Assembly: GCA_951406725.2 (NCBI GenBank)
Contig: OX597831.1
Span: 47,306,001 to 47,370,000, forward strand
DNA from: Octopus vulgaris
Taxonomy: Eukaryota
DNA: 64,000 nucleotides
Direction of reading: 5' to 3'
A model generated the notes under the pieces. It was not told where the DNA came from. It saw only the letters and a program-made list of their open reading frames with translations, and did not search any database. This document shows, piece after piece, positions 1 through 64,000 of the stretch. Numbering within the stretch: the stretch's first letter is position 1; every line of letters begins with the position of its first letter. The translations under genes were made by a program, and so were the position numbers.

Positions 1-496
1 AAACTGATTTTGCAGGCTTCCATGCTTGACATCTAAAGCTTTTCACGTGACATACACCATTCCTGAGGTAATTAGAAGTCAAAAGGCTGAATTAGTTCAA
101 TCAAGGAATATGACTTTCCAAACCCTTGACCAAAACAGCTTAGACCACATGGAAAATTGGCTAAGAGGTGAATCTCCCATCTCTATGAAGATATAGAGCT
201 ATCTCTCTCAACAAACAACAAGCAGAGCAGAACATCTGGCTGCTGAGTGTTGTAAGAGAGTGCAAAGACACCAAGAGGACAAGTAACTGAAGTATGACAG
301 TAAATCCAGACACAGTCATTGGTATGGGATTGCATTCTTGCAAAAGACATATTACAGACTTAGTTTTGATACAGTGTACCTGGAGAAAACTCAACCTGGC
401 AGAATTCATCCCTCTCTCCAAGTTGTACCCACGAGGAAAATTAAGCACAGCCCTGGAAACAAATGAATATTGTTGTCGATTTACAGTGCTGCTTAA

Positions 497-675
497 GGTG
501 ATGAGTGAGCTGGCAGAATTGTTAGGATGCTTTATTTTCTGAGTTCGAATTCTGACAAGGTCGATTCTGTCTTTCTTCCTTGATAAAATAAGTACCAGCT
601 AAGTACTGGGATCGATGTAATCAACTTTCCCACTACCCCCAAACTTGCTGGCCTTGTACCAAAATTTGAAAGCAT
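497..675 (+). mobile_element. SINE family B (~185 bp; GAGCTGGCAGAATCGTTAGC..GAGTTCAAAT..GGGGTCGAT)
   Basis: Matches many other copies (6093-6295, 6315-6513, 18850-21420, 29715-29920, 59400-59600, 63115-63570); B-box-like GAGTTCAAAT. Confidence 0.8.
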
Positions 676-1483
676 TTTATAGTGCTGCTGCTACTTACAT
701 CAGTAAGTCATTTTATAGCATGGTGAACTGAGTTGTTTGTTGTAAGGGTTGTCTTGGATAAAAAACCAACAGATTTTCAATTTGGTGCTATGAGCCCTAT
801 TCTATTAACTCATCCTTCTCTCTAGTTAATCTGTAGGCTGTGAGGATTCTCTCCTCTCTACTTCAACAATTATGATGAAATCTATGGTTTTACTGAGGAG
901 GCCTAATAAGACCAAAATATGCTTGGAGTTGTCTCCCATACATACTAGATTAATTATAACAATATCAGTCTTTAAATAATACTGTCATTTCCTCACTGTA
1001 TGATTATTTCTAAATAGTTTTTTTAATGCTCACTGCATTAAAAATATTAATATTAACTTGATTATATGATATAGTTGGCATCAAGCATTCAACTCTTAAA
1101 AATTCTCCAATAGATTGTGCAACTGTTCAGTTTATAGACAGGTTTTCACCCTACTCCTTTGAAGTGTGATTATTTATAGAGAAATATGATTAATACATAT
1201 AATTTATAGAGTAAGTCTTTTCTATTTATTGCATACCAGCTGTATAAAGACTTTAGTCAACTAATCTTTGGTACGTGGCCACTAAATAATAAATCCCATT
1301 TTGAGAGATCTGAAGAACTTTTCTAAATGATTGAATTTGTTGACTGGAACTACCTATGCTATGCATTACATAGAAAAAGTGACATAAATGTCTCTAAATT
1401 GATGTTTGTGCTTTAACACATAAATCTATGTAATTAGAACATTTGTATGATGTTAAATATTTTTGTCTTTTTACTTCCCTCAG

Positions 1484-1697
1484 GGTAATTTTGGTGAAGT
1501 GTACAAGGGTAAATATAAACCAGAAGACAAGGTGGTAGCAGTAAAAACATGTCGAGATAGTTTAACCGAGGAACAACGAAAAACCTTCCTGCAAGAAGGA
1601 CGTATTCTAAAACAATACGATCATCCTAATATCGTAAAATTCATTGGCATTGCAGCCCAGAGAAAACCTGTCATGATTGTCATGGAGTATGTTGAAG
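1484..1697 (+). CDS. FER: FER/FES-family tyrosine kinase, kinase-domain exon A (upstream exons lie outside the window)
   Basis: Pyrimidine tract then cag|GGT; translates [48 protein letters not shown]; donor G|gtaagg; 214 bp, phase 0 to 1. Confidence 0.96.
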
Positions 1698-1744
1698 GTA
1701 AGGCACTTAGGATTATTATGAAAAAATTTTAAAGACAAAATATT

Positions 1745-2090
1745 GGCTGTATGATTAAGAAGCTTGCTTTGCAACCATGTGGTTTTGGGTTCAGTCCCAC
1801 TTCACAGCATCTTGAGCAAATGTCTTCTACTATCAGCCCGGGCTGTCACAATACTTTGTGAGTGACATTGGTTGATGGAAGCTATATGGAAGCCAGTCAT
1901 GTATGTGTGTCTGTGTTTGACAACTGCTGTTAGATCCATATCCTCATAACTTAGTGGTTTGGCAAAATGGACTCACAGAATAAGCACCGGACTTTAAAAA
2001 TTAGTACTGGGGGGTCAATCTGTTCAACTAAAACCCTTCAAGGCAATGCCCCAGCATGGCCACGGTCAAATGACTGAAACAAGTAAAGGA
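1745..2090 (+). mobile_element. tRNA-derived SINE family A (~400 bp with internal TA/TG microsatellite)
   Basis: TGGCTGTGTGG A-box-like and GGTTCAGTCCC B-box-like head; ends ATGACTGAAACAAGTAAAAG; other copies 6522-6915, 9780-10110, 33285-33880, 35500-35888, 37350-37750, 43884-44258. Confidence 0.85.
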
Positions 2091-2249
2091 AGACATATTT
2101 ATACAAATGTGTGTATTCATAATGCATATTAGTGTTACAAGAATGGAATCTTATTCTTCCAAGAACTGCATGTGCTTTGTGTGTGTGTGTGTGTGTGTGC
2201 ATGCATGTGTATCTCTTTTACTAAAGTATAATGACAACAGATCTTTACT

Positions 2250-2612
2250 TTTAACTTTTACTTGTTTCAGTCATTAGACTGTGGCCATGCCTTGAAGAAT
2301 TTCTAGTCGAATGAATTGACCCTAGTACTTTTTTAAAATCTAGTGCTTATTTCATTGATCTCTTTTGCTGAACTGCTAGTTTACAGGGACATAAATACGC
2401 CAACACTAGTTGTCAAGCAGTGGTGGGGTTATTGGTACAAATACACACACATATATGATGGGCTTCTTTTCAGTTTCCATCTACCAAATCCACTCACAAG
2501 GTTTTGGTTGACTTGAGGCTATAGTAGAAGGCACTTGCCCAAGGTGTCACACAGTGGGACTGACCCAGAATCATGTGGTTGAGAAGCGAGCTTCTTACCA
2601 CACAACCACACC
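2250..2612 (-). mobile_element. SINE family A, reverse orientation
   Basis: Reverse complement of the family A consensus (TTTTACTTGTTTCAGTCATT..CTTACCACACAACCAC). Confidence 0.85.
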
Positions 2613-2770
2613 TGATTAAAATATAAAAAAATAAGATTTAATATTTACACTTTAATTAATTTTACTGACTCCCTATCCAGTATGTCCACTTCCATTAGTG
2701 ACCATAACTATATTTTTACCTGACTGTCACTTTATCTAATAATTATTATTTTTGCTTTGTCTTTTGTCAG

Positions 2771-2894
2771 GTGGGTCGTTGTTGTTATTTTTGCGAAAAA
2801 ATGGACGACAACAAACACGAAATCAACTTGTATTAATGTGCGAGAATGCTTCTAGTGGAATGAATTACCTAGAGAGTAAAAACTGTATACACAG
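2771..2894 (+). CDS. FER: FER kinase exon B
   Basis: ttttgtcag| acceptor; [29 protein letters not shown](R); donor AG|gtattg; 124 bp, phase 1 to 2. Confidence 0.95.
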
Positions 2895-3240
2895 GTATTG
2901 CTATCTTTCAGTTTTACAATTTTTCTATTTTATCAACAAAATGAATCTGAGTTTAACACTATCCAACCATTCAGCCATTCAAAACAAATATAAAGTACAT
3001 TAATGTCACCTCATGGTGAATGCATGCATACATGGCCTAGTAGTTGGCGTGTTGCACTCACTATCATAAAATTGTAGTTTCGATTCCTGTACTGGGCACT
3101 GTATTGTGTTCTTGAGCAGAATTCTTCATTTCACATTGCTCTGTTCATTCAACTGTAAATCAGTTCCACTAATAGCTAAATGGTTGTTGCTGTGACAAGT
3201 CAGCATCCCATTCAAGGAGCAGTGTTGTAATCTTAGTCAT

Positions 3241-4199
3241 TTAAACTTTTAGATACCAACCCGCCTGAAACTTCCCTTCGTCCTATGATACAAACTTCCC
3301 ATTTTTAAATAATATAAATTAAAATTTCCATTGAAATTTCATGTTAATTTCTGTTCCAAACCCCAGCTGAATAATGTCAGAGTTATTTTAATAATTTTTT
3401 TATTATTTTCAAAAGGCAGTGTATTTCAAAATTATTTTTAAAAGGCAGTGGATTTTCAAAATTATTTTCAAAAGGCAGTATATTTTCAAAATTATTTTCA
3501 AAAGGCAGTGTATTTCAAAATTATTTTTAAAAGGCAGTGTATTTCAAAATTATTTTCAAAAGGCAGTGTATTTCAAAATTATTTTCAAAAGGCAGTGTAT
3601 TTCAAAATTATTTTTAAAAGGCAGTGTATTTCAAAATTATTTTCAAAAGGCAGTGTATTTCAAAATTATTTTCAAAAGGCAGTGTATTTCAAAATTATTT
3701 TCAAAAGGCAGTGTATTTCAAAATTATTTTCAAAAGGCAGTGTATTTCAAAATTATTTTCAAAAGGCAGTGTATTTCAGAATTATTTTCAAAAGGCAGTG
3801 TATTTCAAAATTATTTTCAAAAGGCAGTGTATTTCAAAATTATTTTCAAAAGGCAGTGTATTTCAAAATTATTTTCAAAAGGCAGTGTATTTCAAAATTA
3901 TTTTCAAAAGGCAGTGTATTTCAGAATTATTTTCAAAAGGCAGTGTATTTCAAAATTATTTTCAAAAGGCAGTGTATTTCAGAATTATTTTCAAAAGGCA
4001 GTGTATTTCAAAATTATTTTCAAAAGGCAGTGTATTTCAAAATTATTTTCAAAAGGCAGTGTATTTCAAAATTATTTTCAAAAGGCAGTGTATTTCAAAA
4101 TTATTTTCAAAAGGCAGTGTATTTCAAAATTATTTTCAAAAGGCAGTGTATTTTCAAAAGGCAGTGTATTTCAACAGAAATATGGTAAAGAAAGGTTAA
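3241..4199. mobile_element. TTAA-flanked piggyBac-type MITE hosting a tandem array
   Basis: TTAA at 3241-3244 and 4196-4199; arms match the uninterrupted ~230-bp relatives at 5825-6056 and 47438-47673. Confidence 0.75.
3402..4172. repeat. 29-bp minisatellite, about 26 copies (ATTATTTTCAAAAGGCAGTGTATTTCAAA)
   Basis: Period 29 read directly (e.g. 3541 and 3570); near-identical units with no spacers. Confidence 0.97.
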
Positions 4200-4882
4200 A
4201 CACCATACTAGATTAAATTACAGCCCTGAGTCCTCGAGTTCATGAAAAAAGAAAAAAATGCTGCTTCATGGGAGGCTCTCTGAAAGATATAGATTGGAGT
4301 TTCTTTTGTGTACAATGTATTAAAACTTGATTTTTAGTCTCAGAAAATCTGTTGTTTTCACATTCAAGTCATTTCTTGATTTTATCCGACAAATGGGATT
4401 TTCTTCCCATTACTGCCCTATAATCTCATTTGTTGCTAAACAAATTTGCCATGTAAGTTGTGGATCCTATCTCTCTGTGCAGCCCCTTAGATAAGTGTCT
4501 TGTACCCTTTAGTCAAATAAAGCCTCCCGAGTGAAATTTAGTTGACAGAAACTGTGGAAATCTGTCATAGGGGATTATTCTTGTGCTTATGTTGTTGAGT
4601 TAATCTTTTGTCTGGCATAGTAAAAATTAATTTTATTATATTTTTGAAAGAGTCATTATTAAAACTTATAAACATAGTCCATGCCCCCCACCTCAACTAC
4701 TTTTTTTGTTTTTGCCTCACCATCCTTATGGCTTTTTTTCAATGGATATAGAATTTCAAATGATGTATATTTTTTAAAATCCAAATATTTTGAAAATTTG
4801 TATTCATTGAAAAGGCAGAGATGGTATGGAGAAAGGTAAAAAAAACATTGAATATAGACAAACAACAGCTGTGATCATAAAC

Positions 4883-5312
4883 TTAACCCTTTAGTATTCA
4901 GATTATTCTGTGAAATGTAATGCATATTTATTCACTATGTTTTGGATTAATCATGCATTATCTGATAGCTTTGCGATTTTGATGATGTGATTGCATATTT
5001 CTAGAGTGACATTCTAAGTAGCTGTGAAAGGCTGAATCTGACCAGTTTAACCCTTTCGTTACCAACCTGGCTGAAACCGGCTCTGGCTCTGAGTACAAAT
5101 GTCTTGTTTTCATAAGTTTTGAATTAAAATCTTCCACCAAACCTTAGTCACAATTTATGTTCCTAACACTAGCTGAATGATAACTAAGTTATTTTACTAA
5201 ATTCTTTGTTATATTGAAAGTAATTGAAAGAAACACAGAGCATCTCAAAATATATACAGTAACGAAAGAGTTAAACATAAAACAGGAAAATATTTTGGCT
5301 GGATAGAGTTAA
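4883..5312. mobile_element. TTAA MITE family 2 with a nested family 1 MITE (5047-5274)
   Basis: Inner element TTAACCCTTTCGTTAC..GTAACGAAAGAGTTAA; host is the reverse complement of copies at 12815-13312 and 62129-62468. Confidence 0.85.
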
Positions 5313-5522
5313 ATAATATAATTTTTACAAAATATGACAATATTGGATTCAATACATAGTTTCTGATAAAAATTCTTATGAAACAAAGAAATTCAGTGTT
5401 AAATTCCTTATTATTTTGAAAAGTAATTAAGAAGATATAACTGGTCATGAAAGGATTAAATTGTATCTTAATGTATTATTATGTTTTACATAAACCAACC
5501 GAGTTTGAGAGATTCTTGCTAA

Positions 5523-5696
<174 letters not shown>

Positions 5697-7444
5697 TAAT
5701 AATTTTCTTTTCTTTATTTTCTCATTAAAGTTTATATTAGATCTTACTTGATCTACCAAGTGTTGTGTCCACCTTTAAGTATAGCTTACAATCACCTGAA
5801 ATATATATGATATAATTGCACATTTTAACCTTTTGATACCAACCTTCCTGCATATACACCTGATTCTATGGATACCAACTTCCAGTTTGAAAGTGATCTA
5901 AATTAAAGCCTTCCATCAAAATTTCATGTTAATTTTATGTTTTAACAACCAGTTTAATGGTGACAAGGTTATTCTACTAAATCCTTCATTATTTTCAAAA
6001 TAGATTGAAACAAAAGACTGTGTAAATCAACAGAAATAAGGTGAGGAAAGGGCTAAGCTCAGTTTAAGGTGAAAAAACCTATTAATTTGTCTTAAGGCAA
6101 TCAGCTGGCAAAATTGTTAGCACACGAGTTAAAATGCTTAGCAGCATTTCTTCTGTCTTTACATTCTGAGTTCAAATTTTGCCGAGGTTCACTCAGGGTC
6201 GATACAATAAGTACCATTTGAATATTGGGGTTGATGTAATCAACTTAGCCCACCTTCGTTGAAATTTCTGGCCTTGTGCCAAAATTTGAAAGCAGTTTAT
6301 ATATATTATCATAGGGTAAGAAGCTGGCATAATCGATAGCAATGCTGAGTAAAGTTTTTGTCTTTACATTCCGAGTTCATATTCCACTGAGGTCCACTTT
6401 GCCTTTCATCCTTTCAGGGTTGATAAAATAAGTACTAATTGAACACTGGCGTCAATGTAATTGATTTATCCCCTCCCCTGGAATTGCTGGTTGAGTGCCA
6501 AAATTTGAAATCAGTTAGAAATGAGTGACTGTGTGGTAAGTAGCTTGCTTACCAACCACATGATTCCGGGTTCAGTCCCACTGCATGGCATCTTGGGCAA
6601 GTGTCTTCTACTATAGCCTCAGGCCAACCAAAGCCTTGTGAGTAGATTTGGTAGACGGAAACTGAAAGAAGCCCATCATATATTTGTATATATATGTATG
6701 TGTGTATATGTTTGTGTCTGTGTTTATCTCCCCAACATCGTTTTGACAACTGATGCTGGTGTGTTTACATCCCCGTAACTTAACAGTTCGGCAAAAGAGA
6801 CTGATAGAATAAGTACTGGGCATACAAAGAATAAGTGCTGGGGTTGATTTGCTCAACTAAAGGCAGTACTCCAGCATGGCCGCAGTCAAATGACTGAAAC
6901 AAGTAAAAGAGAGAGTTACGTTGACTTTCTCATTTTAGTATATTTCATGCCTGACATAATCAACCTGTTTTTATGGAAAGACAAGCCTTATTTGATGCTG
7001 TAAAAATTATATTTATATCTTCTGTATGCCACTACTTCTGAATTTTTTTATGACTGATGAGACTAAATTTGTAATGGACTCAAGTCTTTTACCTGTCACT
7101 ATGCTACCTGTAAAAATATTTGTTTATCATGCACATACTTTCTTTTAATAGTAGACTGTTATATAGTTAAAGTCTTGTTAGTTACTATGGTAACAAGTCT
7201 ACCTCATCTATATATCTTTCACTCTCTCTGTCTTTCTCTCCCAGCAACAACTTGTTCTTTCTTTTTTTTTTTTCTTGAAACAAAGTTTAATTCTATCTTT
7301 CACGCACATATAGACACACACTAACACACACAGTCTCTCTCTTTCTTTCACTGAATTTCTCAACAACAACAACAACCTGTCATTATAGTGAAAGTTTTCT
7401 TTTAAAGTATGCATTGCATTGTCTCTATGTTGAAAGACATACAG

Positions 7445-7478
<34 letters not shown>

Positions 7479-7999
7479 CCAAAAGAATATCTATCTATAT
7501 TGTTATACAGTGAAAGTCTTTTTTTCCTTTTTCTGAAGCTGTGTTGCATTGTGTTGTCTCTATGTATGTAAATGAAAATAAGGTCTATCAATATTTTGAT
7601 AACTAAACACAGAATGCTTTTAATTGAGGTAGAAGTGACATCTGTTTACACACACTTATATAAACACGTGCAGGCATTACTGTGTGGTCAAGAATTTTTT
7701 CTTGGATTTAGCCCCACTGTGTAGCAACTTGTTTGGACAAGTCTCTTCTACTATAGCTTATCAAAATCCTGTGGAATGGATTCGGTCATCAGAAATTGAA
7801 AGAAGCCCATTGTGTGTGTGTGTGTGTGTGTACTGACATCTTGTGCTAACTGTAAACAAATGTCATTCCTCTGTATGAAAACTGGAGATTAAAATGATGA
7901 TAATGATATATATAATATAATATAATATAATATAATATAATATAATATAATATGATATAATATATATGTATATACATATATATATATATATATATATAC

Positions 8000-8180
8000 A
8001 GTAAATCCAAAAAAAGAAGATGAACAAACAAAAAAACAACAATGCAAGGATGTGGTACATGTGAAATATTAGCAGACGCTCAGGGAAGGAAAGAAAGATG
8101 GTTTAATATTTTGAGCAGATGCTCTTCTTCAAACAGAGGAAAGCCTAGTAAAAAGGAAGAAGATTGCCAACGATTCATAT
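8000..8180 (-). mobile_element. Decayed hammerhead-bearing short element (pLTR-like)
   Basis: Reverse complement aligns end to end with 38482-38690; core decayed to TTGAAGAAGAGC-atct-GCTC-AAAATATT; lies between (TA)n tracts. Confidence 0.65.
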
Positions 8181-8217
8181 GTGGTTACATTTTGAAAATC
8201 ATATATCTATGTATATG

Positions 8218-8260
<43 letters not shown>

Positions 8261-8891
8261 GAGAATAGATATTTATATTCAGTTTTATTCAGCAACCAAC
8301 TACTTCTTTTCCTTTCTGCACCTACGCCTGTTTCTGCAGTAATTAACTAATGCGCACTGCAAAATTTGTATCTTTGTGTGCACTTATTGTTAGTTGCCAC
8401 TTCTTCAGGGTGGAATCAACCACATTGTTCAAATAGAATCTAAATTAAATACAAGTCCAGCCAAAATACATGTGGTGCTGTCATTGTTCCAAAAAATAGC
8501 CTAGATCATGTCCTTTTCAACTCTGCTAGTTGTCCAAGGAATTTTAGTATTCTGCTGATGTAGACCATCCTTAAATGGTGAGTAGTAGTATTAATGCTTA
8601 GTATCAGGTTACCTTAAGTATGTTTTTTACTGTTATTATCATCCCTCACCTTAGTATTCCTGCCTCAGCCATTCTTATTATTATTGTTGATATTGTTAGT
8701 AATGAGCTATAAGTCTATTATTTAATTTGGTAATTTCATAATTAAATTAAATTTATTTAAATTTAAGGATATCATTAATTTAATTCCCAAACTGTTATAT
8801 AATCCCTGGAATAAGGTTGATTTATCTAGGAGTTTAATTCAATTACCCTCTCAATTTGCTATTGTTTACTTGATTTCAGTTCTATAATGAG

Positions 8892-9197
8892 AGCGTTCAC
8901 TGCTTCCATAGCTGAATGGAAGAAACCCTGAAGTATCAGGACCTGACAGTGAACTATCTCTTCCAACCTGTGGCATTTGAGACGTTCGGAGGGACTGGGC
9001 CACTAATCGCAAAGTTCTTGTCAATGTTCACAGCTCGCTTTACCGAGGTGTCAAGTGATGCCCGTGAGGGAGCTTGGCTTTCCCAATGCCTTAGCCTCGC
9101 CATCGCCTGTGGTAATGCTGTGGGCATGCTGGCTTGCTTCAGTAGGTTCTGTTAAAACTTGTGGTGTGCAACCAGTTACTGTGATAAAAAAAAAAAA
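8892..9197 (+). mobile_element. 5'-truncated CRE-like (restriction-like endonuclease) non-LTR retrotransposon 3' end
   Basis: ORF ..KYQDL..YLFQPVAFETFGGTGP..FL..SDAREGAWLSQCLSLAIACGNA resembles the CRE-clade RLE C-terminus; short UTR then A12 (9186-9197). Confidence 0.7.
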
Positions 9198-9387
9198 TTC
9201 CCCACAAATGGCTTCAATAGAGTTTTAGCAGAATGATTTGGAAGAATTAGATGAAACTTTTCCAGTTATTTTCTTGCATGTAAATTGCAATGTTATTATC
9301 AGTCCGAATGGGCATAAAGCATATTCGAACTGATAATAACATTGCAATCTTACAATTACTGTTTTGTTTTAATATTATATATTATGC

Positions 9388-9712
9388 AAAGGCACGTAGC
9401 CTAGTGGTTAGGGCATTTGGCTTACATTCGTAAGGTCATGAGTTCAATTTCTGGTGACACGTTGTGTCCATGAGCAAGACACTTTATTTCACGTTGCCCC
9501 AGTCCACTCAGCTGACAAAAATTAGTAGTACCTGTATTTCGAAGGGCCAGTCTTGTCACACTCTGTGTCATGCTGAATCTCCCTGAGAACTATGTTAAGG
9601 GTACACGTATTCATGGAGTGCTCAGCCATTTGCATGTTAATTTCACGAGCAAGCTGTTCCATTGATCATATCAGCTGGGACCCTCTTTGTCATAACTGAT
9701 GGAGTGCTCCTG
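9388..9712 (+). mobile_element. tRNA-derived SINE family E
   Basis: TAGCCTAGTGG and GAGTTCAATT boxes; second copy at 33928-34250. Confidence 0.8.
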
Positions 9713-10241
9713 TTTTACCTAATATGCTATTATTCAAATGTATGAAACGTATATTTAGCTTGGTGAATACAATGTAATGCATAGCACCTTGGGCAAATGT
9801 CTTCTTCTATAGCCTCAGGTTGGATTTCGTTGACAGAAACTGAGAGAAGCCTGTCGTATATATTATATATATTATATATATGTGTGTGTGTGTGTGTGTG
9901 TTTTGGTGTCTGTGTTTGTCCCCCACCACTGCTTGACAACCGGTGTTGGTGTGTTTACATCCCAGTAACTTAGTGGTTCAGCAATAGAGGTTGATCGAAT
10001 AAGTACTAGGCTTTCGAAAAAAAAGTCCTGGGGGTCGATTTGTTTGACTAAAACCCTTCAAGCTGGTGCCCCAGCATGGCCGCAATCAAATAACTGAAGC
10101 AAATGAAAGAGAGAAAACAAATATATTATTCTTATATATACATATGAATGGATAGATAAGATGCATATGTATGGATATACGCATACACATACACCTTTTA
10201 AGAAAATTATCTTCATTGTTTTATTATTTGTTATATTTCAG

Positions 10242-10364
10242 GAAAATATACATCACTGTGTGATGTATGGAGTTTTGGCATTCTTATGTGGGAGGTTTTC
10301 TCTTCCGGGCTTACACCTTATCAAGGTATGAGCAATGCACAAGCGAAGGAACGAATAGATGCAG
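10242..10364 (+). CDS. FER: FER kinase exon D
   Basis: atatttcag|; (G)[40 protein letters not shown](G); donor G|gtaaat; 123 bp, phase 1 to 1. Confidence 0.96.
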
Positions 10365-10415
10365 GTAAATATGACAGCTATCGTTTGCCTTGTTTTAAAT
10401 TACGATCATGAAAAA

Positions 10416-10780
10416 TCTCTATATATATAAACGGCAAAATGTCTGCGTGTGTGTCCTTTATACAAATCCACAACTTTTCAGTGAGAGGGCTTGCACTTTC
10501 TATGGTCATTCAAAACCGTCCAAGGGTGGTCATGCACATCTTTGCATTTCCCCAGTCATCCTGCAAAGCCATTAAAAAAATCAATAGAAGTGACTTTTTT
10601 GTGAATTTTCTATCCAAAACCCAATCAAAATGCCCGAAACTTGATACGCCAATTGAATGCCAGCTAGCTGTATGTGATTGGTCGGAGATTTGGACAGTAC
10701 TCGTGTGTATGTGCGCACGCACGCAGCTGCATATGCATGCACTAACACTATGACCCGGCAACGCCGGGTCATAGTGCTAG
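10416..10780 (+). mobile_element. Non-autonomous Helitron
   Basis: A|TC 5' end, perfect 14-bp stem-loop (10746-10776) directly before CTAG|T; no target duplication. Confidence 0.88.
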
Positions 10781-12356
10781 TATGAAATAAAACGTTTGTT
10801 TTGAGATTCACAGTTGAGTAGCAACCTTAGCAGAGAGAGAGAGAGAGAGAGAGAGCTACAAAGCATTGATGTTTATGAGTAATTTCTAATGTCTTTGCCT
10901 TTTGTTAAATTTATACCTGCGTACCATGAAGTTATGGTGTTAAGTTGGGTGTCATTTTTGCCTACAAGTGAATGTACATAAACCGTCCAATAAAGAAAAA
11001 TTAAATTTTACAGAATTTTCTCCCCTTGGTAAAAATAAGCGTGTGAGATTTTGACGTGCTCTTTCTTGTTCATGTAATTTTGAATGCAACCTTTTACACA
11101 TGAAACTGGATGTAAGCAAATATATTCTTAGAAGATAAGCATATATAATGCATTCATTAGGGATATTGCATGTCTATAGCAAGCAGATCACAAATGGAAA
11201 TTTTTGGTCTGCCGACCTATTTGTAGTCCTGGGCTGAACAAAAACTTATATCACCCAAAGCCTTGTGAATAAATTTGGTAGAGGGAAACTGAAAGCAGCC
11301 TATCACATATACCTGTCAAATATGTGTATGCATGTTTGTCTTCATGATAGTTGTAAATGAGTGTCACTGTCATATAAGCAGTGTCATTCATTTCTAATCT
11401 TCAGTGAAAACATGCTTGGCCAGGGGGAAAATATTACCTTACTTGGAAACAAGTGAAGGTTGGTGACAGGAATGGCATCCAGCCATAGAAAATCTGGTTT
11501 CACAAATTCTGTCTGACCCATGGAAACGTGGAAAAATGGATGTTAAATATGACACTGGCAATTTACATATATTTCATGTGCAACACATGCAAATTGCATA
11601 TTTTTGTCTTTGTCATATTGTTTAGTATAAAATAATTGAGTGTATGCATTTATGCCCAATTTTACATAACCCATTAAAATTTGATTAAAATCCCTAAATA
11701 GATAAATTTAAGTCACACGGTCCTTGGTGACTGTGTATCCTAAAATGACATCCAACATGGTTTAACACAACTTCACTCATTCACTTCACTGTGAAAAGTC
11801 TTTAGGATGAAGTTTTATTTTCTATGAGCAACCACTTCTGTGAATGTGTGTGTGCAAGATCTCTTGGTCAAGCTATTACACAAGACATGCCCTCTGTCCT
11901 TTGCATCATGAAGTGCATAATGTGCACTTGGCATTCTCTTTAAAGAATGTTGAGTATATAAGGCAGAAATCACAACAGATTAATATTTTCCTGTTAAAAA
12001 CGATATCTTCAGTTCTATTACATAAGATGAGTAGTGTTTGATATCAGAATATTTGTCAGCCTCCATCATGATGCTAGTTACTAAAAATTTGTTAAGACTC
12101 TTATATATAATTGACTTCTAGTGTTTGTGTATTGAATTTTCTTCAAGTGATGTAGCCTTTCAGATTTTTTCCTTAGCATAATATACATTGATGTTGTTTC
12201 GCAAAGTAGTTTGGATTTGTTTAAATAAGGAACAGATTGAGACTCTAATTCTGAACATTCATTGTGTGGAATTGGTTGTGGAGAATCCTACATAAACTAA
12301 TTATGTTGATTAGACTTATAAGTCATCACTGCAAATAAGGGAAACATTCATCAATA

Positions 12357-12690
12357 TAATAATTATAATGAAATTATTGTATACAGTGCCCAGGTGCACC
12401 ACAACTTGTCAGAAAGTGCGTATAAAGTGTATGCAGTAATGTACAAATGTCTGGAAAGCAAACAGTGTATGAGTCAGATACATGCTTGCGTGTGTATGGA
12501 GGGGAGAAAATCAGGTGTAGTGTTGGCGAATCTCAGAAAGCATGGAAGTTTTGAAGGATGCAGTGCTCCGACAACTAACAACTGATGCCGGCAGTTTGTT
12601 CCATGCCTCAGCAACTCTCAGCATGAAAAAAATGTTTCCGAAAGTTATGGGAGCTGTGCTGTTTTCTGACTTTGTAAATATGCCCACACT
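12357..12690 (-). mobile_element. CR1-type LINE 3' end
   Basis: Minus frame FFMLRVAEAWNKLPASVVSCRSTASFK (CR1 ORF2 C-terminus pattern), 3' UTR and (ATT)n tail; tail-only copies at 25782-25870 and 32105-32200. Confidence 0.8.
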
Positions 12691-12814
12691 CCTTATATTG
12701 TGTTTACTTGGTGTTACTAATTTAAAGTTTGATGGATTGATTAGGCTAGTAGTACAGCCAGCCAATCACAGACGAGTGAGCTTGGTCACATGTATTATGC
12801 TTTCACTACTTGTC

Positions 12815-13312
12815 TAACCCTTTAGCATTTAAAACTGCCTTATCCAGCCAAAGCAGTGTGTTATGCCCTTAAGCAAGACACTTATTTCACGTTGCTCCTG
12901 TGCACTCAGCTGTAGAAATGAGTTGCGACGTCCCTGGTGCCAAGCTGCATCTGCCTTTGCCTTTCTCTTGGATAACATTGGTGGCATGAAGAGAAGGGAC
13001 TGGTATGAATGGATGACTGCTGGTCTTCCATAAACAACCTTGCCCAGACTTATGACTCAGAGGGGAACTTTCTAGGTGCAATTCCATAGTTATTCATGAT
13101 TGAAGGATGTCTTTATTCAGCCAAAGATTTCTGCCTGTTTTATGTTCAAACTGGCCATATCTGACCTCTCCTACCAACCCTACAATATCATTCAAAAAAT
13201 TAAGTTACTTCATCAAAATATCATAGCTACAAGATAATGCATGATTAATTTAAAACAATATGAATAAAAAAGCATTGCATTTGACAATATAATGTGAATG
13301 CTAAATGGTTAA
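12815..13312. mobile_element. TTAA MITE family 2 with an inserted SINE family D (12854-13113)
   Basis: TAACCCTTTAGCATT..AATGCTAAATGGTTAA ends; SINE flanked by duplication TATCCAGCCAAAG / TATTCAGCCAAAG. Confidence 0.8.
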
Positions 13313-13979
13313 GGTTCTATTTAATCCCACACAGACATAGACATCCTCCTGACCTCTTCACCCTTGATTCCGCAGAACATCTAAGACGTGACAGCTGGAG
13401 TAAGAGAAGGCTATACCAACGCCCAGTTGGTAATCATTACTGCTAAGTAAACAGAAGCAATGTGAAAGGAAGTACCTTGCGCAATCTGGTATCAGTCCTG
13501 GAATTGAACATACAGCCTTATCATCAGAGCTGAATACCTGGACCACTAGACTATACATCTTACTAGTGTAAATTAAATGTTACATGGGTACTGATTGATG
13601 ACAATGATTAAATACAAACCATTGCTTTGTTCACTTGTTTTCTGATATCCTGTTAGTCAGATCACTTGAGTTTCTCTCTCTCTCTCTCTTTCATATTAAT
13701 TGTATGCAAGACTAATAGCAGTTGTTAATTGAAAAAGCATCCAGCTGTTAAAATAATCACTCCATATCTTACCTATGCAAACATGGAGAAATTGATAATG
13801 TAAAAGAATATACAAGATTCAATAGATTTTTGGTAATATTTCTAGAGATTGTCTATCAGAAACATGATGCATTTATCCAAATAATGCACTTCATGAAGTC
13901 GTAACTGGTTTGATTTTACTGACTTGTAACTTTTCATTCTAAGCATGTTCATGTGTTTTTTTTTCTATTTCTATGTTAG

Positions 13980-14119
13980 GCTACCGTATGCCAGCACCTC
14001 AAGGAACCCCTGAGGAAATATATGAACTGATGCACCGGTGCTGGAAGTATGATCCAGAAGCTCGACCTCATTTTGATGAAATCAACAAGGAGTTAAAGAA
14101 AATCTTAGCTACCATCTAG
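13980..14119 (+). CDS. FER: FER kinase terminal coding exon
   Basis: T-tract then ttag|; (G)YRMPAPQGTPEEIYELMHRCWKYDPEARPHFDEINKELKKILATI then TAG (14117-14119); the five exons sum to 753 bp = 251 codons. Confidence 0.96.
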
Positions 14120-17100
14120 ATTTAAGAATTAGGCATTGTTACTACGCAACAAACTGAGAATTGTTTCTAGGCAACAAGCTATTAAACATGAAAGCATTTT
14201 TAGAGTGCTCTCTATCCTAGAGTGAAATGTATAGCAAAATGAGAAAGAAACTCTTTCCTCTCTTTTGCTATTTTTTCTTTCAGAATGAAAAATTGAAAGA
14301 ATTATCTTGAAGAAATGGTTAGGATTTTGTACAGATTAAAATAATCAAATGGACTACATATTTTCTTTGTCTAATTTTTATATTTAAAGAAAAAATCCCA
14401 AGCAAAAGTAGGCAATAAATATATTTAACTTAAAATTTCACAGGGAGAGAAAAAAAAAAAGAGAAATGAAAGAAAAATTATTAAAGGGAAATTGCTTTAA
14501 AACTTGGGTTGCTTTTTCCGATATCTTATAATTTAATTTTTTTAATGGGATGGGATTCAGAGATTAATAATTCTTTTTAACTATTTTTATTCCTCTTTTT
14601 CTAAGCTGACTGCATTTTCTACATCTGAGTCCAATTTTTATAAATTTTATCCAGCAAATTTACAGATCTATTTTCACTTCATCTCTATCACTTATAATTC
14701 TACTCTATTGCAGTCTTTTCCCTTGCTCTTACCTTAATTTCTCACACATTTTTTGTTTCTTTTTATTGAAATATTTCAAACCCTGCAATGCCCCCTGAAA
14801 ACACCCTTAAATAAAAAAAAATATCATTTGCTATCAGAAAATTATATTTTTCTAGCTGCATTTTTTTTTTTTATTATTATCCATTATCTATTTTTTATTA
14901 CCGTAACTATAAAAGTAAAAAATCAAACACCCCTAAAAGTAAAGAATAAACTTTCATAACTGTGAGATATTTGATGAAATAATGAAGGTAATAATCATTG
15001 GTAGTTATGATGATCAACTGAAGATATGAGGATTTTTCTAGAAGTTACATTGACCTCCAACTTGCACCCATATTTTTATTATTTCTAGAAGATTTTTACA
15101 GTTTCTCACTGGCTTCTTTTCAGCCTTTCCCTGTGACAAACATGTAATGTGAAAGAAACTGCAGCTCTTCTCTCTCCCATGCATCGACACTTTCATACAA
15201 ATATCTTTTCCATTTACTTTCATATTCTTTCTCTCTATCCATCAATCCATCCACATATCCATCCATCTATATATGTATGTATATATATATATATATATAT
15301 ATGTACGTATATATCCCTCTCCCTTCTTCTTACATATATGCACACACACACATATCTAAAATTATTTTTATACATAATATAATGGCCATAAGGATACTTC
15401 TATTCCTGCCAATCAATCAACCAACCAACCTACTTACACACAAACACATACACATAGACAACTCATTTCCAAGAAAGCGTATATTTAGCATATACATTCA
15501 GACTCTCTATTCATCATATCAAATTGGTAATTTTTATCAAAATTGACAAAGAATCTATTATAGAAACACAGAAATCCTAAGAATTTGATTCTACAACAGG
15601 AAAAACAAATAATTATTTGGGGACCAGTGTGTTCTGTCAGTTCTAAATACTTGGTTTGATTAAACCAATTGTATTGAGTGCCAACCTTAAAATTTTCTCC
15701 TCTCTAGTGTATCTACTGATACTTCCAGCTAATACTTTTTTTTCTCTCACTACCTATTCACTGCTACTCCTGCTACATTTCTGTATAAAACTGAGTGTAC
15801 CTACAAAATCAAGCTCGGCACTACTCCTGTGTTCATTGGCTTTGACTATGCCAGATCTTGCATTGTCAGAGAATCATCTGCAGTGCCCTGGCAGCCCCCA
15901 CTGAGGATTTAGTGATATGTGATGTGATGTAGATGCTGATATGATGTTAATTCTTTCTTCTGTATTCGTATATCTGTTGTGCTATTGTTACTTTTTAAAG
16001 GCAATGGAATTCCAGAATCCATACAGTGACAGGGAAAATATATCTCACAGCATTTGGTTGTTGCATTTTATGTTCTTACTTCAAATCTTGCCGAACCTGA
16101 CTTTGCCATTTAAGTACACCTGTAAAATACAGGAATGGATGTAACCAACTGTTTGGGATTTGTGTTTATGTTAAACACTAACTTTACATACTAATTCTCA
16201 ATACATCCTACCCTTCTAACACAAAGAATCTGTTTTATTCATGCATATTCACACACACGCACCTCCCTAGAGTTCCCATCAATGAATGATATTTAATCTT
16301 TGGAAAAATTGCAGTGAATTACTGCAAATTCAATAAGTGGCTTGGTGACAAGTTGTGACCATTTCGCATTGCTTATGTTGCTAATTTCTTTGAGAAAGCA
16401 TGAACATACTCTCACAGACCCCTTGTTGTAAATTTCAAAACCACCTGCCTATATAAGACATATTATTAAGTCAAATAGCCATTAGTTATTTAGCTATAAT
16501 TCTTAGTCATTTTTCCTACTTCTCTCGAAAAATATTAAAATTATCAAATTCATTAGATGTGCATTTTTCTTGTTGTTAGCCTCTGGTCAGTCATCATTGA
16601 TTGAGCAGAACTGTCATCAAAAGTGTTCAAAGTCAATTTAGGGGTATATTACTCTTCATTGTGTCCCTTTTTTTAAGATGGTAGGTTATGATTTGAAGAA
16701 GGTTTGACTGCTGAGTAACTGCACAGAGGTCCCCTTGTTAGCTCCTCTTTGTGTGTCGTGTGTGAAGGACAGTGATAAAATTGCATGCCTATTTTTGTTT
16801 ATATAGCACTAGCATAGGTAATGGTGGTAGTAGTAGTAGTAGTAGTAGCAGCAGCAGCAGTAATAGTAGTAGTAGTTCCTTTAATCAATATTATGGATTG
16901 TTGGTTTTAGGTGGCAGATTATATAGTAAGACTCAGCACCTGCTGGTATCAGTTGCATATGTAATGAAAATAAATTTCGTGCTTGCAAGTACAACTCGAA
17001 AGGGATTTGAGCAGTAATTGTCATTGCTGTTATCATCACCATCATCATCATCATCATCATTGTTATTCTCCTTGTGTTATAGTGTGGGTTGCACAGGTCT

Positions 17101-18840
17101 GCAGAGTGGTTTACTCTGCCGCTGCTCTCTTGTCTTTGCTGATTTCTTCAGTTTTCTCAAAACCTCATAGATCGCCCTTGACACCATAATTCTCTTTCTC
17201 TGATCTCTCTCGTCTCTCCTCTCTCATTTGTCAGTTCACCGCATCCATTTTCTCCCTTCAGTCCTTCTCCTCTTTCTCATCCATTATCATCAGATCTCCA
17301 TGTCAGTCCTCTATTCTATAAGCAACCTCTTCTATTACTGATTCAAAGGTTTAATGGGTGTTGCCTCACATACCTCAAATCGTATTTTATGTTGGGAACA
17401 ATGTTAACGTTTATACATTATCATTTAATTTTACTTTCTATCTTTTAATCCTTTTGTTTCTTTTGGGTAGCTTATGTCTTATCTTACTGACTATATTTTA
17501 TACTTGAGGGATTAACCATGACAAAATTTCAAATATGAATGTCTGTACACTTCCTGTAAAGTTGAAGAAAGTATTTTCAGAAATACTACAGAAACCACAT
17601 CAATCAATCGGATATTGTGAACAACTTCCAGAACTAAATTACCCTTGTTCCACCTTAACCCACTGTCAATTTTTTTAAATCAAGAATTATAATGAAGATG
17701 TATTCTTTTTTCATCTTCTTCTGGCTCGTAGTTGATACAGAATCAACGTTGGCTCCTGTACAAAAAGGAGACACTTACAATTATATTGCTAAACGGTTTT
17801 ACATCAAGAATTAAACTTAAAGAACCACTCTTCATCAAAAAGATGATCAAAAACAAAACAAAACAAAAAAATGAAATGAAAAGCACCTTTGAATTGAATT
17901 TCCAAAGGTTTTAGATACCTGAAAATGACATTGAAAATTCTGAAGATCAGGCAATCTGGAAGATTTAACAGATTCCTCTAAAAATTATTTTTTTCTTGAA
18001 TTATTAAAAAATTATACTGACCAAAATTGCTGTCAAATAATTCCACTAATAGGTGATTATAATTTCTTTTAAATTATTATTATGTTTTTTTTTTTACTTC
18101 CTTAATAATTTGATGATTGAACTGGCTTTAAATGTTCTTTGCATGGTCTCAAATATCTTAAGTCTATTGTTATTTCTTGTTTCTGCTGATCTGAATGGAA
18201 TTTTGCAGGAAACATGCAAATGTCTTCCAAATATATGTTTCAAAAATAAAACTTGAAAAAAGAAAGACAGAAATAAATTGCAGATCCTTAGAAATTTTAT
18301 TTTAAATATTTCTTATTTTATTTCATCTGAATTTTCTTATTTTCATTTCAATAATTTAAATTCAAAAGCTGACATTTTTATTACCAATTTTGTATATTTT
18401 TCAAATATATTTATTGATTTCAAGTTATTTATTTTATTGAAAAAACAAAAAAAAAAGCGTTTTAGTCAAAAATGTAATTTGAGCTCAAAATCGTATTTTA
18501 TTTTTAATTAAAGAAAAATTTTATTTTGAGCTATAACTGTGCATTCTTTAATTAACTGCTGTTGAAGTAATGTAATTTGGTGCTTAAAGGATTATGCAAT
18601 CAGCAAAGTATTTTTGGAAGAGTAAATTGATATAAAGCAGTTTCTTCTGTAGAGAAAACCCTTCTTGAAATCTTCATTGCTGTATGACGTGATGTGATAC
18701 TGCTTTGGAAACAAACATACGTTTAAATGCGTTTATTCACTCAGAAGATCTGTTCAAATTTTTTCGTCTATTACAAAGTTGTTGTTATATAACTAAATGG
18801 TCATCATAAATGTTATTGATATTAATAATTATTATAAGAC
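14120..18840 (+). other. Probable long FER 3' UTR (end undefined)
   Basis: Follows the stop codon; about 4.7 kb nearly free of the SINEs that fill the introns; A/T-rich with several AATAAA. Confidence 0.5.
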
Positions 18841-18849
18841 AAAAAAAGA

Positions 18850-20408
18850 AAGGTGATGAGCTGACAAAATCATTAGCACACCAGACAAAATGCTTAGCAA
18901 CATTTCATCTGTCTTTATGTTTTGAGTTTAAATTCTGCCAAGGTTTTACTTTGCCTTTCATTTTTAAGGGTCAATAAGATAAGTACCAGTTGAGTACTGG
19001 GGCCGATGTAATTGACTAGTTTTCTTCCCCAAAAATTCAGGCCTTGTGTTTATAGTAGAAAAGATGATTCTATTGCAAAATCAGTTGAGTGCTAGACTAA
19101 ATAAAATGCCTTACAGCATTTGGTTTTGTTCATTTATGTTCAGAGTTCAAATGTCACCTCTGCCTTTCAGCCTTCAGCTTGAGGTGGACAAACTAGTGGG
19201 GAAGTAGATAACATAAACATCAATCAAATACTAGGGTGAGGTGATTTAATCAACTTTAACTTTCCTCAAAATTTGTGATCCTCTGTCTAGATTAGAAATA
19301 ATTACTAGCAGAATTAGTGTCAACAAAAATGCCTTGCACTATTTGTCCTGGCTTCTTACATTTTCAGCTGAAATCTCAGCAAAGCAACCTTTACTTCTAT
19401 TCTTTAACCTTTTCGTTACCAACCCAGCTGAAACTGGCTCTGGCTCTGTAGTACAAATGTCTTGTTTTCATAAGTTTTGAATTAAAATCTTCCACCAAAT
19501 CTTAGTCACAGTTTATGTTCCTAACACTGGCTGAATGATAACTAAGTTATTTTACTAAATTCTTTGTTATATTTAAAGTAATTGAAAGAAACACAGAGCA
19601 TCTCGAAATAAATACTGTAATGAAAGGGTTAAGATCAATGAAATAAAGTGCCAGTCAAATACTGGTAGGTCAGAATATCTGACTGTCCCTTTATCCCAAA
19701 TGCCTCGCTTTGTTCCTATGTAAGAAATCTAATATTATCATTGGCAGAATCATTAGCATGCCAGACAAAATGCTTAGTGGCATTTCATCCATTCTTGTAC
19801 ATTCTAAGTTCAAATGCTGCCTAGGTCAACTTTGCCTTTCATCCTTTCAGGGTCGATAAAATAAGTACCTGTCATGCATTAGTAGGGTTGTTGTAATCAA
19901 CTAGCTCCCTCGCCCAAAATGTCAAGCTTTGTGCCTATAGTAAAAAGGATTATTCTTATTATTATCATTATTATTATTATTATTGGCTGGCAGAATCATT
20001 AGGGCATTGCAAAAAATACTTAGTTGTATTTATGCGAGCTCATTACATTCTGAAGTTGACTTTGTCTTTCATTTTTTTCGAGGTCAATAAAACAAAATAC
20101 CAATCAAATACTGGGGTCAGTGTAATCAACAAATGCTCTAACCCCTAAAATTGCTGGCCTTGTGGCAAAATTTGAAATCATCATTATTATTATTATTATT
20201 ATTTGGCAGAATCATTAGCATGCGGGGCAAAATGCTTAGTGGTGTTTCACCCGTCGCTACATTCTGAGTTCAAATTCCACCGAGGTCAACTTTGCCTTTC
20301 ATACTTTTGGGGTCGATAAATTAAGTACCAGTGAAACACTGGAATCTGTTTAATTGAGTAGTCCACTCCCTCTAAATTTCTGGCCTTGTGCCTTTAGTAG
20401 AAAGGAGG

Positions 20409-20444
<36 letters not shown>

Positions 20445-21450
20445 TTTTATTAGAGAGTGGTGAGTCTGTAGAGCTCTGAATAAAAATGCTTTGTGGCATT
20501 TTGCTGCATTCCCAGACTGAACTCAGATCCTGTTGGGTTAACTTTAATTTTCATCCTCTCAGGATTGATAAAATTTATACCAGCTGAGTATTGGATCAAT
20601 CAACATTATTGAACTCTCCTCACCAAAAGTTGGTGACTTAGTGCCTATGTTTGAAACAATTACTATCATCATCATCATCATTATTATTATTATTATTATT
20701 ATTTTTACTATTATCAAGACGGTGAGCTGGTAGGATCATTAGTACATCGGGAAAAATGCTTAGTGGTATTTTGCCTGTCTTTATGGTCTGAGTTCAAATT
20801 CTGCCGAGGTCAGCTTTGCCTTTCATTCTTTCAGGGTCGATTAAATAAGTACGAGTTACGTACTGGGGTCGATGTAATCAACTTAATCCCATCCCCCAAA
20901 TTTGTGGCCTTGTACTTCCAGTAGAAAAAATTATTATTATTATTATTAAAGTGATGAACTGGTAGAATTGTTAGGAAGTTGGACAAAATGTTTTGTGACA
21001 TTTCTTTCCGACTCTTTACATTCTGAGTTCAAATTCTGCCAAAGTTGACTTTGCCTTTCGTTCTTCCAGAATCGATAAAATTAGTACCAATTGAGTATTG
21101 GGGTCGATGTAATTGACTAACCCTTTCCCCTCCAGAATTTCAGGCCTTGTGCCTATAACAGAAAATAATATTATAGATTAATATTATTATTATTATTATT
21201 ATTATTATCGTCATCATGGAGATGAGCTGGCAGAATCAGTAGCATGCTTTGCAGCATTTTGTACGTCTTTGCAGTCTGGGTTCAAATTCCACTGAGGTGG
21301 ACTTTGCCTTTCAACCCTTTGGAGTTGATTAAAGAAGGACCAGTGGAACACTGGGGTTGATCTAATCAACTTATCTCCTTCTCCGAAATTGCTGACCTTG
21401 TACCAAAATTTGAAGCCATTATTATTATTATCATTATTATTATTATTATT
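18850..21450 (+). mobile_element. Head-to-tail cluster of about 10 SINE family B copies joined by (ATT)n
   Basis: Copy starts near 18850, 19072, 19305, 19741, 19985, 20203, 20457, 20718, 20950, 21217; third copy interrupted by a TTAA MITE (19404-19632). Confidence 0.88.
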
Positions 21451-22204
21451 ATTTGTATAATATGAAAACAATTTCTTTGACTCTTATTGTATGTTGATGT
21501 CCCTGATATTTTACTGTACGTAATATGTATATCATCTTTAAAATGTATGTGTGCTTTTCTGAAAATGGTCAGTAATTAAAAGAAAAACGAAAAACAATCG
21601 TAAACGAAAAGGCTGCTGGAAAAGAAAACTTTTTGAAAACCTTTCTTAGTTGGAAAACTAAACTAAAAAAAAAAATTGATGTTTTTGTTGTTGTTGTTTT
21701 GTTATTTTTCCTATATATTTTTTGTTGTTGTTATTTCATAATATATGTTTCTTTTTTTTTATTTTCGGTTAACTTCACACTATAGAAGAAAAAAAAAACT
21801 ATAACAATTATTATAAGTTATCTAAAATCAATATAGTAATTGGTTTGAAATCTTCAGGATTCTTGTATATGATGGCTACGAAATGTCTGTTAAAAGAAGA
21901 TCGCATTTAATTTGTATTGCAGGAACTTCATTTACTACGTAAACACATTGCGATATTCTTTTCTGTTTATTTTTGTAAAAGTCACTTCCAGTGGCCGTTC
22001 TGATATCTCAACAGAATTTATTTGTCAATACTTGACAAACCTTTTAAAGGGAAATAACTGTATATTATGTTTTCGGTCTCAAAATCTGTATATACCATAC
22101 CATCTCAGATTCATGTTAAATATCAAGCGCCTATTCTCATAAGTGCACAGATTTTTGTGGCTATCATATGTAAAATCACACACATACACAGGTGTTTGAA
22201 TATT

Positions 22205-22225
22205 GTGTTTGTGTGTGTGTGTATT

Positions 22226-22296
<71 letters not shown>

Positions 22297-22385
22297 GTGT
22301 CTATGTGTTTATTTATATAAATGCATATATGTGGCTGTCATATGTAAAATTATATACACACACACAGTTGTATATTATGTTTGTT

Positions 22386-22442
<57 letters not shown>

Positions 22443-22577
22443 TATGCATATAAATTTGTGTATGTGTTTATATATATATATGTATATGCACATATGTATA
22501 TATACATATGCATTTATATATACACACTTATATACATACATGTGTATATGTATATAAATGTTTGTCTCTCTCTCTCT

Positions 22578-22618
<41 letters not shown>

Positions 22619-22680
22619 TATAAATGTGTGCATGTGTCTGAATAGACATGTATGTATAAGCATATGTATGTATGCATATT
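22205..22680. repeat. Compound (TG)/(CA)/(TA) microsatellite block
   Basis: Visible dinucleotide runs; similar blocks at 7905-7998, 8205-8257, 30270-30450, 41060-41115. Confidence 0.95.
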
Positions 22681-23371
22681 TACAAGTTAAAGAAAAGATG
22701 GAGTGTTTTTGTTATTTTTTTTTTATTTTTTTTATTTAATCAGTCATATTTTCAATTATTTTTAATCTGGGAGAAGGAACATGTTATTAAACATTTTTTA
22801 ATAGCATATTACAATCAATAAAATTTTCTCTAACAAAAAAACAAACAATTAAACATTAGTTTATGCATTCATATGTGTCATCTGTACTATTGAATTAATC
22901 ATTTATTTCATATTAACGGTTTCTTTGAAAACTATTATGTATAATTTCATAAAAACCCAGAGACCAAGGCAATTAGAGGTTACTCGTTTGCATCTGCAAA
23001 ATTGAATAACGAATTAGGTTAATCAGTTAGAGTTTATAACATTTCTATGCGAAAGGCAGATGCAAATTCTAACAGTTCAAAGTCCAAAAGTTGGATCCAG
23101 TTAAGTTGTAAAAAATATTCATATCTCCTCATTAGCTTACAAACTTATTTAAATTTACTAACTATAATAGAGTTGACAGGATTGCATACCTTTAAAAATT
23201 GGATAGTTCTCAGGATTTCTTCATTGTTTGATAAGATACAAATATTTGTTTGGTTGGCTCTTTCAGATAAGTGGATTTGTCTCATGTTAGGGCCAGAAAT
23301 CATTAGTTAAAATATTTTGTTTTTGTAATTGATTTGCAAGATTCTTGATGTGAACTTGTGTGTTGAAACAA

Positions 23372-23745
23372 ATTTTGTTGCACTTTGGGATAATCATTGC
23401 AACAATAACAAACACAAGCACCAGTTCAATTTCACTTCTTCATTATTAGTCAGTTTGTTTAGTTATTTAACCAACTAACTAATTGATTGCTTGCTTAATC
23501 TCTTGGTTAATCAGTTGGTTATTTCTCAAAGTCCTTTAGTTGACATTCTTGACCTCATCAATGATATGCCTGCTCTCTACTCCAGAACTGCTTCAAGTCT
23601 GAAGATTTGAAGCAGACCCAGAGTAGAGAGTGATTAAGCATGCAATTGATTAGTTAAACTAACCAATTCACTTGTAATAAAGAAGTGAAATTGAACCAGT
23701 GCATGTGTTTATTATTATAATGACCCTCCCAAGACACAACAAAAT
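23372..23745. repeat. Degenerate foldback element
   Basis: GTTCAATTTCACTTCTT / AAGAAGTGAAATTGAAC arms; central hairpin CTCTCTACTC..CTGCTTCAAGTCT / AGATTTGAAGCAG..GAGTAGAGAG. Confidence 0.75.
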
Positions 23746-25821
23746 ATAAATAAAAAGATTGTTTTACACTCATTTTGTATTTGTATCATATACTGTCTGG
23801 CATTCAAGCAGAGATTTCTTACAGTATGAGTTTTGTTGATTCTGCGTTTGTATTTAAAGAATATATATGTTATTAATTTTAACACAGAAAATATAGATGG
23901 TTCTGTGTTGAAAAATTGGAATTATAATATTCTTAAAACAGATGCTTTTTGTCTGGATGAAGAACCAGTAATGTATTGTGAAGTACTAAAAGGTAAAATA
24001 GTTTGATTCCACACATCCTAAAATCACCAAATATAAAACTTTGAAACATGTACTGCTACTAATAAATAATTACATGATTTTGATTATTAGATGTGTGATC
24101 ATCCCTCCCCTACTAAATAGTAAACAAAAATAATCCTTAATAATGAAGAATTTAATTTGTTTTGGATAACATTTTTTTTTATTTGTTTTTCCAAAATCTG
24201 TAGCTATACGCACACTAACTTTCTGCATTAATTTTAATGAAATTTAATAACAACGGTAATAATAATAACAATATCAATAATACTGAGACTAATGAAAAAA
24301 ATACCATTCAGATCCAGCTTCTTTGTTTAACATTGTCACTGCACAGAATTGTTAGTGTTGTCAAAAATATTCTCCACAAATGTCTACTTCTATCTATATA
24401 TTCACTCTAACAAAATAGTGCGGCTAATTATCATCTCTAATTTTCTTTTTGTTGCTACTAAAAGCAATATTATTATTGCTCTCTAGGAAATATGGAAGTA
24501 TTTATGCTTTTCACTAAGCTTTATGTCTTCCATTTGTGTGTTCTTTTTGGTAAGGTTATTTACCAAAAGATTCCAGAAGGCTGTGTCTCTGTAGCTTCTA
24601 CACTGCATTTATCTAGTGACAAAAGCATTTGTGACTGCTTTAAAAAAAAACCATTCCTCTTCACCATTTTTTTTTTTTTTGAGTACTCCACACCCCATTC
24701 CTTTGCTTCCAGCAAACAACTCCTTCATCACCTGCTCTTTCTTTTGTTACACTTCCTCTAAACTAATGTTTGAAACCCTATCTTCAGAAATATCCTGAGA
24801 GAATAATGAAAAAAAAAATTGTGCATGAAAGTATTTCTTCAAACTGTCTTCTTTAATTAATGAAAGAAAAAAGAATATATTGCTGAATAAAATTTTTTTA
24901 AAATGCATAGTTTTGTTGTTGTTATTAATAATTTAAATGTATGATTTAATTAATTCAATAACCACTAAACTGCTAAATTAGGAACAAATTCCTAAACATT
25001 AAATATCTATAGGGCCATCTTAGCAACATCATAGGCCTTAGGTACACCAATGAACTGGACCCTACAGTATTTATTTATTGGCAGCAAGCTACAGCATAAA
25101 GATCAGAATTGGGCCCCTAGACTCTTGAGGGCCTTGGGAAACTGCCCTTATGTGCCCATTCCTTAAGACAAACTGAATGTCTAGTAAAATTATTTGTGAT
25201 TGCAATCTATTAACTTCATTCAGCTTTGGTGTTCTGTTTTCTTTCTTTTTATTTTTACATGCTTTTTTTTTTTGTTTGGTGTGATTTCTAACCATATTCT
25301 GGTGTCTTGTTCCTGCATGTTTTTCTAAAAAATACTTTATTTGGTTGGTTTAGGATACAGCCAAATAGAACATCTGTTCTTGCGCAGTAACTTATGTTGA
25401 ATATTACGACTCTTTTAACAATTGCAGTCTGTAGGCTGTGGCCATGCTGGGCTACCACCTTCAAAGAGAAGAAATGAAACAGACCTTCGGACAGGACTTG
25501 AGCTACCCCACTGCACATACAGAGAAAGAGAGTTTGCAGCAGAACCACATGATTGATTACAATACACAATTATAAATTTTACACAAGACTTGTCTATAAC
25601 ATAAAAATTTTGATATTAACTGAATTTGCTTTACACACACAACTCACTCGGATATCAACCTTCACAAATATATATTTGACTAAATATGTATATGAAGTCA
25701 TCATTATCATATTTATGTTCACTATTCTTTAAGGCCCTCATGCTTTCCGAAATCCGCCGAAACTACACCTGATTATATATACACTTTAGATGAGTTGTAG
25801 TGCACCTGAGCACTGTACACA

Positions 25822-25873
<52 letters not shown>

Positions 25874-26314
25874 CATACTTGCAGAGATCAGATGGAATTT
25901 GTTGAGGCAAATTTTCTATGGCTGAAGTTCTTCTTGTCACCAAACCGTCACCTGTTTCCAAGTAAAGCAAGCAAGGTAATGTCTCCCCATGGTTGAACAT
26001 TGTTCACAGAAGATTGGAAACGAATGACACTGTACAATACACATTTACAATTATTGTGAAATGTCAAGACAAGAAGGCACAAGCATTCATGCATGCACAC
26101 AGACACATATACATGTACACACACACATATGATGGGATTCTTTCAGTTTCTGTTAGCCAAATCCTCTCACAAGTCTTTGATCAGCCTAGAGCTATAGTAA
26201 AAAGTCACATGCTCAAGTTGCCATGCAGTGAATATGAACCTTAAAGCATCTGGTTGGGAAGCAAACTTTTAACCACATAGCCATGCCCTATAACATATAA
26301 TTTTACTATTCAAA

Positions 26315-26795
26315 TCATCGTCATTTAACGTCCGCTTTCCATGCTAGCATGGGTTGGACGATTTGATTGAGGACTGGCAAATCAGATGGATGCACCAGGC
26401 TCCAATCTGATCTAGCAGAGTTTCTACAGCTGGATGCCCTTCCTAATGCCAACCACTCTGAGTGTGTAGTGGGTGCTTTTATGTGCCACCGGCACGAGGG
26501 CCAGTCAGGCGGTACTGGCAACGGCCACACTCAAATGGTGTTTTTTACGTGCCACCTGCACTGGAGCCAGTCCAGCAGCACTGGCAATGACCTTGCTCAA
26601 ATGTTTCTTCACGTGCCAGCAAGGCAACGCTGGTAACGGTCATGCTCAAATGGTGCTTTTTATGTGCCACCGGCATGGAAGCCAGTTAGCTGCTCTGGCA
26701 ACGACAATGCTAGGATGGTGGTCTTTGCGTTCCACTAGCACGGATGCCAGTCATTGAATTTTAATTTCACTTGCCTCAACAGGTCTTCGCAAGCA
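26315..26795 (-). mobile_element. RTE-tailed retroposon (family C) with internal tandem subrepeats and (GAT)n tail
   Basis: GGAAGGGCATCCAGCTGTAGAAAC..CCAACCCATGCTAGCATGGAAAGCGGACGTTAAATGA; copies at 38000-38343, 48200-48400, 54720-54950, 61170-61508. Confidence 0.75.
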
Positions 26796-27589
26796 CATAC
26801 ATATTTAAATTAGTTACAGAAATGTCAGTGCATTAAGTAGTAGTCTAACTAGAGGAAGAACAAGAGGACAGTCCATCATAGGCAATGCCTTTATTGGGTG
26901 GCACTTGTGGGTCAGCTGTATTGCTGGGAACATGAAGGCCTTGGACAACACACACACAAATTACGTCAATGTGAACAGGATGCATTGCAGTATTTCTTCT
27001 GGCTGTCTATACTCTGAGTTCCAATCCTACTGAAGTCAGGTTTTACCCTTGTCATCCTTTTAGGGCCCTGTAAATAACATATTAGCCAAATGCTGGTACA
27101 GCCCTCTACACTGATCTCTCTCTCTCTCAAGCTCTCATATCCTAAACGTTGCTCCCTTGTTCAAGGTATAAGGATATCACTTTTTAAAAGTTGCAATTAT
27201 CAAATTAGGCAATAGCATGGATAAAAAATTGACTCAGAATCCAACAGAGAAAAAGCATTTTGATTGTTAAACACAAAAATTATCCAGTTATTTTAAAGGC
27301 AACCTCAATTACAATTGAGTCAAAGCTGAGGAAAAGTTTCGTGAGAAAAAAAAAGTACCTGTCACTTGATTATGTTTCAGACTCTCTCAACTTCAACAAC
27401 AAAAACAATGCTGACCAATTTTTACTCTCAAAGATGATGCAACAGGTAAAATGATGATGGAATAGTTTCAAACACATAGGGAGAAAATAGAAAAATCAGA
27501 AATAGCTCATTTTCCCCCCATTTATCAACTTTGCCTCCTGACCGTATCTATCTGCCAAACTACTAAGTTACTGGGACATAAACAGACCA

Positions 27590-27798
27590 GCGGAGGTAAA
27601 GAATATGCACTGCACACCACCCATTTTTGGCATAAACCTAACCCTAAACCCTAAACCATAACCATAACTTTAACCCTAAACACCAGGTGTATGTATTCTT
27701 TACCTAAGTAGAGGCTGGAGGTAAAGAATATGCACACCACCCGTTTTCGGCGTATCCTGAACCCTAATCACTGGGTGTGTGTATTCTTTACTTTCACC
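27590..27798. mobile_element. Small DNA element with 9-bp target duplication and telomere-like core
   Basis: AACAGACCA at 27581-27589 and 27799-27807; two AGGTAAAGAATA..TATTCTTTAC inverted units enclosing CCCTAA-like repeats. Confidence 0.65.
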
Positions 27799-28620
27799 AA
27801 CAGACCAACACCAGTTGTCAGGTGAGGTAGGGGTTGGGGTACAAACAAAAAGACACCAATAGAATAAAAGCCAAGTCATACAATTAAAGCGCTGGGGTTG
27901 ATTTGTTTCACGAAATCCTCCAAGGCGGTGCTCCCACCATGACTGCATTCCAAAGTCTGAAACAAGTAAAAGCTAAGAGCTGTCCCCATCAAAGCGTCGA
28001 CCTGCCCGGGCAACCCCCCACCTCCTTCATCAACCAGTTATGCTACTGATTTTGGTTATAGGCCAGCTCAATCAGGAATGACAATAGGTGAAATAATTCT
28101 TTCTACAACAGGAACAAGGTCTGAAATTTGGGTGAGAAAGGATTGGATGAGTACATAAACTCCATTACTTAAATGGTACTCATATTATCGTCCCTGAAAG
28201 ATGAAAGACACAGTCGACCTTGGTGGAATTTGAACACAGAACATAAAGATTGACGAAATGCTGTTAAATGCTTTGTCTCGTTTGGTAATGACTATGCCAG
28301 ATTGCTATCTTGGGTCAAAAAGGATAGGCATAAAAAAAAAAACATGTGAAAATGAATTCTAAATAAGTTACACCTTTTCAAAGAAACCTCCTTCATTTTA
28401 ATCTAATGAATTGTTAACTTCCGGTTATGCTTGCCAGTCGAAATGAAGTGAGGGTTTTCACTGTTATTTATCTCATATTAAACTTTACACCCAATTTCCT
28501 TCTCACTAATATAATTGCTTATCTTGCAATACCAAACAAAAGTGAAGTGCTGATAAAAGATTATATTTATTTATTTATTTATTTATTTTTCAGCAAAGTT
28601 ATGGAGATAATTTCAATACT

Positions 28621-29011
28621 GGGATCTTTTCGGTTTAAACGGCAGTTTTTAACCTAATTTCTAGGTAACTAAAAAAATCTTAAACTTCGTATACTGATAG
28701 AATGTGTTTATAAAACATCTTTTTCTCTTGGCTTTATTGAGAAAATTCTATGGTTTGTAAGATATTTGTTGTTTTTTTTCTTTAATTTCTTCAATTTCAA
28801 CCAATCACTGACGTCTATTGAGGTAAAATAAAAAACATTCTGTGCCGTATGAATATGACCCTTGTTTAAGAAACAGATTGGGTTTATTTACATTTGTGAA
28901 GAAAAAAGATACCCTTCCCCCCACCCCTAATCCTAACCCTAGTCATAATTATGGGTGACAATTTCATATGACACCGCTAGAAAAATCTGCCGTCCAAACC
29001 GAAAAGATCCC
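28621..29011. mobile_element. MITE with ~30-bp terminal inverted repeats
   Basis: GGGATCTTTTCGGTTTAAACGGCAG / CTGCCGTCCAAACCGAAAAGATCCC. Confidence 0.85.
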
Positions 29012-29028
29012 AGTTCTGAAGTTAATAT

Positions 29029-29301
29029 CGGTACTACTTAAGAAGAGTGGTCCCGGTGCGCGCACTCACACTCGCGCATCTGTACTAGCTAGTCGTGACT
29101 AGTCGATCCTACAACGGCGACCTAGCAAAGTAAATAAAACCCAAAATAAATAATTTTTTCACACAAAGTAAATAATTTTTTTTAAACAAAGTAAATAAAA
29201 CACAAAAACGCAAAGTGAGGATCAACTAGTCACGACTAGCTAGTGCGGATGCCCGAGTACGCGAGTGCGCGCACAGGGACCACTCTTCTCAAGTAGTACC
29301 G
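29029..29301. mobile_element. MITE with ~80-bp GC-rich terminal inverted repeats
   Basis: CGGTACTACTTAAGAAGAGTGGTCCC..TAGTCGATCCT / AGGATCAACTA..GGGACCACTCTTCTCAAGTAGTACCG around an A-rich core. Confidence 0.88.
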
Positions 29302-31015
29302 TTATTAATGATGACTAAAGTAAGTTTTTGACACTTTTTCGAATATGTTTTATGTCTGCTTTACGAAACTCAAAATTATTATTTTCAATATACATTCATT
29401 CACACACACACATACACACATACATACACACACACATACATACATACATACATACATACATGTGCGCGTGCGCGTGTGCATAACCCCCACATGTATGCTC
29501 CTCTTCCCACGAGTTTGTTGCCTCATAACTTCTGAAAAATTGATATTTTTCAATGAAATTCTCAACAAAATTTGTATTAAACAAAACAAATTTCCGAAAT
29601 TGTGGTGATGAGCTTAGGAATATTCAGACTTTACATCTTATTTTCTTAAGCTTAAAATGCTATGAGATTCTACAAAACTTTTAGAAACTATACATGGCAA
29701 TATTAGTCGGCGGGAAGGCAGCGAGCTGGCAGAATCGTTAGTACGTCGGACAAAATGCTTAACAGCATATTGTCTATCCTTACGTTTTGAGTTCAAATTC
29801 CGCCGAGGGTTGACTTTGTCTTTCATCCTTGTGAGGTCGATAAACTAAGTACCAGTTGAGAACTGGAGTTGAATTACCCACTACCCCGAAATTGGTGGCC
29901 TTTTGCCAAAATTTGAAACCAATCCTAATTGGCGGAGTTTCAGGGAAAGTTGAATTTTTTCTGTTTTGAAGGGGACTCTCTTCTACTCTTCTATTTGTTT
30001 CAGTCATTTGACTGTGGCCATGCTGGAGCACCACCTTTAGTCGAACAAATCGACCCCAGGACTTATTGTTTGTAAGCCTAGTATTTATTCTATCGGTCTC
30101 TTTTGCCGAACCGCTAAGTTACGGGACGTTTGCAATTTTTTTTTTTTTTTACCAATCATTATGCTATGAGTAATTTTACATTAGTGTAAATACTTAACCG
30201 GATAGTATTATTCATTTTTCCATAATCCTCGGCGATATGGAATGAAAAATGGTTGAGAAACCCTGACCGACATACACACACATCCACACACACACACGCA
30301 CATACACATACGCACGTACATACACACGTATGCATGCATGCACACATATCCACACACACACGTATGCATGCATGCACACACTCGCACACATATCCACATA
30401 CGCACGTACACACACACGTATGCATGCATGCACGCACTCGCACACATATTCACCTCTCCATCTGGTGCAAAATATGGCTGAACTAGAAAAAGATTTTTTT
30501 GAAAATTTATGATTGCTTTCAACCTCAATCCTCCATCCTATTGTATCGGTTTATAATTTTAAAATATTGGAGCGCTTGAGAAGGTCATTCACACTGATTT
30601 ACAAAAAAGGTATGTAAAAGATAATTTATTTTAATAGCGTACTTTTCAGTTAGTAAAAGTTTTTTCTCACACAAGGCCTCGTTTAGTTCAAAGGAGGAGG
30701 GAATTAAAAGTTTAAATTACCAATTTTGTGTGTGTGTGTGTGTGCTTATATCCAACTAATGGACCATACGTGTGTCACTTCTACATCATCATTCCATAAA
30801 ATATGTTTACCGGGAGAAAAATGTTGAGAAACATCAATTCATAAGAGAGTGTGACAGAGAAACAAGGAAGGTGGTCGTGGGTTGTGCTAGAAACAACAAC
30901 CACATCTTCCTGAAATCACACACCTTTTCGTCCGAAAATATTTGCAATTTTTCTTTTTTTTTACCGAAAAAAATTCTATCGTTTTTAAGAACAGATTGCC
31001 AAAAAAAAAACTTGT

Positions 31016-31350
31016 GGCGATCTTTCGTCTCTAGTAGACCTTTCCGTCGATTTCCGTAAAAAATTTTTATTTTACATATGGGCTTGCGAGAACTTTTGAA
31101 GTAATGAGAGCGAAAGAGACTAAGAGAAAGCGATTGTCTGTCTCCCACACCCCATCAAACACACACACACATGTACATCAATGCTTTCCATGCACGGTAA
31201 CTTCAGAAGAACTTCCCTCGTCATACAATCGCTTTCTCTTAGTCTCTTTCGCTTTCATTACTTCAAAGGTTCCCTCAAGCCTATATGTAAAAAAAAAAGA
31301 AGTTTTTTACGGAAGTTGACGGAAAGGTCTACTAGAGACGAAAGATCGCC
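31016..31350. mobile_element. Foldback MITE with ~120-bp TIRs and 8-bp TSD (Merlin-like by termini)
   Basis: GGCGATCTTTCGTCTCTAGTAGACCTTTCCGTC / GACGGAAAGGTCTACTAGAGACGAAAGATCGCC; AAACTTGT on both sides. Confidence 0.88.
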
Positions 31351-33512
31351 AAACTTGTAGTCACTACAGCGGCATTTCGTCCGTCTGCACGATCTGAATT
31401 CAAATTCCGTCGAGGTCGACTTTGCTTTTCATCTCTTCGGGGTCGATAAATTAAGTACTAGTGAAACACTGGGGTCGATCTAATCGACAGGTCCTCTCCC
31501 TCAAAATTTCAGGCCTTGTGCTTTTACTAGAAAGGATTATTATTGTTTGGTTCTTCATAATATTTTAAATTTACTTTCCAGTCTGTCTCTATAGCTTTCT
31601 CTACTCTGCCTCTTTCTCACAATGTCAGCCTGGATCGAGCCAACTAATAATCAAAAGTATTGTAACTAATGTCCATTCTGCCGCCCCCATAGCGCAAAGA
31701 ATATTTTCCGCACTCCGTTATTCCATGTATCTTCAAAGATGGCAGGTGTGATTTAAGGGAGATTGGAATGACTGTTATTTCAAGCAGTTTGGGCTACCTT
31801 ACAGAGGCGCCTTCAATTCAGCTCAGCGTTAGTCATTTTGCATACCTAGGACTTCCTTTGTCCAATGTTTCCTTTCAATTTTTTTTCCTAACAAAATTTT
31901 GTATCGCATAGTATCTCACAAATGACTAAATTTATATTTCAAACCCATTCGATGTATGTCTTGCCAGTTTCATGGATTATTTCGTATCTCTTACCCAAGA
32001 ATTGAAATGATTATACAGTGCTGCAAGAGACGGTCTGTGTCTTGTGGAGATACATATATGCTAGGAATATCGAAAATTCACAATGCGAATTAACCACTGT
32101 TCTACCGTAACATATGCTTTATACGCACTTTTGACAAGTTGTGGTGCACCTGAGCACTGTATACAATAATTTCACTATTATTATTATAATTATTATTATG
32201 GAAGGAAGTTTTTTTCATGATACATTTGGCGCATCTTCTTTCATTATAATTATTCTGTGATTCAAGGAGTTGGAAATACGAAGAATGAAGTTCTCAGGCG
32301 GAGTAAATTCAATAACCGTTTATTCACAGGGTAAATCGTTTACTTCGAGACCAGTGCTCAACTTTTATCGACTCCGAAAGGATGAAAGGCAAAGTCGAAT
32401 TCGTGATATTTGAACTTAGAACGTAAAGACGGACGAATTGCCGCAAAGCATTTTGCCCGGAGTGTTAACGATTCTGCTGCTTCGCCGCCCTCCTTCCAGA
32501 GAAAAATATTTGTTACATGTACTCGGTAACTACATCAAAATCAGCCACCACCGCTAACACTCCGACTTCTGCACTAGTACGGGAGAGGATTTTTTTCTGT
32601 TTAAACCCAGGTTACCACTAATCAAACAAACTTATAATCAAACGTATTCCAGCCAAGATCATCTTATCTTTTTAAAAAATCAGATTTCATTGTCTACGTT
32701 TTTTTTTTTAACTTAGGACGGAAGTATCTGGTTTCAAGATTTTGCTGCTATTTTTGTAGCAATTATAGTAATTTGAAACAACCATAAAAAGGTTTCGTTC
32801 ATTGCATTGGTTCTGTAATTGAAGTGGTTAATGCGTCTACTTTAAAAGGAATACCTCTGATTGAATATACTTATTATCAAAGCTATTCCAAATACCACAA
32901 TCACTCTCGTATTTTTATTCGAGATTTTATCCTACTTCCATTTCTTTTAGGCACTGGGATGTAATTTGCTCAAGAGTTGCATGCATTTTCTGCAGGCCCC
33001 GTGAAGACGTAACAGTTGTTTCAACGTATAAGGTGGGACCTTATCAGTCAGGTCACGATGACCTTTACTATCCAAAATTCTCCCAGTCAGTAACGCCTGC
33101 TAGAGTTATCTCCCTTCCATTAGGTATATAACTTTGTCAATGATTCCGTGACAGTAAAGAGAGTTCGTAAGATTCGTTAGAACAGGGTATCAGTAATTTT
33201 CAGTTAGAATAGGAAATGTTAATACCAGGGCAATAACGCGGTAAGCTTGGTCCAAACAAGCTGCAGTTTAAAGAAGGTTATAAATAGGAGTGGCTGTGTG
33301 GTAAGTAGCTTGCTTACGAACCACATGGTCCCGGGTTCAGTCCCACTGCGTGGTACCTTGGGCGACTGTCTTCTATAGTCTCCGGCCGACCAAAGTCTTG
33401 TGAGTGGATTTGGTAGACGGAAACTGAAAGGAGCCCGTCATATATATATAATTAGAAATATTGAATTTCTAAATGTCTCAGAGAGACATAAGCGGTGGTG
33501 GAGCGATATAGT

Positions 33513-33615
33513 TAGTGGTCGTATACTGTCAACTCAATGTGACAGTCCCTTAAGAGAATTACACCACCGCCATTTAGCCATAGGAAACTGTCACATTGAG
33601 TTGACAGTATACGAC

Positions 33616-33620
<5 letters not shown>
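33513..33620. repeat. Perfect 34-bp inverted repeat with 40-nt loop
   Basis: 33513-33546 is the exact reverse complement of 33587-33620; sits in the (TA)n tract of a family A SINE. Confidence 0.93.
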
Positions 33621-33685
<65 letters not shown>

Positions 33686-34784
33686 TTGTGTGTCATTGTC
33701 TCCCCAACATCGCTTGACAACTAATGCTGGTGTGTTTATGTCCCCGTAACTTAGTGGCTCGGCAAAAGAGGCCGATAAAATAAGCACTAGTCTTCCAAAG
33801 AATAAGTCCCGGGGTCGATTTGGTCGACTAAAGGCGGTGCTCAGTCAAATGACTGAAACATGTAGAAGAGTAAAAAGTAAAGATCTACATTTATACACAC
33901 ACCCACGTATGTGTTTATACGTTTGTTAAGGTGCGTAGCTTTGTGGTTAGGGTATTCGGTTCATGATCGTAAGGTCGTGAGTTCGATTCCTGGCGGCGCA
34001 TTGTGTCCTTCAGTAAGACCCTTTATTTTATGTTGCTCCTATACATTCAGCTGGCAAAAATGAGTAGTACCTGTATTTCAAAGGGCCAGCCTTGTCACAC
34101 TCTGTGTCACGCTGAATCTCCATGAGGATTACATTAAGGGTACGTGTATCAGTGAAGTGCTGAGCAACATGCACGCTAATTTCACGACCAGGCTGTTCTA
34201 ATGATTGGTTCAGCTGAAATGCTCGTCGTCGTAACCGACGGAGTGCCAGTTTATGCATGTTTATACTCAAATACTTAAAAACACACGCATGCGCACTTGC
34301 ATGTTTACATTTACATATGTATTCTTTTACTTGTTTCAGTCATTTGACTGCGGCCATGCTGGAGCACCGCCTTTAGTCGAGCAAATCGGCTTATTCTTTG
34401 TGAGCCTAGTACTTATTCTATCAGTCTCTTTTACCAAACCGCTAAGTTACGGGGACGTAAACACACCAACATCGGTTGTCAAACGATGGTGGGAGGGTGT
34501 CAAACAGAGACACAAACATATATAGATACACACACATACATATATACGACAAGCTTCTTCCAGTTTCCATCTACCAAATCCATTCACAAGGCTTTGGTTG
34601 GCCCGAGGCTATAGTAGACGACACTTACCCAAGGTGCCATGCAATGGGACTACTACCAACTCTCACCTGTTTGCAAGTAAGGTAATATTTTCCACTCCTG
34701 CACCTATATCTATTATCTATTATTTCTATGTATGTAGCATAAATATACATCTGTATGGATATAGTTATATATATATATATATAT

Positions 34785-35076
34785 CGTGTGATCACGTGAC
34801 CGACCAGGCTATCAGATGTTACTACACATCGCTGGTCACAATGCGTTTGCATTGTTTTAGCCTTCGAATGACACCACCCTGCTGGCTAAGCGAGCAGGCC
34901 AACAGAAAAAAGAGTGAGAGCAAGAGTGGTGAAAGAGTACTGCAGGGATCACCACCCCCTGGAGCTTTTAAGTGTTTTCACTCAATAAACACACGCAACG
35001 CCCAGTCTGGGAATTGAAACCGCGATCCTACGACCGCGAGTCCACTGTCCTAACCACTGGGCCATTGCGCCTCCAC
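34785..35076 (-). mobile_element. tRNA-derived SINE family F
   Basis: Minus head GTGGAGGCGCAATGGCCCAGTGGTTAGG..GGTTTCAATTCCC; same head at 47807 on the + strand. Confidence 0.8.
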
Positions 35077-36469
35077 ACACACATATATATATATGCCTGA
35101 TGAAGCCTTCTAGCTTCACAGACCCCAGTTGAACCGTCCAACCCATGCTAGCATGGAAAACGGACACTAAATGATGATGATGATGATGATGATGATGATA
35201 CATACATACACAAACTCTCTCTTTCTCTCCCTCTCTCTCTCTCTCATACACACGTGTGCGCGTGCGCACTTATGTACGCGTGTATGATTAAATACATAAT
35301 CATACTTGCTGTTAGGAAGAGCAATAGGCTATTGAAACCAAGCTAAATGACACATACAAGTATCAGTTTATGGAAGCAGCAGTTCTCAGTAGGAGATGAC
35401 TCAGACTGTGATGACCTGCCCAACCCATGCCAGCTGGAAGGTGGATATACGATTGATGATGATGATGATGATGATGACATATATGTTTATTATATAGAGA
35501 TGCAGGCATGGCTTTGTGGTAAGAAGTTTGCTTCCCAACTACGTGGTTCTTGGTTCAGTCCCACTGCATGGCACCTCGGGCAAGTGTCTTCTACTACATC
35601 CTTGGGCCAACCAAAGCCTTGTGAGTGGATTTGGTAGATGGAAACTGAAAAGAGCCTATATGTGTGTGTATGTGTGTCTTTGTGGCTGTGTTTGTCCCTC
35701 CCCCCTCCCCACCACCACAGGATAACCAGTGCTGGTGTGTTTACGTCCCTGTAACTTAGCAATTTGACAAACGAGACCGACAGAATAAATACCAGATTTC
35801 AAAAAATAAGTACTGGGATTGATACATATGACTAAACTTCTTCAAGGTAGTGCCCCAGAATGGCCACAATTCAATGACTGAAACAAATGATTATATATAT
35901 ATATTGTTCAAAATGTACAGTATTATATATCCATCACAGCCGGTCTTACCAATTGGTTTTGCACTAGGGATACAATGGAGGACGTGGAACAAATATAGTA
36001 TTATTGGATGCTCAGGAAAGAAGGGAAGAAGGAGAGTTTAACGTGGCATCTTCCATTTTCTGTCTCTCATTATACACACACACACACACAGAATGGAAGA
36101 CAGAGGAAAAAATATATATATATACATATATACGACGGGCTTCTTTCAGTTTCCATCTGCCAAATCCACTCAAGGCTTTGGTCGGCCAGAGGCTATAATA
36201 GAAGACACTTGCCCAAGGTGCCACACAGTGGGACTGAACTCGGAACCATGTGGTTGGTAAGCAAGCTACTTACCACACAGCCACTCTTACCAAGAAAAAA
36301 ACTTTCTATAAACAAGATGCACTCTTGTTTATATCACTAACAAGGAGATAAGTTGCTGTTATTTCGAGCAGACAAATGCCATCATTGACAAGACGAAGGA
36401 AGGTTGAAATCACATTATCCAATGGCCTGGTGCTGCAGGTGAAGAGGATTTATCTCCCCTCCAGCAATA

Positions 36470-37107
36470 TATGAGTTCTGATCAATAAGTATCCGGACTG
36501 TTGCTATAGTGACGAAGCTAAGGCACACAGAGTAAAGCTGCTTGACACAGATTGACCTTGACCTGTAGCTCACTTCCCCTGTTTACAGAAGTGCTTGTGA
36601 TAGTCACATTGGCCATGACTGAGAAAGTTATCATGGCAATACCTGCTCAGAGGCCTATGCAAGGTTGCAAGAAGTGTATGGAGTGGAGTGTATGAGTCAC
36701 ACTCAAGTGTACGAGTGTTCCAGACGTTTTCAAGATGGCTGGAAAAATGTTGATTTTGACAAACATTCTGGGAAACCTGCAACTAGAGGAACTGAGAAAA
36801 ACGTTGCAGATGTGAGTGCAGCTGTGAGGGGAAATCATTGAATCGCCATCTGTGATTTATCAGAGGATGTGCAGATTAGTTACGGTTCAGTTCAGTCCAT
36901 TATGTGGGTGTCACGTCTCTGCCAAGCTTGTGCCAAAACTGCTTTCAAATGACCAAAAGGACACTCGGATTCCAGCTGCACAAGATCTTGATAGTGTCGA
37001 GAACAATGAAAACGTTTTGAAAAAATTGCGTAGGCCCCTGAGCAGGTATCCTCAAGATTTTGTCAAAATTTGATGCAGATTCTGTGCTCAGCTTTCTCCA
37101 TCATGGT
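36470..37107 (+). mobile_element. Deleted mariner (Tc1/mariner) transposon
   Basis: Frame reads LQEVYGVECMSHTQVYECSRRFQDG..HSGKP (mariner HTH) and SAKLVPKLLS (WVPHEL-like linker); 3' part is an inverted copy of the 5' coding start. Confidence 0.82.
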
Positions 37108-38447
37108 ACTTTCATATATAATAGTGTGTGGCAAATTAATTTGTTTTGCACATTCTTACAGAAACTCAAGGCTGAGGCTAACTACATAGATATTTTTTAT
37201 TTTCATTCTCTTTGAAATTGGTCTAATTCTTGGTTTGGGCTTTAACTGCCCTTTCTAGCAAGTAAGGTGTCTTGTCAAAGGGCACCTCTTTCGTGTATAA
37301 ATATGTAAATATGTTTATACACTATTGTATATGAAAATATGTTGTCTAAGTGCAAGAGTGGCTGTGTGGTAAGTAGCTTGCCTACCAACCACATGGTTCT
37401 GGGTTCAGTCCTATTGCATGGCACCTTAGGCAAGTGTCTTCTACTATAGCCTGAGGCCAACCAAAGCCTTGTGAGTGGATTTGGTAGACGGAAACTGAAA
37501 GAAGCCAGTCATATATATGTATATGTATCTGTGTGTATGTGTTTCTGTATCTGTGTTTGTCCCCTCCAACATCGCTTGACAACTGATGCTGGTGTGTTTA
37601 CGTCCCCGTAACTTAGCGGTTTGGCAAAAGAGACTGATAGAATAAGTACTGGGCTTCCAAGGAATAAGTCCTGGGGTTGATGTGGTCGACTAAAGGTGGT
37701 GCTCCAGCATGGCTGCAGTCAAATGACTGAAACAAATAAAAGAGTAAAGAATAAGATTATTGACTTTATTACCCTTATTATTTTCACAGTAAACTTTTTG
37801 TAGTTTCAAAGCCTTTCTGGTATGCAGTTTTAAATTTTTTTAATTATTATTTGCTGCCAAATGTATCTGCACTTGTGTTGTGGATGTAGCATGTGTGTTT
37901 TTGGTACTATTTGCTTCATAAATATGCATTAACCCTTTTGTTACCAGCCCGGCTGAAACCACCTCTGGCTCTGTTTCTAGGATATTTATTATATCCCTAC
38001 CAGAGCAGCCAACTGGCTTCCATGCCAGTGGCATGTAAAAGGGCACCATTCGAGCGTGATCATTACCAAAGTCGCCTTACTGACACCTGTGCTGGTGGCA
38101 TGTGTAAAAGGATTCAAGCGAGGTTGTTGCCAGTACCGCCTGACTGGCCCCCGTGCCGGTGGCACGTAAAAAGCACTCACTACACTCTCGGAGTGGTTGG
38201 TGTTAGGAAGGGCATCCAGCTGTAGAAACTCTGCCAAATCAAGATTGGAGACTGGTGCAACCATCTGGTTCGCCAGCCCTCAGTCAAAATCGTCCAACCC
38301 ATGCTAGCATGGAAAGCAGACGTTAAACGATGATGATGATGATCAGAGACGGTGTGAGAAGATGATTAAGCAATAGTTAATTTAGATAAGATATGAAATA
38401 GAGAGTGACACTTTTGGGTCTCACTGACACCATTACCTCTCATAACC

Positions 38448-38484
<37 letters not shown>

Positions 38485-38553
38485 CCACGTGTGTATCATT
38501 GACGATTTTTATCCTGTGTCTTCCCTTCCTTGGACTTTTTCTTTTTTTTCTAT

Positions 38554-38588
38554 ATTTCTGACGAAGAGCTCCGCTCGAAACGTTAAAT
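38554..38588 (+). ncRNA. Minimal hammerhead ribozyme core within a ~210-bp element (38482-38690)
   Basis: ATTT-CTGACGA-A-GAGC-tcc-GCTC-GAAAC-GTT-AAAT: both conserved boxes, stem II, stem I ATTT/AAAT and loopless palindromic stem III (ACGT). Confidence 0.75.
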
Positions 38589-40109
38589 TCTCCTTCTTTC
38601 TTTCCTTTCCTGAGTATCCAATAGCACTATACTTATTCCATGTCCTCACGTTGTTGTGTTTTCTCTTTGTTCGTGTTTGGATTAACTATGTATACATTAT
38701 AAGCTTTCTTACAGGATCTGTGTGCCAAATTTCACTGCTCAACTTGAAACTATGGTAGAAAGTATTATTTCCCTTAATTACTATGAAGTGAGATTGAACT
38801 GCCAGCCACATGGGTACAATGCAAACTTCGTTAATCACACACCCATTAATGAGGTGTGAATGTGAATGAAATGCTAACAATATTGCATATTCAGTATTGT
38901 ATATAGTATTAAATGTTGGTTTCAAATTTTAGCACAAGACCAGCAATTTCAGGGAGAGAGGTAAGTTGATTACATCAACCCTATTGCTCAACTGGTACCT
39001 ATCTTATCGACTGAGAAAGGATGAAAGGCAAAGCAAACCTCTGCAGGATTTGAACTCAGAGCATTAAGCCAGATGAAATACCGATTTTTTTATTACCCAC
39101 ATGGGGCTAAACATAGAGGGGACAAACAAGGACAGACATAGGTATTAAGTCGATTACATCGACCCCAGTGCGTAACTGGTACTTAATTTATCGACCCCGA
39201 AAGGATGAAAGGTAAAGTCGACCTCGGCGGAATTTGAACCCACAACGTAACGACAGACAAAATACGACTACGCATTTCGCCCAATGTGCTAACGTTTCTG
39301 CCAGCTCGCAGATGAAATACCGTTAGCCATTTTGACCAGCATGCTAACAGTTCTGCCAGCGTGATACCTTAATATATAGTATTAAACATTAAAATGCTTT
39401 TCTTTAATGTACAATATTATGGCTACTGACAGTTTTGAGGTCAAGATCTATAAGCTGGCCATTCAATATCTTATCGACTCTGTCATTTCTTTTTGTTTAT
39501 TTATTTTATCTGACATATTTTGAATAACTGTGTCATTTGTTATAGATTCCCAATGGGTTAGGCTCTAGTTCACTGCATTTGTGTTACTGCATGTGACAAG
39601 GGTGTATCTGTGTAACTCTGGAGAAACAAATATCACAAAGTATTTTCAATGGACAGCACTAGTTTACTTCCCTTGCAATCGTTTACATCTTTTGCTGAGA
39701 CAAACCATTATCATTTAGAAACCAGTTTTTCCTGCTTGCATAAATCAGTTGGAGTTTGTTGAGGTTGGATGCTCTTCCTGTTGCCCACCCTCACCTATTT
39801 CCCAGCAAGATAGTGTTTTTCCATAACTAGCCATGTTTTTCATGAAAGACTGGAAATAAATAAGCTCACTCGAATACTGATGATGCTTATTTACAAGCAA
39901 CATGGACTGTCTAGGCAAGGGAGCAGATGTACACACACACACACACATACACACAAGCACACACACACACATGCACACACACACACACACACACACATTT
40001 TTAATTAGAAGCAACTGTAATAATTTAAGCGTTAATAATGACACATAGTTAATGTATGCAGTTAGTTTTTAAAATTATTGGCTTAAGGATTCATCCAGAT
40101 AAAAAGATA

Positions 40110-40440
40110 AAGACCCCCTTTGATCATGAATAACTATGGGATTGCACCTAGAAAGTCCCCCTCAGAGGCACAAGTCCAGGCAAGGTTGTTTATGGAAGAC
40201 CAGCAGTCACCCATGCATACCAGCCTCCTCTCTCCATGCCACTGATGTTGTCCAAAGGAAAGGCAAACGCTGTTACTACTTGGCATCAGTGACGTTGCAA
40301 CTCATTTCTACAGCTGAGTGAATTGGAGCAACTTGAAATAAAGTGTCTTCCTCACGAACACAACACACAGCCCAGTCTGGGAATAGAACTCACTAACCAC
40401 TGAGCCATGCCTGACACTCTGATCACTGAGCCATGCGATT
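40110..40440 (-). mobile_element. tRNA-derived SINE family D
   Basis: Matches 41235-41568 (-), 45990-46510 (+, with nested family B copy) and 12854-13113 (+). Confidence 0.8.
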
Positions 40441-41058
40441 TCACCCAGATAAATGTCCCTTTTAAACAGTTAGTGTTTATGTGCTTATTGGCTGGATGAT
40501 TTGTTTCATCTGGGTTGCAGTTTCCAATGTTTTTTAACATTCGGCATCTCAAAGGGATGTTTCCTTGGGCACAATCATGCAGCAAACAAAACACAAACGT
40601 TATGTATGTGACGTTATTGTTTCTCCTTCACCTAACTCAGAACCACCTGCTGTTCATTTGGATCTGGAGTCTGTAGACAGCAGTGCAATAGATGCAGTGA
40701 GTGTACCCATGTGTGACCTTAATGAATCATTGTTTATTCAGTCAGCCACTGATGAATGAATGCATAACTGGCGAACAAATCTGTGTTTACTTCAGTGAGT
40801 TTGTATTTGTCATTATAAATTGATTATATATGATAGCGCTGATCTGACCTTGGTTCTTTCACTATTTAAATATCCGATTCTCTCGAATCCTGGAAATTTT
40901 TGTGGTAAGAAGCTTGCTTCCCAACCTCATGGTTGTGGGTTCAGTCTCAGTGTGTGACACCTTGAGCAAGTGTCTTCTACTATAGCCGTAGGCTGACCAG
41001 AGCCTTGTGAGTGGATTTGGTAGATGGAAACAGAAAGAAGCCTGTATAGTATAGATAT

Positions 41059-41117
<59 letters not shown>

Positions 41118-42170
41118 ATCTATGTGCATGTGTCTTTTGTCTGTGTTTTTCCCCCCACCATCTTGACAACCAGTATTGGTGTGTTTACATCCCCACAACT
41201 AAATGGTTTAGCAAAAGAGACAACAACTGAGCTGAGACCCCCCCCTCTTCGGTCATAGCTGACCGTGGGATTGCACCTAGAAAGTTACTCTCCAAGGCAC
41301 AAGTCCAGACAAGGTTGTTTATGGAAGACCAGCAGTCGCCCATGCATACCGGTTTCCTCCTCTCCACGCCACCAGCGTTATCCAAGGGAAAGGCAACGGC
41401 CGATACAGCTTGGCACCTGTGACGTCGCAACTCATTTCTAGAGCTGAGTGACCTGGAGCAATGTGAAATAAAGTGTGTTGCTCAAGAGCACAACACGCAG
41501 CCCAGTCTGGGATTTGAACTCACAACCTCACGATCGTAAGCTCAACACTCTAACCAGTGAGCCATGTGAACTATGACGATAATAATCCTTTCTCCTATAA
41601 GCACAAGGCCTGAAATTTGTGGGTGGGTGTAAGTTGATTATATTAATCCCAGTACTTGACTAGTTCTTATTTAATCAAACCTGAAAGGATGAAAGGTAAA
41701 GTCAACCTTGATGGAATTTGAAGACAGAACATAGAGATGGACAAAATACTGTTTAGGCATCTTGCTTGGTGTGCTAACAATGCTGCCAACTTGCCTTAAC
41801 AACAGCAGCAACAACAACAATAATAATAATGATAATAATAATTGTTAAAAATTATCGTAGGTTAACTATATCTCAAATCCAAAAGATTGTGTTAACCAGT
41901 ATTTCCCACATCCTTAGAAAAACCCTATCGTTTCTACTAAAGGCACAAAACCTGAAATTTTGCAGGAGTGGGTAAGTCAATGACATCGACCTCAGTCCAT
42001 ACCTGGTACTTATTTCATCGACCCTGAAAGGATGAAGGGCAAAGTTGACCTTGGTGGAATTTGAACTCAGAACGGGAAGACTGACAAAATGCTGCTAAGC
42101 ATTTGCCTGGCATGCTAATGCTTCTGCCAGCTCTCCACCCTTTAATAATAATAATAATGATAATAATAAT

Positions 42171-43563
42171 TGGAAGTGTCATCATGTACATTATTTTGTC
42201 TTGGTATAAAAGATGGGCTACAGCAAATATTCTGCTCAATACCACAGATTTGCTTGTCAGTTGTTTGACCATAACCAGTTGAGCATGTCCCTTAGTGGCT
42301 GACGATATGTGCATCTCTGATCACGAGCAGAAGTAGTGGGGGAGCATCATAGCCATGTGTTGAGAGGGATTCTTTGGGGTTTGAATAATTCACCTCTGGA
42401 AACATGGGTGGTTCTTTCAACATCCTTAAACAACCCTTATTCAGGACCTTTTGAGCGGGATGGGCTACTCAACCTGAAGAAAATTCTAAATGGGCCCCAC
42501 CCGCAAGGTCATGTGTTGTTTATCTTGATATGAGATCACCATGTCGCGCACATATGGTTGTGATGCATGTGCCTGGTGTACCCTTATCAGACGGGTAGTC
42601 ATGATGGGTATATTGGGCTTCGTATATTTTACCCCAGTGTCACTTTGATGGCATGCACTGCTCTCTCACTCAATAATAATAATAATAATAATTCATTCTA
42701 CTTTAGGCAGAAGGCCAGCAACTTTTTAAGAGAGAGAACTAGTTGATTACATAGGGCTCAGTGCTTGACTAATATTTATTTCATTGGCATACCGGGTGAA
42801 ACGCTTAGCGGTATTTCATCTGTCTTTACATTTTGAGTACAAATTCCGCCAGGGTTGACTTTACCTTTCATCTTTTCGAGCTTGATAAATTAAGTACAAG
42901 TTGTGCACCAGGGTCGATCTAATCGACTACCCCTCCTCCCCCAAAATTTCGGGCCTTGTGCCTAAACTAGAAAAGAATAATGCCCTGTTGTAGTACCAGA
43001 CACTGGCTCTCATGGCTTCTGATCTTAATTCATTAGAAGTGTTATCATGTACATTGTTTTTTCTTTGGTATAAAAGATGGGCTACAGCAAATATTCTGCT
43101 CAGTATCATAGATTTGCTTGTCACTTGTTTGACCATAACCAGTTGAGCATTTCCTTTATTGGCTGACAATATGTGCATCTCTGGCCACAAGCAGAAGTAG
43201 TTGGGGAGCATCATAGCTATGTTAAAATGAATTCTCTGGGAATTTAATAATTTGTTTCTGGAAACATGAGTGTTTTGTTCAACATCCTTAGACAACCCTT
43301 ATTCAGTGACCTTTTGAGTGGGATGGGCTATTTGACATGAGGAAAATTCTAACTGGGCCCTACCTGCAAGGTCATGTGCTGTTTATCTTGATATAAGATC
43401 ATCATGTTGCGCACATATAGTTGTGATACATGTGCCTGGTGTACCGTTATCAGACAGGTTGTCATGATGGGTATAATGGGCTTCGTATTTTTTATCCAAG
43501 TGTCACTTTGATGGCATGCACTGCTCTTTCACTCAATATTAATAATAATAATAATAATAATAA
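42171..43563 (+). mobile_element. Two copies of a ~520-580-bp retroelement 3' end with (AAT)n tail (42171-42691, 42981-43563)
   Basis: Direct repeat (GGTATAAAAGATGGGCTACAGCAAATATTCTGCTCA..CACTTTGATGGCATGCACTGCTCT), different 5' truncation points, both end in (AAT)n. Confidence 0.8.
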
Positions 43564-43566
43564 TGT

Positions 43567-43802
43567 ATACGTAAAATACTGTCTGTGTAATCTCAAATTT
43601 TAAAACAAACACAATTTTCTTATGGTTTCTTAAACATTCTCAAGAACAACACTATGTACAAAACCAAATATACGGTACCCTAGGCATAATACCAGCATGA
43701 ACTTCTAACTTGTCTCTTGAGGTCGCTGGGTGAGACTTGAAACCTACTTGTACGATTGCAAAGCAAAAGTCAAACATAAAATAATAATAATAATGATGAT
43801 GA
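43567..43802 (+). mobile_element. R4/Dong-like LINE 3' end
   Basis: Begins IRKILSV-stop (pattern of the R4/Dong ORF end), ~190-bp UTR, (AAT)n tail, inserted in (TAA)n. Confidence 0.55.
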
Positions 43803-46800
43803 TAGCCACAAATATGCAATAGAGGTGAGAATTTATATTTTGGAGTCTGAATTTCAAACCTGTAATTTTTAAATTCTGGATATGAGGCGCAGGAGTGGCT
43901 GTGTGGTAAGTAGCTTGTTTACGAACCACATGGTTCTGGGCAAGTGTCTTCTACTATAGCCTCGGGCCGACCAAAGCCTTGTGAGTGGATTTGGTAGATG
44001 GAAACTGAAAGAAGCCCGTCGTATATATATATATATATATATATGCGTGTGTGTGTTTGTGTTTGTTCCCCTAGCATTGCTTGACAACCGATGCTGGTGT
44101 GTTTATGTCCCCGTTACTTAGCGGTTCAGTAAAATAGACCGATAGAATAAGTACTGGGCTTACAAAAGAATAAGTCCCGGGATCGAGTTGCTCGATTAAA
44201 GGCGGTGCTCCAGCATGGCCACAGTCAAATGACTGAAACAAGTAAAATAGTAAAAGCGTATGTATTATTAATGACTATCTCAAGAGTACAGCTAAACTAT
44301 CTAAAGTATACTCCAGAATTATATATGTCATTAAAGCACACATTAAAATGGTGCTATAATCTATGTGTCTCTCTATATATACATATTATCCCAAAACTTA
44401 CTATGTATTTTCACACATAAAAATTCATTCAGTATGCTCAACCATTTGTATCTGAGATGTAGGACAATATTTGTTCTGTGAAATGTTGCCACCCACATAT
44501 TGATACATGACACTCCTTTCCTCATGATCTTAGAAAATCTTGTTAATATTTAATATTAAAAGAATTTATTGAATTCATACCTTGACCGAATAATTTCAAA
44601 ACACAAATGATTTGCGAATTTCATCTTGAATGAGGTATATTGAATGCAGCATTTCTGTCTGAATTGAATGAATGCCTCACAGAGATACAGGTGTGGCTGT
44701 GTGGTTAAGGTGTTTCCATTGCAACTAGATGGTTTGGGGTTCAGTCCCACTGCGCAGCACTTTTAGCAAGTGTTTTTTTTTACTATAGCTCCCCGTTGAC
44801 CAATGTCTCGTGAGTGAATTTTGTAGATGGAAATGTGTGGAAGCCTGTCATGTATATAAGTGTGTGTGTGTTTGTGTTGTCCTCCCACTGTTTGATAACC
44901 GGTGTTGGTTTACTCTTTTACCTGTTTCAGTCATTTGACTGTGGCCATGCTGGAGCACCGCCTTTAGTCGAGCAAATCGACCCCAGGACTTATTCTTTGT
45001 AAGCCTAGTACTTATTCTCTCGGTCTCTTTTGCTGAACTGCTAAGTTACGGGGACATAAACACACCAGCATTGGTTGTCAAGTGATGTTGGGGGGGGGGG
45101 AGGGCCAAACATATACACACATGTACATATATAGATATATATACATATATTCGACGGGCTTCTTTCAGTTTCTGTCTACCAAATCCACTCACAAGGCTTT
45201 GGTCGGCCCGAGGCTATAGTAAAAGACACTTGCTCAAGGTGCCACGCAGTGGGACTGAACCTGGAACCATGTTGCTGGTAAGCAAGCTACTTACCACACA
45301 GCCACTCCTACGCCTGTAATTTAGCAGATCAGTGAAAGTGACTGATAGAATAAGTATCAAACCTTAAAAAAAAAAAAAGGTAATAGTAATAATAATAATA
45401 ATAATATGTAGCAGGGTCAGTATGTTCAACCAAACCCCTCATAGTGGTACCCCAGCTTGGCCACAGTCCAATGACTGAAGTAAAAAGTGAAAGATAAAGA
45501 AAAAAACATAATCAGTGAATTGAACTCTATTCAGGGAAACCTCTCAGAATCATTGTTGTTGATGGTAATTGAGGTTACCAAATACTTACATCACAGGAGA
45601 TGCCCAGCCCATTAATGATACCGGTACAGTAAGAAATGAGGGTGCATGGCCTTTTGGTTAAGGTATTGCACTCACAGTCACAAGATTATGGTTCTGATTC
45701 CTAGACTGGGCCGTGCATTGTGTTCTTGAGCAAAACTTTTCATTTCATGTTGCTCTGTAATCACTTTGACTTTTGATGTGCAGAGCATGGTGCACCTGTA
45801 TAGGCAATTTCATGGAGGAAGTTAGTCAACGTACAACACAAGCATTTGATTCCTATAAACAAATCATCTGTGAAAAGATGTTCAAGAAGAAATTACAGAA
45901 CCCTTATTTGTCATCTATGATAAGAGCCCATAATAGTATGATAAACATTGTACAAGAGTTAGTACTTTTACACATGTATACATCCTCTTGTGAAGGCACA
46001 AGACTCAGTGGTTAGAGCATCGGGTTCACAACCATGAGGTAGTGAGTTCGATTCCTGGACTGGGCTGTGTGTTGAGCAAGACAATGTATTTCATGTTGAT
46101 CTAGTTCACTCAGCTGTGGAAATGAGTTGTGCCATCACTAGTGCCAAGGTGTATTGCCTTTGCCATTCCCTTGGATAAAATCAGTGGCATGGAGAGGGGA
46201 GGCTGGCATGCATAGGTGACTACTTGTCTTCCATAAACAACCTGGACTTATGGCGAGCAGGCAGAATCGTTAGCACGCTGGGCGAAATGCGTAGCCATAT
46301 TTCGTCTGCCGTTACGTTCTGAGTTCAAATTCCGCCGAGGTCGACTTTGCCTTTCATCCTCTCGAGGTCGATAAATAAAGTACCAGTTTCGCACTGGATC
46401 GATGTAATCAACTTAATCCCTTTGTCTGCCCTTGTTTGTCCCCTCTATGTTTAGCCCCTTGAGGGCAGTAAAGAAATATATATTTCAGAGGGTAAATTTC
46501 TAGGTGCAAACTGAAGGGGAGTCTTTCTACTTTTACATCTTCTTGATACCTGATGTTAAGATTTTGGATAGGAGCTCTCAGGTACTTTGCTACCAACCTA
46601 TGATCATTTTTATGTTTTTATATCTTCTGTTTAATGAGAGACTGCAATTCAAGTGACTATATATTAAATGATTTTATTAATTCATTAACTAAGGTATAAT
46701 TGAGGAAACATTGATGTTAAGGAAATCCTTTACAGTTAGAATGCCTGACTTCTTCATCCGTGATTCAGTGTGAATATTTAAATACTTTTTGTATACCAAC

Positions 46801-46873
46801 ATTTTAAAATTTAAATTTTTGATGCTGTTTACTGCTGATTTGCTTATCTTTCTTCAAGTAAATATAACATAGA

Positions 46874-47314
46874 CTAGCTATTTTGACCCATGCTTTGCTT
46901 GGGTTTTGGTGGTGGTGTTGTTTTGTGCGTGTTGTCTCCTTTTCCCTTTCTTCTTTTGTTCGTCTTCTTTGCCTGGTCGCTTTCCAAAATCCCCCAAATT
47001 TTTACACCCACAATAAAAGATAACTGCCTGTAGCCCCTGCAGCAACACGAAAAGCCCCCATTATTCAAACAGCACAAACTGTCTATCCCATAAAACTCAA
47101 TTTTTCCCATATTCTTCACCATGGCAACCAAACGGTAGCCCCAAGCGACTTGCAACCCTCCTCACACCATTGCCTACCCCATTTTTCCCCCCAGTGTAAA
47201 TTTTGGCGCCAATCCGACCCCATCTACTGCCCCATAAATCGTTCCCATCCCAAAATGAGACAAATAACCAAGAAATCAAACAACTTTTTCACATTTCAGC
47301 TTTATAGATATTGA
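46874..47314 (-). mobile_element. Non-autonomous Helitron (second family)
   Basis: Minus strand: A|TC start at 47314, imperfect hairpin ACCCAAGC-AAA-GCATGGGT, CTAG|T end at 46874. Confidence 0.75.
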
Positions 47315-47806
47315 TTAAGCTTAGGTGTGACTGCTGAAGGGAGAAATATAAGAATGTTTGTGCATTTATAAATAGGAAAGAGTATTTTTTATGTTTTTAT
47401 AGTAGAGATAGCATTTGAGATTTTCAGCTTGATCGCATTAACGATTTTGAGGCCAACCCAACTGTAACACCACACCCCTCTGGTTCTGTGAATCAAAGTA
47501 CATGTTTTAATATGATCTAAATTAAAATCTTCCGTTAAATTTCATGTTAATTTATATTCCAAACATCAGCTTAATAATAAGAAAGTTATTTTACTAAATT
47601 CTTCATTATTTAAAAAATTAATTGCAATTAAAGGCAGTGTATTTCAACAGAAATATTCTAACTAAAGGGTTGACATGCTGATTCCATTTAATTTAAGCAT
47701 TTATTAATGGATGAGCTGTAATATCACTTCCCCATATATTTTCTATTTTTATATTACTCATAGTTGGTGTGTATGTAATAGTTTTAATAATGTATATATT
47801 CCATCT

Positions 47807-48192
47807 GTGGAGGTGCAATGGCCCAGTGGTTAGGGCAGCGGACTCGCAGTCATAGGATCGCGGTTTCAATTCGCAGACCGGGCGTTGTGAGTGTTTATTG
47901 AGCGAAAACACCTAAAAGCTCCACGAGGCTCCGGCAGGGGATGGTGGTGATCCCTGCTGTACATTTTCACCACAACTTTCTCTCACTCTTACTTCCTGTT
48001 TCTGTTGTACCTGTATTTCAAGGGGCCGGCCTTGTCACTCTCTGTGTCACGCTGAATATCCCCGAGAACTACGTTAAGGGTGCACGTGTCTGTGGAGTGC
48101 TCAGCCACTTACACGTTAATTTCACGAGCAGGCTGTTCCGTTGATTCGGATCAACCGGAACCCTCATCATCATAACTGACGGAGTGCTTCCC
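47807..48192 (+). mobile_element. Chimeric SINE: family F head with family E 3' part
   Basis: 5' ~170 bp match reverse complement of 34905-35076; from GTACCTGTATTTCAA onward matches 9527-9712 and 34067-34250. Confidence 0.8.
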
Positions 48193-49699
48193 ATATTTCA
48201 TCATCATCATCATCTTTAATGCCTGTTTTCCATGCTCGCATGGGTCAGACAGTTTGACAGGAACTGACAAGTGAGAGGATCGCACCAAGTTCCAATGTTT
48301 ACTTTGGCATAGTTTCTACAGCTGGATGTCCTTCCTGATGTCAACCACTCCACAGAGTGTACTAGTTGCTATTTACATGGTACCAGCACTAGGAAGGTTA
48401 CCAAGTTAGTCATTTGTAATGGACTATTAAGTCCAGTAATTGTAGAACTGAGGTAAGAGGTTTAATACCTTGTTTTGTTTTTTGTTTTTTTTTGTTTTGA
48501 AAAAAAAAAAGAAGAATGTTTTAGAGAAGCAGAAGATCGGCGGGCGTCTTTTGCCTTCTCCCATTCATACCATCCTTTTCATCACTCATTTCATTAATGT
48601 TTTTTGTCCAGCCCACAAACTACTCCCTCTGTGTAAGGCCTTCATGGCCAATAAAATGAAATGAAATAAAGTTAGTCATCTGAGTAGAGGGGAGTAGAAT
48701 TGAGGAAAGTAGCTTTATACCAGATGATGAAATGTTAGAGTATGATTGGAGGACAGGAACAGATATCTTGCAGTTGGGGAGATACATGGTTACCCTAGTT
48801 GGAAGAGAAGGGGGATGGTGGGGGAAGATATGCCAGGGCATACCCTCAGGGCACACAAACGTGAATAACTAGAAGTGGCGTAGGTGACCAGTTAAGTAAT
48901 ATATTTTTAGTTTGTTTTTATTTTAATTTTCGGAATTACGGAGATGTACTTGCATAGCAAGTGACATGATGCAGAATGGAATTTTGTCACAGTCTCAAAG
49001 TGACAAAAATATTTTGGTAAATTAAATTTAAATGTCGAAGTGAATCTAATGGTTTTTGTGTGTTTTTAAATGGCTTATAAACACCTTCCATGCTGCAATT
49101 GTTTTATTTTGGTGTTCTATGCTAATTTGACAAATTAAACCTGTCTGGCTTACCAATCGTTTGGATACCAACTCACCTGCAACCACCTTTTTAAGTGATC
49201 TGAGGATAAATACAAATATCTTGAAACCGTACAGTCTGGTGGTCCCATCGTCTGTTAGAAGACAGTCAGGGTTCACTCCCCTGCTTGCAGTATGTATCGG
49301 GTGCAAATTGCATTGACAACCAGCTGGAAGGATCTCCTCCTGGGTTAAAAACAGTAGTAACATTTGTTCCTATGGGACAGCCATGTTGAAATAGCAATAA
49401 ACATTACTTCTTAGTATAGTTACTACTTTCATATCTTATAGAGATTTTCTAACGAGCTACTTCGATTAAATTAAAATCTTCCATCAAAATTTCATGTTAA
49501 TTTATGTTCCAAATACCAGCTTAAAAAGGGCAAAAGCTATTTTGATAAATTCTTCACTATTTCAAAAATTAACTGAAGCAAATGCTGTGTATTTCAACAG
49601 AAATATGGTAACAAAAAGGTTAATTTATATGCTGTTCAGTTTTCTAAAAAAAAAAAAAAATCGTTTTCATATCACACTATGGGATGAAGTTATATCATT

Positions 49700-50082
49700 T
49701 GTGTAAAACAGAGTCAGGGCTGACAAGAGAAAAGACTTCAAGTACAACTGCTATTTACAACTGGTTTATTTACAAGAAAGGTGAAGTGTGCTGCTCTCAG
49801 CTACCATCTTAAGCTCTGATAGTGTGGATGCATTGCCTCTGGAGATAGACAGGCACAAAACCTCAGCCAGTGGTGGTGATCAGCCAGTGCTGCTGTGTAG
49901 TGGCGTCGAAGAAGAGAAATTTGAAGAGAGTTTTCCCTTTATATAGTTTTTTCCACAACTAGCCTCGTTGTGATCTCGTGCATGGCAAATGGATGCAGGT
50001 GAGGTCTCACTCCAGTCTTGGAGATGGCAATGACTGCTGCAAGATCTCATCCAATATGGCACTGGCTGCTTGTGCTGCTACA
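49700..50082 (-). mobile_element. Possible solo LTR
   Basis: TGT..ACA ends; minus strand has TATATAAA then AATAAA in LTR order; target duplication imperfect (CATT/AATT). Confidence 0.45.
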
Positions 50083-50287
50083 AATTAAAAGGAATGCTAA
50101 GACTGTTTGTGTTTTATTATTTGGAGATGGAGAAACAATGGGTTAAAACCTGCTGAGGATCATAGCAACTGATAATCTCTCCATGGCAAACAAACAACCT
50201 GGAAGGGGACATGGAAGATTTTAAGCTTCTATAGAATAATTTAACCGAATAAAATACCAGTTGAATTCTGGGGTTGATTTAATATAG

Positions 50288-50472
50288 GGAAAGTTTATGA
50301 AAAAAACAAAAGACAAAGACAGGTGGTGTACAAAACAAACAGATGTATCAGTATAATGCTCAGGAATAGAAAAAGTATTTTACGTTTCAAGCCTACGCTC
50401 TTCTACAGAAAGGGACACAGAAAAAACAAGGAGAGAGAAAAATGTGTGTAGTGGCTAACGATTTATCATGGC
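50288..50472 (-). mobile_element. Hammerhead-bearing short element, variant core
   Basis: Minus strand 50411-50378 reads TTT-CTGTAGA-A-GAGC-gtag-GCTT-GAAAC-GTA-AAA, followed by TTCCTGAGC as in the 8.0 kb copy (TTCCTGAG in the 38.5 kb copy). Confidence 0.65.
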
Positions 50473-50814
50473 GACTGAATTAATAGTCCTCTACTGCAGT
50501 GTTTCACATAGTGAGGGGTATACTGCAAAGACTTAAAAAGATGGTGGGCAAACTGCAAGGTGTGATAAAACTAAGATGGTTTTTAAACTTTTTAAACCTG
50601 TCAAATGCCACAACAAAGAAATAATTACATGGTTGCAAACTCTGTTTTGTCTTTTCATTGATAAACAGTGGGAGGGGCCTAAAGTTTCACTAAGTTCTTT
50701 TTTTCTTTTTCTTTTTTTTTTTCTGGTGGGGGGGCCCTGATATTTGTCAGTTTAAGAACCACTACTGTAAAGCATCCTAAAACTGAGTGGAATTTCTACA
50801 ATTGAAGAGTTATG

Positions 50815-50932
50815 ATTACTGGGCGGTCAAATATGAAGAGTGAAATCTGGTTTGTATGCACCGGAAAGCATTGCAGACGTTAGAAAGAATAGATTCGACT
50901 GTTAAAATGGCGTCATCATGTGATCCGTATGT
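50815..50932 (+). promoter_or_regulatory. Candidate promoter and short first coding exon (ATG 50907, MASSCDP, donor at 50927)
   Basis: GGGCGG, CCGGAA and AAAATGGCG (Sp1-, ETS-, YY1-like) clustered; ATG followed 20 nt later by GTATGT; no downstream exon identified. Confidence 0.35.
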
Positions 50933-51065
50933 TGACAATTTACATGCTTGTTTCCATAACTAATATTTTTGATTTATGTTCTTTATTTTATTTTGCTCCT
51001 GAAATCGTGTTATTCTATGTTGCATTCATTTCCCCCTACTTTTTTTTTTTTTTTTGGCTACTCAC

Positions 51066-51950
51066 TTGTCAGCCAGTTAAGAGATTCTCAAGTCGAATGT
51101 TGTTATAATGTAAGCAAGTTCTCTGCAGGACAGTTGTCTTTCGGACAGGAATTCTGTTTCGATAGATAAGTAAAAAAGAAGATCATGCAGATAACAGAGT
51201 ATCTGACTAAACTGCTTTGTAATTTTTAATTTCTTTTCTAATCTACTGAAATTAGTACGAGCGTCGTCCCATTCGACTAGAATCCTCTCATTGTTTACTT
51301 GCGTTTTCTTGCACTCGTCGACTTGCAGTTGTTGTTTAATAAGAGCATCAACTGCATTGCTCTCAGCAACCTTGAAGAGCTCTCGAGATGGCCATTGACA
51401 CAACAAGTCCTTTCTTCAGACCTAACTATAAAAAAAAAAAATAATAAAATGCTGTGCTGCGAAAAATTGAATACACTCCTCCTCTTGTGTCCCATCAAAC
51501 GAAATCACTTTTGTAGTTAGATGTTTATCACGTCACAAAGTAATAATAATCGTCGTATTATTTTGTTTTTTTTTCCCCGTTCGAAATAAAAATAGTAAAT
51601 ATTCGACATTTCTTCTACTGAGTATATTGCAAAAAACAACATTTTAGTAAGTTTTAATTCCTTGTTATCTTCATTGTAACTAGTTATTCTTCATCAAAGT
51701 AATGTGCCGGCTAATGTTGACAGGCCAGCATCAAAGTTTTTTTTTTGTAGCATTGTGCAGATGTGCTACCTGCGTAAAACTGGGCGTTAACACGTGTGTG
51801 TGCATTTCTGCAAAACTGGTGTTCTTACCTGCGTATTTCTGGAGATAATAACAAGTACATTCATGTTTGCTGAATCGCTTTCTTTCTATTTTAAACGCCA
51901 GCGAAATACGTTCCGTCATAAAACACCGATAACGAGGAGGGCGATAGAAT
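51066..51950 (-). ncRNA. Candidate spliced non-coding or 5'-UTR exons (about 51950-51829 and 51421/51425-51066)
   Basis: CAG|GTAAGA donor, T12-ATAG/TTAG acceptor and AA|GTGAGT donor in unique CpG-retaining sequence; no long spliced ORF. Confidence 0.4.
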
Positions 51951-53149
51951 TGCATCGTCAATAGAATAATTAGATCTGATCACGTAATTGTCTCGTTTCG
52001 ATCTCTTTTATTCATATCAAAAATGAAAAGAAAATCAACAACACACATGTAACCTTTAATATTATAAGAAGATACTGATATATATATATATATATATATA
52101 TGTATATTGCAGGCACCATTTAATTAAGTGGCTTGTTTTAAATGAAATATAGATGTCTGTTTAATTGCATAGAAACACATGGATATACGTGCATTGAAAA
52201 TAAGCGGTACTTAGGAAAGCAAATGAAAATTTTAATGAATAACAACTTTCTGGTATTGAATTGTTATGCCTTGCTATTTATGTCTATGACGGACACCAAA
52301 CTCTGCTGCCACGCCTTCTCTGTTTACTGTCGCTTATTACCGAACTCATTGAGTACGTGTGATTTTGTTACTATATATATATATATTTATATATACATAT
52401 ATATAAGTGTGTGTGTGGGTGTACCTGTACGTAAGTGTGTACCTGTGTGTGTCTTAGAGACATCTTTCGTCACTAATAACAAGGCTTGTGGGAGTGAGAT
52501 CGCCGAGTTAAGCGATAACGTCGTCAAACTACACGGTTGCGTAAGGCCGTATGATTACTTGTTTTATAAACCCACCTGACCATTCTGTTGATGCAATAGT
52601 AATTGACTACACGGGGTCGCAACTACAAATACAGCTTTGTCTGGTATTAGGGACTCAAGTTTGTACCCGAATTACCCTTGAAAACTCACTATGTACTTGA
52701 GGGCAAGTCTGTTGGTTAGTGTGTTTCCTATTTCGTATATTAATATACTGTTTCCGGCATTATCTTGTTTTTTATGATATATTTCTTTACTTTGTTTTAG
52801 GTTTTCATTCTGTTTGCGTTCTATGATGACATACTGTGTCGTACAATATTATTTGATAATACAATGTTGTTATGCGATGTTATGCCGTGGCGTAATGTTG
52901 TAGGTGTATTTAGCCCCGAGTCGGTATTGACCGAGCAAGACCTGTGATCAAAGACGCCTCGGGTGTAACCATCCTGTATTTTTATACATCAAGAACCATA
53001 TTATTCAATGTACCCTTCTTTATTTAAAACAGTAAGGTGTACATCGAAAGAGGTTTGGCTACTATTTTTTGTAGGTTGAGTGACTGCGTAGAAGCACTAG
53101 CGTTTGGTTTTTCAGACAATGGTATTGTAAAATATATATATACAAAAAA

Positions 53150-53760
53150 TTGACTGTGTTGCCTGAATGTCAGAATGTATCGTGTTACCTGAATGTCATA
53201 CTGTACTGTCTGAATGTCATACTGAACTGTGTTATAGTATTATGTCATACTCTCTGTGTTATAATGATATACTATACTTTGTGCTATATGATGTCATACA
53301 GTCTGTGTTACCTGTATGTAATACTGTACTGTGTTGTGTTATATGGTGTCATAACTGTACTGTGATCCCTGGATGTAATACTGTGCTATGTTGTGTTATA
53401 TGATCACTTACTGTACTGTGTTGCCTGAATGTTGTACAGTGTGTTGTCTAAATCCTATACTCTATTGTTATATGGTGTCATACAGTAGTGCTGTGTTGTC
53501 TAAATCCCATACTCTAATGTTATATGGTGTCATACTGTAGTACTGAAGTACTGTGTTTTCTGAATGTTGTGTAGTTTAATGTCATACTGCATTGTGTTAG
53601 CTAAATAACATATGTACTAAGTTACTGAATGTCGTAGTGTACTATGTTATCAAAATATAAAACCAAATTTTGTTGAGTGAATGCCATACCAAACAGTGTG
53701 GTCCAACTGTCATACCATACTGTGTTATCTGAATATCATACTGTATTGTTTTGTCTATAC
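53150..53760. repeat. Degenerate minisatellite (~21-31-bp units, core TGTCATACTGTACTGTGTT..CTGAA)
   Basis: Repeated TGTCATAC and CTGTGTT motifs throughout. Confidence 0.8.
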
Positions 53761-55451
53761 TGTGATTTATGTATTGTTTTGTCATATAGTATGATATCTA
53801 TTTGTACTAAGATGTTTGTTGTTGGACTTTGTTGTCAGAACATCTTATTGTGCCACATGTAAATGTTATATGGTACTGCATTACCTGATTATCATGTTTT
53901 GCTATGTTGTGTGAATGTTGTCTGTACTCATCATCCTTGTCATTTAATATTCACTTTTCCATGCTTGCATGAGTCAGATGGAATTTGTCAAGATAAACTT
54001 TCTATGGCTGGATACCTTTCCTCTCACCATCCCTCACCTGTTTCCAAGCGAGGTAATATTTGCACATAGTCAAACACGTTTTTCACAGAAGACTCATTTA
54101 CAACCATCACATGATGTCTAGACAAGAGTACATACACACATACACAGATATACAGATCTCTCTTACTGAGGTAGACATGTACCTTTTTTTACTGCAAGAC
54201 CTCTATTTCTTATTTCTTTATTGCCCACAAGGGGCTAAACATAGAGGGGACAGACAAAGGGATTAAGTCAATTACATTGACCCCAGTGCGCAACTGGTAC
54301 TTATTTAATCAACCCCGAAAGGATGAAAGGCAAAGTCGACCTCGGTGGAATTTGAACTCAGAACGTAACGGTAGACGAAATACCTATTTCTTTACTACCC
54401 ACATGGGGCTAAACACAGAAAGGACAAACAAGGACAGACAAACGGATTAAGTCGATTATATCGACCCCAGTGCGTAACTGGTACTTATTTAATCGACCCC
54501 GAAAGGATGAAAAGCAAAGTGGACCTCGGCGGAATTTGAACTTAGAATGTAGTGGCAGACAAAATACCTTTAAGCATTTCGCCTGGTGTGCTAATATTTC
54601 TGCCAGTTTACCGCCTTATTCTTGCAGTTCACCTGCAAGACCTCTATTTCTGCCCCACTACTCATACTCTAGCCTCTCATCTGGCACAAATCCACCTTCC
54701 TCAATATTATCCCCGCCACCCAGTTAAAGGGTCTTGTCTTGTAAATTATTTGGTGACCTCCCTGCTACTGGTGCCATGTAAAAGGCACCCAGTACACTCT
54801 CTAAAGTGGTTAGCATTAGGAAGGGCATACAAGTATAGAAACCATACCAAAACAGACAGTGGAACTTGACACAGTGATCTGACTTGCCAACTCCTGTCAA
54901 ACCATCCAACTCATGCTAGCATGGAGAATGGATGTTAAATGATGATAGTGATATATGTTGAGTTTCTTTCAGTTTCTAGCTATCACGTCCACTCACAGGG
55001 CTGTGGTTGGCCCTGGGCTATTGTAGAAGGCATTTGCCCAGGGTGCCATATAATGGAACTGAACCCAGGATCACATGGTTACCTGAGCCTATTGTGTTGT
55101 GTAAATATCATATATTGTCAAAATGCATCATCCAATATCCTGTTGCTTGCTGTCATATTTTAATAATCCATGATACTGAAGTTATAAGTTCTAGCTGTAA
55201 AACCAAATACCATTCAATTTAAAATAGAGCCACTTAAGCTAAGTAGATAAGGAAAATAATTATATGTGTGTGTCTGTGTGATTGTGTATATACACGATCA
55301 TCATTCTTTATCATCTAATGTCCACTTTTCTGTGTTTGCATGGGTCAGACGGAATTTTCTGAGGCATATTTTTCTATGGCCAAATGCCCTTCATGTTACC
55401 AACTCTCATTTGTTTCCAAGCAAGGTAATATTTCACCATAACCAGACATGT

Positions 55452-55719
55452 ACATTATTTACAATTGATGGATATTTGTCCTCATCTTGTTTGTTGTTGA
55501 CACAACGTTTTGGCTGATATACCCTCCAGCCTTCGTCAGGTGTCTTGGGGAAATTTTCGAACCTGGTTTCTCATTCCTAAGGTATTTCCCCAAGACACCT
55601 GATGGAGGCTGGAGGGTATATCAGCCGAAACGTTGTGTTAACAACAAACAAGATGAGGACGAATATCCGTCAATTGTAAATAATGTCCATAATACCTCAT
55701 CTCTTAAATATAGAACTGT
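55452..55719. mobile_element. Penelope-type inverted pLTR pair, each arm with a hammerhead motif
   Basis: 103-bp arms 55452-55554 and 55584-55686; duplication ATAACCA(G/A)ACATGT at 55438-55451 and 55720-55733; cores at 55544-55499 (-) and 55594-55639 (+). Confidence 0.8.
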
Positions 55720-56817
55720 ATAACCAAACATGTTTTTCATACAAGACTAGAAACAAGCAGCATTATTTGTATGATAGTGATGCTCATCTACAGCCATTGC
55801 ATGATGTCAGGGCAAGAGTGCACAAACACATATGTAGGGTCCTTTCAGTTTCTAGCTACTAAACCCACTCACATGACTTAGGTCAGCTTGTAACTATAGA
55901 AAAAGACACTTGTCCCAGCTGACATGGGATGTACATCTTAGTCTTAATAATAACTTAATTCCTTTTGAATGCTACTGTTAAAATAGAATTAAAAAATGGA
56001 TGTAGAAATAATAGAAAATTGATATGATGGAAAATAAAAAGCAAAAATGAAAAATGTATTACTAGAGAGCAAGCTAAAGTGGAGAGAATGGAATGGGAAT
56101 GATTATTAAACTTGGAATGCAGTTAATAAAAGTTGGTATAGGGGTCCAATATGCATACATGTTTATGTGGGTGTGTGTGTGTGTGTATACACACCAGTCA
56201 TGTACATTAAGCTGATGTAGAAAGTGGGAAGAAACTGCTCTTGAATGTGGGAAGGTAGGGTGTGTTTTATGGTCTACCTTGTCTGACAATTTTGTTAAGG
56301 TCTAGTTACATAATAAATGCTTACCAAAATGTCTGCATTTTGCAAACATCTCAGACTTAGTAAAATTGTGTTCAGTATCATGCAGGTTTTTAAGGATTCA
56401 AAGAACATATTTTTTTAATTTCTGTTCTTATAATGTCTTGACTTTTTCGCTTATGTTTGGAAGCCCTTTGTTTTACTTGACAGATATAACTGGATAATTT
56501 CTTTCTCATTTTTCCTTTCAGTGTTTTTAAAAGAAAACTTATGATTGTAATATATTTGTTTAAACCTTCCCTCAGTCATGTCTGTAGTGTTTATGTGCAC
56601 CATTGAGGTGGATTGGTTTGGTAAAGATAACCTTCACTTCATATATACTGGCTTCAGTTTCATAAGTCATATTGAATGGGTATATGTTGGTGGTCTTCCA
56701 TGTACAGCTGGCGATATTTTTTTTTCATATGGGTGATATTTGATATGATGGTTTTTATGTTAGCTGTGCAACTGCAACTAAAGATTATGTCACTTGAATA
56801 ATTGTTTATATTAATAG

Positions 56818-57043
56818 TTAACCCTTTTGAGACATGGTGTTTTGGTATGTATAGCCAAAATCACCCACATTTTCTCTCTATTGAGATACATCTATTGAAA
56901 GAGGATCTCTGATTTTAGCTATTACACTTCAAAACCAACCATTCACAGCATTTGTTCCATCAGGCCAATGGATTGCTCCCAAAGTCCTTTCAGTTTGTAT
57001 CACTTGGGCCGATCAATCAACCTGGGTGACTCAAGAGGGTTAA
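56818..57043. mobile_element. TTAA MITE family 3
   Basis: TTAACCCTTTTGAGAC / GACTCAAGAGGGTTAA; interior unrelated to families 1 and 2. Confidence 0.7.
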
Positions 57044-57856
57044 TGAGGAAATGCAAACAATTAAAGCAAGAAATTTCTTGGCAATGCAAAACATGCTTTA
57101 TATATGTGTGTGAGAGTATGTGTTTTATTCACACTTAATAAGAATTTTAATTAGAATATTCCATTGATATATTACTTATTGTACAACTCACACTTACTTG
57201 GTTCATCAGGCTATTAAGAGGTACCAAGTGTTGGGACAACTTGTTGCTTTATGTAACTGGTAAATATTTTGTTGTTTTGTAGTGCTGTGTTTGAATCCTG
57301 TTTGATGTTTTCTAAGAAAGTGCAAGACTCCACCAGGCTAAATGCTTTCTTACTCACCACTTAAAAGTACCCCAGTGACTTAGTAGATTATGTAACTTAT
57401 CATTATCGTGTATACTATTATGTGTATAAATGCAAGTAGGTTTTAGTGTTATTTAGTCACAGGCTGTTTCCTGGACAAAAGGGTCCATGACTGAAATCAT
57501 TCTAACCTTGACCATTTCATTTTCTGTTTTCCAACATATCTTTTTTTATACAGAACATTTATTTGTTATCTCCAGCAGATCCTATGACCACATGGTGGTT
57601 CCCTTGTTGACTCATAGCATTAGTACCTACTTAAGTATTACTTAAAAAATCATACTAGGTTATTGCTGTTAGCATTGTTTCAAATGTACATCTAGATCAA
57701 GATCTTCTGCTTAAACTGTCCATCATATTGAAATAAAGAGTAACAAGATGTGGCTGTACGTAGATGAAATGGATTTGCTTATGTATATTTCATTTGTGGG
57801 TCTGTGTATATGTTAATAGTGTTGTAGTTGTTTGTTTGGTCCTAGATCAGGCCAGA

Positions 57857-58523
57857 TGTAGCAGACCTATGATGAATGGAATTCTAGTCGTGACTATCTC
57901 ATATTTCATTGAAACATAGGGTTTCTAAAATTACATTATTTGGCTGCTGTGTCTAGTAGGTCGAATGACCTATTATCATGTGGCTAAAAATGTTATTCAT
58001 GACCATGTGGCTTCTGCTTTGGTGCTTTACACTGCACTTTGTGCAAGTGTCCAGCTATTACCTTGAGAGCTGAAGTTGGTAGACAGAAACTATGTCAAAA
58101 ATTGTTATATGTATGTGTGTGTGTGCATACATGCACACACGCATGCGTGCACACACACACACACACGTAACAATCTTCCAAAAAATTTGCTCTCTGCCAG
58201 CATCACCTCAATAGGCAAACAATTGTGATGTTGAACCTCCTTGTTATAAACAGATAGCATATAAACAGATATATATATAGTTTCAAAAGTTAAACATATA
58301 TATATATGTATGTGTGTGTGTGTGTAGCAGACCTATGATGAATGGTATTCCAGTCATAACCATCTCATATTTCATTAAGACATAGGGTTTCTAAAATTAC
58401 ATTATTTGGCTGCTATGTCTAGTAGGTCGAATGACCTATTATCATATGGCTAAGAATGTTATTCATGACCATGTGACTTCTGCTTTGGTGCTTTGCACTG
58501 CACTTTGTGCAAGTGTCTGGCTA
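57857..58523 (+). repeat. ~200-bp local direct duplication (57857-58057, 58323-58523)
   Basis: Constant offset of 466 bp, high identity with scattered substitutions. Confidence 0.9.
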
Positions 58524-58647
58524 AACACTTAACTAGTAAACAAAATAAATATAAACAAGAAATTGATATTGATAAAAAAGCATAAGATTACTTTATATCA
58601 AAATAATAATAGATAAACCAATTCTATGTTATCTCACAAACCCAAGA

Positions 58648-59020
58648 AAAACACGAGTACTCAGAAAGCAGCGCAAACCTCCGCCAAGGTAACACCAATG
58701 TCTCTCAAAGATTAGCCAGGGATGATTTTTAAAATGAGAATATCTAAAACAAGCTTGACTGCTCTCACAAATGAGAATACTAAAAAAGAACCCAACCACT
58801 CTCAAAAATGAAGTAAAAAAAAAGGAAAAATAATCACAAATCCTTGTCTGGTACCAGATTGATCCCAAAATTCTAATCAGTTCGTGCCAGTCACAAGGCC
58901 AAACATCCCTGAAAGTTTCATCTGATTCCATCCAGTGGTTCTTGAGATATCTTGTCCACAGACAAATAAACAAACAATGCCTGAAAACAATACTTCTGCC
59001 TTCGAAGGCGGAGGTAATAA
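58648..59020. mobile_element. Non-autonomous DNA element with asymmetric subterminal inverted repeats
   Basis: ACCTCCGCC near 58678 / GGCGGAGGT near 59007-59015 plus palindrome CTTCTGCCTTCGAAGGCGGAGG; superfamily not determined. Confidence 0.55.
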
Positions 59021-59159
59021 AAAATAACCAATTTACAATTGTAATGATCACTACAATGATAACAACATAATTCATAAAAATTGTGTACATGCTCATTCCA
59101 TTAGCTATAAAAAATCTAAAACAGATTATAGTGTACCTATAAATATAAATCACCCTGAT

Positions 59160-60190
59160 AAATCTAATAAAATATAGTTTATTATTCCCTATGCTATACA
59201 AATTAAAACTAATATAATTAAATCTATATTCAAAGCCATCCATAAACACTAACAGTGATAATAGATACAATGAAATAATTAACCATAAAACTATTAATAT
59301 TGGTTTTAGCCTAGCATCTAACTTATTTACTGTTATATCATGTCAACAATAAGAAATTAAATAAATTCTACAATCATAGAAATGTTAATAATAATAAATA
59401 AGGCGGCGAGCTGGCAGAAATGTTAGCATGCCAGACAAAATGCTTAGTGGTATTTTGTCTGTCTTTATGTTCTGAGTTCAAATTTCACCGAGGTCAACTT
59501 TGCCTTTCATCCTTTCGGGGTCTATAAATTAATTACCAGTTGCATACTGGGGTTGATCTCCCCAAAAATTTCGGTCCTTGTGCCTAGAGTAGAAAAGAAT
59601 AATAATAATCCTAATAACACCCTTGAACTTAAAATACATGTTCCAAATTCTAATAACTCAAATAATTGCTTACATATATATCCCAATAATAGAACCTTAA
59701 CAACTAATACTAACACTACTAATATATATTCCTCATCTAATACAGCCACATATAACAACATTTATGAAAATTGTGATTGTAGAGTTAAAAATTGTAAGTT
59801 TAAGAATTCATGTAAAAGAAAAAGTGTTGTATATCAATGGACTGTTATAAGTAGGAAAAAATATATTTTTATATTGGCTCAACAGAAAATACTATTAAGA
59901 CTAGAGTGGCAAATCATTTCGAAACTTTTAAGAATAGAAAGAAAGCTAATTCCACTGGATTAAGTAAATTTACATGGGAATTAAAAGATAATAATATTAA
60001 ATTTGATATTAAATGGGACATCATTACTTCTGCACTGGCTTACAAAGTCAATAATTAAAAATGTTTTCTTTGTATAACTGAGGCTATTTTTTTTATTATT
60101 TCATCTAAGAATACCCTACTTAATCTAAGAAATGAGAAAAGTATTTCCTGTATTCATGCGGGAAAATATGTATTTTCCAAATTTAAATAA
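59160..60190 (+). pseudogene. Penelope-like retroelement relic (RT thumb, Cys motif, GIY-YIG endonuclease)
   Basis: I*FIIPYAIQIKTNI..; CDCRVKNC..C..KSVVYQ; after a frameshift YIGSTENTIKTRVANH..LSKFTWELK..IKWDI..CFLCITE..LLNLRNE..CIH; stops, frameshifts and a SINE insertion at 59400-59600. Confidence 0.85.
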
Positions 60191-60336
60191 TTGTTTTATT
60201 ATCTCTCTCACTGGAATACCTGTATGTTCACTTTGAATCCCTAGCGCCACAATATAAATTACCTCTCCTATAATCACTACCTAATTAAACCACCTTTAAT
60301 ATTAATTTCTTCTTCTATTACATATCTATTACACCA

Positions 60337-61156
60337 GTGCAGCTTTATCCTTCGATAATGACAAGTCTCTAACTAAATCATTTAACTCTCCTTGAGAAAA
60401 TTTCTGTGGTACATCTTTTCAATCATGATTTCACGATTAAAATCGTGAAATCTGCACCCACTTCAGTATCTTCGACAGCAGTAATATTTTCTTCAGGAAA
60501 TACATCTTTGTCAGACATCTGAAGGCCATTTTCTGGTGGTATTGGAATAAAAAGATCATCATCGTTGTGTGGTACTGGTCTTCTTGCTGATTCCAAGTTG
60601 GGATACACAATCTTATGCTTGGTCTTTACAATAAACCCACATACATTATTAACATTGCAGAAATAACAGTCCATGAAATGATCCTTTGGCTCTCCCCATA
60701 TAAGTATTGCAAATGGCATTGCTCTCTTCCCCTAATTGAGTCAATCCCTTAGTCCATTTGAACAAGCTGAGCAGATGATGTGCGGGTCCCAACTCTTATC
60801 TTGATCCCCAGGAGAGCAGCCAAAGTATAACTGGTAGATCTTGCAATGGCACATTGCTGAGTTTTGGTGGTAAATGATTTCACTTGTAATGGCACGTTGC
60901 TGAGTTTTGGTGGTAAATGAACCACAGACATGACAAAATATATCAGGACTATTCTTGCAATGCCTTGACATAGAATTTACCTGTATAAGATGTTTACGTG
61001 TAGCAATACTGCTGATGGGAGTTATATACCTCTCTTATTTCATCAGAAAAACTGTGCCTGATAGAAGGAAACTGATGACATTTTTAAAACCTGCAGACAA
61101 AACTACATATAAAACACCATATAATATCCCTGATGAAAATTGGCTGTTGACCTTTG
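60337..61156 (-). pseudogene. Truncated DNA transposon, Chapaev3/CMC-like transposase N-terminus
   Basis: MSRHCKNSPDIFCHVCG..YFGC..GDQDKSWDPHIICSAC..MPFA..W.EPKDH..DCYFC..YPNLESARRPVPH..FSQGELNDLVRDLSLSK; stops; 43-bp internal duplication; TIR-like end near 61156. Confidence 0.75.
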
Positions 61157-61902
61157 TAATTAATCATAGTCATGGCCGATGCCAGTGCCATCTGACTGGC
61201 ACATAAAAACAACTGTTTGAGCGTTGGACCTCATGGAGGCAGTGACAGGTAACTGAGACCTTTGGCGATATACCATGCTTGTATAGACCTGTGAAGCAAA
61301 GTGAGATCATAGTCGTGGCTGGTGTCATGTCAGTGGCACATAAAAAGCATCCACTATACTCTTGGAGTGGTTGGCGTTAGGAAGGGCATCCAACTGTAGA
61401 AATCTTGCCAAATCAGATTGGAACCTGGTGCAGCTCTCTGGCTTACCAGTTTTCAGTCGAACTGTCCAACTCATGCCAGTAGGGAAAGCGGACGTTAAAT
61501 GATGATGAACTGAGTAGTCTGGCAAAAGTGACCGAAAGAATAAATACCAAACTGGAAAAAAATATAACTACTGGGTTTGTTTTGTTCAACTAAAACTTTT
61601 AAGGTGGTGCCCCAGCATGGTTGCAGCCCAGTGAGTGAAGCAAGTAATGGGTAAAATATGGATATATGTTAAACAGGTATAAATGACTGTATCAGATTGA
61701 ATCAGAACAACATAGGTAAGAAATGTGTGTGTAATGATAGCGATATACTCACCATTATGGATATCCAGAAGAAAGAGGCATGAAAATGTTCATAAGAAGT
61801 TGTTGAATGACAAAAATTGTTACAGTAGAGAGGGACTATTCTAGGTAAAGTCAACACAAAGAGCAGCTATTAAAACTGACGACCTTATTGTTGAAATGAA
61901 CA

Positions 61903-62468
61903 TTAACCTTTTTGTTACCAACCCAGCTGAAAACAGATCTGGATCTGAGTACAAATGTCTTATTTTCATAAGTTTTGAAAATTAAAATCTTCCACCAAAC
62001 CTGAGTCACAATTTATGTTCCTAACACTAGCTTAATGATAACTAAGTTATTTTGCTAAATTCTTTGTTATATTTAAATTAATTGAAAGATATACAGAGCA
62101 CCTTAACAGAAATACAGTAATGAAAGTGTTAAACTTTTTACAGTTAAACTAGCCATATCCATCCCAAATATTTGACCTGTTTTATGTTCAAACTGGCCAG
62201 ATCTGACCTTTGACTCCTACCCTATAAAATGCTCATTGAAATTGAGTAGCATCCTGTTTGCCGGGTGGCTGGGTAATTTCAGTCATTTATATGCCATGGA
62301 AAGTAGGTTAAGCTCTGGCCTTATGAATCCTGGGGCTCATAACACAACTATCCCTGCCAAAATGCACATTGAAATCGCACAACTATGAGATAATGTATGA
62401 TCAATTCAAAGCAGTGTGAATAAATAAACATTACATTTGACAGAATAATCTGATTGCTAAAGGGTTAA
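61903..62468. mobile_element. Two adjacent TTAA MITEs (family 1, 61903-62132; family 2, 62129-62468) sharing one TTAA
   Basis: TTAA at 61903, 62129 and 62465; interiors match 5047-5274 and 12815-13312. Confidence 0.82.
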
Positions 62469-64000
62469 GAATATGCAGGCAGGGCAAACAGCTGAACCAT
62501 CAAGGATAGTTGCTTGGGATAAGTGTGTCATAAGATCCAGGATTCATAAGGCCAGAGCTTAACCCACTTTCCATGGCATGCAAATGACTGAAATTACAAC
62601 CCATCTTTCATCTCCCAAACAGGATGCTGGTCAATTATAAAATTGATTATGATTTTTTTAATACAATCAGAAGGTCATAAATTTGAGGAGAAAGTGCATA
62701 ATTAGATCAATTTCATCCTCCTTCATTATTCTATTGGTTCTGCTTTTGATTAATCTCCAAAGGATAAAAATGCAAAGTTGGTCCTGGTGGAATTTAAACT
62801 TTTAACATTAAAGATACACATCTAAGCACTGCAAAGCATTTTATCTGTTATTTTACTGATTCTGCCAATTCAATCCTTAATAGCAATAGTAGTAATGATG
62901 ATGATGGTGGTGATGGTGATGGTGGTGGTGATGATAACTGTTGGGACCACATTTTATGAATTTTCTTATTTATATTTGAATGTACAAATTTATACATCCT
63001 CTTAACATCATTTCATTATTACATTAAAGATTTTTTAGACATAACTGAAGTTGTTTAAAGTGTATCACCCAAATGCACAAGTTCCATTAAAGCAGGTTAA
63101 TATTACAGATATTAATAAGGTGGCAAGCTGGCAAAATTGCTATTGTATCAGGTTGAATGCCTAGCAGCGTTTTGTCCATTATTATGTTCTGAGTTCAAAT
63201 TCCGCCAAGGTTGACTTTGCCTTTCATCCTTTCAGGGTTGATAAAATAAGTACCAGCTGCATACTAGGGTCAATGTAATCAACTTATTCCATCACCTGAA
63301 CTTGCTGGCCTTGTGCCAGAATTTGAAATCGACGCTACAGATGTTAACGCAGCATGCTAGCAGAACCGTTACTGTGCTGGGGAAAATGCTTAGTGGCATT
63401 TTGTCCATCATTACGTTTTGAGTTCAAGTTCTGCTGAGGTCGACTTCGCCTCTTATTCTTTCAAGGTCAATGAAATAAGTACCAGTTGTTCACTAGGGTT
63501 GATGTAATTGACTGCCTTCATTCCCCCGCAAACATTTTCCGGCTTTGTGCCCTATAGTAGAAAGGAATCTTATAGATGTTAAGAATCATGGTGCGATAGA
63601 CAGTAGAATGCCTTACTAAGCACTTTGTAGTGTTTAGTATTGAGGCTTAAGTTCCAACATTGTATCAGTTGATTTTGCCTTAAGGATCAATAAAATAAGT
63701 ACCACTCAAATACTGTGGGTGATTGAATTAGCTATACTTATCCTACCAAATTTTTTGGCAGCCTCATATCAATGCTAGAAACCATTATTACAAACATAGA
63801 TTTCATTAGTTGCAGTTTTGAGTTAAAAATCTCACCTTTGGCTGACAGTTTTGTGATTTGATTTGATTTGTCATTGTTGTTTAACCCTTGGCAGGCCTGA
63901 TGAAGTTAATCTATGATCAAAAATATTTTCTCTTTTTATTTGAGTATACTGTATTTTGGACTACGTTATCCAATGTATCTGTTTTATATGTAGTCAGATG

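What the first reader, a model, noticed from the sequence alone, without database searches (positions are those of the whole stretch)
38482..38690. Dispersed ~200-nt non-coding mobile family built around a minimal hammerhead ribozyme
Seen: 38554-38588 has an intact core CUGACGA-stem II (GAGC/GCUC)-GAAAC-GUU with stem I ATTT/AAAT and a loopless ACGT stem III. Homologous units occur at 8000-8180 (-, decayed) and 50288-50472 (-, CUGUAGA variant); two of the three sit beside TA/TG microsatellites and none has an ORF. Known: Penelope-like elements carry minimal hammerheads with palindromic stem III in their pLTRs, thought to cleave as dimers, and non-autonomous retrozymes exist in animals. Inference: three copies in 64 kb suggest a high-copy solo-pLTR or retrozyme-like family, possibly undescribed in this lineage.
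Basis: partly seen in the sequence, partly recalled or inferred. Interest (0 to 1): 0.85.

Follow-up and report, generated by a model that had tools for sequence, protein, structure and literature searches.

The report
Solo Penelope-element ends carrying minimal hammerheads
This is a real minimal hammerhead-ribozyme motif inside one of more than 13,000 scattered ~210-base end pieces of a Penelope-like jumping gene, an arrangement already described in animals; this lone copy is likely inert, and the curious point is that very abundant sister subfamilies have fixed changes in the ribozyme's catalytic core.

Summary
It lies in a ~210-nt unit with at least 13,031 exact-core copies genome-wide (4,183 CUGA plus 8,848 CCGA). 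The unit is not a retrozyme. It is the terminal pseudo-LTR of a Neptune-clade Penelope-like retrotransposon: 13 of 19 and 14 of 20 loci chosen by endonuclease DNA alone carry it downstream on the same strand, and two have pLTR-ORF-pLTR form. Copies are mostly solo and end in (TA)n. Most span the scissile bond, so templates were likely uncleaved. Stem I covaries across subfamilies, yet subfamily masters carry U4C, A6U or G17 cores. Inferred origin: internal priming at a TTTATATA run, then run-off at an initiator-like 5' end. Cleavage is untested. This matches Cervera and de la Peña 2014, and this scan noted the same kind in two other genomes. I found no paper describing this family; Repbase and Dfam could not be searched. 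Verdict: new member of a known kind.

The parts
38480..38689 (+). Solo pseudo-LTR (terminal ~210 nt) of a Neptune-clade Penelope-like element, family A, CUGA subfamily
   Evidence: 3,819 candidates genome-wide; the best 39 non-self hits are 88-90% identical with shared ends; same unit lies downstream of PLE endonuclease ORFs at up to 89% identity to this copy
38554..38588 (+). Minimal type I hammerhead motif: 4-bp stem I, CUGACGA core, extra A, 4-bp stem II, loopless palindromic ACGU stem III; predicted cut after U38584
   Evidence: stem I covariation; cleavage untested
38452..38483 (+). (TG)16 microsatellite fused to the unit's 5' end (GTG microhomology)
38679..38700 (+). Fixed 3' end (GGATTAAC at 38679-86) followed by a short degenerate TA remnant, the inferred priming and target site
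   Evidence: 45 of 51 scored copies have a TA-type repeat within 5 nt of this end
8001..8198 (-). Older-subfamily solo pLTR with decayed hammerhead (about 8101-8136), between (TA)n tracts
35978..36111 (-).
50282..50478 (-). Solo pLTR of sister family B; hammerhead about 50377-50412 with family-fixed A6U core and GUA site
   Evidence: one B locus (L056) has a related PLE endonuclease upstream on the same strand

Best explanation
The unit is a solo pseudo-LTR, the terminal ~210 nt of a Neptune-clade Penelope-like retrotransposon, containing the minimal hammerhead motif typical of such elements; it was likely copied into a TA/TG microsatellite by the parent's reverse transcriptase from uncleaved RNA, and this lone copy is likely inert. 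Shown by the sequence: the parent is pLTR - 5'UTR - ORF (RT, Cys linker, GIY-YIG) - long CA-rich 3'UTR - pLTR - (TA)n, and in the parent the pLTR end continues as TTTATATA into the 5'UTR. Inferred steps: (1) the endonuclease nicks (TA)n, the nick anneals to this internal UUUAUAUA run and primes reverse transcription, which fixes the 3' end (about 75%); (2) the RNA starts at an initiator-like TCAKTY inside the upstream pLTR, so the enzyme runs off after ~210 nt and gives a solo pLTR with a sharp 5' limit, trimmed to a TA/TG microhomology (about 50%); (3) the hammerhead cannot form stem III alone and would cut only as a dimer and/or with the element's protein, weakly, and the cut is not needed for insertion (about 75%).
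For: Parent link: 13 of 19 loci picked by one endonuclease DNA (seed excluded) and 14 of 20 picked by another have the unit 0.4-3.4 kb downstream on the same strand. Background is 2 copies in 190 kb, binomial P<1e-10 even at the window's own density. L168 and L174 have it on both sides; L168, L174 and L182 run from the unit straight into the 5'UTR and ORF. The ORF has the DKG motif and a CxxxxCxxC linker before GIY-YIG. It is 53% identical to P0013, whose RT start matches the Neptune1_Ap row of PMC8557442's supplement by eye. 3' ends: 45 of 51 copies end in TA repeats, many keeping the element's TTTA, and the 5'UTR continuation occurs only in ORF-bearing loci. 5' ends: 34 of 38 scorable copies (64 examined) stop within 11 nt upstream of the GTGACC box, 10 of them at the TCATTC-type motif; many family-B copies start at TCAGTC. 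Stem I outer pair: G-C 27, G-U 25, C-G 22, A-U 16, unpaired 15 of 105; 0 of 500 shuffles reached the double-change count. The monomer is predicted to misfold with core bases paired (-7.7 kcal/mol), and the active dimer scores -3.5 against -20.1 for the best cofold. Literature: min-HHR features and mostly single copies (PMC4209133); internal RT initiation, protein-assisted HHR, cleavage not needed for insertion (PMC11167929); start site inside the pLTR (PMC2377424, PMC6765202).
Against: No cleavage or transcription start was measured. Two-thirds of exact-core copies have U4C and family B has A6U, so selection for catalysis looks relaxed. The covariation rests essentially on one pair and about three independent changes among related sequences. 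A 7-bp hairpin (-9.4 kcal/mol, z -2.05) spans the family-A 5' boundary and could explain it without a start site; no DPE-like box was seen by eye. In PMC11167929 priming was not homology-driven. 5' junctions are about 2.5-fold commoner just 3' of the scissile bond than just 5' of the core (250/5,047 against 131/about 6,500-7,500, the latter denominator estimated), so a minority of templates may have been cleaved. The parent ORFs examined were all broken.
Confidence: 0.85

Rival explanations
1. The ~210-nt unit is an independently amplifying non-LTR retrozyme that is cleaved to unit length, circularised and re-inserted by rolling-circle reverse transcription.
For: Small, non-coding, hammerhead-bearing and very abundant; retrozymes are proposed to derive from PLE pLTRs (bioRxiv 10.64898/2026.07.22.740005); solo copies far outnumber ORF-bearing ones (818 and 570 endonuclease candidates).
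Against: No array of three or more units; 11 adjacent pairs among 184 copies are mostly inverted or mixed-family, and only one B-B and two A-A pairs are same-strand, the A-A pairs being two different subfamilies and two fragments. Animal retrozymes carry canonical HHRs in tandem repeats (PMC7229834). A circular template would give head-to-tail copies rather than a sharp 5' limit.
Confidence: 0.05
2. Same parent, but solo copies arise as a SINE-like non-autonomous RNA transcribed from solo pLTRs and mobilised in trans, or by 5' truncation or hairpin stalling from the 3' pLTR, or by recombination between two pLTRs, rather than by run-off from the upstream pLTR.
For: A hairpin spans the family-A 5' boundary; solo pLTRs in Adineta were ascribed to recombination or deletion, and pLTRs can mobilise sequences in trans (PMC3846280); subfamilies form clean clades.
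Against: Family B has the same initiator-like motif at its boundary without a hairpin in the same position (by eye). Both examined CUGA and CCGA subfamilies have their own ORF-bearing parents. Recombination would give variable 5' limits like the upstream pLTRs of L168, L174 and L182.
Confidence: 0.35
3. The motif is a catalytically dead relic whose stems are kept for another job (binding or positioning the element's protein), not for cleavage.
For: Subfamily masters fixed U4C (8,848 exact copies), A6U (44 of 45 B) and G17 (6 of 120 A, in one clade) while stem II and the ACGU palindrome stay constant; no peak of 5' junctions at the scissile bond (8 of 38 loci); HHR mutants did not affect insertion in PMC11167929.
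Against: C3, G5, G8, A9, G12-A14 and the G10.1-C11.1 pair are retained across families A and B (the rows were picked by a regex that fixes part of this). Natural U4C keeps enough activity for viroid infectivity (PMC3088659). The window's own subfamily has the full canonical core.
Confidence: 0.25
4. A chance match to the hammerhead consensus inside an ordinary SINE.
For: Rfam finds no hammerhead; the isolated fold is not more stable than shuffles (z -1.5).
Against: 0 hits in 300 simulated windows; compensatory stem I changes; it lies in a PLE pLTR, where such motifs are expected.
Confidence: 0.01

Closest known systems
Minimal hammerheads (min-HHR) in pLTRs of metazoan Penelope-like elements (Cervera and de la Peña 2014, PMC4209133)
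   Same: Type I; 4-bp helix I; unpaired nucleotide between 9 and 10.1; G10.1-C11.1; palindromic 15.2-16.2 with no loop 3; U-rich 5' flank; thousands of mostly single copies with few in full elements; mollusc examples (Lottia, Crassostrea) in its supplement.
   Different: Helix II is 4 bp rather than the 7-8 bp of the Schistosoma families; copy number (at least 13,031 exact cores for family A) exceeds the 4,000-9,000 quoted there for coelacanth and Xenopus; family-fixed U4C and A6U cores are not mentioned in the parts read; no octopus entry in the one supplement file that could be searched.
Neptune-clade EN+ PLEs (e.g. Neptune1_Ap; clade definition in PMC8557442 and PMC3846280)
   Same: [quoted passage not shown]
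   Different: New family; long (roughly 1-3 kb) CA-rich 3'UTR; the hammerhead lies about 500 nt upstream of the ORF, in non-coding sequence. Clade assignment is by motifs and similarity, not by a tree.
PAc (Poseidon of Anolis carolinensis; PMC11167929)
   Same: HHR in the pLTR; reverse transcription starting internally downstream of the HHR on unprocessed RNA, AT-rich target.
   Different: PAc primes without homology at two sites inside the ORF, giving a 30-40-nt tail; here a single 3' end coincides with an internal TA-like run, and no tail class was seen in the loci held.
Non-LTR retrozymes of animals (PMC7229834)
   Same: Small, non-coding, type I HHR, low GC.
   Different: Those are tandem repeats with canonical HHRs and circular RNAs; here the copies are solo, minimal and have a coding parent.
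Hydra-1_Obim and Naiad_Obim/Ovul (octopus PLEs in PMC8557442 supplement)
   Same: PLEs with (TA)n preference in what is likely the same animal group; Hydra-1_Obim has a listed HHR.
   Different: Different HHR sequence and different clades (Hydra: DKT motif; Naiad: N-terminal endonuclease).

Membership tests
PLE minimal hammerhead (Cervera 2014) | Core boxes CUGANGA and GAAA, U16.1-H17, type I topology | tested here: met
   (window copy); not met in U4C, A6U and G17 sister subfamilies
PLE minimal hammerhead (Cervera 2014) | Unpaired nucleotide between 9 and 10.1, and a G10.1-C11.1 pair | tested here: met
   A38565; G38566-C38576; G-C 97 and G-U 8 of 105 (rows preselected by regex)
PLE minimal hammerhead (Cervera 2014) | Palindromic 15.2-16.2, no loop 3; short helix I with covariation | tested here: met
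   ACGU; stem I outer pair G-C/G-U/A-U/C-G
PLE minimal hammerhead (Cervera 2014) | Located in the pLTR of an RT-EN Penelope-like element | tested here: met
PLE minimal hammerhead (Cervera 2014) | Self-cleavage as dimer, none as monomer | not testable with these tools
   Folding energies only; only contigs were available for RNA
Neptune-clade PLE (parent) | Single ORF with RT and C-terminal GIY-YIG endonuclease | tested here: met
   Broken but collinear in L175, L182, L210, L217, L226; 53% to P0013, which has RVT_1 and GIY-YIG hits; direct Pfam scores of the decayed ORFs were below cut-off
Neptune-clade PLE (parent) | CX2-5CxxC linker between RT and EN; DKG motif | tested here: met
Neptune-clade PLE (parent) | Phylogenetic placement in Neptune rather than Nematis | tested here: inconclusive
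   No tree built; P0013 matches the Neptune1_Ap row by eye
Neptune-clade PLE (parent) | Partial-tandem pLTR-ORF-pLTR and inverted arrangements; microsatellite target | tested here: met
   L168, L174; inverted pairs L124, L190; 45 of 51 TA ends
Non-LTR retrozyme | Head-to-tail tandem arrays of units | tested here: not met
   No array of three or more among 184 copies
Non-LTR retrozyme | Canonical type I HHR with helix III and loop-loop contacts | tested here: not met
Non-LTR retrozyme | Accumulates as circular RNA | not testable with these tools
   Only contigs available; uninformative
Already named Repbase/Dfam family | Match to a curated consensus | not testable with these tools
   No such library among the tools

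The most novel reading that the evidence does not exclude
This superfamily is a natural allelic series showing that PLE hammerhead catalysis is dispensable while the fold is kept: masters with U4C, A6U and G17 cores each amplified, and U4C copies outnumber canonical ones. The tens of thousands of solo pLTRs would be 'strong-stop'-like run-off cDNAs, primed by TA microhomology at the pLTR/5'UTR junction and ending at the transcription start. That would be a genome-scale, in vivo footprint of internal initiation, and would explain both Neptune (TA)n targeting and the long-noted excess of single min-HHRs.
Probability: 0.3. Interest if true: 0.55.

Novelty: new member of a known kind. Interest (0 to 1): 0.3.

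Why it matters
The kind is known, so the catch itself is ordinary. Its value is as test material for two open questions on Penelope-like elements: whether the hammerhead has to cleave, and how single pLTRs arise. One genome offers canonical, U4C, A6U and G17 versions with matched parents and thousands of junctions, so both questions become directly testable. It also suggests that some abundant short 'SINE' or 'unknown' repeats in this genome are PLE termini.

Tried and rejected
Rfam scan: no hammerhead family matched. CpG decay as the source of CUGA from CCGA: rejected, because with position 4 masked the two states still sort into separate clades with many linked diagnostic sites (105 near-full-length family-A copies of 130). 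The young 781-aa PLE family found with PF01541 is not the parent: of 30 loci, none had a full family A or B unit downstream on the same strand. A fossil peak of 5' junctions at the scissile bond: one search looked like one (17 of 24 plus-strand loci at or just 3' of the bond, 0 upstream, 7 ambiguous), but the wider profile showed junctions spread along the downstream tract (8 of 38 at the bond, 29 further 3', 1 upstream). So there is no peak, only a dip inside the structured core and a roughly 2.5-fold excess downstream, which stalling or microhomology could also give. Expression and cleavage ends: no RNA holder listed; laying four contig-only runs gave no informative joints or ends, so no evidence either way. 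A pattern for a longer 5' extension found only its source locus. No target-site duplication is discernible because the flanks are microsatellites. Two window ORFs (51080-51415, 60426-60731) had no Pfam match. Lünse et al. 2016 (PMC5785218) is not held; only its title was seen, and it may already report some of these core variants. Earlier-findings look-ups by sequence and by place returned nothing.

Full report
OBSERVATION. A structural descriptor finds it once in the window and in 0 of 300 order-1 Markov windows. Rfam has no matching model (79 matches at E<=5, none a hammerhead). The two named homologues are real, and a fourth fragment lies at 35978-36111(-). The genome has 2.8 Gb in 227 contigs. 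From this size, about 30 large contigs and the repeat content I infer an octopus; the resemblance of the window's SINEs to octopus SINEs is recalled, not tested.

FAMILY SIZE AND SHAPE. The unit gives 3,819 candidates, and the 39 best non-self hits are 88-90% identical with shared ends. Exact core patterns occur 4,183 times with CUGA and 8,848 times with CCGA, with 0 in the reversed controls. These are lower bounds. The 50-kb unit belongs to a sister family B (3,648 candidates) with U at position 6 in 44 of 45 scorable copies of 54. I fetched 40 of the 100 listed CUGA places and 20 regions from the 100 listed CCGA places. Nearly all are solo. 45 of 51 copies with a recognisable 3' end are followed within 5 nt by a TA-type repeat. 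Of 64 core-bearing copies, 38 had a recognisable 5' box; 34 of these stop within 11 nt upstream of it, 10 at 9-11 nt, and 4 extend 21 to 40+ nt. The other 26 are further truncated or divergent. Among 184 copies held, 11 pairs lie within 150 nt, mostly inverted or mixed, and none forms an array.

THE PARENT. Two of the 40 CUGA loci (L106, L136) had a PLE endonuclease and a CA-rich tract upstream on the same strand. I used their endonuclease DNA alone as queries (818 and 570 candidates) and extended the top 20 of the 40 listed hits (seed included) and the top 20 of the 39 non-self hits. The unit lies downstream on the same strand in 14 of 20 (13 of 19 without the seed) and in 14 of 20 (one of them weak). 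Background is 2 copies in 190 kb of loci not chosen for it, giving P<1e-10 even at the window's density. In the second set the downstream unit is up to 93% identical to the window subfamily's consensus and up to 89% to the window copy. L168 and L174 have pLTR-ORF-3'UTR-pLTR form. In L168, L174 and L182 the upstream unit continues through TTTATATA into a 5'UTR and the ORF; this continuation occurs only in ORF-bearing loci. [quoted passage not shown] P0013 has RVT_1 and GIY-YIG hits and matches by eye the Neptune1_Ap row in the supplement of PMC8557442. Pfam scores of the decayed ORFs themselves were below cut-off, all copies examined were broken, and no tree was built. One family-B locus has a related endonuclease (53%) upstream on the same strand.

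THE RIBOZYME MOTIF. In 105 distinct ribozyme regions (rows preselected by a regular expression on stem II, GAAA and ACGU, so conservation there is partly built in) 95.7% of cells pair. The outer stem I pair reads G-C 27, G-U 25, C-G 22, A-U 16 and unpaired 15; 0 of 500 shuffles reach the 40 double-change cells, and slid controls fall to 8-42% paired. This is one pair with about three independent changes, running G-C to G-U to A-U across the tree. Against strict catalytic selection: position 4 is C in the larger subfamily, and this follows the tree when the site is masked, so it is not CpG decay. Position 6 is U throughout family B, and H17 is G in 6 of 120 family-A copies. The window monomer is predicted to fold with UGACG paired to CGUUA (-7.7 kcal/mol, z -1.5), and the catalytic dimer scores -3.5 against -20.1 for the best cofold.

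WAS THE TEMPLATE CLEAVED? Most copies span the scissile bond. A narrow search suggested junctions piling up at the bond. A wider one showed them spread along the downstream pyrimidine tract: 8 of 38 listed loci at the bond, 29 further 3', 1 upstream. Junction rates are 250/5,047 (5.0%) just downstream and 131 over an estimated 6,500-7,500 (about 2%) just upstream of the core (denominator estimated). A minor cleaved class is possible, but stalling or microhomology explains this as well. Public runs were contigs only and uninformative; related words occur in four coded organisms.

MECHANISM. Shown: the unit is the element's pLTR; its 3' end coincides with an internal TA-like run; its 5' limit coincides with a TCAKTY motif in families A and B (that this is an initiator consensus is recalled). 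Inferred: nicked (TA)n primes on the internal run (about 75%); the enzyme runs off at a start site inside the upstream pLTR, giving solo copies (about 50%; a hairpin across the boundary is the main rival); the hammerhead is weak, dimer- or protein-dependent and not needed for insertion (about 75%).

COMPARISON WITH WHAT IS KNOWN. PMC4209133 (parts 1-2 of 4 read; supplement file 2 searched, file 1 not searchable) defines min-HHRs with exactly these features, mostly as single motifs, with low activity even as dimers. PMC11167929 (parts 1-2 of 4) shows internal RT initiation, a protein-assisted HHR and insertion independent of cleavage. PMC8557442 (passages and supplement passages) defines the Neptune linker and microsatellite bias and lists other octopus PLEs, one with an HHR. 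PMC7229834 (part 2 of 6) and bioRxiv 10.64898/2026.07.22.740005 (part 1 of 5; its supplements not seen) define retrozymes as tandem arrays. PMC3088659 (passages) notes that natural U4C lowers in vitro activity but permits viroid infectivity, and that A6C is slow. PMC2377424, PMC6765202 and PMC3846280 (passages) place the promoter and start in the pLTR and mention solo pLTRs. PMC13282606 (part 1 of 3, passages, supplement search) reports 190 PLE families covering 6.83% of an octopus genome, with no mention of ribozymes. Eight searches found no description of this family or of an A6U hammerhead core. Lünse et al. 2016 was not available, and Repbase and Dfam could not be searched. Two earlier notes of this scan report the same kind in other genomes; I did not test them.

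VERDICT. A real feature, correctly spotted; a new, very abundant family of a kind described in 2014. Interest 0.3. The bolder reading (catalysis dispensable across successful subfamilies; solo pLTRs as run-off cDNAs) has probability about 0.3 and would merit about 0.55.

Noticed in passing
L073 (G000:C16:20837296-20840559) and many places: A different, apparently young PLE family with an identical-length 781-aa open frame at many loci. Its 3' region holds a hammerhead-like motif with a U3-A8 core and palindromic stem III (about L073:2760-2810) and ends in (TA)n; it is a candidate active element.
   Followed up: partly
window 50282-50478 (-) and L032-L060: Family B has an A6U hammerhead core fixed in 44 of 45 copies and is about 96% identical to its consensus; one literature search for A6U found no hammerhead example.
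   Followed up: partly
window 55506-55635: Near-perfect long inverted repeat (arms about 45 nt), MITE-like; Rfam's MIR9486 match is below gathering score and probably reflects only the hairpin.
   Followed up: no
window 3402-4159: Tandem array of a 29-bp unit, 26 copies, 97% matches.
   Followed up: no
window 51080-51415 (-): Open frame with coiled-coil-like composition that looks like a host exon; no Pfam match. If so, the family-B copy may be intronic.
   Followed up: partly
window 60426-60731 (-): Open frame with a Trp/His/Cys motif recalled from DNA-transposon proteins; no Pfam match.
   Followed up: partly
window-wide (e.g. 529-681, 1744-2620, 6073-6911, 37356-37769): Many copies of two or three abundant SINE-like repeats of 150-400 nt.
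   Followed up: no
L114:3000-3440: A family-A unit joined directly to the N-terminal part of the parent ORF, an internally deleted derivative.
   Followed up: partly
L023, L028, L112, L117, L123: Family A and B units often sit next to each other, probably because both insert into the same (TA)n tracts.
   Followed up: no
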